From Eledone cirrhosa (Eukaryota): a DNA stretch of 64,000 nucleotides. Below are positions 1 to 64,000 of this stretch, piece by piece. The position numbers and the translations under genes are program-made. The notes beneath the pieces are model-generated. The model saw nothing but the letters and a program-made list of their open reading frames with translations, was not told where the DNA came from and searched no databases. Numbering within the stretch: position 1 is the first letter of the stretch; the number at the start of each line of letters is the position of its first letter. The stretch is taken from the NCBI GenBank assembly GCA_964016885.1, contig OZ024748.1, forward strand, positions 57,970,001 to 58,034,000, read 5' to 3'.

Positions 1-721
1 ATAATTTTATTTTTATCATTCTGTCTGCGTCTTGGTAAATATTTCAAACAAATGTGGTTCTTCAATCCTCATAATATGAGACACACGATTTACCGTGTTT
101 ATTACTATATAGATTATTGTTATAATGCTCAGTATTTATACTTTGAGCTTCTTAATTGCAGGGTCCAGTATGAGTTATTAACTCTACCTTTCATTTATAT
201 ATATATATATATATAAATTTATATACACATACATACATAGTGAGTAATGGAAAATGGTTTATATCATATAGATATTGAAGATGTAGTGGTGTATATAGAT
301 TATTAATGTTAAAATATTTCTCTGAAGATATCAAACATTGCTTTCATGTACATTATGAGTAGTTAATATTTTAAGTCCATATAAAATAAAAATGTGTATC
401 TATTTTTTTATACCATCTGCTAGAATATTATTATTTGCAAAAGTTATTCATTTTACCTCATTAGCATTCGTTCAGGTAGACAGATACATTAACATTTTAC
501 TCTCCGTATTGTCTATTTACATTCATTAACAACGATTCCTATATGAAAAATCTCGGTCACAGATATACTGACAACCACAAACATTCGCACGCAGGCACGC
601 TCACATGCACACACACACACGCACACACACCCAAACACACACACGCGCACGCGCGCGCGCGCACGCACGCACACACAACCCACACAATACTTAAATATAA
701 CAATATAACTATATATATATA

Positions 722-1348
722 CTACCCGAATTACCCGCGCCTTGCTGCGTTTCACACATTTTATTTTGTAAGAAAATGATGATTGGTTTTAAATCAGTGA
801 TATAATTTATGGAGAAAAAATAAAGGGAAAATGTTAAAAAGTAGAGGCATTAACTAATAATTTTTGTTGCCATAATTTTAGTGATGTTTTGCCATAGATG
901 AAATATATATATTAGGCAAAATTTACTATAAAAGGGAGGTGCTTTTTTGTTTATTTACGTTTAATTAATAGAGAAACCCCGTGATAATAGAGGTTCCAAT
1001 AGTCAAGTTATGGGCTTCCAATATTTTCACTATAGGGGGTTTAACCCCCATTAGTGTGTCTTAATATTATTGACATTTGATGAAATTTTGAGAACCTGCA
1101 TCGTTACCTGTCATTTACTTATGGTTTAAATTTCATATAAATCGAAGGGAAAAAGGTTTCAGCGGGGGCAAGCGGAGGTTTGTGGCCCCGGAAAAACCCT
1201 TTGATGAACATTAAATATACTTATCCAAGTGCCCTGGACAATGTAGTTTCAGAATATATATGGTTATGTGGGTCTATCTCAAACATCATAGGAGGTTTTC
1301 GTGAAGAAACAAGCAAACGGACAGGAACTACAACTTTATATATATAGA
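722..1348 (-). mobile_element. Non-autonomous Helitron-like element
   Basis: Minus strand starts TCTATATATATAAAG after an A. It ends in a GC-rich subterminal segment (CGCAGCAAGGCGCGGG) followed by GTAG|T, a variant of the Helitron CTAG end. No TIR or TSD seen. Confidence 0.6.
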
Positions 1349-1633
1349 TATATATTTACCGTTTCTAAAAATAAAAGATAGTTAGATAGGATTAAATCAC
1401 ACTTAATGCCGTGCGTGTACGCCTCACTGGCTTGGTATCCTCAGGTCAGTCTGCCTTCTCACCCCTTACCCTCCGTTTTTCAGACCTGCTTTGCCCCACC
1501 AACCCCCCGCCGCTACGAAGGAATTTAACTATATACAGGACATCCCAGATCATTGATCAATCCCCGTAACAGACAAGGAAAACAAGATAATTTTGCTTTT
1601 TTTGCTTTGACTGCATAGACATATATGAACTGT

Positions 1634-1729
1634 ACCCCGTGATAAGTTCAGGTTGATTGACGCCGTACTAAATATTGGTGGCTTAGTTCGGATCTAAATT
1701 TCGAAACGTCGGATCCCAGCCGTCGGGGT
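1634..1729 (+). ncRNA. Degenerate type I hammerhead-like motif (PLE pLTR remnant)
   Basis: ACCCC-gTGATaA...CGAAACG..GGATCC..CGTC-GGGGT: stem I ACCCC/GGGGT, two core mismatches, GUC triplet. The 3' end resembles those at 31141, 60018 and 61668. Confidence 0.4.
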
Positions 1730-1742
1730 CCTGACTCGTTTC

Positions 1743-1800
1743 ATGTATGTATGTATGTATGTATGTATGTATGTATGTATGTATGTATGTATGTATGTAT
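1743..1800 (+). repeat. (ATGT)n microsatellite
   Basis: Direct read. Confidence 0.95.
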
Positions 1801-2479
1801 AATGTATATATGTATTAGAGGGTAAGAGAGAGAGAGAGAGAGTGATCCAGCTATATAGTTTGTTAGACCAGAATCTATATTATCTATATTAAGCATTCGT
1901 GATCAATCTAATGCGCAACAGATGAGCACATGCCTGTGATGTAAAAACATATCTGATATTTTATGTAAACTAGGATTTAATGTGTTGTATTGTGTATTAT
2001 ATTTAGCCATTGATAAGTAACCACAATTTCAATTCTGGAATATACCATCTCTTTCTTATTAATTGAAGCATTGTGCCATGCTCAAAAAATACCTTTCGAA
2101 ACACATTACAATTCAGTGTGTTACAAATTATTTGATACAAACATGTCAGTCTCTGTTATCAAACTTTATTCGCATTACCTAAGTAACTCTGTACAATTAT
2201 AATCTGAATCCCAATAACTGATGTTCACTCAATAGAAGAGATGGAAAGCAGAAATGTCTTCTTAATTGAATCGGTATTACTATAAACCTCAAGGCATGTT
2301 AACGCCCAAGATCACTAAGTATCAAAGCTCCCATAAGAAAAAGATAAGATGTCATACAATGTACTTGAACGTTTAACCCAATGGCTACCGCGATCTATAT
2401 TTGCATTTATTTAAACGCAGCGATGATATTAAGTACTAAAATTGAGAACCATCCTATAGAGATATAGTACCATATAAAG

Positions 2480-2690
2480 TAAAATGCAAGCAAAGACCAC
2501 AAAATGACAGTAACTAATGCAAATCTGCATGCTACACGGTAAAAACAGAACATAGTAACGGCAGGGTATGAGGAGGTGGTAAATAATCTATCAACCACAT
2601 TATGTCTGGCTGCCGAGTCTTAGTCAAAAGAGAATACGTCGTCAGTCATGTTAGAATAGAGGGATACATACACTGGAATTATCGGCTCAA
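2480..2690 (+). mobile_element. Decayed R4/Dong-type non-LTR retrotransposon fragment (zinc-knuckle region)
   Basis: Translates as INHIMSGCRVLVKREYVVSHVRIEGYIHWN, matching the HIxSGC..L...EY..RH....YIHW pattern of RLE-encoding LINEs. Confidence 0.6.
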
Positions 2691-3362
2691 TAGAAGATAT
2701 TAAATTGAACTTTCTTCAAAATTAAAATCGTTTTGTCCCACTCATGTAATTTTAAAAAAATATTTCTATACGGAAATATTGCCAGGAAGATTATGTTCGT
2801 GAAAAGAACAGGCCATTCTGAAAAAGGATGACAGTACCCTGTTTGTATATTTAGGTGCTGTACACCACGAATAAAATACCCTGTTTCAACATATATCAGG
2901 TCATTATGTATGTAATATCAGATTTCGAATTGAAATTACATGCGGAAATCAGACGTTATCTACTTAATGACAGAGTACAAACTGATGGACGACGAACCAT
3001 GTTAAATACTTATAGTTTCCGATTTTCTCTCAAATGGTGTTTTGGCAAAGAAATATCAATGTTTCAGTAGAGTAATCTATTATATAACCATATAGAAACG
3101 AAAACTAAACTCTAACTGTTTGATCTAATAGAAAACATTGCATACCGTTTGAATTCAAATCAGATCCGTATGTCACGATAACATAAGCGACAGCAATATT
3201 GTATACAATGACGTCTATTGGCATCAGGGGAACAACATAGCATGTGTAAAGATACAAGCACAGCTGCAAAACTGTAAATACTGAAATGGGAGTGATAGCG
3301 AAAACCGCACAATACAAAAACAAATGCATAACTATGAATCTGACTGCTGCAAATACCACATA

Positions 3363-3364
3363 AT

Positions 3365-3441
<77 letters not shown>
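3363..3441. repeat. (TA)n microsatellite
   Basis: Direct read. Confidence 0.95.
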
Positions 3442-3444
<3 letters not shown>

Positions 3445-3819
3445 GTATTTTATAGGAACCAATAGAATTCCACAGTTTGAAGCTCACAGCACTCTTCATA
3501 TGTGTATTTTATATATTATATCCATTTAATAATTGTAATATTAATAAAACATTTCCCTCCTAGCAAATCCAATTTTCCAGTTACCATATTTTCTTGTCGG
3601 TTTGCAAAACCACAGAATGTTTGAAGTTTGCCAGATGTTGCACCATAATAACTTCGCGAAATAATATATTTACATGACAATCCTTTCATTTTAATATAAA
3701 CATTTAAAGAAAATATCAACTTATAGTGTAATCTTTTCTTCCTCTACCTTTTCTCCACCTCCTTCTTCTTTTCCTTCATATTTTTCTTCTGTTCCTTCAT
3801 ATCTCATTTCTTCTTCATT

Positions 3820-3937
3820 AATTGTTTCTACTTTTGGCACAAGGCCAGCAATTAACCAGTGCTTTACTGGTACTTTATTTTATCGACCCCGTAAGGATGA
3901 AAGGCAAAGTCAACTTCGGCGGGATTTGAACTCAGAT
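3820..3937 (-). mobile_element. 5'-truncated tRNA-derived SINE (dominant family)
   Basis: Minus-strand B box GAGTTCAAATCC plus the family body GACTTTGCCTTTCATCCTTACGGGGTCGATAAAATAAAGTACCAGT. Confidence 0.9.
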
Positions 3938-3949
3938 TACTGCATTACT

Positions 3950-4590
3950 GAGCACAGCTCTATGGGCAGTTTGGTTCTTACTACAGTTGTTACCATTGTA
4001 TTGATATCACTCTTAGTAATATATATCGAAGCAGTGCTATTCTTGTATGCTGTATATATTTGTAAGTCCTGGACTTAGGTTATGTATCCGTCTGTGTGGT
4101 TTTATCACCTTCAGAGCACCTATTATTATATGTATTGTCTCTTTCTTCATCATCAACATTTGGGTTATTTCTATCTCTAGATCTTTATATTTGGATAGTT
4201 TCTCAATTTCGGTGGTAGAGATATCGTCGTATGAACATCAATCAGGAGATATCGTTTACTTGTATTCTTTGACAATAATATCTGGTCGGTTGATTTTGAT
4301 ATCATCTAAATGTATTGGCATATTCCAGAGAACGGTTGCTTTGTCATGCTAAGACATCTTTTAGGTATTTGTCTATCCCACCTCTTTCCTGTTGCCACCT
4401 CTTTCGCCATAATTCTAGTGCAAATATGTCTCTATCCTAACTTGACTGTGGATGTATTCCTTGCTGTCTAAGTCTGGGCATATAGTGAATTGTTTCCTCC
4501 CTCCCTTCTTATATTCTGAAGTTACTTTGTTCTACTTCTTGATGTGTTTTTGGTGGTTTCTAGTGATAGGCTTTGTTCTTGAGCTGCAAT
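3950..4590 (-). mobile_element. Decayed R4/Dong-type LINE 3' end (restriction-like endonuclease)
   Basis: Minus strand reads ATVLWNMPIHLDDIKINRPDIIVKE...LLIDV...EIEKLSKYKDLEIEITQM...IIIGAL with frameshifts. This is the RPD...KY..L pattern of the RLE domain. Confidence 0.8.
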
Positions 4591-4596
4591 TTACTC

Positions 4597-5372
4597 TTAT
4601 TAGCAATAATAATTGTTTCTACTTCTGGCACAAGGCAAGCAATTATCTCAGTGCATTACTGGTACATTTTATTTAACCCATAATAATTGTTTCTACTTTA
4701 GCACAAGGCCAGCAAATACCCAGTACATTACTGGTACTTTATTTTATTGACCCCTTAAGGATGAAAGGCAAAGTTAAACTCGGCGGGATTTGAACTCAGA
4801 ATGGCAAGGGCCGTAACTCTATGCGTCAAAGCAAGGCGTCCGACCCTCTACCGATACTGCCAATTCACCGCCCTTTTAACCCATAATATTTAACCCATAA
4901 TAATTGTTTCTACTTTAGGCACAAGGGCAGCAAATACCCAATACATTACTGGTACTTTATTTTATCGACCCCGTAAGGATGAAAAGCAAAGTTAACCTCG
5001 GCGGGATTTGAACTCAGACTGTAAAGGGTCGTAACTATGCTATTTGAACTCAGATCATAAAGGGCCTTAACTCTATGCTGCAACGCATGGCGTCCGACCA
5101 TCTACCGATACTACCAATCCACCGCCCTCAGTAAAAAAATAGTTATTATTAGCAATAATAATAACTGTTTCTATTTTTTGACAAAAGTCCAGCAATAATA
5201 TCAGTACATTACTGGTACTTTAATTTATCGACCCCGTAAGGATGAAAGGCAAAGTTAAACTCGGCGGGATTTGAACTTAGAATGGCAAGGGCCGTAACTC
5301 TATGCGTCAAAGCATGGCATCCGACCCTCTACCGATACTGCCAACGCACCGCCCTATTAGCAATAATAATAA
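4597..5372 (-). mobile_element. Tandem/nested array of four SINE copies
   Basis: Copies at about 4607-4672 (partial), 4683-4873, 4899-5129 and 5160-5354, separated by repeated TTTAACCCATAAT or TATTAGCAATAATAAT. Confidence 0.9.
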
Positions 5373-5397
5373 CATTAGTATTTTATTACTCTTAACG

Positions 5398-5530
5398 GGA
5401 GTTGGTAGAATTGTTAGAGCGTCGGACAAAATGTTTACAGTATTTAGTTATGACTTTCCTCTATCTGAGTTCAAATCCTGCTAGATTTCTTTACCTTTTA
5501 TCCTTCAAGGGTGGATAAAATAAGGTATAG
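5398..5530 (+). mobile_element. Older diverged tRNA SINE
   Basis: A-box-like TTGGTAGAATTGTTAGAGCG, B box GAGTTCAAATCC and a family-like body. Confidence 0.65.
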
Positions 5531-6240
5531 GTTAAAAATCCTACAACACTAAAACTTTATTTCAGGAAATATTACACTTAAAAAAGAAAATATCTCTTCC
5601 TGGAAACAAGAAAACTAAAACGTACAGGTTGCCATCTAACCGTGGAAAAAATACCTGAGTAAAATGTTTCAAGTCACGCTGTGTCATAGCTAATGTTAAT
5701 GTATTCTCAATTTATAAAATACTTGCATTTGATTTCATCTACTGAGAAAGTGCCAAGCTTAGATACGGTATTTTCTATCATGATATCAAATGAAAGTTAG
5801 AGCATACACATATGTATAATTATCTGAATTGTTGCGCTTGACCAGTGTTATCTAATGAGACAGCGGTCGTTGTTGGTGAGTAACTGAAATACGTAGCAAA
5901 TAACAATTAGATTATCAATAATAAAGAGAGAGACAATAAAACCAACTTGTCTTTCATTTCATCTCAACGTAGACGAAGAGATATCACAATCATAAAAATT
6001 GTAGAATATTTAATGCTTAACAATCCATCTGGAAATGAGTTAACAACCGAAACATTTCTAATTAAATATCCATACGGCTTCGTGCTACAATTAGCCCTGT
6101 TAACGTGGATGCAAATATTTAAATTTCCATAAATGTAAATGTAGTTTTATAAGCATAGATGGCACTGAATATGAGGAATAATATTACATTCGCACAGAAA
6201 CTCTCTATCAATAAATATCTCCACACACACACACGCACAC

Positions 6241-6400
6241 GAAGGCACGTGGCTCGGTGGTTATAGAATTAGATTCGCAATCGTTAGTTTCCGAGTTCGA
6301 TTCCATGACAGGGCAATCCGTTTTGTCCCCGAGCAACACATTGTAGTTGACGTCGTCATTCCAGGTGGATATTATCGGGAATGGAAAAATCAATGGAATC
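6241..6400 (+). mobile_element. Second tRNA SINE family, diverged copy
   Basis: GAAGGCACGTGGCTCGGTGG (A box) and GAGTTCGATTCC (B box); similar to 8079. Confidence 0.7.
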
Positions 6401-6478
6401 ATGCTTTCATTGGTCCGATTAGACAAGTTCAACCCCTCTCGTTATGCGAAAGAAATGTAGGAACTTGCGATTGTTCTA

Positions 6479-6508
<30 letters not shown>

Positions 6509-6511
<3 letters not shown>

Positions 6512-7452
6512 AAATGAATACGAGGAACATAAACCATTAAAATATGTTTATATAACAATGCACCTACGAACGTTTCTTTTATCAAGAGCATGGAAAAAAA
6601 AATTATCAATACGCGACCCAGGATGGGTGCATGTGTTGTTATTCCATCAGAGCAGGGGGAGTAACTCTGGCCGGTGCTCGACCAATCATGTCCTACTTGG
6701 TTTTTTATCCATTTATATGGTGGCATTTGTGTTATATGGGTTATATTGGTGCTGTTTCACTAATGCAGGTTCGAGCCAAGTCTGGAATGCACATTTATTA
6801 TTTTGTGGGTGTTGTTTTACTCATGCCGGTTCGTGCAGTGTCTGGGATGTACATTTGGTGCACAGATGTTTGTTTACACCGCCTACCCACCGTAGTGTTA
6901 TGGTTTGGGCAGGTGGAACAGTTTATAGTGTTCATGCCACAGTCGCTTCCCAGGCGAATTCCGAGGCCTGTACTCGGTGCTTACAGTTTATGACTGATTC
7001 AGCCCTGCTGTTTATGTGCTCGTGGGGTGTTCTTATGATGTAGTAAAGCTCCATGCGGCAAAGCTGGCATTTCCTCTTGAAGTTGTAGGGTGCAGCCCTA
7101 CCGACAATATCCCAGTGTGTAGAGAAGCTGATGTTGGCGTCTTTTAATGTAGTGACGTAATTGGCAAGCGATGTGGAGTGCCTTATTTTTTTGTTCCTGA
7201 AAGAGTGGAGATAAGTCCACTCTGGGCGAAACGTACGTAGGTGCATTGTTATATAAACGTGTTTTAACGGTTTATACTCCTTGTATTCATTTCTTTTATA
7301 ATCGCTCTGCTTATTTTTTCTCGCCCACTAAATATTAACGCTTCTAATATTTAACCCTGTAGACACGAGTATTGAGCACATTTGCACAAACGGTTGGCAA
7401 CTAAATATATGTATCGTCCATCTTTCCTTTTTTCTCTCTCTCAATACTAAAT

Positions 7453-7457
<5 letters not shown>
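6509..7457 (-). mobile_element. Truncated Penelope-like element with inverted pLTR end, inside (TA)n
   Basis: Minus ORF 6932-7246 reads HSFRNKK..HSTSLANYV..LKD.NI.F..HWDIV..AAPY..KRKCQLCRMELYYII...INSRAE...CKH, the PLE GIY-YIG C-terminus. Inverted arms of ~67 bp at 6509-6576 and 7228-7295; (TA)n on both sides. Confidence 0.85.
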
Positions 7458-7519
<62 letters not shown>

Positions 7520-7634
7520 AGCCATGTCTCTCCATGTGTGTTTATTTTCATAATTCCGCACAAGGTGAACTACCCTGCTTTTAAATTCCCTTTCTGGTAT
7601 ATTTTGGGAGCGGATTTTGGGTTATCGTGTAGAG

Positions 7635-7713
7635 CTCTACTGAGGAACGAATCCTACCGTGACTAATACCACTGGAAAGTTTCGTGAAATAGTATTTTTA
7701 AGATAAAATAGAG
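7635..7713 (+). ncRNA. Hammerhead-like motif with extended stem II
   Basis: CTCTA-CTGAGGA-ACGAA...TTCGT-GAAA...TAGAG. Core and stem II are intact; the cleavage triplet is unclear. Confidence 0.5.
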
Positions 7714-7963
7714 TATTTGTAGTTTTTTAAAATTGAAGGATGAGTATTTAAACTTTATTTTATTCTGAGTTAAGCCTCTATTGGTTTTTTCCCTGGATTT
7801 CACAAAATCTGTGGATAAAGTCTCTGTCTTGATTTTTTTGAATTGAGTTTGAATTATTTTCCCATATCGTACTTTAATTATTTTCCATTCTGACGTTATA
7901 GTCACTTATATATTAGGAAATACTGTTGGCTCCTTCTTACATTAATTTCTATATTTTCATTTT

Positions 7964-8075
<112 letters not shown>

Positions 8076-8078
8076 GTG

Positions 8079-8292
8079 AAGGCGTGTGGCTGAGTGGTTA
8101 GAGAATTGGATTCACAATCTTGAGGTTGTGAGTTCGATTCCTGGACCGGGCGATGCGTTATGTCCTTGAGCAGGACACTTTATTTCAAGTTGCTCCTTCT
8201 ACCTGGAGTTGCGACCGATAGATAGTACTAGCAACTGGAAAGACCAACGGAAACATTATTTCCTCGATCCGATTTGTCGAAAGGCGATCGAT
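8079..8292 (+). mobile_element. tRNA SINE, second family
   Basis: GTGGCTGAGTGGTTAGA (A box), GAGTTCGATTCC (B box), GTCCTTGAGCAGGACACTT central motif and an A-rich tail. Confidence 0.85.
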
Positions 8293-8632
8293 AAAAAAAA
8301 AAATATATATATATATATAATGTATAAAAATCAATACAATATAATTACCTCATTACCAGAGGTTTCCCAAATGAGGCGAATACGAAAGAAACGTCTTCAT
8401 TCGTTCGTCAGACGAGGCAATTATAAATGAAAGTTAGAGTTAATAACTCATACTGAAACCCTGTAATCAATAAGCTCAAAGTATAAATACTGAGCATTAT
8501 AATAATATATGTAGTAAGAAACACAGTAAATCGTGTGTCTAATATTACGAGGGTTGAAAATATATATATATTGTGTGTGCCTGAGGATGTCTAACTGTCT
8601 GTCTGTTTGTATTCATGCATGGGTTTGTACCT

Positions 8633-8806
8633 GTGGATTGGCAGTATCGGTAGAGGGTCGGATGCCATGCTTTCCAGCATAGTTACGTCCCTTTACAGTC
8701 TGAGTTCAAATCCCGCTGAGGTTGACTTTGCCTTTCATCGTTACGGGGTCGATAAAGTACCATTAATTGCTGGCCTTGTGCCAAAAAGTAGAAACAATTA
8801 TTATTA
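8633..8806 (+). mobile_element. tRNA SINE, dominant family
   Basis: TGGCAGTATCGGTAGAG head, B box, and 3' GCTGGCCTTGTGCCAAAAGTAGAAACAATTATTATT. Confidence 0.9.
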
Positions 8807-8998
8807 TTTGCAGTAATATTATATCTCGTCTGACTCATTATTTCTAAGATCACAAGTTTTCCTGACCTGACAACATTGATATTAGTGTAATACGAATCAA
8901 TTTATATCAGTGTTTTTACTGAGAATTGCTGCTATTTCTTGCTGTCTGTCCGCTAGACTATAACAATTGCCCGTACACGTTCTATAGTGTTATCATTA

Positions 8999-9131
8999 TT
9001 GGCAGTATCGGTAGAGGGTCGGACGCCATGCTTTCCAGCATAGTTACGTCCCTTTACGTGGTCGATAAAATAAGGTACCAGTAATGCACTGGATAAGTGC
9101 TGGCCTTGTGCCAAAAGTACAAACAATTATT
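8999..9131 (+). mobile_element. Internally deleted SINE, dominant family
   Basis: Same head and tail as 8633; B-box segment missing. Confidence 0.85.
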
Positions 9132-10047
9132 TTGTTAGCCAATATCATTTCACATCGGATTTCCCCACCAGGGTTTTTTAATTTGTATGCCTTGCATCAG
9201 TTTATCTATAATTCACAATGAAATTATGGGTAGGAAATTTATAATATATTATTGTATCCCTAAGGTAGTAATAGTGCTGTTACGTTTTAACACAAAAATC
9301 ATACTCAACAAGATAGAAATTTGGAATTCACTGTATTTTTGAAACGGAATCTGTAAGAATTAGTAAACATATGAAGAGCTGTTAAATGAATGTTGAGATA
9401 TTACTCGATATGCATAAATGTCAGTGCTATTCCGGTACGTGTCACGTTACTGTATAGGAGCTAATATATTGATGAAAGTTTATAAATATCTTCATATTGC
9501 TCTTACAGAAATAACTTTTGTCAATGGCCATTAGCGAATATATATTTTCTTTGTGAGTGTACATTACCGGTTACATAAGAATATTCAATGTGGACAACAT
9601 GTCTCAAAATAAATGAGTTTTTCACGCGATTTATCGTGACAGGGCTTGATTTAATATACTGAAATAATTATTCGTCTCAGTGTCTTAAGAATCAAATAAT
9701 ATCTGTATATGAATATTTAGCTAAACATTCAACTCTCTCTCTCTCTCTCTCACACACACTCCTCGTCTCCCCCTCACCTACCACCCATACCTTTGTCATC
9801 GTCCCCTCTTCCCCTACCACTCTGGACAGCTGAGAGCCTCCTCCTCGCTTGGCGTTTGCCTATCATTCCCAAAACATTCGCCTTCAGAATCGCCCCTGAT
9901 TCTTCTCCAAAATGGATGACTGAAAGCACACGTGTATTTCTCTCCCCCAAAATGTCCGTTCCTTCCACTTTGCAAAGTCTTGCTTTTTATTTCATCTATT
10001 ATTTCTCATTGTACTGTTTCACTTCCTTTGTTGTTACTGATTATATT

Positions 10048-10486
10048 ACACACACTGACACACACTCACCGTCACTCATACACACACTTATACACACACT
10101 CATACACACACACTCACATACACACACACTCTCACACACACACACACTCACACACACTCATACACACACTCACACACACTCATACACACACTTATACACA
10201 CACTCATACACACACTTATACACACACTCATACACACTTATACACACACTCATACACACACACTCACATACACACACACTCTCACACACACACACACTCA
10301 CACACACTCATACACACACTTATACACACACTCATACACACTTATACACACACTCATACACACACATTCACATACACACACACTCACACACAGTCATACA
10401 TACACTCACATACACTCATACACACACTCACAGACACTCATACACACACTTATACACACACACACACACACTCTCACATATACCCT

Positions 10487-10527
<41 letters not shown>

Positions 10528-10575
10528 ACACATTCACACACACACTCACACACTCTGACACACAGACACACACAT
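10048..10575. repeat. CA-rich compound mini/microsatellite
   Basis: Units CACACACTCATA and CACACACTTATA. This repeat produces the His/Thr ORFs at 9793 and 9932. Confidence 0.95.
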
Positions 10576-11123
10576 CATTACTGTTTAGCCTCCATTTATC
10601 CCTGCCTGCATGGGTTAGCCGTATCGTCCAGGTTGGGGACACGTCTGGCCGTAGTTGCATACACTGTAACGTGCTCCGACGAGGATTGACATTTTTGTCG
10701 GGTATTTTACAGCTAGATGCGCTTCATATCCCGAACCATTTGGATATATATATATATATAGCAATATCCGGAGTAAACAGATCCACCCGCGCACTTCACT
10801 GAGTGATCTACTCTGCATACTGTAGTGTCGGTAGCTAACCAGCACATACTGAAATTTACATATATATAGAAGAATCGGAGACGAGCTCATATACGATACC
10901 ATATGTAATATGTTATTAAATATGTTATGATGCAACGCTGAATCTTTGTTCCTTTATTAGCATAGTATATATATATATATAAATTAAAATAATAAATTAA
11001 AGTTTCCAAAAAGGGTTTGATAAGGATAAATATATATAACTATTTGCTCTAAGGTTCTTATATATTTGATATATATTTATCCTTATCGAGCCCTCTTTGT
11101 ATTATAGTCTTCACATTTATTAT

Positions 11124-11261
<138 letters not shown>

Positions 11262-11964
11262 TACGTATTGCAGATACGACTTATATGCACACATGTTATG
11301 TGAACTTCACTTGTGTTCTTTCTTATTCTGTGATTCTAAACTAACACAGAATTTATTCGTACACAACTTTAAATAAATGGCTGTATGAACGTCAATTCTT
11401 TTCGGGTTCTACGTCCTATTTTGCTAGACATAATCTGGCGAGAACAACAACGACAAGGCTGTTAAACCACGATAGAAATATCATGCAATATAACCATTAA
11501 CGTATCCAGATGAAATTGTTTATCCATTTCAAACAATAAGAAAAAACATTTCCAAATAATTTACTGTGTATTTCTTAAAACATTGTTGACATTTTTAATA
11601 TAGGAAGCATGCAGTCGTTGCTAAATTCTTTTCTTAAATACATAAATTATTCAAATTATTTTTTAATACTACCTTCATTTTACTTTTAACACGAACCTCA
11701 CTATGTTTTTAAATGTGGATGGCGACTATGATATTTATTGTTCTTAGCTACATCAACAAAGTCTGGGCAAAATAAATACTCAAACATATCTGAAAATAGA
11801 AGAAATAAAACAGAATTGATTTATTAAATGTGAAAGGTTACGAATACCCAGGAGAATATAGTTAATTCTCTACCAAGCAATATTGTCTATTGAAGGTACT
11901 GATTCTAATTAAACTGCACAGCATTCTTTTATTGTAAATTAGTACAACATATATTATGATTATA

Positions 11965-12602
11965 CTAGCAGAGAAAACACGCGAACGGTGGTTTTCTGAT
12001 AGCATGTGTAGTGTGTATTATTATACACAAGTATATAGGCATGAAGATATGATACGTCAAATAAAATTGACAATATACACAGAAATTGAACGAAAACTGT
12101 GTTACACTCTCTTATGTAATCACTAACGTAATCCATGATAGATTAAAAAAGACGATATTATATATCTGCTAGCATGTGTTGTGTGTATATTGATATATAC
12201 GCAATTATATATGCATGTAGATATGATCAAACAAAATCGTAATTGACAATATACGCATAAATTGAAGAGTATGTGTTACACTGCCTTATGTATGTAATCA
12301 GTAACGTAATCCATGATACATAAAAAAAAGCCGATATTATCTATAAACTGCATTAGAAGAAAATTAGTGACAGAAATATCTGAATATTTATTTAAAAGAT
12401 GACTAACCGGAAGTGTTGACATTTAAAAATGTTAAAGAACTTTAAATAAGTAATAACATATATTTGATGGACAGCCACGAAATTTAGTTGATAAATTATG
12501 TAATATTCATTCATTATTTATTCAAAGTAATACAACTTATAATGGGATTAAACAATCATAATCCGTACGCAGTCCCGCGCTTCTTACTTTTTATAGTTTA
12601 GA
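11965..12602 (-). mobile_element. Non-autonomous Helitron-like element with internal ~170-bp tandem duplication
   Basis: Minus strand starts TCTAAACTATAAAAAG and ends ...CGCGTGTTTTCTCTGCTAG, between A and T. Diverged units at 12000-12169 and 12170-12351. Confidence 0.65.
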
Positions 12603-13139
12603 TTGCTAACTCGATTTCTTGTTCGGTATATCAAACGAAAATTATGAACAGTTACCTCCCCTTAGGACTCAACCGAATGCTATTCATTTTAACACTATAC
12701 GATATATCTAAGACCTAAAATATATAACCTAAAAAGATATAGCATGACACTAGTCCAAAAGAAAATTGTACGGATGTGATTGTTTAGATCACAATTATAT
12801 TCTGACTGTATGGGGATACAATCATTTCATTTAGATGAAATTGTGAGATAGCCAAGGGGTAACAGGAAGCTCGCATTAAACGACTGGGAGAATGTATATA
12901 TTCTTACATATGTTCGCACACACAAAACCAAGATGGTGTAGGACAGAACAAAGGATGGGCACTAAATAAACCCTAGATACTGATGACGTCACAGAATTAT
13001 GACGAAAGAGTTTTGACAATATATAAATAACTTTCCGGTTATCGAACCAACCAGCCAACCGGATATTCATAATAAATTTAAGTGAAAACCAAAGGTGTGT
13101 GTGTGATTATATTGACATGACTCTCTCAAATTATAAAAA

Positions 13140-13222
<83 letters not shown>

Positions 13223-14536
13223 ACAAACTCTATTTGACTGCGTGATATTAAACCATGTCACGTCCTTCGTATATATACATGACAGTTATGAGGTTTCCGT
13301 AATTGTCAGTCTGCTAAGACATTTTTTGCACTTCCAATTAACACATCATCATACACAAATCACTGTGCAAGTAAATCTATTTGGATGAGCTACCTTTACT
13401 CGGGTATTGTTTTGTGTCTCTACGAAAGGCTTTACAATTAGTAGCTATAATGCCTTAGTTCTTAATGGCAGAATTATAACAGAATACCCATATTAAATTC
13501 ATAGAATAATGGACAGCTTATTCATAATGTATGTCGTTTATAACAATTTGATTTTAAACTATTCGTAAGGATTATTGAAATAGCCCTATAACTTTGCAAA
13601 ACATACCATTTTGAATATCACATTTCGAAGAAAATTCTCTCTATTAACATTTCAGTTTTACAGTTATTTGCCACATCCATCAATCAATAATTATAGTTCA
13701 TCTGTTATGCATGGTAGTAATTAACACTTTGAAAATGCGAGTTGCTCCGTCAACTTTATATATCACTTCCAGAAGCCAGAGCGGCCTAGAATATATATTA
13801 TATACATTTCATCACCATTCTCTATATATCATTTCCTGTTTAAAAATAACATTTCCGATGATATTTCGTTATCTACAAAGCATAATTATACCTAGAGAAA
13901 AAAAAAGCTGCACAGGAAAGAACTAAAGAAGAAATTTACAGAAAAAATATAAATAATTACGCTTCAGATAGAAAAATAAATGATTTATCTATCTGTTGTA
14001 ATACGGACATATGCTTTGATTAATGAAAAAAAGAAAAGAAAAAAATTGTTTCATTGGCGAAATATCGTACACCATGAGTAAATTATCTCAGAGAGAAAAA
14101 GAGAAATACCTGAGAAACACAGCACTAGAAGACAGTCTTATCTGATGTCTTTAGGAAAATTGAAGAAAAATACTGAGAAAGAAGAAAATCTTAATTATGT
14201 GTCATGTGATACCTAAGACACGGATATGGAGATATATCTTAGTACTGCTACATATTGCAAGCATTCGTTTTAACACACGTACACAAACACAAACACACAT
14301 ATATACTGATACACATACACACACACACATATATATATATACACACACACACGTATCATGGGGATCTAATTACCGTTGAATATCAAGTTCATAACGTGTC
14401 TGCCACACTCAGTATTATTGTAACACACACAAACATATATATACGTACGCACACATACATATATATATACACAGAAACCTGTCTGATATGAAACATTTGC
14501 ACTTTGTCATATCTATCCGTATATATGTATATATAT

Positions 14537-14598
<62 letters not shown>

Positions 14599-14624
14599 AT
14601 ATATATATATATATATATATATAT

Positions 14625-15810
14625 CAAGAAAGAAGAGTGACATGGTTGGCTATACAATAAGGGATTTATTCACATTGCTAACAATTGTTTCTTTGATCTG
14701 GTAGGTCTAGAGTTCGCTAATAGCTTGATTTTGCGACAATCATGAGTGCTAATATGAGCTACATAGATATAATTGTTTGGTCCGAAGGAATAAACAACAG
14801 CAAAGAAGGGATTGATTTATGGGCTGACAAGATAATTGTAGACATTACTGCACCATCCTAGTGGTATAGATGTAGGGAGGGTAGAAGGTATTTATAGAAG
14901 ATTATGGTTCTGAAGTGGGCTGTGTGAGAATGTAGATTTCATATGTTAAATGTTAAGTGATTTTCCATTAATATAGGGGATGTTGGTTCGAATCACGGTG
15001 TTTTAAATCTCGTGAATTTTGTTGCAATCTTATGTCTGCAGAAAATTGACATTTCTATTTTGCTGTTGAGTAGCATTTTATCGTTCCTTAAGATATGTAG
15101 CATTCAAGGTTGCAAAGCCCGCAATAGGACATACCGCTGCTATAGGCCTTTGCGGCCACTAATTTCGACCAGCTAATATTGTAATCAAGGTTTTTGTCAT
15201 TAAGTTGCCAGATTTTATTGGCGAGGGTTGTAGAATTTACCAGTGCACGGTTCTTCATTGAATGTCTGTGTACATACCACCTTCTTTAAAAACACCCGTG
15301 GTGGATCCAATGTAATGCCATGTGGAGTTGCCCGAGTTTACAGTACACATGTACACTAGGCTAGAATCTAGGCACTTATTGGCTAATGGGCACTTATCTG
15401 GTAGGTGATATTTGCAGTTTGAAGTATTATTCTGTGCAGCTTTCACATTGCGGTTTTGCAAAATGTTATGTGCGGGATGTGATTCATGCCTATTTAAGTT
15501 TTGCGGTGGTGTGTTCGTATGCGTTTGTGGTTGTGATACAGTAATGTGTTTGAGTTTAGTGCCTGGTGCTATGTTGCGTATAGGTGGGGTAGTTTTCTTA
15601 GTGGTATTTTTGTGGTTGATCTTGCGTATGTGCGATTCAATGTTGGCTGCAGTAGAGTATGAAAGTTTTACAGTTTTCCTATTGACTATTTTATGAATTA
15701 TATCGTTGGAAATTTTGTATTTTAAACTTCGCTCCACGACATCTTCTACATACGGATTACATTGAGTTCTTCATACGGTTTAGACCCTACCATTGATTGG
15801 TAGATTTATC
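14625..15810 (-). mobile_element. Truncated Penelope-like element (linker, GIY-YIG endonuclease and 3' region) between (TA)n tracts
   Basis: ORF 15255-15737 reads KIVNRKTVKLSYST...CPLANKCLDSSLVYMCTV...YIGST. After a frameshift it continues NSTTLANKIWQLNDKNLDYNISWS...KAYSSGMSYCGLCNLE...LLNSKIEMSIFCRHK. A minus-strand GAAACAATTGT HHR remnant lies near 14677-14690. Confidence 0.9.
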
Positions 15811-15886
<76 letters not shown>

Positions 15887-16190
15887 TAAACAAAGAGCAA
15901 ACAATATATATCCATAGATAAACTGAAATAGTCCAGCGATAGTCTGTTTCCTAAAGCAGCAAAGTTTACAATAATATATTCTTCTATTGTGACGCGTTAA
16001 CAATCATTCTAATAAGTTAGAAAACTATTTTCATCAATTGCCAACGAAGCAACGCAGATATATAGTATTTTTGACTGTTTAGAACACAACATAGAAATGT
16101 GTTCATACTTAAAAATGCAAAATATTGCCTCTCCTGATGTACCCCCCCCCCCCCAACGCTCCCTCTCTTGCCCTCTCTCTGTCTCGCTCT

Positions 16191-16246
<56 letters not shown>

Positions 16247-16249
<3 letters not shown>

Positions 16250-17006
16250 TAAAAGGAAAAGAAAATGCAAGGGGATGCAGAACAATTATATGAAAGACGT
16301 AAAGAAGAAAATTATGAAAATCAACTTTAAGTCGATTTTCATAATTTTCTTATTTACGTCTTTCATATAATTGTTCTGCATCCCTTACATAGACCCACAA
16401 AGTTACTAAGACAAAACATATATATTTGCTAGCATAGGTATGCATCTGTATACAAATCTTGGTAGATATACTAATTCTTTATAATTAACTCCAAATTATT
16501 TGTTGAGCAAAACTTGCCGAAATTACTACTATGGTTCATGGTAGTGGCTAGGCCCTTGTCTTATTAACACTCCACTCCTCACTGATTAACCTCAGTGTCA
16601 CGTGATTGATTCTTTTGAATTTGCCACTGACCTGGTAGGCAGTGAATTTTTTCAATGTCTTGGAATTTAGTCCCCGCTCGCTTTTTTCCATCCACTGAAT
16701 TATTTTTATATAAGTTCCCAGTGTCCTCGCATTGCCTGGAAGCTTAGCTGAGAATAGACTCCCTGATGCCGTAAGGTTTCTCTGTGGATACGCTCCGTAA
16801 CCATATTTATTCCCTTACAGAAACTAATTAGTTGGAGTGAAATCTTAGTAAGTAAGTCGATTTTCATAATTTTCTTGTTTACGTCTTTCATATAATTGTT
16901 CTGCATCCCTTGCATAGAACCGCAAAGTTACTAAGACAAAACATATATATTTGTTAGCATAGGTATGCATCTGTATACATATGTTGGTAGATATACTAAT
17001 TCTTTA
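16247..17006 (+). mobile_element. Non-coding retrozyme/PLE-derived element with direct terminal repeats and a 5' fold-back, inside (TA)n
   Basis: Direct repeats of ~153 bp at 16329-16482 and 16854-17006. Inverted arm 16272-16326 pairs with 16331-16387. HHR at 16758-16838. Confidence 0.75.
16758..16838 (+). ncRNA. Type I hammerhead ribozyme-like motif
   Basis: Stem I ACTCC/GGAGT; core CTGATGc (A9>C); stem II GTAAGG/CCTTAC with a long insert; GAAAC-TAATTA-GTT with palindromic stem III. Confidence 0.7.
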
Positions 17007-17529
17007 TATATATATATATATATAAGCGAAAGCACCACATTTGTTAAAGTAATCCTCGATACATTCCATTAATTTTGACCTCCTTCAATGAAGGGTATCC
17101 TTGTTCAACATTGATCCGGTCCCCTGTCACTTTCTTCAATAAAAAAAATATATAAATGCATGAAGTTGTAAGGAGTTATTCTCTTTAAAAATATGAGTTG
17201 AATATTTTATATAGCTGGAAGAGAATTGGGAGAAATCATGATCAGCTACATGATGTGTCTATATACATGTGTCTGTATACGATAATCCAAACTTGGAGAG
17301 GAAGTATCTGATGATAATATTAATTTTGCTGATTTAAATTGACTGCGCCCTATTATGTATTATCTTAATAGAAAACCACTACATTCGGTAAGGTAATTCT
17401 GAATACACTCCATCAAACAATGAAGGTAATACTGAATTCCTTCAATGAAAGGTATCCTAGCTCAAGGCTGATAATTATTAAATTACAACAAACAAAATTG
17501 AAAATGATATACCGAAAGAATGTATAAAA

Positions 17530-17760
17530 GTCTGAGGTAGATTGTATGCTTGGTACACGATTGCAAAATTGTGAATTCGATTTCCCGCGGCAAATTGTTA
17601 CTTTGAGCAAGCCAGTATCTTAAACATTGCACAAAGCTAGTCAATTGACATAAATTAATAGAACGTGTGATTCAAAGAGCCAGCTTTTTCACACATTGTC
17701 ACCCTGAGTAACGGTTTGCGTTCTGTTAACAGAGCAAGTAGCTGACGAATGTTGAGTCCC
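17530..17760 (+). mobile_element. Old tRNA SINE remnant
   Basis: GAATTCGATTTCC B-box-like motif and CTTTGAGCAAG central motif. Confidence 0.45.
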
Positions 17761-18049
17761 TTGTATGTTAATTTCTAGTTTTCCAATGAGGCAACATTTG
17801 AATTAACCGTCATATACAATGTCGTATGTAGAAAAAAAAAACGTATATAAATGTTACTAACATTTTATGCTCCCTTCAAATAATCATTCATGAATCTATT
17901 CTTTATGGCTGTTTTTTTAGTTCTTAGCAGTAAATGAATGAATAAATATAAGGAAGAGGAGGAGGGGAAAGGGGTCGATATATACCTCTTCTATATAACA
18001 CATTCATTGGTAATAAGAAGAGAGTCAGAAATTGTTTTAAACATATTTG

Positions 18050-19250
18050 ATAATATATAATTGGTACGATATATTACGATATCGTTATAAACTTTTTAAT
18101 ATAAGATTTTCACACAAGTATTGCAATAGTATATGATAGCTTATCGCAATTTTTCTTCTAATCATATCGTTTTATTCATACCTTAAGATGGTGTCATATA
18201 TGCTTATTAATTTTTTTTGCCTTCCCACTTGGTAAAATATCTTTGTTTTATTTCAGTTATTTTTTTTTTGCTTTTATTTCAATAATATCCCATTTAACAC
18301 TGATAAGACCTTTGTAACATTCTATTTCCAGCAATAGTCTGTTATGCACCATTACTTTCCATTTCCTTAGTTTTATCCCGAAGTCTTATCATTATTCAGA
18401 TTATATCATTGTTAATCAGTTTGATTAATTAATATAATTCTTTAATTTTGATATAGGACCTTATCTCGCTTTATGTCTTCATTTTAATCTTTAATTGTCT
18501 AAACCGAATCTACTATCCTAACCGTATTTAAGGTTTCCCTTTATTTAGAACAATATTATCTTAATCGTTTCTTTCTTACGTATAATAATTAAGTATTCTA
18601 CTACGTAGTTAACATTGTATTTAGAAAGAAATTCTGTGATATATTCAGCCATCCGTTTTATCATATTATTCTTTATATAACAATTTCTATTTAATTCTTT
18701 ACAATTCAATTTAAATATATTTTATCTTCAAAATAAGTTCTATCTCTATGCAGATATTTAGCAAAGAATGGATTTCGCCTTTTTCTTTCAAACTTCTTTA
18801 AGCAATTCTTTCCTCTTTGTATAGTATGTAGAGCATCAATCATTTCTCCTATTTATTTATTCCCCTTTTTTTGTAACCTCCATATGTTCATCGATAAATG
18901 TCTCGTAAATTCATTTCTATAATCTAATAACCTTTTATACATTCCATTCATCGCTGCCGAACTAATGTCTAACGGCATTATCATTTTCTTCTTTAGTTGA
19001 GGATCCTCGATAATCGATAAGATTGATTTTAATACGGTCCACCTATTTAACCATATGTCTTCTATCATTTTCGAAGACCAGGCAAAGTGTCATATTCATA
19101 GAAATATTGAAACGTTTTAAATGAATAAAAAATAAATTTATCAGCGACGGTTTAAACAGTATAAATGAATTTAGTAAAACCTGAGACAAACATTAAATTT
19201 CATATGAAAAATATATGTCAATTCAAGTGAAATATATTTAAATGATTAGG
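18050..19250 (-). mobile_element. Heavily decayed Penelope-like element (RT C-terminus to endonuclease)
   Basis: Minus-strand fragments AAMNGMYKRLLDY, RNPFFAKYL, TDYCWK and ISVKWDIIEIK are collinear with the PLE motifs seen at 7.1 and 15.2 kb. Many stops. Confidence 0.4.
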
Positions 19251-19529
19251 GGCCTCCCGCCTTCATAGACAATCATCGCTTTAATAAACAATAGAGACTG
19301 ATTTGTGTGTTTTTTTAGAATAAATAATTCTTTTCTGCCTATTCGGAGCAACATATGCACTTTTAGTACGTGGTTACTTTGGATACCTTACCGGTTTTAT
19401 CGACTATTTAATACAGACGTATTACATATTTAACTAAACTTATCTATATAATTATTTTTCATACCATTCGTTCTCTTCTCCACCTACACAATGAATACTT
19501 ATATTTTCTTCTATTAGAAGGAACCATTT

Positions 19530-20150
19530 CGAAATGAACCAGCTGGATATCTTTAGATCTCCCACCGGTTGGTTTTGTTCATAAAATGTGTCCAGCCAGT
19601 TTTTCTTAGACGTTCTAATCCCATATCTGTAGGATCAATCGAAGCTGGGATCCCTCAATTCGGAGACGTTACGGCTGTTCCACATGGAGCCACTCCCTGA
19701 TCTCCGAACTACACTTTCTGTAAAGTAGCATTAACCCCCAGAACGATTTTGGGAAAACTGTTTCAGAAGCTCTTTTCGTAATCCTATTATTTCGGTTAAT
19801 ACCTAAGACGTGTGAGTTTCTGCAAGGGTAGACACGAATGCCAGAATTGAAGACAAACGTTTTGATTTCTAAAATTACCTCTATTTTCTGACGACAATGT
19901 GCGGAAGCTGCTGCGTTACTGCAACAACAAGTATAGCATTTAATTCAATCTCCTTCTTTGCATCCCCCGTGGAAAGACTCCCTAGATATTTGAAAGATTC
20001 TACATGCTTCAGTGTAACGCCACTCAAGTGCATAGTGCATTATTCTCGTTTTCTCGAGAGGACGAATATAGCAATCTTCGCAACAGAAATTTGCATTCCT
20101 GCAGCCTTTTTAAATGCTGAGGGGATTTGCTGTCTAGCAATATTTGCGAA
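19530..20150 (-). mobile_element. Decayed RTE-clade LINE RT fragment
   Basis: Minus strand reads AGMQISVAKIAIFVLSRK..CTMHLSGVTLKHVESFKYLGSL..D.KKEIEL (late RT domains, FKYLG motif). Confidence 0.75.
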
Positions 20151-20391
20151 ATTCGTAAAATATAGTTATATCATGGCGTGCGGAACCTTTGAAGGAAAAT
20201 TGAAATTCGTGAGTTTTGAAATAGAGAGGTAAATATAAGCACGTAAAGGATTCCCATCATGTTATCGCTTATTCAACCTTCATATACTCTCACTGTTGTT
20301 AATGTTACGGTTGTTATTAATATATGTTGTGTTGTTTGTATAATATTTATATATCCGTATTTTCAACATATTAGCTGAACACCATCTTAAA

Positions 20392-20568
20392 TAATAATTG
20401 TTTCCACTTTTAACCCAGTGCATTACTGGTACTTTATTTTATCGACCCGTAAGGATGAAATGCAAAGTTAACCTCGGCGGGATTTGAACTCAGAATCATA
20501 AAGAGAGGTAACTCTATGCTTCAAAGCATGGCGCCCGACCCTCTACCGATACTGCCAATCCACGTCCC
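20392..20568 (-). mobile_element. tRNA SINE, dominant family
   Basis: Family body with A and B boxes. Confidence 0.9.
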
Positions 20569-22049
20569 CTAATATTGTTCATGTTATATTTATAAAGCTA
20601 TTCCGCAGGAAATTATCATCCTGCAGATTTCACTCGAATTAACGCTTCCGTATTTTAAAACCTAACTATTTTTACGAGTGATATACAAATCATTTCAAAT
20701 TATAGGTGAACATATATTGTGGGTACTGTACGAAGACAATCAATTTTCATCATGCTCCAAATAAATAAGTTTTTTTATTCGAATAAATCTTAGTTATATG
20801 TAAAATCTCATTTTCTGAGAAATGAAATTTCCCGCATTGAAAAGCTATATTTAATATCGATATATAATTTTCTAAATACAAAAATACCTCTTTCTGTATA
20901 TGTCTTGTATCATTATATTGTTGAATTCATAATAAAATCATCAACACAAACATAAGGTAAGAAATAGATATAATACTTTTGCACAGAAAATGCAAATTCT
21001 TTATATTGTTCCCTTAAGGTACGAAGTTTTATGTTTTTTATTAACTATATCGTCGTTGAGGTGGATGATTTGTTGCAAAGAAGGCTGGCCATAAAAGAAA
21101 TTTACTCTGCTTCGATAGATAACCGACAGGATGTTGATCTAATTCGTAGCAATTGGAGGAGAAATATTCAAAGCATACATTAAATATTCCAAGAAAGATT
21201 ATAACTTAGTCATTAAATCATTAATTTTATTATGTCTACTCTAAAGAAATATGTGGTTGTTACAATATGTCTTTGTAATGATTGGAGACTGTCGTATCTG
21301 GTTCAGTAACTCTTTTATATGAGGACTGAAGATTTAAAGCTCAATTTGTTGGTTGGGTGGTTTCCGATATAATCTAATTCTTGCTAGAATAATTTTTTTA
21401 GATAATTTTATCGAAATGAATTGTCATTTTATGATATAAATCGTAAGTTTAAAAACACAACATATTTGACGAATATTTAATTTATATTTAGTTTTGCTGA
21501 CATTCGTTCAAAATATAACACTAAAGTCAATATATCAGAGTGGTTTGTTTGAAAGGATTCTATTTCCTTTTCTATGATTAATGCACAGTAACCCTCTGGC
21601 AACAATTTAGATTAATAAGAGTATTAGATACAATGAAGATAGATGCTCTGCAATACAGTGGTTATGGTACACATTTTTATTTTGTTTACACCAACTTTCT
21701 GTTTAGCTTTTCTTAAAGAAATTGCTAACACAACCACAAAATATATATCCAGTAAATGCATATATACATACATACATGTGTGTGTTTGTATGTGAGTCCC
21801 AGGTCAAAAATCATTCATACCAAAAGTTTTGGCCAAAACCTGACAAGTATCAGTTAGGCATAAATCCCATTCGGCTCCGTCCAGAGTGGGTTGTTGTAGC
21901 AAACTAATTGCCCCTACTTTTCGAATAGCAGGTCAAATCCAGCGATTTGATTTCATCGTCCACATTTACGATGTTTATGAAGAAGAGGCTGGCTTAGACA
22001 TTATGTACATCATTATGAGATAGTTTTGAAGTGGCTTAAACATTTTTCA

Positions 22050-22440
22050 AAAGTGGATGCAGTATATCCCTAATTTGAAAGTTCCTTAGGCATGTTTTAT
22101 CAGGGAATGATATATAACAAATTACGTAGTCTCCGCATGGGCGAAAAATTGGAGAGCTGGATGCATGCGTACTTAAAAGTATAAAAGCGGGTTGTAGCAA
22201 CCAATTGGAACCTCTTAAATACCACACAGTATAGAGTGGGGTACTGCCACCAACTGTTTTGAGGTCAATGTTTTGGTAGATGTTCTTGAAGATACCTTCC
22301 CGGTAGAAGAGGCAACTAATCAGATGAATTATGCAGATGACGCGATAGAAGAAGCACTCAAGAATCAGTGATGCTTCTCTATTATAGTGATAATTCGATG
22401 TCGTATTCAAAAATGCAGAGGATAACGATAGGGTGGATTA
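22050..22440 (+). mobile_element. Decayed CR1-type LINE RT fragment
   Basis: Reads KVDAVY...V*SGVLPPTVL...MNYADD, matching VDAVYLDF / SGVPQGSVLGP / YADD, with frameshifts. Confidence 0.7.
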
Positions 22441-23369
22441 TGAGGTCATTTGAGACAAAAGAAGGGAAATATGTCACTCATGTAAATATTTACGCGGGAG
22501 TAGGTGTAAACCGCTGGTTGGTATAATATAATATCATATTGATCGGAAGAACAGAGAGAGGAGAGTCTAAAGCATGAGATGGGAAATGAGAGGAGTATAG
22601 GTAGGGAGAGAGAGAGTAGGGTAGGATGAGGAGAAGGAGGAGAAAAGTCGGAATGAGAATGGAGGAGGAAAGATTACTTTTCCTTTGATTTTATATTTCG
22701 TAATTCTCCAATGTAGTTTACATACTTCATCATATTTCCAATTGTTTTTGTGTTTCGTAATTAAACAAATGAAATGGAATTGCTCCATCATTCTCATTCC
22801 CGCTTTCTCGTCTTATCTTCTCTTATTCTCTTCCCTCTCTCTCTATGTATACTCTTCTTATTTCTCATCTGATGATTTAGACTCTCTTTCTACAATACAA
22901 TATGAAAACATGATGTTATACTTCAAACCGATATTTTGCTATGGAAATAGCAACCAGCTATTTATAGCTACTGTCGTTTGACATGCGTACAATATATTTG
23001 AAAAAAAAAATATATATATATACGCACGCGCGCACAAACATGCACATACACACATATGTACATGCACACATACATGCACTCATACATGCATGCATACATA
23101 CATACATACACCTGCTCTTCCAATGTCAAGTTACAAACACATCTCCAAATATACTAACTTGTATATTAAATTTCGAATTACCTTATACTTGGTAAAGATT
23201 TCAGATGAATTTTATATTGATTAATTATTGCTGAGTGTGTATCTTGTTCATTCTTCTTAATCTGGTTGTTTCAATAACCTACGTCAAATTAAAAATATCA
23301 ATTAATATATAACTATTATGTGAAATACAAGGCGACGAAAATCTGAACTATAATAAAGGTCTGCGTTAT

Positions 23370-23700
23370 ATTAATGAAACTCTAAAGACATTTAAGAAAA
23401 AACATTAGCTTTATAGAGAATAATTAATATGAATATACAAAAAAGGAAAATAATATGTATGCACATACAAGTAAAACAATCATGGAGAGAAAAAAACATT
23501 AATAGCTTATTAAAGGAGCAAGTGAACGTAGCAGGATAAAAGAGGAAAGTCTATATATTTCTACAAAAATTACAAAAGCTGTGATATTTTTGAGTGAAAT
23601 ATGTACTCAATCAAAAAGTAATATTTATACAAACAGGAAACTGGAATGTTGTTGGGAATGCGAAACACGAAGCAAATATTTATGCACAAATTTAACAAGC
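23370..23700 (+). mobile_element. Possible old PLE endonuclease remnant
   Basis: RYINETLKTFKK resembles YIGET; RIKEESLYI resembles R.IKEA..I. Very degraded. Confidence 0.3.
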
Positions 23701-23726
23701 TAATAATTGATGTGGGGTTAGCGTAT

Positions 23727-24014
23727 AAGCGCATGTTTGAATGTGTATGTTTATGCCCTGGATATTTATTTATATATTTTTCCCCCTAATTTGTTTGCCC
23801 GTTATTCGATTTCAGCCTCACTCATATTTCCTAATTTTTTTTTTCAAATTCATATTTAATAAACATTACATATTGGATTTGAAAATATGCACTGCAATCT
23901 TTAAATGGGATTCCGTTACTTTTTATATAAGAGATTCAACGGATATAGTTTATAGAAAATCCATACACAGTGAGACACACGTAAACAGGCACACTCATGT
24001 GTTTATACACCCAT

Positions 24015-24092
<78 letters not shown>

Positions 24093-24462
24093 CGAAGGAA
24101 ATGTGGTAAGGAACCAGGTGAACCATAACGCACCAAAGTACTCAATACTTAAGGTAGTAGAGGGGGTAATATATATATATATAGTTATGTAATAAACAAC
24201 ATACGATAGATAATTATTTCATTTGCCAGTGGTTTCTTGAAGACATATATGTATATCTGTCTTCAGTCTTCAGAATATGTATATATGTCTTCAGTCTTCA
24301 GAAATAATAATATGTAATGTTTATTAAATATGAATTTGAAAAAAAAAATTAGGAAATATGAGAGTGAGGCTGAAATCGAATAACGGGCAACAAAAATAGG
24401 GGAAAAAATATATAAATAAATATCCAGGACATAAACATACACACATTCAAACATGCGCTTAT
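23727..24462. repeat. ~150-bp inverted repeat pair
   Basis: 23727-23875 is the near-exact reverse complement of 24309-24462. Confidence 0.9.
24091..24170 (-). mobile_element. 80-bp tail fragment of a (TA)n-resident PLE-like family
   Basis: Closely matches 31192-31272 (reverse complement) and 59870-59934; (TA)n on both sides. Confidence 0.8.
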
Positions 24463-24856
24463 AGGTAAGTATACGTAAACGTATACATTCTCACATAAGT
24501 GTATGTGCGTCTATCTAGAAATACGAACACACACATATAAACGTGTGATTTTTTGCTCACATATGCGCACACAGGCGCGCACACACACATGTACTCAATA
24601 ATAACGTAAAGTCTATATATACACACATGAATATCTCTCCATACATATATACACACACTTATATATATATATATACACAAGCACACATATAAAACAATAT
24701 ATATACGCACCCATATATGTACACACAAACACACACACATATATAAATATGTATACACACATACACATAGATACATATATTCATACACAAAAGTATCTAT
24801 ACATACGCGTACGTATATATACATGCACACACACATGCACACACACACACACACAC

Positions 24857-24945
<89 letters not shown>

Positions 24946-25050
24946 CATACATATATTAATATGTACAAACCATTGGGAGATAGTTCAGGGACAAATATTT
25001 ATAAATAAGATTAACACAAATATGTAAGAAAATAAAAATCAATATATACG

Positions 25051-25124
<74 letters not shown>

Positions 25125-25949
25125 AGTATGTAGGTATGTATGTGTATTCCAATATATGTTTAGTGTATTTCCGATTTAAATGTTTTCCTCTTCCACACTA
25201 TTCTTACACTGTTCTAACTTTTTACTATCACTCCAGCTCTGTAAAAAAGAATTAACAGCTGCCATGTTATGACATTTCTTATACTTTATTACGTGTGAAA
25301 CTGACATCCTCCTACTGTATCAGTTCCCTGTGTTACTTTTACTACTTGATATATATTATATATATATTTTTTTCCCCAATAAAAAAGTGTCTGTTGATCA
25401 AGCAAATACAGTATGAAGTAATAGATTGAAGGTGTATGCGTGAAGCCGCATATCTTTGTTAATATTATATGTATATATATATACATATATATATATATGA
25501 GTAAATATACCCATTTACTATGTTTTTTTAAACTCAATGCAATGAGGATCGATACCTTTCGTACGTATGTATGCATGTGCATATATCTATATATTTATTT
25601 ACTAGACATTTGCCTGTCTTTGAATTTTCACAATATCTGTTTGCATCGGAAGAGAGAACCATATTGCTTATAAGTCACAGAAGGAGTAGTGGTCGTTTCC
25701 TAAAATTTCTTTTCAGAAACATATGCGAAATCTCTCTGCATGAAATATGAATTTCAATCACGTGTTGTATTTTGTTTTCCTGGACCATTTTTGTTGGTAA
25801 AGGTATCACATTGCATTACTCACAACTAAGGACCTTTACTAGCTGTAGTGATCCATTTACGGTTTATCGACAGAAAATGATAATGTGATACAGATCACTG
25901 TATTCCTCTAGCTGAAATCTTTCTTTATAATATATATTGCATAATATGG

Positions 25950-26650
25950 AAAGGTTTAGACATTTTATAGAGTTGCTATAAAAATTCAAACACCATTCTA
26001 ACTGAATCAAATGCGCTGAATTTATCACTGGGTATGTGAAAATCTTTTATTCCTGGTTCCTTTATTTTATGGAACTTATTGATATATGCTGGGTCAGTTA
26101 TTTTATGGCTTGGAATCATATTCCAGGATTTGCTGTATATGGTGTCTGTCCGAGACTATGTATTCCCAAATAGTCAGTCAAGCATATGTTCTAAAGCGCT
26201 GATGGATTTGTCATACAAGTAGCTAGAATTGTCTCGATTCATCTTCATTTTGAGATGAAAATCGAGCAAGGAACGAACATTTTATTAAGAAGCCCTCATG
26301 CTTTTTTTATGTGGCTGTAATGTTTCTGGAAGTTTGGTGACTATTGATGGCTTTCTCAGATGAAATCGGTATGAGAATGCCATCCGCATATGTGTAGATG
26401 GTACCGTTGAGAGAACTGGTAAAAGCACTGCGGGTTATCTGTAGCATATAAGATGTGGCCAATATAACAGACAGACTTGAAATATTATAGACTGAATCCC
26501 TGAATAGGAAATAGATCGTGTTTATGACGATGGCCAACGGTTATTGAATACCTGAGGCTATTTCAATCAATTAGCGTTAATTACGGGAACAATACGCTCG
26601 TCTATGAATTTAATAAGCCGTGTGGAACGAAACTGTTAACGGAATCTACA
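25950..26650 (-). mobile_element. Decayed CR1/L2-type RT fragment
   Basis: ORF 26307-26537 contains SVILATSYML..TR...SLNGTIYTYADG, resembling GSVLGPLLF...LYADD. Confidence 0.45.
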
Positions 26651-27265
26651 CCAAGGGAAATGATATCAAAGTATACATATATGGGTGCCTGTGTGTGTGT
26701 GTTTACAAACAAGAACGTTAGATACATCCGAACTGATAACATAGGTCAGCCATCGTCAGATAATATATATGGATGAACAGCTTATTGCGGAATCCATTGT
26801 ATGATTTTGTATGAGGTCCATATATCGTGTCAGTCAAACTTCAATGGTGGTTGAATTCTCAAACTATGCTGGCTTGGTACAAACCTTTTAACATACATCA
26901 TTCTAATTCCATTCAATGTGTCATCACAAAATGAATGTGGCCGCATTAAACAACACATAATATAATCTTTACAAAATAGAATAAAGGGCAAGCTGCAATG
27001 ATAGTTGGGATTTGTCAGAAACGGTTCATTAATGAAATGAATAAAATATCATGAGTCCATTTCAAACCTGTTGGTGATAATGAATGAAATGAATAGATAT
27101 ATTTCTGGATTTAGTTTATTCGTTGTACGTGATTAAATGAAGTTTTGTCACTTTTCACCGAGTCGTGTTCAAGGAATATAAATGATTATTTACCTGTAAT
27201 TAACTTCTGTCAATACAATTTATATTTTGATCAGCAATGTGGCAGTTTAAGATATTCGAACATTA

Positions 27266-27329
27266 TCAATATATTCTACATGGCTAATATATCACTAATG
27301 TGATATATTAGCCATGTAGAATATATTGA
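27266..27329. repeat. Perfect hairpin, 30-bp stem and 4-nt loop
   Basis: TCAATATATTCTACATGGCTAATATATCAC-TAAT-GTGATATATTAGCCATGTAGAATATATTGA. Confidence 0.95.
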
Positions 27330-27884
27330 ATATTCATTCTACACGACGTGTTTCGTTAATCTTTATTAGGCCCGGCTTGAGAAAGGAACAACTGTATTCT
27401 TGTTTTCTCTTTCCATGTTCAAATACGGAGACGGCTATGTTACCACTGAAGGATATAATGCAACTACTGTCTACTACACTTCGGCAAACATTGTGAAAAC
27501 ATTTGCCCTATGGCCTGTTTAACAGAAACCATTACTGAAGGAATTGAACTAATCAAAAGGAGACAGACAAATGCTTAAAGGTTTAATGAATACATTGTCT
27601 TTCGTAATGACAGATGTCATTTGACGTAATGGCAGCTGTCTAATGTATATAGTGATACGTGAGTAATGGTTTAGCCATTAACATTAAGGTGGTTACAGCA
27701 CAGGTAAATACACAGACATATAGACATGTACTCGTTTATGCGAGTATATATATTTCAAACATGTGGGCCCATGCGCGCGCGCACGCACACAGACACACAC
27801 ATCCACACACACACACATCTATATATATATATATCCTTCCACTTATCAATCTTTACTTTCTATTTTTCTCATATGTCTAACTCT

Positions 27885-27925
27885 ATCTTCTGAGGAAAGA
27901 CAAATGTCCGAAACCTTAAGTTTTT
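27885..27925 (+). ncRNA. Degenerate minimal hammerhead-like motif in a (TA)n-flanked insert (27834-28000)
   Basis: CTGAGGA-aaGAC-AAAT-GTCc-GAAAC-CTTAAG with a palindromic loop; stem I not evident. Confidence 0.45.
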
Positions 27926-28006
27926 TACGTATATTTCAAGCGTGAAACTAATTTAATTTCATCCATGTATTGTGTCGTTTGTTTTGTTATTACTTTACAT
28001 ACACAC

Positions 28007-28070
<64 letters not shown>

Positions 28071-28726
28071 GTGCGTGTGTGATTGCAAATCTGTCCATAT
28101 GTGGTATATAATATGTCTACTGTACTGGACCCCAGATGTATCATGTGAAGAATTACAATAGATATGCCGTAGTAAGCCAGTCATGGCTATTTCATTTTTG
28201 TAAGGTAATCCATGAGGACCACATGTAAGGAAATGCCTGCGGAGAGGGAAATGATATGCTTTTGCTACCGTTCTAACACATCTGTTAACATATTTCTCAT
28301 AAAAGACATTGCTTATGGTTTCAAACTAATTCAAGTAGGTACGTATGAAAGAGTTGTTGGTGATTTCCGATTAATCAGAATAACCTGGTAGAATATAATA
28401 GTTTCACTGGCCGCTTTCTCAATTTATCAAATCCCTCTGTGTAAATTAATGATACTGAAAAATGTCCAACATTTGCTAGTCTAAATCATCGCAAAGTTGC
28501 AAACGCGTTCTTCTGCAAGATAGATATTTCGTCCTTAAATTTTTAGGCTGATGATAGAATCTAGTAATAACATCAACGCTGAATATGCCTGAAGCTCCTG
28601 TTCCAAACGTTATACGACACCTGTACATCGGTGCGGCTCTTGTCGGTTAACTTTGCACGTGAAATCTGTCCAGCAGAGTTTGATCTGGTATTATATATAT
28701 ATTCATGGATCTATTAATGGGTTCTT

Positions 28727-28888
28727 ATATAGGTACAAGGTCAGCAATTCTGGGGGAGGGGGGAGTCGATCAAATCCACCCCAGTCAAGTGGGCCACTGG
28801 TACTTTTTTTAATCGACCCGGTAAGGATGAAAGGCAAATTTAACCTCCATGGCGTCCGACCCTCTATCGATACTCCCAATCCACCGTC
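28727..28888 (-). mobile_element. tRNA SINE, long variant, internally deleted
   Basis: Family body plus GGGGAGGGGGGAGTCGAT insert. Confidence 0.8.
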
Positions 28889-30327
28889 CTATATGGATAT
28901 ATTAATAGATTATCTATTTACATCCTTCCATCGCCAGAAGTATTCTCATCCAACACTTCGAAGTCTGAGATAATATATGTAAATCGCTATTTCATAATCA
29001 ATTAATCCATATTGTATCAACTCACTGACGGCATTCTTTTCAGTGGAAATATAATGATCGATAAGTTATTGATAAAGTTATTGCTATTAATGTTTCTATC
29101 ATTATAACTTCTACTCTCCTTTGTATTGCTTATGTTTCACCACTTACAGTTTCTATTGTAGCTACTTTGCGGGATACTGACATGTACCACCTGTTGGTGT
29201 GGTCGGACATTCCGTCATTTCCATTCCTAAGTTGAATTGTTTATTATGACGTCGGCATAACATTACTGATCTTTTTTCGATTTTATATCTGCTCATTTAT
29301 TCCGATCTCATCGGATTGTTGTCATCAAAATATATGATTAAAAGGAACTAGTGTAGAGGTCATACAGTGTAAACATATATTAAATGAATTTATCAGGCAG
29401 AAAATACAGATTACATTGCATATTTTCTATCCTATTTAGTACAAAGCCTACATCTAATTATTATATTCATAAACACACAGAGGAAATCATACAAAGGCCC
29501 ACACCCAGATAGGCACACAAACACATAGATACACACAGACGCACATGCACACACACACACACACTTACAGGGAGGGAAAGAGAAATGCAGTGAGACAGAA
29601 ATTGTATGTGTGTATGAGAGATAGAATTAGTTGTATCACTAATTTCCATTTAAAACATTTCTGCTGCACATGTAGAATAACAAATACAGGATTAAAAATT
29701 GACACCAAATATCATTGGAATATATTTGCAATCTAGAACAATAAGACTATACATTCCTCAACGAGAACGTAAGTGTAACTATGTGCTAGTCAATAATTAT
29801 AGTCGCAGCAAGAATCATGCGTAAAGGAATATGTTCATAAATTATTAATATATTTGGAAAATGAATTATTGCACTTATTAGAAATGATTTTCCCTCGTAA
29901 ATCATATCGATTTCCAAATTCATCAAAATGTATGTGGTAAATGTAGCTGAATAAATCGTTTATGCTTTTGAATATGGAATTATTCGTAAATACATAATCT
30001 AAGTAGGAAATCATGTGTAGGAATATGTATTTACGTGGATGCTCTGTCCATTATGCAAGAGACTTTAACCATACTGCAGTCAAATCGACACGGTCACGAC
30101 AACCGATATTGATCCACAATTCTATACTTTTAATCATAGAAATTTTGCATGACGTTTTAATATTCAATTGAATTAAATTAAACTACTGATCATGACTTAA
30201 GAAGCATTTAAATTTCAGTTCGTTGCATATGTATAAATTTAGTATTAGCCTTCTGATTTATTGCTAAAATCTTTAGAAGTGAAAGACTTATAGGTTCATT
30301 TGGAAGAACATTGAGACTGTTTCAATA

Positions 30328-30540
30328 TAATGGTTTCTTATATAGGAACAAGGCCAGTAATTTGTGGGGAGAGGAAAGTCGATTAAATCGACCCCAGTGC
30401 TTGAAAGGTACTTTATTTTATCGACCCCGTAAGGAATAAGGGCAAAGTTAACCTTGGCAAGATTTGAACTCAGATCATGAAGGGCCATAACTCAATGCTG
30501 CACAACATGTCGTCCTACCCTCTACCGATACTGCCAAACC
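30328..30540 (-). mobile_element. tRNA SINE, long variant
   Basis: Family body with GGGGAGAGGAAAGTCGATTAAATCGAC insert. Confidence 0.85.
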
Positions 30541-31098
30541 AACTGTTTCAATATAATGATACCACTATGTATATTTCTGGGTGAATTCCATCACAAAATT
30601 TGTCTTTCTTCTCCATCAAAGCAAAAGGTCTTTGCGTATTCAAAATACGGTAAATAATTATATTGTAGTTCAAATTATCAATATTGTTTAAGTAACTTAT
30701 CGATAGAGATATAGATAAGAGAGCCATACAATATATATGCATACAGATCTATAGATTCATAAATAAAAAAGATGCATTGTGACGTTTTATGCAGACGATA
30801 TTCTCTTCATTCTACCATATATTTAAGGGACGATCTATGATGATATGAACATGTGATAGTAATTTAATATACAATAGTTTTCAATGTTTGCTGAAATAAT
30901 CAATCATTGTATATAAAACTTACAGACCTTCGCCCCCCCCAAAAATGACACTTTTTCCATTTTCTGAAAATATATTTCAGCTGTAAATGACGATGAAAGA
31001 AAATAATGTGTTGTCCCACTCCGGGAATGATTAAAGTTTGATTGAAATTTGTGTTATATATGTGTGTGTATATATATATATGTTTGAGTATATACATC

Positions 31099-31140
<42 letters not shown>

Positions 31141-31272
31141 GGAACGAGTAGGACTCCGACGGCTGAGCTCAAGCCGTTTCCTACTCGTTCCTATTATCCA
31201 CTCTACTACCCTAAGTATTGAGTACTTTGGTGCGTTATGGTCCACCTGGTTCCTTACTACATTTCCTTCGTT
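31141..31272. mobile_element. Fold-back insert: HHR 3' half on the minus strand plus 80-bp tail on the plus strand
   Basis: Arms GGAACGAGTAGGA / TCCTACTCGTTCC. Minus strand reads GAAACGGC-TTGAGCTCA-GCCGTC-GGAGTCC. (TA)n flanks. Confidence 0.75.
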
Positions 31273-31311
31273 ATATATATATGTATGTGTGTATTTATAT
31301 ATATATATAGG

Positions 31312-31476
<165 letters not shown>

Positions 31477-31495
31477 TATTATTATCATTAGTCCT

Positions 31496-31680
31496 GTGGG
31501 TTGGCAGTATCGGTAGAGAGTCGGACGCCATGCGTTGCAGCAAAGATTTACGGCCCTTTATGTACTGAGTTCAAATCCCACCGAGGTTAACTTTGCCTTT
31601 CATCCTTACGGGTTCGATAAAATAAAGTACGAGTAATACACTGGAATAATTGCTGGCCTTGTGCCAAAGGTAGAAACAAA
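31496..31680 (+). mobile_element. tRNA SINE, dominant family
   Basis: Full head, B box and tail. Confidence 0.9.
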
Positions 31681-31912
31681 AAAATGTTATTATCATTAGT
31701 ATGATTATTACAGTGAACCGTCGTGAGAGAGATAGAAATGGACAGATATACAAATGATTCCATAAAGTCCGTTTAATACAATAAAAAATAACCGCAAATA
31801 TTACAATAAGAACTAATCTATAAATCAATCATTGTATATAAAACTTACAGACCTTCTGAACTTACTGAACAGTCAGCCATATCACATTGGAGTTTCACCT
31901 GTTCAGGAAAAA

Positions 31913-31961
<49 letters not shown>

Positions 31962-34900
31962 TTATATGAAGATAGCGAGAAAGAGAGAGAGGGGGGAGAG
32001 AATGCCTACCTATGTATTTATACATGTGTGTGTGTCTAAACAATTATGTATAAAGAAAAAAAATCATTATTTCACGTCCTTATCATTCATTGTGACAGAC
32101 TAAATTTAGCTCGAGTCTGATCTTTGAACATTGCGCATGATTAATTCTAGGCTTCTGCGCAACAGACGGAACAAATTCGAAAGAAATTAATTAAATGATT
32201 TGATATTAATGGATGATATGCGTTAAACATGACTATTTCATTGTGTGACAATGTTTATCTTATCGACAGTTCCATGTACACATCATTGATTGTGATAAAA
32301 AGAAAATGTCAACTTAGTTAACTTTTTTTTTTCTTTTTGAAGAGCGTTTGGTTTAATATAGAACTCCAATCCCAACATCGTAGACCAATATTCTATTATG
32401 ATATATCAGATGAAGGAATGGTATTTAACTAATGTATTGGTACGCGATGGGGCCCACACACAGACCCGGCGGACAGTAAATGTCATTAGAGGGTTGGCAG
32501 CTGTTCACCTCTAGTCACAATGCTGACAGATCCCTCAAATTGTCGTGCATTCGTAAATCTGAATCGGAAACTATCCTGTAATCAATCCCGACATAAAATT
32601 GATGTTTTCCTATTTTGATATCCTCCAGTGTTATTTGGTTTTCAGGGAGCTGTTTTGTTTCCTCGTTGGTATTTCGTACAGTAATTTCTGAGGTCTGCGC
32701 TACAGTAATTTCTTAGGTTTGGTTATTTACATGTACCATTATTATGGTGAATACCATAATGGAAATAATGTTTATAGGTTATCGGAATACAACTAATGGC
32801 ATGATAGCTACTTGGATCATATTTCTTTCTTTACACACGTGTCATTGATCCCCTATTTGAAGTTTATCGATGATATAGTGGAAGAGATTGTGCATTATAT
32901 TTCCGGTGCTGTTGTGTGTCATTCAGTAATACTATGTTTCAGCTTGTTCCAGTCCACTCAAATGTAGCACCGAGTTGTCTGTTGATCAGTGGCTTAACAT
33001 TTTTCCCACATTGTGTCACTCTATATCTCCATGGTAATTCCGTTCATGGTATGCATATATGTGGTAAATTTATTCGCCTAACCGTTTATTAGTCGATCAA
33101 AAGCTCATTGCCGGAGCTGATGAAATCCAGCTATGGAAAACATGTCATATTGGTACTTGGTACTGATATTTTAAGAATAAATATAAAGCCAAATTAGAGA
33201 CATTGAAATTTCTTTTGTTTGATTAGAATCTCTATACCAGGAGTTTACTTCTCGTTACTCTAGTACACCTATTTTTTTTATTATTTGTTGTACTTGTAAG
33301 TCTAAGTGGCAGACCTGTCAGAGACTCTCTCCCGCTGAATCTATCGGAGAATTACGTTAAGACATCTTCTTCTTGTTTATACTCTGGTTGTCAGATATTA
33401 ACCATTGAAAATGATGAAGTATATAAACAATTTCCAGAATTCACTTAATGGCAATTTACGCTTTAGCTTTCACTTTCTACAGCATCAACTCTTACTTTGG
33501 ACCTCTTTTGCATCGATCGAGAAAATAACTAGCGTTCAATTACCCTTGTAGGTTTAATCCACTATAATTATTCACAATTAATCAGAGTACTAATCCTATG
33601 ACGTTACCTCCTTTTATGGGTTTAAGATTTTATTTCTGGTAGTTATTTCCAGCATTTCAAGTCGTTTTAAACGAAGTGTCTGGGGTTACAGAAACCCATT
33701 CTTCTCCTCTGCATAAATACTGAAATTGATTTATAAGCAGCCAAAGCAATAGGTTTAAATATATTACACCCCTTCTTTTCTCTTCACTCTATTTGTAGCA
33801 ATGCGTATTGAAATAACTACTGTAAATACGTTTTATATATTATGTCAATATTTTCGTATATAGTCAATATATATAATGTACTATTTACCCACAGATACGT
33901 GCAACTTAATTTATTTAAATGTTTAGTGTTAAAGTTCATATCTTTCATATTCCTATAACTAACTTATTCAAATAATGTATATAATATTCATATAGTTACA
34001 ATAATTATGGCAATAGATATCGTAGCTGTGGATGAGAGGTATTGTCTAATACAGAGAGAGAATGGGAGGGTGAGTACCAAACGATTATTGTTAAAATATC
34101 ATATTTCCTTACAATCTAAAGACGGTGTTGGTATTTCCATTACCATTAACATAAAAGTAGAGATATTGTTTGATTCTGTGATCTGATATACCTCTGCATC
34201 TCTGTATTTAGATGCACTTAGTAGTCAATAGCTCGTATATGTTTTATTCCAAGAATTGATACTCTTCATACCCCTCTGTGCTTTAGAGCAAAATACAATT
34301 CTAGAGCATATTAGAACTTAGCATTCACGCGATTCTTTTTCTTTCCACACGCTACATGGAATTTTCCCTTGAAATAAAATTAAAAAAAAATGTACTTTAA
34401 CTCATTATTTCTCAGTTAGAACTTTAATGAATAAATTGAAAGTTTCACTTTTACAAAAAAGCTAATTATTTCTTGTTAACAAAAGCTTTTGTAAAATTAT
34501 ATTGCAAGATCTCATGGGTCTCTTTATCGATAATTGTGTTACGGCTGCTTGTTTCTAAATCCATTTATATGAAGAAATTTGTATCGTTACATCCTATAAA
34601 AGCTACTCAAACGTTACAGAACCTGCTACAAACTTATAGGATAACATTTTGAATATTCTTATTTTCAATATTAATAAGACGGCTCGATAATGCTAGCTTA
34701 TACATTTCCGTGATGACACGCAAAACCGTACAAAGACACACTCAAATAAATGCATGCATATATACACACATACACACAGGCAGGCACGGACACACATATA
34801 GAGATAACATTAATTTTGTATAATGGGATATAGAAATCAATAAGCTATTCCCAGAGAGAGAATTAAATGACTGGAGTGTGAGGGATTGTGCTAGATGTAA

Positions 34901-35214
34901 ATGAGAACCCCTATCGAGTGGAATAGAAATGTATAAAGAGTAAAATGTGCGATGTGATAAATAAGGTTGAAAGATAAACAAATCAAGTTATGAATCTCTC
35001 CCCCCCCCATCTCTCTCTCACATATGTATATATATAAAGCTTGAAACTAATCAGAATTTGTGTAAGTCTGTTGTCTCCTTGAACTATATATATAGATATA
35101 TATGATGTATAAGTAATTTGAAATAATATCGTCGAAATTTTCTTGATCCCAAAAAGCTCAATGAAAATTAGATACAAAAAATATATTCATGAGCAAGCGC
35201 ATGCGATATTGTTA

Positions 35215-35388
35215 TAGAAACATCTGACACCATGATTTATAGCATAGCGATATGGCCCTTTACTTTCTGAGTTCCAATCCTGCCGAGGTTAGCTTTGCCT
35301 TTCATCCTTACGAGGTCGATAACATAAAACACCAGTAATGCACTGAGGTAATTGTTGGCTGTGTGTCAACACTAGAATAAATTATTAT
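35215..35388 (+). mobile_element. tRNA SINE, dominant family, diverged
   Basis: GAGTTCCAATCC B box and family body. Confidence 0.8.
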
Positions 35389-35660
35389 AGAAACGTCAAT
35401 AATTGTATTCATAGAAAAAAATTAAAACCCTTCGCTGGAACAGCTGTTAAAGCATACAAATGCTGTAATGTACAGCGATGGCAAACATATCTTAGAGAAG
35501 AGACCAGTAACCAACTGTCGGCAGAGAGACGAGGAGAACAAGGAGAAATGCTGGCTGTGCCATTTCTTGCCCATCAGAGTCATTGGCAGCATTTGGCTGT
35601 TTTAATATGACTAATACCTCTTGGAAAGCCATGAATAACACCACATACTTTTAACTTTGA

Positions 35661-36115
35661 TTTTGAAAGTGGGTTTATAATTATTAATTTTCGTTATACC
35701 TCTGTAGCTGTCCCGGCGGTCTAGTTGGAGGAATCAAAGACGGTGGTGGTCCTGATGTGAAGTTTGATCCTGGTCGGGAGTAAAGGTCCAGGTAAACCTT
35801 TTCAGTTTTTTTCTATGAGATGTCAAGTAAAAGCTGAAAAAAATTACATGTACCTCTTGAACGAAAAGACATGAACGAAACCATATCATTTTGTATTGAA
35901 CATTTTGAAAGTAGGTTTATAAGTATGAATTTTCATAATATTTTCGTAGCTGTCTCAGTGGCCTAGCGGTAGGTACTAGAGACGGTGGATATCCTGGTCT
36001 TGGGTTCAATCCTGTTAAAGAGGTACTTGTAATATTTTTCAGTTTTTATTTTCCATCCCATAGAAAATAACTGAAAAGGTTTACCGGGAACCCTACTTTC
36101 GACCAGGATTGAACT
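35661..36115. repeat. Two-unit repeat with a tRNA-like head; second unit has its 3' half inverted
   Basis: 35661-35772 matches 35903-36014 directly; 35760-35862 matches the reverse complement of 36014-36115. Confidence 0.75.
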
Positions 36116-37559
36116 GTTTTTATAACTGTTAAAGCATTGCATTTTCTCATGTTTATATGAATTCAAATACACACTCGGTTAGTCTCTATCAGTAATTGAT
36201 ATTCATCTATCAATAATTGTATTTTGTAATACATATGACGAGTCTGAAAATAAACAGAAGATAAAGTTATTTTCTACATTACTAGTTATACCTATATAAC
36301 TATTCCAATCATAAAGAAAAATACACTAATTGCCATAGCTAAAATAAACGAGGTAATTAGAAAATAAAAGACGAAATACTTATGAGAATGTATGTCATTT
36401 TATTACTACAAAATAAAATGTAGCGATTGCTACTTCAGTTAGTAACGTCAAAATATTCATTGGCGTTTTGTATACGTGAGTCAAAACCGTATAGACAAAA
36501 GAAGGCTTAAATGCATGTGAAGGAGAACAAAATAGCAAGGAGGCATGAAACGAAGAAAGCAATGAGGGGAAAATACTTGAGTCGGTGTAAATGAAGAAAT
36601 AGAAATATGGGAAATATGATAAAATAGATGAAAGAGAGGTAGGGAGTCGTATGGATGTCGGAGTATTATATTGAAGCCCATATCATATCGAGATTTAAGT
36701 GTATATATTAAAGATGAGTAGCCTAATAAAAGAAATATAATAAAGCAGCTTTGTATCATAATATCCTTATATACCGACTTTCACTTCTTGGCCTTCCTTA
36801 GCTTTCTGTCGCTACCTTTTTCCTTCTACAAATGTCTCCTCATTTTTCTATTTGTGTTTCTCCTTCCTCTCCTTTCTTTTCTTCTTCTTCATCCTCGTTT
36901 CCAGCTCGGATTGACATTACTTCTAAGCATGCTGAGAGATTGCTGACCCGAATAATTATCTACCACTTATATAAACTATAAATCTTTTCTCATACATAAA
37001 CTCTAAATATATAGATACTAGATGCCGCTTTCTTGCATGTTTCTTTAGTAACTTGCACTATAGAAAGTTCAAATATATTCCATATTTCATTTACAACTGT
37101 GTGGTTATACTATATAATATGTGTTCCATATTTTATATACAACTGTGTGGTTTCACTATATATATGCATAGAAATATGTTCGTTTCTACTCCTACATATA
37201 CCTTTGTGTACAGATACGTAATATTTCAGGCCTTTCTATTCTATTCTTGACTTAATTTAAAATGTTGTTGTATACTTATTTCTCCCCTTAAAACATAGAA
37301 TTTATTTCAGTATATTCTGAATATCTCGTCATATTTATCAATAAGTTGTATCAATGTACAAAAATCCATGAATGGAAAGCTCTTTCTCATCGATGCACGA
37401 ATGTATATGTAGGAATTATTAATTTCCTGCAATATATAATAATATTCTCGATGTGTAATTTTGTCTTCCAACTATTACGTGAATGTCTTCAAATTATTTA
37501 CATGCGATTTTGTGTGAATTAATGTATATTATGTGTGTGTATATATATATATATATATC

Positions 37560-38250
37560 ATAAAATCGCCAGATAAAATATATACCGTTTCCTATATATA
37601 TATATGTAAACCTTTATATGTAATAATCTCCCGTTAGGTTGAGATACAATTTTGGCTGTATTGGGCTGCGTTTTCTAGCAAAAAGCCTACCAGCCGTAAG
37701 CAACTAATCACATCCTTTCTAACTAGACCGCTGCCACGTCACGATTCTTAGCCATTTTTGAATGTATTCTTGGCGCGATCACTTTGGAAAATTAATTGTC
37801 TAAATTTGAGCTAACTTCCTGAAGAATCCGAAGCTCTAGATTTCCAGTGTTATCGGATGTGTTAAAATGCCGATAAAATCATGGTAGAGGTAATTAAATA
37901 TGTACACTTTCTGCTAGTTTATTTTACACCTAATTCTGTTTAGTTGACTGTATATATGGTCGATTTATTAATGCTGTAGAAATATTCGATAAATAATCTA
38001 TCGTAACCGCCGCGAAGGGGCTGCTTTCGGTTATTTGTCGAGATTTCTTCATAGGAGCCTTTATTCTTATAGCTTGGTCTAATTGATTTTTATATGGTTA
38101 ATTTTACTAATTGGAAGAGGAAACGGTATATATTTTATGTTGCGATTCTATAGACATGTTTTATGATATATAGCTCTGATTATTTAATTTATTAATTCTT
38201 CATTGAGCAACAAAGTGACCCGTTGCAAAACACATATATATTTATGACTT
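37560..38250. mobile_element. (TA)n-flanked insert with 34-bp inverted arms and a tail
   Basis: 37560-37593 is the reverse complement of 38118-38151 (about 4 mismatches). Internal CTGAAGA-ATCCGA...TCGGAT. Confidence 0.55.
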
Positions 38251-38297
38251 TATATATATATATGTAAACCTTTATATATATATATATATATGTAAAC

Positions 38298-38347
<50 letters not shown>

Positions 38348-38349
<2 letters not shown>

Positions 38350-39086
38350 AATCTTTGCTATGCAGACAATCTGGCCATCATGTGTTACTCTTGAACTGAT
38401 CTGCAAGATGTTCTGAATGTCCTGGCCAAACATTCGCTGGAGAATGGCTTACACATCATCTCCAAAACAAAATGTATAAAAATTGATAAAAATAATGCCA
38501 ATCTCTACCTTATAATCTACAACCGGCAAATTGCTCAAATCACGGAGTTTGTATATCTCGGTCACTAACTATCATCAAACAGCAATGGAATGGTTGCTGT
38601 CCAGTATGGTATCGATCTAGATTGGGCAGTTTTCAACAAGAACAAGGAAGTACAAATATCAAAACGAATTTCCTATTACTTGAAGGCTAAGATATGTGAT
38701 ACTTACATACTACCAGTTGTGTTATATGGTATTCCCTTCAGAAGCTCTCTATATTCCAGAAACACATGGGACTTATGACTGGCAAACGACCGTATCCATA
38801 TCAGTGAGCTGCCCAACTTTACCCAACTTAGACTAGTTACATCAATTATGAAGTTATAAGTACTCAAATTATAGTCGTATAAACAGATCAACTCGTCTTG
38901 TGAGTAGGTTATGCCTGGAATGAGGGTTGACTGGTAAGAATGCAGCCAAAACGATGGCATGACAATATCAACTTATGGACTGAACTTTCTCTTTGCTCTT
39001 TAAACTCTGCTGCTGGTGATCGAACTTTCTGGAGAGAGATATCTCATATTGATGCAGTCTGCAACTAGCGGTGTTTAGCGTCACAG

Positions 39087-39088
<2 letters not shown>
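38348..39088 (+). mobile_element. Decayed RTE-clade LINE RT fragment
   Basis: Reads NLCYADNLAIM...DLQDVLNVLAKHSLENGLHI.SKTK...QITEFVYLG...LKAKICDTYILPVVLYG (38348-38730). The rest, up to the (TA)n tract, is presumed 3' region. Confidence 0.85.
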
Positions 39089-39140
<52 letters not shown>

Positions 39141-39518
39141 AAAGAGTGAAGAATAACATAGTCGTCTATACAAAAACTGTTTATTTACAGTATTAACAAT
39201 TGTTTTATTGATCAGGTGAGTCTAAATGTCACTGATCACTCGAAATTGCGTCACTCGACCTTAAATACAGTGTGCGTCTCTGATGAAATCATCGGAATAC
39301 TGGAAGCTGTAACTGGTATTTATAGATACATAGGAGAATGAAGCAAATGAAAACAATAACACCAATAATATCCTTAACTCTTTCACTACTATAACTCCAG
39401 GAATAAACTGCATGAGAATTCTCGAAAACTCGCTACCTAACTAAGGAAACCTCTTGTTGGGTCAAACAACGCCCTGGATTAACTCTAACTGGATTAACTA
39501 AAACGACTACATGTCATC

Positions 39519-39559
<41 letters not shown>

Positions 39560-39712
39560 CAAGATGTATGGTAGGTCGTATGTGAATCGCGATGATCACG
39601 TCTGACCTACCAAATATGCGACGGTAGCTAGTTAAGCTCTATGCGTATAAGCAGAGCAGAAATATTAATGAAAAAGAACAAAGGAACTATTATGACATTA
39701 TAACAAGTTTCT

Positions 39713-39758
39713 TGCCGACAGCCGTTTCGTCCGACCATATGGTGGGATTTTCAAGGCA
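39713..39758 (-). ncRNA. Type I hammerhead ribozyme-like motif (inverted copy)
   Basis: Reverse complement of 40289-40335 with a 1-nt deletion at the base of stem II. Confidence 0.7.
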
Positions 39759-40288
39759 TATAACATGTGATTGTAAGTTCATTATTTACATCAACGTATC
39801 ACTTAAGACTAGCAGTTTGAAATTGTGGTATACATCAGCAGCTCCGCTTGTATACTTGGGGTCTATATTCTAAGGGGGCTCTTTTATATTAGTTGTCGGA
39901 ATTGTAAAAGGGATGGGTTGTGGGGAGTTAAGAGAATTTGAAAATGTCCTGAGAGTCAGGGATTGAAGGTTAAAAATTAGATAATTTATAATTTACGTAT
40001 TAAAAGTAAAAGACTTGGGATCTCGTAGAAGCACCCTAAACAATCCCTCAATAAGTGCATAAAGCTTACAGGCCCCAATAAATTTAACAAACTAGAAGAG
40101 ATTAAGAGACTAATAAAATAAAAAAATAAAAAAATGAAGATATAAAGTTTCCCTAAAAACTATAAATTTTCCCTTAGAATATAGACTCCAAATATACAAG
40201 CGGAGCTGCTGATGTATACCACAATTTCAAACTGCTAGTCTTAAGTGATACGTTGATGTAAATAATGAACTTACAATCACATGTTATA

Positions 40289-40335
40289 TGCCTTGAAAAG
40301 TCCCACCATATGGTCGGACGAAACGGCTGTCGGCA
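40289..40335 (+). ncRNA. Minimal type I hammerhead ribozyme-like motif
   Basis: TGCC-TTGAAAA-GTCC(cACCATATGGTc)GGAC-GAAAC-GGCT-GTC-GGCA. All three stems pair; GUC triplet; UUGAAAA variant core. Confidence 0.8.
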
Positions 40336-41256
40336 AGAAACTTGTTATAATGTCATAATAGTTCCTTTGTTCTTTTTCATTAATATATATATATATATAT
40401 ATATACTGCAGTTGTTCTGGGTCGCTTAACACCCCAAACACAGCGAGGCTCCATATAGTTAATGATATTGCAACAGATATTAGGAACTCAATTCATATGC
40501 ATGTTTCAATCTTCTCACAATAAGCGTACCACCCTGTTTCCCTGACGATATGCCTACCTTCCCCCCAATCTACCTATGAACCTCGATGTCTATGTATTAT
40601 TTATTAGCCTATAAAAATCTCTATCTCTCTGACTAAGTATATACATATCTATCTATCTACCTAACAAAGTTCGTGTCTACCTAACTAAATGTTTAGATGT
40701 ATGACAGTTGTAATAACGGTCTTTATCTATTTATATATATATTGATGGATGTATCTATCTCCGTGAAAGGCCAATATTAACAACTTAGTATAGATTCCTA
40801 TGGGTTAAATCAAAGATCGATACATGGATTGGTGGATGGATGTACATGTATATAAAACCATCGCAATTTACTAGATATATGGATATTCATAACTATAGAT
40901 CGTATGGGAGAAAAGTATTGTAAACATAAAATGAAATACGAGGATTGGTTGTAGGTAAAGGAAGACTGAGGATTCAATCAAGTTCACAGATATTGCTGTA
41001 ATCATACAGTTATTATATCATACAGTTATTATATCATACAGTTATTATATTATTATTTACTAAACTTGAATATGATGCTTGAATAATAATACTGCACTCC
41101 TCATACATACGTGTCTAATGTGTTTGTAGGCCACAACATCAGTAACAGTCACTAACGTATATTTTACAATAATTATATTATATATGAATGCATGCATGCT
41201 CACGCATGTGTAATATAGAGGTGGTATGGTATGCACACCCACCCACAACCACACAT

Positions 41257-41322
<66 letters not shown>

Positions 41323-41325
<3 letters not shown>

Positions 41326-41595
41326 CACATTTCGCTCTACATGGCTGAATACAATATATGTAATCTGAGTTTTACAATATTAATAATAATATTCGATTCG
41401 TTTGCAATTACGCAAGCAAGCCTCAATGTTATAGCCATGTCAGTAGAATGAACACTTCATTCTTGCTCTTGTGTTGGCATGCGAACCTGCATGCCAACAC
41501 AAGAGCAAGAATGAAGTGTTCATTCTACTGACATGGCTATAACATTGAGGCTTGCTTGCATAATTCGAATAATATTCGAAAAACTCAGATTACAT
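41323..41595. mobile_element. Fold-back insert in (TA)n with 71-bp perfect stem
   Basis: 41412-41482 pairs perfectly with 41489-41559 around loop GAACCT. Outer stem 41358-41373/41580-41595; ~35-bp one-sided tail. Confidence 0.85.
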
Positions 41596-41778
41596 TTATT
41601 ATATATATATATATTATTAGAAATGTAAGCCATCGCCGCATTTTGATTAAAGATATTAAAGAAATTATTTAGCCTGATAGTGGGGTTAAGAACCCTCAGA
41701 GAAATGGAAAAAGATGAGTATTGACGTACATATATATAAATATACGCGATTATACGCGAGTCCTTTGCTCCGTTATTT

Positions 41779-41855
<77 letters not shown>

Positions 41856-43753
41856 AGAGAGATTACAATTTAGTAATTGTATCAATAAATAGAAAGATTC
41901 GTTTAGTAATATGCTTAAATTACAATTTTCATCATCAAATCATGATTTTATGAATGACATTCTATATTTTACACAATTTATAAATCATTAAAAATTACTG
42001 AATGAAATCCTCAGGTAGTTTAATTCTATTATCGGAATGATACAAGACTAACGTCAATAATTCTCATTTGTAACATACTTAATAATTGATACAGTTAACA
42101 TGATAACATGATAGGATTCACCTTTATATGACCACATTGCTACACTCACTGCATAATTAAAAACGGGAAATCGACAAATCGTTTAACGCACGCAATCTTT
42201 TTCATGCTGTATTTTGATGCACTATTTACAGAAAGTCGCCATTTGCTTGCATAACAATATTTATATTAATATAACGTGATACGACTATTCTATAATACAT
42301 GATACATCCTGCAATCTGATAATTCTTTCGATATATGTGTCAACATCTTTGTTAGAGTACTTCAGTAATGTGTGTATATATCAATATTTATGTGCAGCAG
42401 ATACTACGAGGTCTATATCTAACGTAGACTAAACTAGCATTTAACCAAATGGGAAGAATAACTGATCCTCTAATTACAAATCGAATAACAAAAAAGATGG
42501 TTAGTATATACTAAAAAATTGAATAACAAAAATACGGTTAGTATATGCTTCGCATACGCACTTCATTTGAGATTCAATGACATATTCAGTATATATCATT
42601 CTACGTGGTCCATCTATCTGAGATCTCATCGAGAAGCAACCAATATATTCAACAACGATGGCTATGTTTCAGTGTCAACAGTAAAATATCGGGATAATAC
42701 AATACAAATAATTGCACATTACAAGGAAATATGACATTTCGAATCTGTATATAAACAATTCTTCACCTTCAGTTACCACACGCATGGTCGTAGGAAATAT
42801 AACTGGTCAGATGTCGGTTGGAGGATGGGCTTTGGAGAATCTTTCATCAACAGATCCCTGAACTTAAGAAGTGAGTGTGTAGAGTGTTGCATAGACATGG
42901 ATCCTACTTACTAAATCCAATAGGGTAGACATTGTAATTACAGGTGTCATCAAAGTTTCAACTTCCAAACAGTTCTCGTCTGAGCACTTACACGTACAAG
43001 TTTTAGACCGATGAGAGACAATAGTTTCTAACATTTGACCAGGTTTCGTGGCAGTGAGTGGAATCTACTGACGAAACGAATTCTTAAACATTTCACTATG
43101 CTGTCTCCACAGTGAAAGTATTGCATTTCGTAGCAATAACTTGAAAATAAATCATTTTAGGGATATTGAGACGATTCAACTGTATCACCTATTGAATAAA
43201 TGTATTTTAAATAATTCCAAATTCACATAGGGTTATAATGGACGAAATGGCAGAGTGCTACTTGAATAAAGCACATCTTTATTTCCGTAGATTGCTGCTG
43301 GGGGTATATGTACGCTAATACCTAAATGTATGCGGATGTGTGTGTGCGTGTAGATGTGTATGTCCAAATATATATGGTTAGATTTGTGTGTATATCTGAG
43401 AGAGAGAAATAATGTGCGAGTGAGAGAGAGAAGGTTTGTGAGTGTTTGTGTGTGTGTGTGCATGCGCGTAAATTCCATAAGGCCAGTGTCTTACGTTTCA
43501 TACCTACTTATGACAGCACACACTCCAAAGTTTGCATTGTGGAATATATATTTTTTAAGAGAGACATTGATAAGAATTAATGGAACTGACGAACGAGATA
43601 TTGCCACACGGAATGCCTTAAAACCAATAAAGCAAGCAGAATTTGAAGTTGTATCAGCAAACTTGAAAGGGTATAGGGTTAATTGAAACTGTGTTGTCCC
43701 CTACATATTACATGTACCAAAGGGAAACATGCATCAGTGTCTCTTCATATGCA

Positions 43754-43757
<4 letters not shown>

Positions 43758-43785
<28 letters not shown>

Positions 43786-43891
43786 CAGTATATATATATA
43801 TATATATATACAGTATATATATATATATATACAGTATATATATATATATATATATATATACAGTATATATATATATATATATATATATACA

Positions 43892-43926
<35 letters not shown>

Positions 43927-44047
43927 ATATATATATATATATATACAATATATATATATATATATATACAGTATATATATATATATATATATATACAATA
44001 TATATATATATATATATACAGTATATATATATATATATATATATACA

Positions 44048-44089
<42 letters not shown>

Positions 44090-44132
44090 TTGTGTGTACA
44101 TTATGCACACATATATTTATGTGTATATGTGC

Positions 44133-44165
<33 letters not shown>

Positions 44166-44275
44166 CATATATGTATATATATATATACATATACATATAT
44201 GTGTATATATATATATGTGCATATATGTGTATATATATATGTGTGTGTGTTTATTTATATAAATATATATACGCA

Positions 44276-44306
<31 letters not shown>

Positions 44307-44331
44307 ATATGTATATATATACATGTGTGCA

Positions 44332-44371
<40 letters not shown>

Positions 44372-44421
44372 CATATATGTGTATACATATACATATATAT
44401 ATGTATGTGCATATATGTATA

Positions 44422-44454
<33 letters not shown>

Positions 44455-44472
44455 GTGTGTGCATATATGTGT

Positions 44473-44514
<42 letters not shown>

Positions 44515-44567
44515 ATGTGCATATATGTGTATACATATATATATATATATATATATATGGATGAGCA

Positions 44568-44618
<51 letters not shown>

Positions 44619-44666
44619 ACATATATGTGTGTATATATATACATCTATATGTGCATATATATATAA

Positions 44667-44702
<36 letters not shown>
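43758..44702. repeat. Long compound TA microsatellite with CAG/CAA and GTGTGC interruptions
   Basis: Direct read. Confidence 0.95.
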
Positions 44703-44706
<4 letters not shown>

Positions 44707-45175
44707 AAACGAGTTGATGGATTCGTGGATCCATAGAATGCTATCATTGCCCAAATGAATTCTCCGGCATGAAGTTATTAAATATTTAATATACTACGTA
44801 TCTCGTCTTATCCCATTCGACATAGAGACGAGGAATAGACTGAGAATCTACTCATCTTCCCTAATAAGTGGTTACATTATATACAACTTGACAAAACAAA
44901 TAGCTACGTGAAAGAAACCCTCACACGCACACACGAACACACGCACACACACATACACAAACATACATATATATATAAGGTAAGAAAGAATCAGTGTTGC
45001 ATCGTATGCATATTTACTTACATATTACATATAGATATGTTTCGCTTAGGATCAGCTCGAGTAATGATAGATTAAATAACGATCCTGACTCTGGAATAGT
45101 AACTCCTCTGATATGAGTTCACATGTAGACTTGCACCTCTAATACCTATATATATATACACACACACACATATAT

Positions 45176-45240
<65 letters not shown>

Positions 45241-45884
45241 TATGCATAAACTGTAACACTTTCAAAGGAGCATTGAGCGAATTATGAATTTCGGATATAT
45301 ATTAGCTTGAAGTTGTAGACTTCAAAGCGGATTTTATAGTATACAAATTAATAGGCATTGAAGATCATATACACATAAATGTATGTCTGTATGCTTGTAT
45401 GTGTGTGTGTGTGCGTATGTAGAATCGTATTTATTTAATTATTAACATTTAATAAAATAATCTATAGAATTTGATCAATACATTTAGAATTCTAGCAAAA
45501 TGAGTGTTCAGGCATCTCACCCATGATTTTCCATTATTAACCTTTAATTTTGTATATTCTCATCCCATTTTAGACACACATGAACGTCTCAATTACATAA
45601 TACTGCCACACAAGGAATGATGTTGTGACCTTGACAGTGACGTGATATCAACGAGGCAGTGATATAACATTTCATTAAATGAAGTTAACGATATATTTCT
45701 TACATACCGGGTCGATAAATAAAGCACCATTAATGCACTGGAGGCGATTTAATCGACATTATGCTTCCATTGAAAATGTTGCTCTCTACAAGAGGTCAAA
45801 ATATCAATGTACATGATATGAAATGAAAGTTAGGAACATTCATTCACATATTCAGCGACTTTGATATATATCGTGTTCCCACAG

Positions 45885-46058
45885 TCAACGTTTCTCAGTT
45901 CCTTAATGTTCGAAGTTCAAATTCTACCGATGTTAGCTTTGTCTTTCTTTATGGGATTGATAAAATAAAGTGCCACGAAGACATTGATGTCAATTTAATA
46001 GACTTCTCTCTGCCACATAAATTGTTTACAATGTGCCTTAATCAGAAACCGTTATAAT
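45885..46058 (+). mobile_element. Old SINE of the dominant lineage
   Basis: AAGTTCAAATTC B box and GATAAAATAAAGTGCCA body. A partial copy also lies at 45706-45790. Confidence 0.6.
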
Positions 46059-48009
46059 TAAATTATGCTATAATGAAAATCTAGTTTGTACCTGAAAATT
46101 AATTATTTTAACGAGGATAATTTAACTGAGCTTACCTTGTTATTTGATTAAATAGATTGTTCTCGAAGAATGTGATATCAACCACTCATCCTATATATGT
46201 ATCCAAACAGCATCCGAACAGTCGTGTATATCACGTGGGGATATCTGCGAAATAAAAGTAAATGTTACTCAATGTAGAAAATATGGAATTAATTGTATTT
46301 TGAAAATATTATATGTTCATAGTTTTGTTTTATTGAGCTTCAAACATTAATTTAGAATGACTTATGTACGACCTTAAATATATTTATTATTTACGAATAA
46401 ATTTCTGATAAAATTATATATTGTTACGGGCAGGGTCATAATTTCGGATACAAATTCTGGTATGAAAGACATATGAGGGTGAGGAAGTAATTTCTTCATG
46501 AAAGGGATGTGTATATATGGATCTCGCTCTCTTGACAGAGAGACGCGCACAGATGTGAATATAAATGTGTATCTATGCCCGTCTGTGTATACATATATAT
46601 GAGTGTGTATTTTCTTTATTAATTTCCATAAAATTATCAATTCACACAATACAGAATTTTCTATGGCTTAATTCAAACAATCGCACATGAAATACAAATA
46701 TCTGCTTTAAATTCAATTTCATAATTGTTTCTAATTAAATTTCCGTTAACGCAGCTCATGAAACAAGAATATATAAAAAAATAGACAAAAATAAACACAA
46801 AATCTAAATTGGCAAAATAATCAAATTTAAATATACAAACAACGTGTGTTTGCTCCAGAATTCCTCCACTGCAGAGTAATCTAATATTAATCAATATGTA
46901 AAAGATAATCATTTTTAACATAATACAATTAAAATGTCGGGAAGAGAGAAAGCAGCAGGTAATAATATGGGGTGAAGCTGGTAGTGGAACGATCCTTTTC
47001 TCGGCTAAGGAGCAGCAGAGAGGAGGTATGATGGGACCCAGAAAGGGAAGTTAATGAGCAGTGATTTGATCAGGATCGCCGACCTATGAAGAGAAGATTA
47101 GGATTCAAGGTTGAATTACCCAATGAATGTTTAACAACGTCTAATGATATTACATCCTTTGGCAAAGGATATATTAAACAAAAAGGAAATGAATGTGAGG
47201 CAACACCTTGTCTTGACGTTATCCCTATATATCTAAACAATTGAATGAATTTAAAAGGGCTGGTTATTCTCCACAAAACTGATAGAACTCCACCCAGAAT
47301 GATGGAAAGAAATGCATTGATTTGACTGTGTTTTAGTTTTAGGTATATCCCTGAGATTTGTTCTTGGGGACTGTATGGGTGAACGTCCAAAGTTGTCAGT
47401 CCCACTGGATACCTACTGATCACATTAAGATATCCGCCATAAACGAAACATCCGAAGTGAATTAAAACATTGATGGTCTATCTATATTCAGCCTACAGGT
47501 GGATGCCTCTGCATATAAAGGAGTAATGTTGTATCGCCAGAATTGTATGAAAATGGTCTTTATATGTATGGAAACAGTGTCTTGGTTATGAGATATATAA
47601 AGATACTTCTATCTGTTAAAGGTGGGCAAGGATAAACTAAACATATATAAAGACAATCTTTATTAGATATCTATTCAAATACATCAAATATGATTTCTTG
47701 TGTTATCACAATACAATATATATATACTGGCAGACGTATTAATTATTCACACTTGGTTACATTACTTAAACAAAGAGTTGCATCTTATGTACGGCTTGAG
47801 TAGAACCGTCTTAGTTATGGACTGACTTATCGAAATCTGATAAATCATTGATAATTTGAACAACTGAAGTGTGACACTTTCCTAACGCGACTGACATCTA
47901 ACGTCCGAATTAACTATTGTGTGGTAGTACTTTGTTTGCATTCTCAGTTTGTCATAAAAATTGATTATTTCGCCACAAAAATAATGATAATATACAGAGA
48001 CTATACTCA

Positions 48010-48262
48010 GGTGTAAGCATCTGTCCAAGTGGTAAGGGCATTGGACATATTATTGTAATGCCGTGGGTTGGATTCCTGGACTGGGTTGCGTGTTGTGTTC
48101 TTCAGCAAATACCCAATTTCAATTTGTTCGATTATACACAGCTGGAAATGAGTACCAGCAAATGCTGGGGGTTTACTCCTGCGATGGAGTAGAGTCTTGT
48201 CCAGTAGGGAGTCTTGTACACTCAGTTGCTTCACTGCCATGAAGGTGGGATAAGCACCGGTT
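48010..48262 (+). mobile_element. tRNA SINE with a V-domain-like central motif
   Basis: GTCCAAGTGGTAAGGGC (A box), GGTTGGATTCC (B box) and CCTGCGATGGAGTAG..TCTTGTCCAG. Confidence 0.7.
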
Positions 48263-48927
48263 TAACGCGCTACATGCAGCGCACGAGGGCATACATACAT
48301 ACATACACAGGTATGACATGTCTCACATGCAATTGATTAGCCGTAGCAATCTCATATTGAGAGAGAATATGTTTAAACAATGTATTGGTAATATATTGGT
48401 AATATATTGGAAATATATTGGTATCGTATGTAAGAAGGGGGAAATTACTAATATTTCTTACCAAATCCCCAAAGTAGATTTGAAACATTTAAAGTTAATA
48501 CTTCTGATTTCATGCCTCTGCTTTACGTAAGTTATGAAAAGTATATGAATCAAGTTAAAAGTGATACAACTAGTAGAGAAACAGTGGTCGATCTCACGAG
48601 GTGCATTAACTAAAATTAAAGACAGGCATAACTTTGCGAATGGAATGTGTTAGACTGAAATTGTACTTATACCATTTGGGGTATTTTTCATTCAATTAAT
48701 TCAGACTGAAGTTTGACAAATACTATGTGAAGCGTATTAACCTATAGACATAATTGAATACTGCTCATATTTGTTAATTAGCCTGTAAATTGGAAGTTAA
48801 TTTAACGTGTCGCATTCTTCTGTGTCTCCAACAAATATATTGACATCGTTCCCAGACGATTTAGGATCCATCACTTCATTATATGAGTACATGTATACTG
48901 ACATATATATATATATGTGCGGGTGTC

Positions 48928-48972
<45 letters not shown>

Positions 48973-49169
48973 CTTATCTCGTTTGTGATCCTGCTTCTAT
49001 TGTGTACGCCTGAAGAAGGGCTAAAGCGAGCCAGGTCGAAATCCTTTTCCATTTTCCATATAAAGCATGGAAACTAAGAAGACTTGTTGTACCTCTGTTT
49101 ATTGCCCCATCCAACTATAAATATGTCATAAAATGCTGTAGTTTGCTTGAAGCATTTTATATAATATAT

Positions 49170-49421
49170 AACTTTGAAAGAGATAGAAGGTTAAACAATG
49201 CAAAATGGACTGAAAGATGAGGTAACGAAAAGTAAGTTACATGGTAATATGTGTTGTCTTCTGTAGTTGTTTTTTTTCTGTCCAATATTTCGGGACCTAA
49301 AAATTCTTTCTTCGGGGTTTAAAGAATTTCAGAGGATAATTTACAAATTATCTAAAACAAAGATTACCATGTAACTTACTTTTCGTTGCCTTATCTTACA
49401 GTCCATATTGCCTTGTATCTC
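49170..49421. mobile_element. TA-flanked insert with 49-bp inverted arms
   Basis: 49200-49248 matches the reverse complement of 49363-49411 (about 4 mismatches). Confidence 0.7.
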
Positions 49422-49522
49422 ATATATATATATATATATATATAGTATTAAGGGTACTATTTATGGTTATGTATGGAATAAAACCTTTAATGGTAATATA
49501 TTATATATAGATCAGTAAATAG

Positions 49523-49571
49523 TTGCTCCGAAGAATCCAAACCTCGGTCAGGAGGAAACAATTGTAAGCAA
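49523..49571 (+). ncRNA. Minimal type I hammerhead ribozyme-like motif
   Basis: TTGCT-CcGAAGA-aTCC...GGAg-GAAAC-AATT-GTA-AGCAA: stem I TTGCT/AGCAA, palindromic ACAATTGT, GUA triplet, U4>C. Confidence 0.7.
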
Positions 49572-49602
49572 ATAAATGACTTAAACTGAACTTTGATTAT
49601 TG

Positions 49603-49682
<80 letters not shown>

Positions 49683-50155
49683 GTATATGGGGGTGAGTGG
49701 GTGAAAGAGAGATAGTGCACTCGTATAGCTTTAACAGAACTTTACTTTATGAAATATTAATAATTAATTACCAGGTTTAGATTAAACTGATGTTATGGGA
49801 GAAGCCACTTGATCACTTTGCAATACTGTCATCGAATCGGAAATGACTTAGCTTTGAGTGAATAACCTGATCCATGCGGCCACGATTGTGTTCATCTCAA
49901 TAGGCTTTACCAAATAAAGAATGATCTGTTAACAGACATTCAATGTGTCGAGAGAAGATATCTGTAAACGTCTAAGTTAAAGTCCAGGCATATACAATTT
50001 GACTCAGAATGGTGAAAATGAGATATTCTAGTGGCTAACATAACATACAGTTTCCCTGAGATAGATCAGAAGAAAGTCATCACTAGAGATACAATTTAGC
50101 GTCAATGGGGACTTAATATATATTCTTTGTACTTATTCCATTCACACACACACAC

Positions 50156-50189
<34 letters not shown>

Positions 50190-50250
50190 CAAGGAAACAA
50201 TGAACAGAGGTACAGAAAGTCTTATTAGGTTCACGTTATATATGGAAAAA

Positions 50251-50298
<48 letters not shown>

Positions 50299-51482
50299 TA
50301 TATCGAAAAATAGAGATAGAAAACGAGAAAATCTGAATGACCGAAGCTTTTGAAAGTCAGATTAAAGTTTTGCTGCATTCCGAATGATGGATATAAGATG
50401 AGACTGGTTTTAACGATATTGTTGTAGTTAGGATAATTCCTCAAGGATATATTCTATAAATGTCTTACGAAATACGGTATGATGAATTGGATATCTATAA
50501 ATGTGATAGTGAAGACAATATGTAAACGGAAAAATCAACGCCAAATGTAATAAGCAGAAAATAAATAGAAATTCTATGGACTTGCAGATGATATGGAAAT
50601 GTGTTATAACCATTATCAAAGGGAACACTTTTTTTCTTAGCTAACGTAAATATAGATATTTTTGCATTCATACACAACGCAGATAAACGCTCCAACATAG
50701 CCATATATATCACATTGATCTCGTGGAGCATACAGATACGGACAGGAACATATAAACAGTATAAATATAAGTATCAGTATAGATTTATGGGTAGTATTCA
50801 CAGTATAGAAAGGCTCGTATGCATCTACAGAGGAATAGTAGCATATATTTCTAGAGTATTCTTTACTTATAAATTTATACATATATACGCACACACATAT
50901 TCAGTTACACACGAACATACACATGCACATATATATAAAGCATTGTGCATTGAATGAAAGTGAGCATATGTGTATATTTGGGTATGTATATATAACGGGT
51001 ATATATTTTATGCGAGTGTATGTAGTAATAAGTCTGCTATTTCTGTCAATATACAACTTTTAGATATGAATATACATCATACAAATATGTGTATGCAGAT
51101 ATATCTCAAAGGAATTAAGGTATATGGTTATGCTACAATGATCAGAACAATGGCAGCACTTGGGATAGTGATGTAGAAAGATATTTAATTTCATATAAAC
51201 ATATATATTCATACGTATGTTAATTTATATAAACGGGGAAAACACATAAACCACATTACTGATTCCTGACAACAAATACTGGTGGGGAATATCATTGAAT
51301 CATGCGGATATCTAGTAATACATTTACATGGATCAGTATTGCCGTCTAAATATGATTTTACTATTTCCAACAGAATGTATTTAAAGGAAAGCAGTCTATT
51401 ATGTCAAATTGGACCTAGCGCCAGTAATTCCAATTACATTGTCTTCATCCATCCCCCCCTCTCTCTCCCTCCCTATCTCTCT

Positions 51483-51541
<59 letters not shown>

Positions 51542-52639
51542 GTGCATGTGTGTGTATAAATGTATGGGCATATAATGTAAGTAGGATTATATATATATAT
51601 ATATATGTGTATGTGTTGGGTGTATGCGTGTACGTATATGTCCATAGCCGTTTTGTATTATTGGAATTTATAGGGATAGAATAGCTTTCATATATTTCCG
51701 TATGATGTTTGACATATATTATCAATAAATGAATATTGTTCCATTCACTAACTCATGGCCGTATACTGTACATATTTCGTCTTTCTCCTATGCATCCATC
51801 AAACAACAGTGTATTATATATTTCAAGTAGTGAACACTGACAAAACACCAACACTAAAATCAACGTTTGGCTCATTACAAATCGTTGAAATCCCGTCATT
51901 GATTTTTAACGATCGCTAGCAAAAGCTGCTAGGAGTCAATAACAATGATACTCAATTCAATATTCGATTTCTAATAGCAATAATAACAAATCTGCTATCA
52001 GTGATAACGTTCTCTCGCAACGTTTCTTTCCTTTCCACCTTCAAAAACAATAACATCTACAAGAGCAAACTTCTCTGCTACAGCATTTATTACAAATCGT
52101 ACCGATACACAACAAATGTGGCAAACAGAATATTGCACAATGATGTAGAAGGGGGAATACATTCGTAATTGAAAGATGAGGCTGAGAATTGTTAGTTGTT
52201 AAAGTGGGGCGATGGGTATGACGGAAGCTAGAAGTGAGAATATTTGGTGAAAACAGAGAAAAGCAGTAGAAAACGGAAAGAAAAGAATTAATATAAAATC
52301 CAAAGACAGTCTGTTCTATGTTAGATAGGAATCAGTTTTGAATGAGGCACCAGGAATATATAAGTAGAGAATTGGCATATTTTCTGTCTGAAATAAGTCG
52401 TTAGATAAATGGTTTTCTGTTTAGATTATGCATTCACATGCGTGGTCAAGTGTGCATTACATCTAATGTATGTATGTTCCCGTAACTCCTGATATATTCG
52501 TATAGGCGCCGTATCGACAGACGGCGTTTCTAGGGTATTTTAAGCGAGACGGAGCCCATCCTTCTCCAGGCCTGAGTACAGTTTATTTCTTCAAGAGAAA
52601 AATTAGAAAGTAAGAGAGAGGAAATGAGAAAGCACTTCA

Positions 52640-52760
52640 CTGATACTTTTTTATCGACTTCGAAAGAATAAATGCAACGTTGATCTGGGCGGGATTTGAA
52701 CTCAGAGCCGGAACGAATAAAGCTTTCCATCCAACGTTCTAATGCCTCTGCCTATTAACC
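52640..52760 (-). mobile_element. Diverged SINE
   Basis: GGCGGGATTTGAACTCAGA and TTTTATCGAC on the plus strand. Confidence 0.6.
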
Positions 52761-52852
52761 CTCTACTTTCATCTATTAACTTTAGTTCAAATAAATTACT
52801 GACAATGTATTAGGGTTTATTTGATGACATTGTAACTAGTACGGAAGTTAGA

Positions 52853-53045
52853 AATAATTGTTTTTACTTTTGGCACAAGGCCAGCAATAACCCAGTGCAT
52901 TACTGGTACTTTATTTTATCGACCCCGTAAGGATGAAAGGCAAAGTTAACCTCGGCGGGATTTCAACTCAGAATGGCAAGGACCGTAACTCTATGCGTCA
53001 AAGCATGGCGTCCAACCCTCTACCGATGCTGTCAATCTACCGCCT
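52853..53045 (-). mobile_element. tRNA SINE, dominant family, full length
   Basis: Head to tail match with the other copies. Confidence 0.9.
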
Positions 53046-53770
53046 ATCTGCAATGAGTATATTGGGTATCTGAAGCTCATAAACCTATATAACATTCTGC
53101 TTATGGCATAATTAATTTCCAGCATTGCAATTCAATGTTATCCATCTTAGAAAACGTTTGCAATGCATTACAACGTGTAATATATTTTGGGGTCCCCGGT
53201 TGCAAGGGTCATTTCCTGGTTTGTTATATCCCATTATTATAAAAAAACACTATTATTTAATTAGATGTTTGGGTTTGTAGTCAGAAGTTTGATATTTCGA
53301 AATTTTCATATTCTTCAAGACATTTTCTTTAAATTTATCAGTTCATATAATTAAATCAACAGAGTATATATTTATTTTATTACACAAGCTTATCAAAGCA
53401 AACAAGTAAAAACAAATAACACTTATAAAGCAACTTATACACGTCAGAAATGACTGGATTTCCTGGATTTGCGGTTGTAGTCCAGGTCGCATTCCCGCAC
53501 TAGCCCCCATATATAGTTCCCCATCATTTCTTCATTGTAGTGGTTTTTGATATGAAATCGTTTGTCGAATCAAATATTGTTATACTTGGGGAGGGTCATA
53601 GTGTTGTAATAACACTGCCAGAAAGAATAACAGAACACACTCACTGTTTGGCTGGTTTTCGCTTCTGTATCTTTTATATCAGTTAATTCATTCGCTCCTC
53701 AATGTTTACCCTTGACTGACCAACGGTCAAAAATAGAGATATAATATAGATATAAACACATTTATATATA

Positions 53771-54103
53771 GTCTAACAAGGTTCTTTCGTTGCACATCTG
53801 CAACATCGTCAGTGGTGCTATTATGTTCCTCCTGTTGTATTGTATAGCTCCGCCATCTTTATTTTATCTGTTTATTTATTTATTCATATTTCTCTTAAGT
53901 CAGTATTGTTCGTTTGGGTCGTGTTGTTATTCCATTCATTTTTTTCTGTTGAGCTTTGGCCTTCTAGGTTCTATTCCACTTGCCTCTCTGATTTGCCTAT
54001 CTGCTGGGTCATTTCAATGTTTAGAAATTATTTTAATTTCTATGTTGTCAATGTTACCGTCATCTTGTTGTCTGGCGTGTTCGTGTAGTACTGAACCATA
54101 TTT
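53771..54103 (-). mobile_element. Penelope-like element 3' fragment (GIY-YIG C-terminus plus HHR)
   Basis: Minus strand reads SVLHEHARQQDDGNIDNIEIKIISKH*NDPADRQIREASGIEPRRPKLNRKNEW, followed by an HHR core. Short TA flanks. Confidence 0.75.
53772..53820 (-). ncRNA. Hammerhead-like motif
   Basis: CTGACGA-t-GTTGCA-GATG-TGCAAC-GAAA: perfect core and 6-bp stem II; stems I and III degraded. Confidence 0.6.
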
Positions 54104-54124
54104 ATATAGGTAGGTTATTCACGT

Positions 54125-54243
54125 TAGGAAGGAAGGGCTTCCAGCCGTAGAGATCTAGCCAGAAACAGTCATCTATGACCAATACATGGTCAATTAACGT
54201 CTAACCCATGCTAGCGTGGAAAAGGGATGTTGAACGATAATGA
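54125..54243 (+). mobile_element. 3' end of an RTE-related SINE/LINE
   Basis: GGAAGGGCTTCCAGCCGTAG...AACCCATGCTAGCGTGGAAAAGGGATGTT with a (GAT)-like tail. Confidence 0.55.
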
Positions 54244-55960
54244 CATATATATAATACACTCTGTCTAGCTCTACACCTCGCCACTGACGTGGAACTAAAC
54301 ATCGAGTGCTCACCTAGGTGAACCTACAGTAACTTCCCGTTACATTTCCCGGATATATATATACACATATGAGAGAGTGAGAGAAATACAACGTACTAGA
54401 TATGGCACTCTCTTCTGTAATATTTCCGTTAATATCTGCAAGCAGTATCTCTGATGATCCACTTGAAATTGTATGTTTGATGATAGAGTTTGTTATACTA
54501 AGAATAACAAATGAAAGTTACGCCTACTCCGCATTGAATTCGTGTCTCCATGTGATGTTGTATATTCCGATATTGTAAGAATATGTTGCCTATATATATA
54601 TGTGTGTTCAGTATTTCTTGGCAATCGAAGGCTCTCGAATTAGTTTGTGATTAGTAAAACCCCGTCGCTACGCTAGCGGTAAAAAATATTTGTTAATCAT
54701 GTACTTGCCTTTGTCATTATGACGTCAACGTATTGTTGAGTTACGCTGTAAACTATCTATCTATCTTTCACACACACTCACACTCTCTCTTACATTGTAT
54801 TTCTCTCTCAACAACATTTCACACATATATGTATAAGGAGGAGAAAAAGTTGTTGAGGGAGAGATAGATAGATAGAGAGAGAAAGAGTGTGAGTCTGTGT
54901 GTGTGAAAGATAGATAGGAAGTTGTGTTGACATATTCGCGCCTAAAATATATTTTTCAAATTCTGTCGTTATTACTTTCATTCTTACGTCATAAACGATC
55001 CACCTCACTTTCAAAAATATAATCACCCTCTATATATCTAACTATTGTTCTCTCTCAATAAAAACAATGTTTTCTCCTCCCCCATTTTCCCCTCCTCATA
55101 CCTGATTTGACAGGGGTTATCTCCACCTTTGATTCCTCCCATTCTTCTGTTTCTTTGCATATATGATGTGGCGGACATACAGACGGAGATCAGTTTGTCT
55201 TTCATAATATTAATGACTATTCTAAGCATACATATGTGGCCCAGGAGTTTGAGTATTTGGTTCACTATCATAAGATCAAGAATCGGGTTGTGATAGTGTG
55301 CTCTGCTCTTGAGCAGGAAAACCTATGTGAAGTTACTTCAGTGTAGTCAGCCCAGAAAACTATGTTGTGATTGACAAACATTTTAACTTATTGCATCGGG
55401 CTGTATTCTTCGCGAAATATACGTCAATATTATAGACATCTGTGGGATATTCTTCCACTTGCATGATAATTTCACGAGCAAGCCGCTCCGATAATCAAAC
55501 TCCCGGACATTCACTCTCTGCGCCACCGGATGTCCAATGAAACAATGTACAATTCGGAAAGGAATGTTTTCCAATTGTTTAATATCTGAAAACTCCTTGT
55601 ATATCCTTGTAAAGGTAGGTAAACCTAATTCATATACCTATACCAAAGTTGCTAAGTGCATGATGACTGAAGGATTATATTCATAATACAACCCATGTAA
55701 GTTATGAAGTCTATAGATTAAATTATATACATATCTCTAACATTAAGATACGGACATATGCTATGGGAATAGAATATTAATAAAAATCATCACAAAAGCA
55801 AGCTGTAAAAGGATATGGAATACATTATATACAGTGTTATCCGTTGCACAGTTCATACAGTTGCTTCCTGTGTGTATGTTGTATTGTCCATTATTGGGTT
55901 ATTATTTTTCTTATCGTTGGACTGATATACGTTATATCAAGAGATTTCAACTTTTGTAAA

Positions 55961-56150
55961 TTAATTGTTTCTACGTTAGGCACAAGGCCAGCAATTACCC
56001 AGTGTATTACTGGTACTTTATTTTATCGACCCCCGTAAGGATGAAAGGCAAAGTTAACCTCGGCGGGATTTGAACTCAGAATGGCAAGGGCCGTAACTCT
56101 ATGCGTCAAAGCATGGCGTCCGACCGTCTACCAATACTGCCAATCCACCT
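55961..56150 (-). mobile_element. Full-length SINE with target-site duplication
   Basis: Flanked by ACTTTTGTAAATTAATT at about 55950 and 56153. Confidence 0.92.
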
Positions 56151-56524
56151 TTACTTTTGTAAATTAATTCTTTCTATAAGCTGAACAGTTGTCTCATATT
56201 AATAAAAAAAAACATACCACGAAATATTGCACATCGATATATTTTAAATGTGGTGAATACACTTCCCTTTGATCACAGCATCCCACATAACTTCTTCATT
56301 TGATTTGTTCCAGCAATGACGTTTCTAATATCAATACTACGTTTAATCCAACAAAACACTCTCAATATTGATTCAGATCTCATGCATATATTCATATAAA
56401 GTAAAATATGGATAATTTTATGCTAAGTATTATAAAGGATTGATAACGTTTATTACATGAACGCAAACATACTATACTCAGTAGTTATATCTATCTGTCC
56501 AGCTATAGACGCGCTGCGCGCGCG

Positions 56525-56560
<36 letters not shown>

Positions 56561-58901
56561 CTTGAAAATGTATATGATGTAATACATTTTTTAGCAATTA
56601 GTTCAGAACAAGCAAATACTTTTCAAGTTACATTTTCCGTTTATCAAATTCCATTACAAATTATCAGTCAAAGCTCAATTTGGAAAAAACCTTCTGAATG
56701 AACCACGTAGCATGACTGAACCCAGAATAACATGGATGCAAAGCAAATTCCTTAACTATATGGCCAACCCTGTGATTATTATCTGCAATATTTTGTTTTC
56801 TATTGATTTAAAAAATAAATAATTCTTTTATTAAAATATTGTACCTCAGTATCTAGCAACAACAATACTTAATGATCGAGTTAACAACTCGTACTGTAAG
56901 TTTATGTCACTCACTCTGATACCGGATGGTACAGTGTCTGCAGAGGCTGACATTTACTTTCCGGAATTAAATATAAGTAGTTCTATTCACATTTGTACTC
57001 TGTAATTCTCTGAAATATAACCTGCCCCTTTTAGATTTATAGAACTATTTTGGTACCGGTTATTTGTTTTTGGAAATCATTTGCATTTATCTTTGTAATA
57101 TATGCACCCGCTGTGCATATATTACATGTTGCTGACAGTTTTCTCTGTCATATGAGCAATTCAATTTAGGCTGACGCTAGAAATCAATGCATACAAATCT
57201 CCTGGGATATGTTTTCCTATTATATATAAGTGAGATAAAATCATCAAACGTATAAAGTATGGTGGCAGCCACGCCATACCATTAGATAGTGCTATATAGA
57301 GGAGTTCAATTTAATGGTTTATATTCCATATCAACTAAAATATTCTTAATGTTCATATATATCATTTACATTTCGAATCATCTGAAGTGGCATACGATAT
57401 CTTTTATTTCGATATAACTGCAAACACGTTTCTTCCTATTAAGAAATCATATAGTACAATCGAAGTTAGTGAATAGGCTATACACGGAAAGGTTGTTGGA
57501 AACCGAAACCGTTACAATTCAAATTAAATAATTTGATATATAATAACAATGAAATCACTGAATGTATTACATATAAATGATCGACATTATTGTCTTCTCG
57601 TTCATTATTGTTCAGAAGCAAAGCAAAATGGTTTAAAAATAAATGTGATTCATTTGGTTAATAACTATAACATAGCGTTTGTTTACAATGCAGATTCGTT
57701 GCTTATTTTGAAATATATCTCTGAAATACGCATTAACTAAATATTCAGAAATAATGTATTCGATTCAGCAGGAACAAAACATGTTCTGTTACTATGTGTT
57801 ATAATATGTATATATTGTAATATTGAATTATCTGTAAAGAATGGAACACATCTCAGAATAGTGTCTCTCTTTGGTAAAGTTATTTGCGCTGAATACATTT
57901 ATTGGGAACAAAGTAGATAATGGGCGTAATACATATAAAATATATACATGATTTAACATGTATTTAACTGATAGTCGTCAGCATATTCAATATTAGTTAA
58001 GCAACAGAATGAATTGCATTGAATTTCGTATATTACAATAATTGTAAATAATTGGTGACGAGTGTAATGTTTTGAATACAATTTTACATATCGGTATTTC
58101 CATCATTTTAGCGTACAGACTAGAAAACGTAACAACGAATAGAGCTTCTAAGTGGTGGTATGTCGTTCTATACTTCGTAGCCGATGTCTTTATTGATAAG
58201 GCAGTCAGGGGAAAACACTGTTCGCTTGATGTCTGCACCAAGCATTTGCAGCATGTAGACAGATCTGAAGGATTTTAATAACATATTACTATTGGGAATT
58301 TGTCTCCGCATTTGGTACACTGACAAGTATATATAGTTTAATAACACTACCGCAAAAAAATACAGAGTTGCAATTTATTGAATGTGTACATATATATTGT
58401 AATGGACTTGTTGAAGTTATGAATATCGATCGTATGGTCTATATGTATATGCGAATATGTAAATACATATATGAATATATGTATGTGTATGTATGTATGT
58501 ATGTACGTATGTATCAGGTTTTTACTAGTTTTAAGCTACTAAATCCATTATTCAACAGATAATTCGACACTTGAGATGGTTCAGTGTATATATATTAGGG
58601 AAACAGGCCCAGTCGACTCAGCTTTTGCCGTTTGGACAGCAAATTCCAGAATGGGAATCGAATTCCCTGCTCTGAATAAGCCAGTTCATCAGAGGTACGC
58701 CTAAGTGGATAAGCAAGCAGTCTATAAGTAGATAAGTGGACAAGAAAATGTTACTGGCTCTTTGAAGGCTATTAATGTTAAGTTCTATAATCAATATTAG
58801 TATATTTTCTATTTTCAGGAATTGGTTGTGAGTGTTTGTGTATGTTGGTTGTGTGAAAATAAAAACAAATGTGGCACCAACAGTCTCTAGATATTACATT
58901 A

Positions 58902-59869
<968 letters not shown>

Positions 59870-60059
59870 AACGAAGGCGGTGTGGACCATAACGCACCAG
59901 AGTACTCAATACTTAGGGTAGTAGAGTGGGTAATAGGAAAATGTTTGACCCCGACGGCAGAGCTCAGGCCGTTTCGACGGCTATTTCTGAACTAAATTTA
60001 GTCCAGAAATAGATGTCGAAACGGCCTGAGCTCTCTGCCGTCGGGGTCAAACATTTTCC

Positions 60060-60061
<2 letters not shown>
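59870..60061. mobile_element. Fold-back insert: ~63-bp arms each with an HHR 3' half, plus tail
   Basis: Arms 59934-59996 and 59997-60061; GAAACGGC...GCCGTC-GGGGTC at 60018-60048; tail 59870-59933 shared with 24091 and 31192. Confidence 0.8.
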
Positions 60062-60101
<40 letters not shown>

Positions 60102-60329
60102 ATAATTAAGAGGAAGCAGCATACGGTACATTAAAATCAAGATATAAATTAGTTAAACACGTGTCTTAGTAGAAATACTCCTCGACTTTTCGGACGTGAG
60201 TCCTTAATCGGAACAAAGAATTTTAAAAATTGTAAGTTTAAATTGAATGCTAGGGAAAATAGGAAAAAAGTATTATAACCATATATCGATACTTATTTTA
60301 TATGCATAGATTAAACATAATTATAGAGA

Positions 60330-60540
60330 AAAGACAGAAGCTTGTCGGGTATGGTTATATATTGCCAAAATCCTCCTTCACGATACAGTCGAAAGATGTT
60401 GAAGTAGAAGCAAACAAAGAAAATCCTCGTCCGATCACAACAAATACTGGACTGGTCATAACAACGAGGACCTTCTACGCCAGGCGGAGAATAGAGATCA
60501 ATGGCTGGCTGCACCAATGGCGGAAATACGATGATGATAA
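60330..60540 (+). mobile_element. RTE-clade LINE 3' end
   Basis: PKSSFT/ILLHDTVE..SRSKQRKS...WTG...DLLRQAENRDQW across frames, followed by a (GAT)n tail. Confidence 0.65.
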
Positions 60541-61342
60541 TATATGAATATTCCAGCGCTTTTTTTTAATTTGTAGAAGTACTTAATCGGACTTGCCCAT
60601 AGCTATCTTGAGCATTATTATGACCTGTCCTCTAATATATGCTTTTCTACTAGATGTTATTTTGACACTAAGTGAAAATAATTCATGCGTTTTCCCTGGT
60701 CAGGTAACTAGAACAATTGCAAGTTGAGATACATGTAGAAAAGTCTGCGAAATTTACTGAAGATTAAACCGCCGTGGTCTTAAATGATGCTATATACCGC
60801 CATCGTTGATAATTGCTGATTAATACCGATCATTTAAATCGATTCTACGCATCATTTTCAGGGATAAATTGTTTCAATATATACAATAGTATTTTCTTAA
60901 CTTGACATAAGAAAACAAAAATTAATGGTATATTTATTGGTCTTTGAAAATAAGTACATTAGTGAGAGAGGCGTGTTTCTCAGGCCTCAGAGAAATTGAT
61001 AACTAAATTTCTCTATAAGGAGGAGAAAGAGTAATAAATAATAAATGCTTAGCTTTTTAGCAATCTGTAAAAAAAGGAAAATTAACAAACACATAAATAT
61101 ACTACGCCATTCTCTTTGACGCCAAAATTATAATTTCCTTCGTTGTTTTTTTTCCTCTTGAATCTAATGAGTTAAGCACAATAACATTTCTACAGTTTAG
61201 AAATAGTTGATAAGGAAATATTCTCTCCTAATAGGTGTGTGTGACTAACTGGCTTAGCACTTTCAGGTCAATAAATCTACTTACCCATTTCCTCTTGCTG
61301 TTTGGCCTGTCTAGCGCTTTGCCGCCAAGAGTGTAATAAATA

Positions 61343-61460
61343 TAATTGTTTCTACTTTAGGCACAAGGCCAGCAATTACCCAGTGTATTACTGGTACTTT
61401 ATTTTATCGACCCTGTAAGGATGAAAGGCAAAGTCAACCTCGGCGGGATTTGAACTCAGA
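61343..61460 (-). mobile_element. 5'-truncated SINE with target-site duplication
   Basis: Flanked by AGAGTGTAATAAATATAAT on both sides. Confidence 0.9.
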
Positions 61461-61691
61461 GTGTAATAAATATAATACAATATATTTAGTAGGACTAATC
61501 CAGCCATTCGATCTAATCTCACCCCAGGAGAAAAGAAAATAAGCGGACCTTTAAGATTGTTTTCGCTTTGGCTTTTTGTTTTTGCTCTGCCCATATATAG
61601 ACTGGGCCCCTCAATAATGTCAGCTAGATTCCCGGCGTTCGAATACTGGCGCTTCAGTTCAGATCTAGCCGTCGGGGTCCTGAAACTTTTC

Positions 61692-61747
<56 letters not shown>

Positions 61748-61789
61748 CTGTGTATTCATTTAGATAAGGAAAAGAACTTGCGAACTGTC

Positions 61790-62737
61790 ATTATTTTAGG
61801 AGGCAAGTTCTGAGTTCAAATCCCGCCGAGGTTGACTTTGCCTTTCATCCTTACGGGGTCGATAAAATAAAGTACCTGTAATGCACTGGATAATTGCTGG
61901 CCTTGTGCCTAAAGTAGAAACAATTATTTTAGGAGGCAAGTGGATTGGCAGTATCGGTAGCATGTCGGACGCCATGCTTTGTAGCACAGTTACGTCCCTT
62001 TACGGACTGAGTTCAAATTTCGCGGAGGTTAACTTTGCCTTTCATCCTTACGGGGTTGATAAAATAAAGTACCAGTAATACACTTTGATAGTTGCTGGCC
62101 TTGTGCTAAAAGAAGAAACAATTATTTTAGGAGGCAGGTGTATTGGCAGTATCGGTAGAGGATCGGACGCCATGCTTTGAAGCAAAGAGTTACGGCCCTT
62201 TATGCTCTGAGTTCAAATTCCACCGATGTTAACTTTGCCTTTCATCCTTACGGGGTCGATAAAATAAAGTACCAGTCACGCACTGGAGTCGATTTAGTCG
62301 ACTTTCCCCTCCTCCAAAATTGCTGGCCTTGTGCCTAAATAAGAAACCATTATTTTAGGAAGCAGGTGGATTGGCAGTAACGGTAGAGAGTCGGACACCA
62401 TGCTTTGAAGCATAGAGTTACGTCCCTTTACGGTCTGAGTTCAAATCCCGCCGAGGTTGTCGATAAAATAAAGTACCAGTAATACACTGGGTTTGTGCTG
62501 GCCTTATGCCAAAAGTAGAAACAATTATTTTAGGAGGCAGGTGCATTGGCAGTATCGGTAGAGAGTCGGACGCCAGCTTTGCAACAAAGAGTTACGGCCC
62601 TTTATGGTCTGAGTTCAAATCCCACCGAGGTTAACTTGCGTTTAATACTTACGGGGTCGATAAAGTAATGTACCAGTAATACACTGGGATAATTGCTGGC
62701 CTTGTGCCAAAAGTAGAAAGAATTATTTTAGGAGGCA
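61790..62737 (+). mobile_element. Head-to-tail array of five SINE copies separated by a 16-bp site
   Basis: ATTATTTTAGGAGGCA at 61790, 61923, 62121, 62349 (one mismatch), 62524 and 62722. Confidence 0.92.
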
Positions 62738-64000
62738 GGTGTGCGTTTGTTTTTTATTGCCGCTGGCATACATGTGGGATGAGGCTGTCTTCTTTTCTCC
62801 AACAATGATGTCAAACTTGTGAACAGTAATCTTGAGAAGGGAAGTTTACTGTTGATTGATTTGAATTTTGAAAGGAATATCCTACGTTCAGGAAACCATT
62901 TTGCTTTCAGCTTTGCTAAATCGATCAATGAATTATAGACAATTCTAAGTAGTTTTAACACTTCTTCACAAATATTTTAATTATCATCATCCTCATCATC
63001 ATTATTCCCTTCATCTTGATCAAAAACAATATATCCTCCTGTTAATCATCCGCACCATCAGCAATAGCTTTCTCAAAATTGTCAGCATCATCATCGCTAA
63101 CATCACAATCATCATTACACTAGGCTCAAGCAGTCCCTATTACTCATTCTCATTAAAAACTTTGGATTCCTCCCCAGCCAGTTAATATATTGTAAACTTC
63201 AATAAATGTTAGGAGATTCTCCTTCATTGGAATTATTGTACACGAACAGATTTACCATTGAAACACATTATTTGTCCATTTCTTCAGAACGACATCTTTG
63301 GTTTAATAAAGTGACCTACTTGTCCAATGAGACTTACTTGTACAAATAGATGTGTACGAAGAGACTTACTGAATTAAAAACGAGTGTTGGGATAATGTGT
63401 ATGAAGAGTCTTTACTGAATTAAAAACGAGTGTTGGGATAATGTGCTGCCTTAATTGTGCGAATGCAAACCAACGCCATTAGGTTTCTCTTAATACAATT
63501 CTAAAAATGTCTAACAATATGTTTTTAAATTGATACGTGAAAACAAAAAGAATATCGGTTAAAATGCTGATTATAATAGGAAATACGTTGTTCACGATGA
63601 GCAGGAGAAAAGGACTAGAAAAATAGAAAAATGAATGAAAAACGATTAAAGATGTTTTGGGGTGGGGAAGTCTGACTGGAGTAACGTGGAACAAGAATGG
63701 CTGTATAGTTTATGGCGTACATTAACGGCTGAAACCTTCACAAAGTTGAAAACTCTAAACATATCCATGCATGATGATCAGTATGTTGCTAATAATAATA
63801 CTGACAATAATGATTAACGGTGAAAAATGACACGTTCGAACTTAAGTTAAACTGACAAAACCCATTTATCTTTCACTCCGCTACTGCTTTATTTTTCTTT
63901 GAAAATTGTCTACGGTGAGCGTTGAAGTGAATGTAACAGTTTTGTGAATTAGTGAATAAACCGTAACACTAATTCTATTTATTTTCCTTAAAATAGCAAA

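Follow-up and report, generated by a model that had tools for sequence, protein, structure and literature searches.

A non-coding 525-nt hammerhead unit of a diverged family, lying in a TA microsatellite in the layout of PLE insertions

Animal non-LTR retrozymes, as portrayed in PMC7229834 and bioRxiv 10.64898/2026.07.22.740005, are non-coding elements of less than 1 kb and less than 50% GC which carry a type I hammerhead, reach high copy number, are predicted to be strongly self-paired and are proposed to depend on Penelope-like elements (PLEs); the locus described here resembles them in each of these features. The second of these sources gives consensus lengths of 51-972 bp, a range that covers 525, calls solo monomers frequent, and argues that the elements are non-autonomous PLE derivatives, one of nine dimers having cleaved in vitro. 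PLE insertions themselves are reported as partial tandems in which a truncated copy precedes a full one and the 5' end often carries an inverted piece (PMC8557442, PMC8969392). The kind of element, including its proposed PLE dependence, is thus already in print from many animals, and the value of the present locus is as a clean, high-copy example of it.

The window, the whole 64-kb stretch of DNA that was analysed, holds the insert and its flanks in the following order:

16194..16247, no strand: (TA)27 microsatellite, from its sequence the left side of the likely target site
16248..16255, plus strand: the 8 nt that follow the TA tract, a candidate for the left half of a target-site duplication, suggestive only
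16256..16264, plus strand: 9-nt purine run, matching neither the 525-nt unit nor the right flank
16265..16327, minus strand: fold-back, an inverted copy of the repeat's initial 63 nt that begins where the 5' end is truncated, with a 1-nt centre at 16328
16328..16483, plus strand: R1, the 5'-truncated upstream copy, a pseudo-LTR-like repeat of 156 nt
16484..17008, plus strand: full 525-nt unit, non-coding, a 369-nt middle part ending in the hammerhead and then R2
16737..16866, plus strand: type I hammerhead with predicted extended helix I
16853..17008, plus strand: R2, the downstream repeat copy, passing at its 3' end (about 17004-17008) into (TA)n
17005..17032, plus strand: (TA)10 and 8 nt, the right target side with the candidate right duplication copy

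The sequence-only reading of this DNA had described a protein-free unit of about 525 nt with one hammerhead, direct repeats 525 bp apart with the hammerhead just before the second, some 1.3 turns in all and a 55-bp fold-back at the truncated end, and this anatomy holds in every part. R1 and R2 are direct repeats of 156 nt with seven differences at a spacing of 525, the segment 16328-17004 measures 677 nt, or 1.29 units, and the non-repeated middle is 369 nt. The fold-back arms (16272-16327 and 16329-16384) are 56 nt long and 96% identical with 1 nt between them, or 63 nt if one indel is allowed; the inverted arm is the truncation end turned back as a hairpin and contains no copy of the 3' terminus. 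A search on fold-back ends of PLEs turned up nothing specific. Between the (TA)27 on the left (16194-16247) and the (TA)10 on the right (17005-17024) the unit has a GC content of 36.6%. It encodes nothing recognisable as a PLE protein: the longest frame from a Met round the unit is 66 aa, no reverse transcriptase or GIY-YIG endonuclease ORF is present, and 52 PLE-protein relatives compared with the insert gave no match better than E 0.035. No second copy of the unit is found by blastn in the 64-kb window, where this copy is solitary. The left end of the insert may open with a target-site duplication, as 16248-16255 and 17025-17032 are identical at six of eight positions and both mismatches fall on one CpG of the right copy; a match this good is reached by 50 of 3321 control pairs, the insert's own flank pair included. 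A donor-like GTAAGT word lies at 16848-53; by rough estimate, a unit as large as this should contain one by chance. ARAGORN finds no tRNA gene in the 64-kb window.

The hammerhead has a 5-bp helix I (16758-62 with 16834-38), a core CUGAUGC at 16763-69 in which C replaces A9 at 16769, and a helix II of 6 bp (16771-76 with 16813-18) that has a C-A mismatch at its base and a structured loop of 36 nt. GAAA follows at 16820-23, helix III is a 10-nt palindrome (16823-32), and the triplet is GUU with the predicted cut after 16833, 20 nt before R2 and 171 nt before the 3' end of R2 in (TA)n. A distal helix (16747-53 with 16843-49) is predicted past a 4x4 internal loop, extending helix I to 16737 and 16866. 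A motif of equal stringency occurs in none of 1000 dinucleotide shuffles of the insert, scanned on both strands. Rfam gives no match at the gathering score in the window, and none of its 23 matches at E<=10 over 16200-17100 is to a hammerhead model, so the call rests on a descriptor made for this analysis, on the folds and on the family data. The miRNA-type Rfam matches at the insert, which come from the fold-back hairpin and lie below the gathering score, were rejected.

Among described ribozymes the closest appear to be the minimal and small-helix-III types among the metazoan PLE pseudo-LTR hammerheads, as set out by Cervera and de la Pena 2014 (PMC4209133), which likewise have a 5-bp helix I, a long helix II, an extra base between positions 9 and 10.1, a G10.1-C11.1 pair and a palindromic helix III suited to dimers. 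Unlike those, the unit has a helix III of 3 bp with a tetraloop, an extra base before G12 and a helix I predicted to extend past the internal loop. In the best fold of the monomer the core pairs with the palindrome (-19.7 kcal/mol, against -17.2 kcal/mol for the open form), whereas two copies, when their cores are kept open, pair through a common helix III of 10 bp at -46.4, compared with 2 x -19.7. The family ribozyme is therefore predicted by these models to be poor as a monomer and better as a dimer.

We compared public sequencing runs with one turn of the unit (16328-16852) at 80% likeness, calling joints at the same level. Four of the nine matching runs were covered: X1 and X2, which are one sample from organism A, X7, RAD reads also from organism A, and X4, from organism B; X3, X8, X9 and, with small shares, X5 and X6 were left out. 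No RNA run is listed among the matching public runs, which says nothing on expression, and pattern scans of metagenome contigs, viral contigs and prokaryote genomes gave no match. The family is matched by 1900 contigs in X1, 2050 contigs in X2, 6479 reads in X7 and three contigs in X4, and the unit is covered in all 30 bins by X1, X2 and X7 and in 20 by X4. The X1 contigs fall into identity classes of 349 (99% or more), 595 (95-99%), 733 (90-95%) and 223 (under 90%); this spread, together with the contig numbers, indicates a large and diverged family, the summed contig depth not being taken as a copy number. Six listed pile-ups of X7 read ends and gaps sit at AATT sites of the unit, as expected from the RAD enzyme, and we discounted a biological origin for them.

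The unit is closed at both of its junctions in other copies. The joint from 16852 to 16328, which gives the period of 525, is present in each of the four runs, in a single contig of X1, of X2 and of X4 and in a single read of X7; its sides there measure 38, 34, 18 and 29 letters, respectively, and are short in the last two. Variant joints from hammerhead to repeat also occur, with the 525 spacing and replaced letters in three rows and as a 521-nt form in two contigs. At the other junction, 16483/16484, X2 record 11 (16415-16539) bridges with 17 differences, and 16488 is covered by 63 and 57 contigs, at up to 43 and 54 letters from a contig end. The presence of both junctions in other copies makes the 525-nt unit a property of the family and not the UTR of a long coding element. 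R1 and R2 carry the same minority alleles at 16391, 16418 and 16453, which fits a single template, and their difference of 4.5% implies decay of about 2% per copy, in agreement with the half share of 31-mers that is found in X1 and X2. Against the closure of the unit stand two deletion joints, each single and of low depth, and two inversion joints in the runs.

These continuities bear on one alternative, namely that the insert consists of end fragments of a long coding PLE, a truncated 3' end standing beside a shorter 3' end, the 525-bp period being specific to the locus. It would explain why R1 and R2 end at the same point, at a TATA that could be leftover target, and why some 11-13% of the depth has T at 16484, as for copies that may end there in (TA)n; moreover, 3' fragments of coding PLEs that carry a hammerhead, a short tail and (TA)n lie in the window. 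However, most of the depth at 16484-16488 passes into the middle part, the junction is crossed by diverged contigs, and the insert has no ORF remnant. None of the 21 of 429 loose ends listed marks a common exit into unrelated sequence: 18 resemble, by eye, diverged adjacent unit sequence and show no entry into an ORF, one begins like helix II and continues as a different loop, and two have no match. The depth falls at 16508-16561, 16634-16669 and 16778-16795, where differences cluster, and these dips could hide exits to a longer coding element. We regard this origin as unlikely; that the middle part is simply long-PLE UTR, the outcome which the earlier reading had named as its own refutation, is not what other copies show, as in them repeat continues into middle and hammerhead into repeat.

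The family data also separate the two departures on which that reading had based its judgement that this copy is probably inactive. At 16769 A accounts for 65504 of 65513 depth in X1, for all depth in X2 and for 767 of 772 reads in X7, and with A9 near-invariant in the family the A9>C change is private to the window copy. No change at 16833 occurs among the 40 of 180 variant rows listed, and the X4 contig that runs across 16833 keeps A9 intact, with no change from T anywhere in X4; GUU is therefore probably the family state rather than a lesion. PMC3138052 counts GUU among the cleavable NUH triplets. Being listed as cleavable, and kept in an intact-core copy from another organism, GUU does not argue for inactivity, and it is A9>C that does. 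The hammerhead of the window copy is thus likely disabled, as proposed, with the triplet removed from the grounds.

Other listed variants of the hammerhead region change G-U to A-U pairs (16742 and 16784), retain a wobble (16802), would close a mismatch (T at 16788) or break a pair (16792). At 16768 446 X7 reads leave the reference just after the core and enter a different, AT-rich loop II; behind them, to judge from these reads, is a putative subfamily with an exchanged helix II loop.

With moderate confidence we read the insert as a decayed, dispersed, non-coding copy of this hammerhead family, which an autonomous PLE, through its enzymes, inserted into a TA microsatellite from an uncleaved linear RNA longer than one unit. 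A truncated copy, a full unit, an inverted 5' piece and a TA target together form the published signature of PLEs, and this supports the PLE dependence suggested from the sequence. In vitro a lizard PLE cleaved AT-rich DNA and initiated reverse transcription at a point within the RNA, downstream of the hammerhead; it used mainly unprocessed RNA, mutants of the hammerhead being without effect on insertion, according to PMC11167929. Since a PLE can begin reverse transcription within a transcript that has not been cleaved, the layout alone implies no circular RNA, and the 1.3 turns that had been taken as the mark of one are the ordinary partial-tandem (pseudo-LTR) layout of a PLE. It is this use of uncleaved RNA in vitro, with the published layout, that leads us to favour a linear template over a circle.

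The steps would be as follows. A source locus with more than one unit would be transcribed head to tail; we infer such multi-unit loci because no contig listed from X1, X2, X4 or X7 covers the whole unit. The microsatellite would be nicked by a PLE protein, for which the Hydra clade with its (TA)n target is a plausible source, and reverse transcription would begin at an internal point of the RNA some 171 nt beyond the hammerhead site. Synthesis would then go back through the uncut site, through one whole unit and through 152-156 nt of the next before stopping, whereupon the end of the new DNA would snap back and be copied over 63 nt before being joined to the target. The inserted copy would afterwards decay by about 2%, losing A9.

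The same family and the same PLE helper could instead have used a closed 525-nt RNA, produced by cleavage and ligation at two hammerheads and copied for 1.3 turns. This is possible, though we do not think it the probable course. An uncleaved linear multimer, our template of moderate probability, predicts the same DNA as this more doubtful circle, so the layout is equally expected from both. Circles have been demonstrated for retrozymes of coral, mussel and axolotl, as PMC7229834 relates, and a circular template would suit the closure of the unit at both junctions in other copies, the near-invariance of A9, the minority alleles common to R1 and R2, which fit one template, and the listed variants that improve pairing (16742, 16784 and T at 16788) or keep it (16802), although 16792 breaks a pair. 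The unit also folds far below its shuffles, with z of -3.5 as a linear molecule and -4.8 and -6.0 as a circle, its minus strand giving -1.95. However, two of ten control windows fold as strongly, both of which contain or adjoin hammerhead-like motifs or a fold-back, and strong self-pairing with a conserved A9 fits a functional circular RNA and the linear-template reading equally well. The hammerhead is moreover of the weak type with a palindromic helix III, in the terms of PMC4209133, its monomer fold is inactive-like, and eight of nine Xenopus retrozyme dimers tested in vitro did not cleave, as reported in bioRxiv 10.64898/2026.07.22.740005.

Spread at the level of DNA, by satellite amplification, extrachromosomal circles or a Helitron-type process and with the hammerhead a relic of a PLE ancestor, we consider very improbable. 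Satellite-like amplification of PLE ends has indeed been proposed for retrozymes in bioRxiv 10.64898/2026.07.22.740005. Nevertheless, the sharp 3' end in (TA)n, the inverted 5' truncation and the candidate duplication are signs of target-primed reverse transcription, and the copy is solitary in the window.

Returning to reverse transcription of an uncleaved multimer, the element has to be placed among systems that differ from it in distinct ways. The circle-proven retrozymes are 170-400 nt long, shorter than this unit, and an active retrozyme is expected to have two complete units, where here there are one hammerhead and 1.29 units; with this lack of two hammerheads we file the element as a non-autonomous, PLE-type, retrozyme-like monomer. 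It differs from retrozymes also in a helix II whose 36-nt loop differs between subfamilies. The non-autonomous Chlamys PLEs, for example MRC1 (Craig et al. 2021, PMC8557442), share with it the partial tandem, the inverted 5' piece, the microsatellite target and the lack of an ORF. However, most Chlamys are described there as hammerhead-less, and the examples generally share 3' ends with autonomous partners, a link that the unit does not have in the window. Hydra-clade PLEs, in the same source, resemble it in their (TA)n target and in a hammerhead near the 3' end, and endonuclease fragments of this type lie in the same window, but these elements encode a reverse transcriptase and a GIY-YIG endonuclease whereas the unit encodes nothing.

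Two such fragments occur upstream of the insert:

14624-15816, minus strand: 5'-truncated PLE 3' fragment with a Hydra-type GIY-YIG endonuclease remnant, a decayed hammerhead-like motif and (TA)n
6509-7300, minus strand: second PLE endonuclease fragment, with its endonuclease part at 6968-7255

In the first the endonuclease remnant (15103-15698, minus strand) has a frameshift and stops, and the fragment further contains a 3' region. Its decayed motif near 14675-14750 has GUU and a palindromic helix III; behind it come a tail some 55 nt long and (TA)n. The second has an inverted copy of its own 3' end at its truncated end (6504-6576 against 7228-7300). A 720-aa relative of both fragments, P0018, shows RWK, DKT, a CxC-type linker, CxxC and CxH, which PMC8557442 gives as motifs of the Hydra clade, a clade with hammerheads and a (TA)n target. 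Pfam gave no match for the neighbouring endonuclease fragment and one weak GIY-YIG match, in one of six relatives; a word-indexed protein search gave none. A Hydra-clade PLE is plausibly the mobiliser, the two grounds for its helper role being co-occurrence and the choice of target; against such a tie, the unit shares no sequence with the PLE fragments of the window. The neighbouring fragment was considered as parent of the unit and ruled out, its alignment scores with the unit (30 and 34) being at chance level (shuffled means 32 and 34).

In the literature on octopus and cephalopod hammerheads or retrozymes we found no description of this family, which may sit unnamed in repeat libraries or supplements; the word 'ribozyme' is absent from the main text of the Octopus vulgaris repeat annotation (PMC13282606). 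A bolder reading, which we hold to be doubtful, is of a very abundant, subfamily-rich and probably octopod retrozyme family with a 525-nt circular RNA made by a dimeric GUU hammerhead with an exchangeable loop II, and mobilised by the Hydra clade. If true, this would be a pair of helper and parasite in which a circular and a linear template could be tested against each other on very many insertions. If circles and a Hydra-clade helper were both confirmed, the gain would be a further host lineage, a helper clade known by name and many natural insertion ends with which to ask whether PLE-type elements use circular or uncleaved linear RNA templates.

Other hammerhead-like motifs are scattered through the window. 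That at 8354-8411 (minus strand), which has an intact core, a 10-bp helix I and GUA and lies about 35 nt from a TA tract, is probably another PLE-type end and, judged on its motif, would be the better candidate for an active monomer. At 49528-49566 (plus strand) a hammerhead-like motif has one core change and a palindromic helix III, and its cut-site surroundings resemble those of the motif near 14700. Loose matches to the hammerhead core at 7640-7696, 27890-27922 and 49010-49053 (plus strand) failed the structural scan. Further fold-back palindromes lie at 41406-41565, 59959-60034, 27266-27329 and 49195-49416, three of the four near TA tracts, and a 216-nt inverted repeat (39662-39876 against 40171-40386) ends at a TA tract. 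Hammerhead-like motifs and fold-backs near TA tracts are thus common in the DNA of the window, which suggests that snap-back 5' ends may be common in the source genome. The window also contains many copies of a dispersed, SINE-like repeat of about 190 nt (4682-4872, 20413-20563, 31496-31679, 52852-53045, 55957-56150, 61808-62742 and others), which presumably resembles the SINEs of octopus.

Follow-up and report, generated by a model that had tools for sequence, protein, structure and literature searches.

The locus at 39558-40386 of the window, by which we mean the whole 64,000-nt stretch of DNA analysed, is best explained as a two-armed, 5'-truncated copy of a high-copy hammerhead repeat in (TA)n, likely inserted by the reverse transcriptase (RT) and GIY-YIG endonuclease of a Penelope-like element (PLE) and carrying a ribozyme that is likely silent. 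We give this reading a probability of about 80%. The locus has a head-to-head inverted, 5'-truncated pLTR, a one-sided tail, fixed ends and a hammerhead within the pLTR. The element likely behaves as a Penelope-type insertion, known here as a truncated copy without RT or endonuclease ORF. The window is AT-rich animal DNA crowded with (TA)n runs and dispersed repeats, and its longer frames include none that Pfam recognises as protein-coding. The host is likely a cephalopod, judging from a SINE-like repeat that may be of octopus type and from a 13-nt exact match between the element at 59858 and the 3' end of the Hydra-1_Obim consensus.

Structure of the locus

The features of the locus are listed in Table 1. 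The two inverted arms differ in three of 216 aligned columns, by substitutions at 39855/40192 and 39860/40187 and by one indel, which agrees with the first-pass annotation of an inverted pLTR pair with arms of about 215 bp and about three differences. Both ends of the element adjoin (TA)n. No palindrome was found at the head-to-head junction 40170/40171. At 40149-40186 the last spacer bases and the first stub bases show an imperfect 19-nt tandem likeness; it is possibly junction filler, and the main copy without it would be about 592 nt.

Table 1. Features of the inverted hammerhead element and its borders (window coordinates)
Feature	Position	Strand	Basis or remark
Tail-side (long-end) (TA)n run; likely target site, left half	39521-39557	none	other copies also reach (TA)n at about 39553
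5'-truncated main copy of 613 nt, made up of spacer-unique part, pLTR arm and tail	39558-40170	-	read contigs
Tail (3' extension), 104 nt, main copy only	39558-39661	-	arm alignment
Large hairpin of the tail, with a 9-bp outer stem, an inner stem and an internal loop	39569-39612	-	ends 11 nt inside the long end
Small bulged hairpin, candidate marker of reverse-transcription start	39636-39657	-	begins 4 nt behind the short end
pLTR arm of main copy, 215 nt	39662-39876	-	arm alignment
Damaged hammerhead of main copy, G10.1 missing	39713-39758	-	missed by descriptor and Rfam
294-nt part single in the window; family sequence upstream of pLTR arm	39877-40170	-	reads; no recognisable protein
Inverted 5'-truncated stub (inverted pLTR), 216 nt, head-to-head at 40170/40171, ends at the family short end	40171-40386	+	
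Intact type I hammerhead, U3-A8	40289-40335	+	descriptor, folding, weak Rfam match
Short-end (TA)n run; likely target site, right half	40383-40405	none	

Hammerhead motif

On the plus strand, stem I is formed by 40289-92 and 40332-35 (4 bp), and the core UUGAAAA at 40293-99 contains U3 and A8. Stem II (40300-19) consists of 4 bp, a C.C mismatch, 3 bp and a 4-nt loop. The GAAA box is at 40320-23 and the GUC triplet at 40329-31, with the predicted cut after C40331, while stem III is an 8-nt self-complementary sequence with G.U pairs (dimer type). The motif has the Watson-Crick 3-8 pair, the GAAA and the NUH triplet of a type I core. The U3-A8 pair in place of C3-G8, the UUGAAAA core and the GUC triplet had been described before and are present as described. 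Of the three paired stems also claimed, stem III was overstated, with 2 bp and a monomer pairing probability of 0.00-0.02. The hammerhead had been called the best-formed one. The motif is indeed intact, but it belongs to the short inverted stub; in the main, tail-bearing copy G10.1 has been lost, and with it the G10.1-C11.1 pair. Neither position of the stem II C.C mismatch (40304 and 40315) is variable among the family reads listed.

A hammerhead descriptor applied to the whole window gave two matches, and only the one at 40289-40335 has a palindrome of at least 6 nt. Forty block-wise dinucleotide shuffles gave a mean of 0.25 matches, and none of the 40 equalled this one. Rfam Hammerhead_1 aligned with its whole model to 40292-40337 at 17.6 bits (E 0.63); its gathering score is 34, and nothing in the Rfam scan of the window reached a gathering score. 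The damaged hammerhead of the main copy was matched by neither descriptor nor Rfam. The exact 23-nt hammerhead pattern had no occurrence in metagenome contigs.

Predicted folding and cleavage

In the monomer, stem II is predicted to pair with probability of about 1.0, stem I with 0.00-0.31 and stem III with 0.00-0.02; competing pairing reached 0.69-0.90 in three of four fragments folded. The 81-nt monomer was no more stable than shuffles (z -0.9). By prediction, the stem III palindrome pairs only in a dimer. The double-hammerhead dimer, at -37.9 kcal/mol with all three helices present, lies within 0.5 of the cofold minimum (-38.4) and about 11 below two monomer minima (-26.6). We predict that the monomer is inactive and that the dimer is favourable, which agrees with published accounts of metazoan PLE hammerheads as dimer-dependent and weakly active (PMC4209133) and of the Poseidon_Ac hammerhead as cleaving with the assistance of protein (PMC11167929).

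A transcript reading through the whole locus folds with an arm-arm pairing probability of 1.0 and a stem II probability of 0.0, so the ribozyme is predicted to be buried in a 215-bp duplex. Because the two motifs lie on opposite strands, one transcript carries at most one hammerhead. This arrangement, together with the arm-arm pairing, means that the ribozyme at this locus is likely a silent relic. By the same folding, cleavage could occur only for a transcript begun within the spacer or stub and pairing in trans. The best-looking hammerhead of such a pair may thus be the one unable to act.

Family copies, orientation and ends

Contigs and RAD reads of organism A and nine contigs of organism B were aligned to the element, and the statements about the family rest on short contigs and RAD reads of few loci. 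Over the element the depths of X1 contigs summed to 1,134-42,572, compared with 11-13 over the unique right flank. The family is high-copy; the summed depth shows this without being a copy number, and X1 may be the source sample.

The family is continuous over the left boundary of the spacer: an X4 contig at 39846-39964 (depth 58) crosses 39876/39877 ungapped, and past 39878 one X1 and one X2 contig carry the spacer sequence of the window. It is thin over the right boundary, the X6 depth being 133 at 39871-39937 against 5 at 40139-40205, although the latter bin touches a skipped repeat. These observations indicate that the main copy is the minus strand from 40170 to 39558, with the tail, and that the right arm is an inverted 5'-truncated stub. 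A family variant without 55 nt at 39900-39954 was also present (X4 depth 73; 120 X6 reads with 19 starts).

Other copies end in (TA)n at 39662 (five X1 contigs, five X2 contigs and 25 X7 reads) and at about 39553 (one X1 and two X2 contigs). The family has two fixed ends, 104 nt apart. The short end is located in an AT-rich, target-like octamer. Ten X7 reads end in (TA)n at 39758, immediately 5' of stem I on the sense strand; this is possibly a third family end at an internal TA-like stretch, and perhaps a single locus. Two X4 contigs join copies head-to-head at other places, 39653 to 40268 in one and 40039 to 40309 in the other. The first of these joints is known from a single contig of depth 17 with 30 letters on its short side, and its long arm is tail only.

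There were 31 variable sites at a frequency of at least 5% among the family reads and contigs over 39550-39880. The hammerhead variants are located at position 7 (A or U), in loop II and in distal stem I, and distal stem II has one minor variant. No variant was listed for U3, U4, G5, A6, A8, GAAA, stem III and the proximal stems, 10.1 excepted, where A replaces G in about 5% of X1, 31% of X2 and 12% of X7 depth. Only one of 34 critical hammerhead sites (10.1) is variable, against 3.3 expected (P about 0.13 for at most one). The entry at 39748 was not counted as a change of A9, since this is how the alignment renders G10.1 together with U at position 7. No compensatory changes in the hammerhead helices were found in the reads and contigs of this young family.

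Tail and its hairpins

The tail was first given as 107 bp with its own hairpin. The hairpin was confirmed by its 9-bp stem and by folding, and the tail measures 104 nt, or 106-107 nt when TA-ambiguous bases are counted. The 107-nt form folds better than all 200 shuffles on each strand (z -3.2 and -3.5), and 51 nt chosen around the large hairpin gave z -5.4.

In the outer stem of the large hairpin, 39569-77 pairs with 39604-12. This hairpin had been suggested as a recognition signal whose conservation among copies could be checked, and the check went against it: two of the 18 stem positions are variable, with 1.7 expected. The variant at 39607 makes up 13% of X1 and 18% of X2 depth and 122 of 142 X7 reads (three starts), and that at 39576 makes up 0% of X1 depth and 193 of 206 X7 reads (five starts). 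Each breaks a sense-strand pair, and neither is compensated. The large hairpin is thus real as a fold but no better conserved than average, and conservation does not support it as a signal. In PMC11167929 the tail is reported to be required for endonuclease recognition, so a role of the tail in protein recognition is an idea already published.

For the stem of the small hairpin no variant was listed (1.4 expected, P 0.23). The sole variant listed within it lies at the loop edge, 39650, and the common allele adds a pair. The element at 59858-60062, unrelated in sequence, has a hairpin of the same topology that starts 6 nt behind its short end. A descriptor of this hairpin, defined after both had been seen, is present in two of six tails examined with a background of 1.4%. 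One and the same 11-mer is found at 7304-7314 (+) and 39647-39657 (-), 9 and 4 nt behind the short ends; the two elements are otherwise unalignable, and the 3' strand of the hairpin is missing in the 7304-7314 element.

Coding capacity of the window

No RT or GIY-YIG endonuclease was found in the window with Pfam, which was applied to the 149 longest complex stop-to-stop frames (at least 70 aa) of 278 frames of at least 55 aa and gave no match at the curated cut-off. Pfam likewise matched none of twelve read-through frames, six from the spacer and six from the interior of 6577-7232. The 294-nt spacer had no protein match on either strand, including the minus frame at E up to 10 and Atlas. We rejected the plus-strand spacer as a GIY-YIG C-terminus: the searches were blank and the reads show that this strand is antisense. 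One spacer frame has a CxxC reminiscent of Hydra endonucleases; the likeness is weak and the CxxC is lost in the family majority allele. The (TA)n target fits the Hydra clade, and the extra base at each stem II end is absent; Hydra-clade hammerheads are described as usually having this base, some being listed without it (PMC8557442).

Terminal redundancy of the main copy and a tandem copy in the window were not found, and the locus does not show the tandem units, each with a hammerhead, of a retrozyme. A circular joint from the tail end back to the spacer was not listed, and both places lie within skipped repeat stretches.

Insertion mechanism and alternatives

A plausible course of events would begin with a PLE protein nicking (TA)n. 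From each of the two DNA 3' ends, reverse transcription of the same family RNA would be primed: at the long start for one cDNA, of 613 nt with the tail, and at the short start for the other, of 216 nt. The truncated cDNAs would then be joined head-to-head at 40170/40171 and repaired, and three later mutations would have followed, one of which deleted G10.1 from the main copy. In the tandem transcripts of the parent, two hammerheads would pair via the stem III palindrome and are predicted to cut after GUC. The copy with the 39653-40268 joint fits PLE insertion from two starts, because its tail-only long arm could not have templated its short arm. Among TA-bounded intervals in the window, five of 39 have one arm flush and the other extended.

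Several observations count against the preferred reading: neither RT nor endonuclease was found in the window by Pfam, and the part upstream of the pLTR arm had no protein match; the short end is target-like and AT-rich, and endonuclease cutting or microhomology could set such an end; the A at 10.1 in about 5-31% of depth shows that the core context is not strictly conserved; and the tail is 104 nt against the published 30-40. We propose, tentatively and with more doubt than confidence, that the arms are independent cDNAs from the two ends of one (TA)n cut, made from a single RNA at two fixed starts, and that the small hairpin positions the Penelope RT. If true, priming from two ends would be a general mechanism of PLEs, guided by an RNA signal that can be identified, and their tails could be much longer than described.

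It is rather doubtful that the inverted stub was instead copied from DNA, by fold-back or template switch onto the first cDNA or by self-priming on an antisense template, with endonuclease resolution at the AT-rich short end producing the tail asymmetry. The alleles private to both arms would fit a single DNA molecule equally well, the short end lies in a target-like octamer, and both an endonuclease-mediated resolution that leaves the tail (PMC8557442) and self-priming (PMC3846280) have been proposed; but the stub begins 294 nt from the truncation point without a junction palindrome, the short arm of the 39653-40268 copy is not contained in its long arm (one contig), and in vitro RT starts at both tail boundaries are described for another PLE (PMC11167929). 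An older insertion, up to about 2.6% from the family majority, whose arms were homogenised by gene conversion between the inverted repeats seems unlikely to us. About four differences from the majority are shared by the arms, one of them unseen in other copies, and tail and spacer have diverged too, but a single already diverged template yields the same numbers without an extra event, and three arm-specific differences persist. That the locus is a MITE-like or chance palindrome in which a string resembles a hammerhead by accident is hardly credible: the Rfam score below gathering and the monomer z of -0.9 would suit it, against which stand the shuffles (0/40 as good), the self-complementary stem III, the confinement of family variation to position 7, loop II and distal stem I, and ends that are asymmetric unlike terminal inverted repeats.

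A further question concerns only the parent and is compatible with the preferred reading. The parent may have been a non-coding retrozyme, a small circular RNA processed by hammerheads, about 600 nt or longer and mobilised in trans by a PLE, or else the 3' end of a coding PLE; we hold the retrozyme to be a real possibility, at somewhat less than even odds. Upstream of the cut site 453 nt contain no recognisable ORF, the depth of the family does not drop within the spacer, where the 55-nt deletion variant exists, and retrozymes are described as deriving from PLE pLTRs (bioRxiv 10.64898/2026.07.22.740005); against this, no tandem copy or terminal redundancy was found, no tail-to-spacer joint was listed outside the skipped repeat stretches, and an X5 contig runs 86 letters beyond 40159 into sequence that is not the tail. 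Quite improbable, in our opinion, is a Naiad-type PLE with a C-terminal RT, whose ORF would end near 39993 and whose complete U3-A8 hammerhead would be missed by the published string search for C3-G8. One minus frame, inspected by eye, has K-x3-R-x-P-x2-F with G-A upstream in its last 30 codons, in the same spacing as at the end of a Naiad ORF in the supplement of PMC8557442; read in this frame, the family majority alleles at 40036, 40041 and 40083 cause conservative changes or none; and Naiads are described as targeting (TA)n (PMC8557442). This motif was picked after the fact and has two in-frame stops ahead of it, no homolog was found at E up to 10 and no match with Pfam or Atlas, three octopus Naiad 3' ends in PMC8557442 showed no likeness by eye, and the short motifs of the element were absent from the part of the PMC8557442 supplement searched. 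The hammerhead here is complete; Naiads are said to be without a canonical one (PMC8557442).

Age and shared alleles

Three arm differences correspond to 0.70% per arm (95% range 0.14-2.0%). By the family majority, the change at 39855 and the loss of G10.1 occurred in the main arm and that at 40187 in the stub. With the octopus calibration of 0.09 for 25 million years (PMC13282606), the arm divergence would be about 2 million years (0.4-5.7), only if the host is a cephalopod. The insertion had been called recent; the near identity of the arms holds, but the 0.7% dates the arm divergence only, and conversion could have lowered it.

Both arms carry 39711C/40337G, an allele seen in none of 136 X7 reads and nowhere in the X1 depth of 26 contigs. 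The alleles 39804T/40243A are also common to both arms, and 168 of 173 X7 reads differ. In total, both arms share about four differences from the family majority in 215 nt; the tail differs at about three of 104 sites and the spacer at no fewer than five of 294. The rare alleles common to both arms imply one template molecule or later homogenisation. ADAR-type editing as a source of the private alleles was ruled out by the mixed spectrum. The locus warns that arm identity is not insertion age.

Comparison with known systems

The inverted pLTR, the one-sided tail, hammerheads on opposite strands, TA targeting and U3-A8 are all published for PLEs, so this single locus in itself matters little. 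Of remaining interest are the length of the tail, 104 nt, the existence of two fixed ends in the family and the small bulged hairpin that lies just behind the shorter one. In the literature covered, mostly open-access, we found no report of a 100-nt tail, of a bulged-hairpin signal or of two-ended or twin priming in PLEs. The locus offers a clean case in which to test how inverted pLTRs and one-sided tails arise in PLEs, and is suited to an in vitro PLE assay because the arms share private alleles, the two ends lie 104 nt apart and a candidate hairpin is available.

Metazoan PLE pLTR hammerheads are described as type I, with a short stem I and a small palindromic stem III that needs a dimer, and as 100-700 bp apart on opposite strands; about 1,300 hits with U3-A8 are given for Schistosoma Cercyon (Cervera and de la Pena 2014, PMC4209133). 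The hammerheads here are the same in type, short stem I, dimer-type stem III, opposite strands and U3-A8, but there is no extra base between A9 and 10.1, the 8-nt palindrome has G.U pairs and stem II has a C.C mismatch. In nature C3-G8 is reported to covary to U3-A8, which is active in vitro (Perreault et al. 2011, PMC3088659), and the core here shows no difference from those described there.

For EN+ PLEs, an inverted 5'-truncated pLTR, a one-sided tail of 30-40 bp and a TA bias are described (Arkhipova et al. 2013, PMC3846280; Craig et al. 2021, PMC8557442), with (TA)n targeting in the Hydra and Naiad clades (PMC8557442), and a 218-bp pLTR is known in a PLE (PMC3846280). Our locus matches them in the head-to-head inverted copy, the arm of about 215 bp, the tail at one end and the (TA)n target, and differs in the 104-nt tail, in having no ORF left and in the lack of a junction palindrome. 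In Poseidon_Ac two internal RT starts are described as bounding the tail (Frangieh et al. 2024, PMC11167929). In both systems two fixed ends downstream of the hammerhead bound the tail, the target is AT-rich and a stem-loop is near the starts. In Poseidon_Ac, however, the ORF begins in stem II and the tail is coding (PMC11167929), whereas the frame from the ATG in loop II here stops after 36 codons and the ATG varies in the family.

Metazoan non-LTR retrozymes (PMC7229834; bioRxiv 10.64898/2026.07.22.740005) are likewise high-copy and apparently non-coding with a type I hammerhead, and the dimer dependence predicted here is as in the axolotl retrozymes of the same sources. The element here differs from retrozymes in its size, at least 613 nt against 150-450 bp, and in that no tandem unit or circular junction was found.

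Neighbouring elements in the window

An adjacent TA-flanked, very high-copy element at 39139-39520 has a minus-strand hammerhead-like motif with a 5-bp stem I, a stem II region of about 100 nt and a palindromic stem III. At 39206 the copy in the window carries A in place of G12, a position that is G in nearly all the remaining depth; its position 4 is C, as in one X4 contig (depth 101). U4C is described as a natural hammerhead variant (PMC3088659).

Other TA-bounded inverted insertions with one arm flush were observed at 6510-7457, 41324-41599, 48971-49421 and 59858-60062, the other arm being extended by 163, 30, 224 and 76 nt, respectively. At 59858-59876 (-), at the TA-abutting end, there is a 13-nt exact match to the last bases of the Hydra-1_Obim consensus. 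Both arms are flush at 13172-14328, and 16248-17004 combines a fold-back with a direct 152-nt repeat. The inverted pairs 23724-23874/24309-24463 (94%) and 35761-35862/36014-36115 (83%) were covered by the window-wide hammerhead descriptor. A SINE-like repeat of about 199 bp, which may be an octopus SINE, is tandem at 61810-62743 and dispersed at about 15 sites elsewhere.
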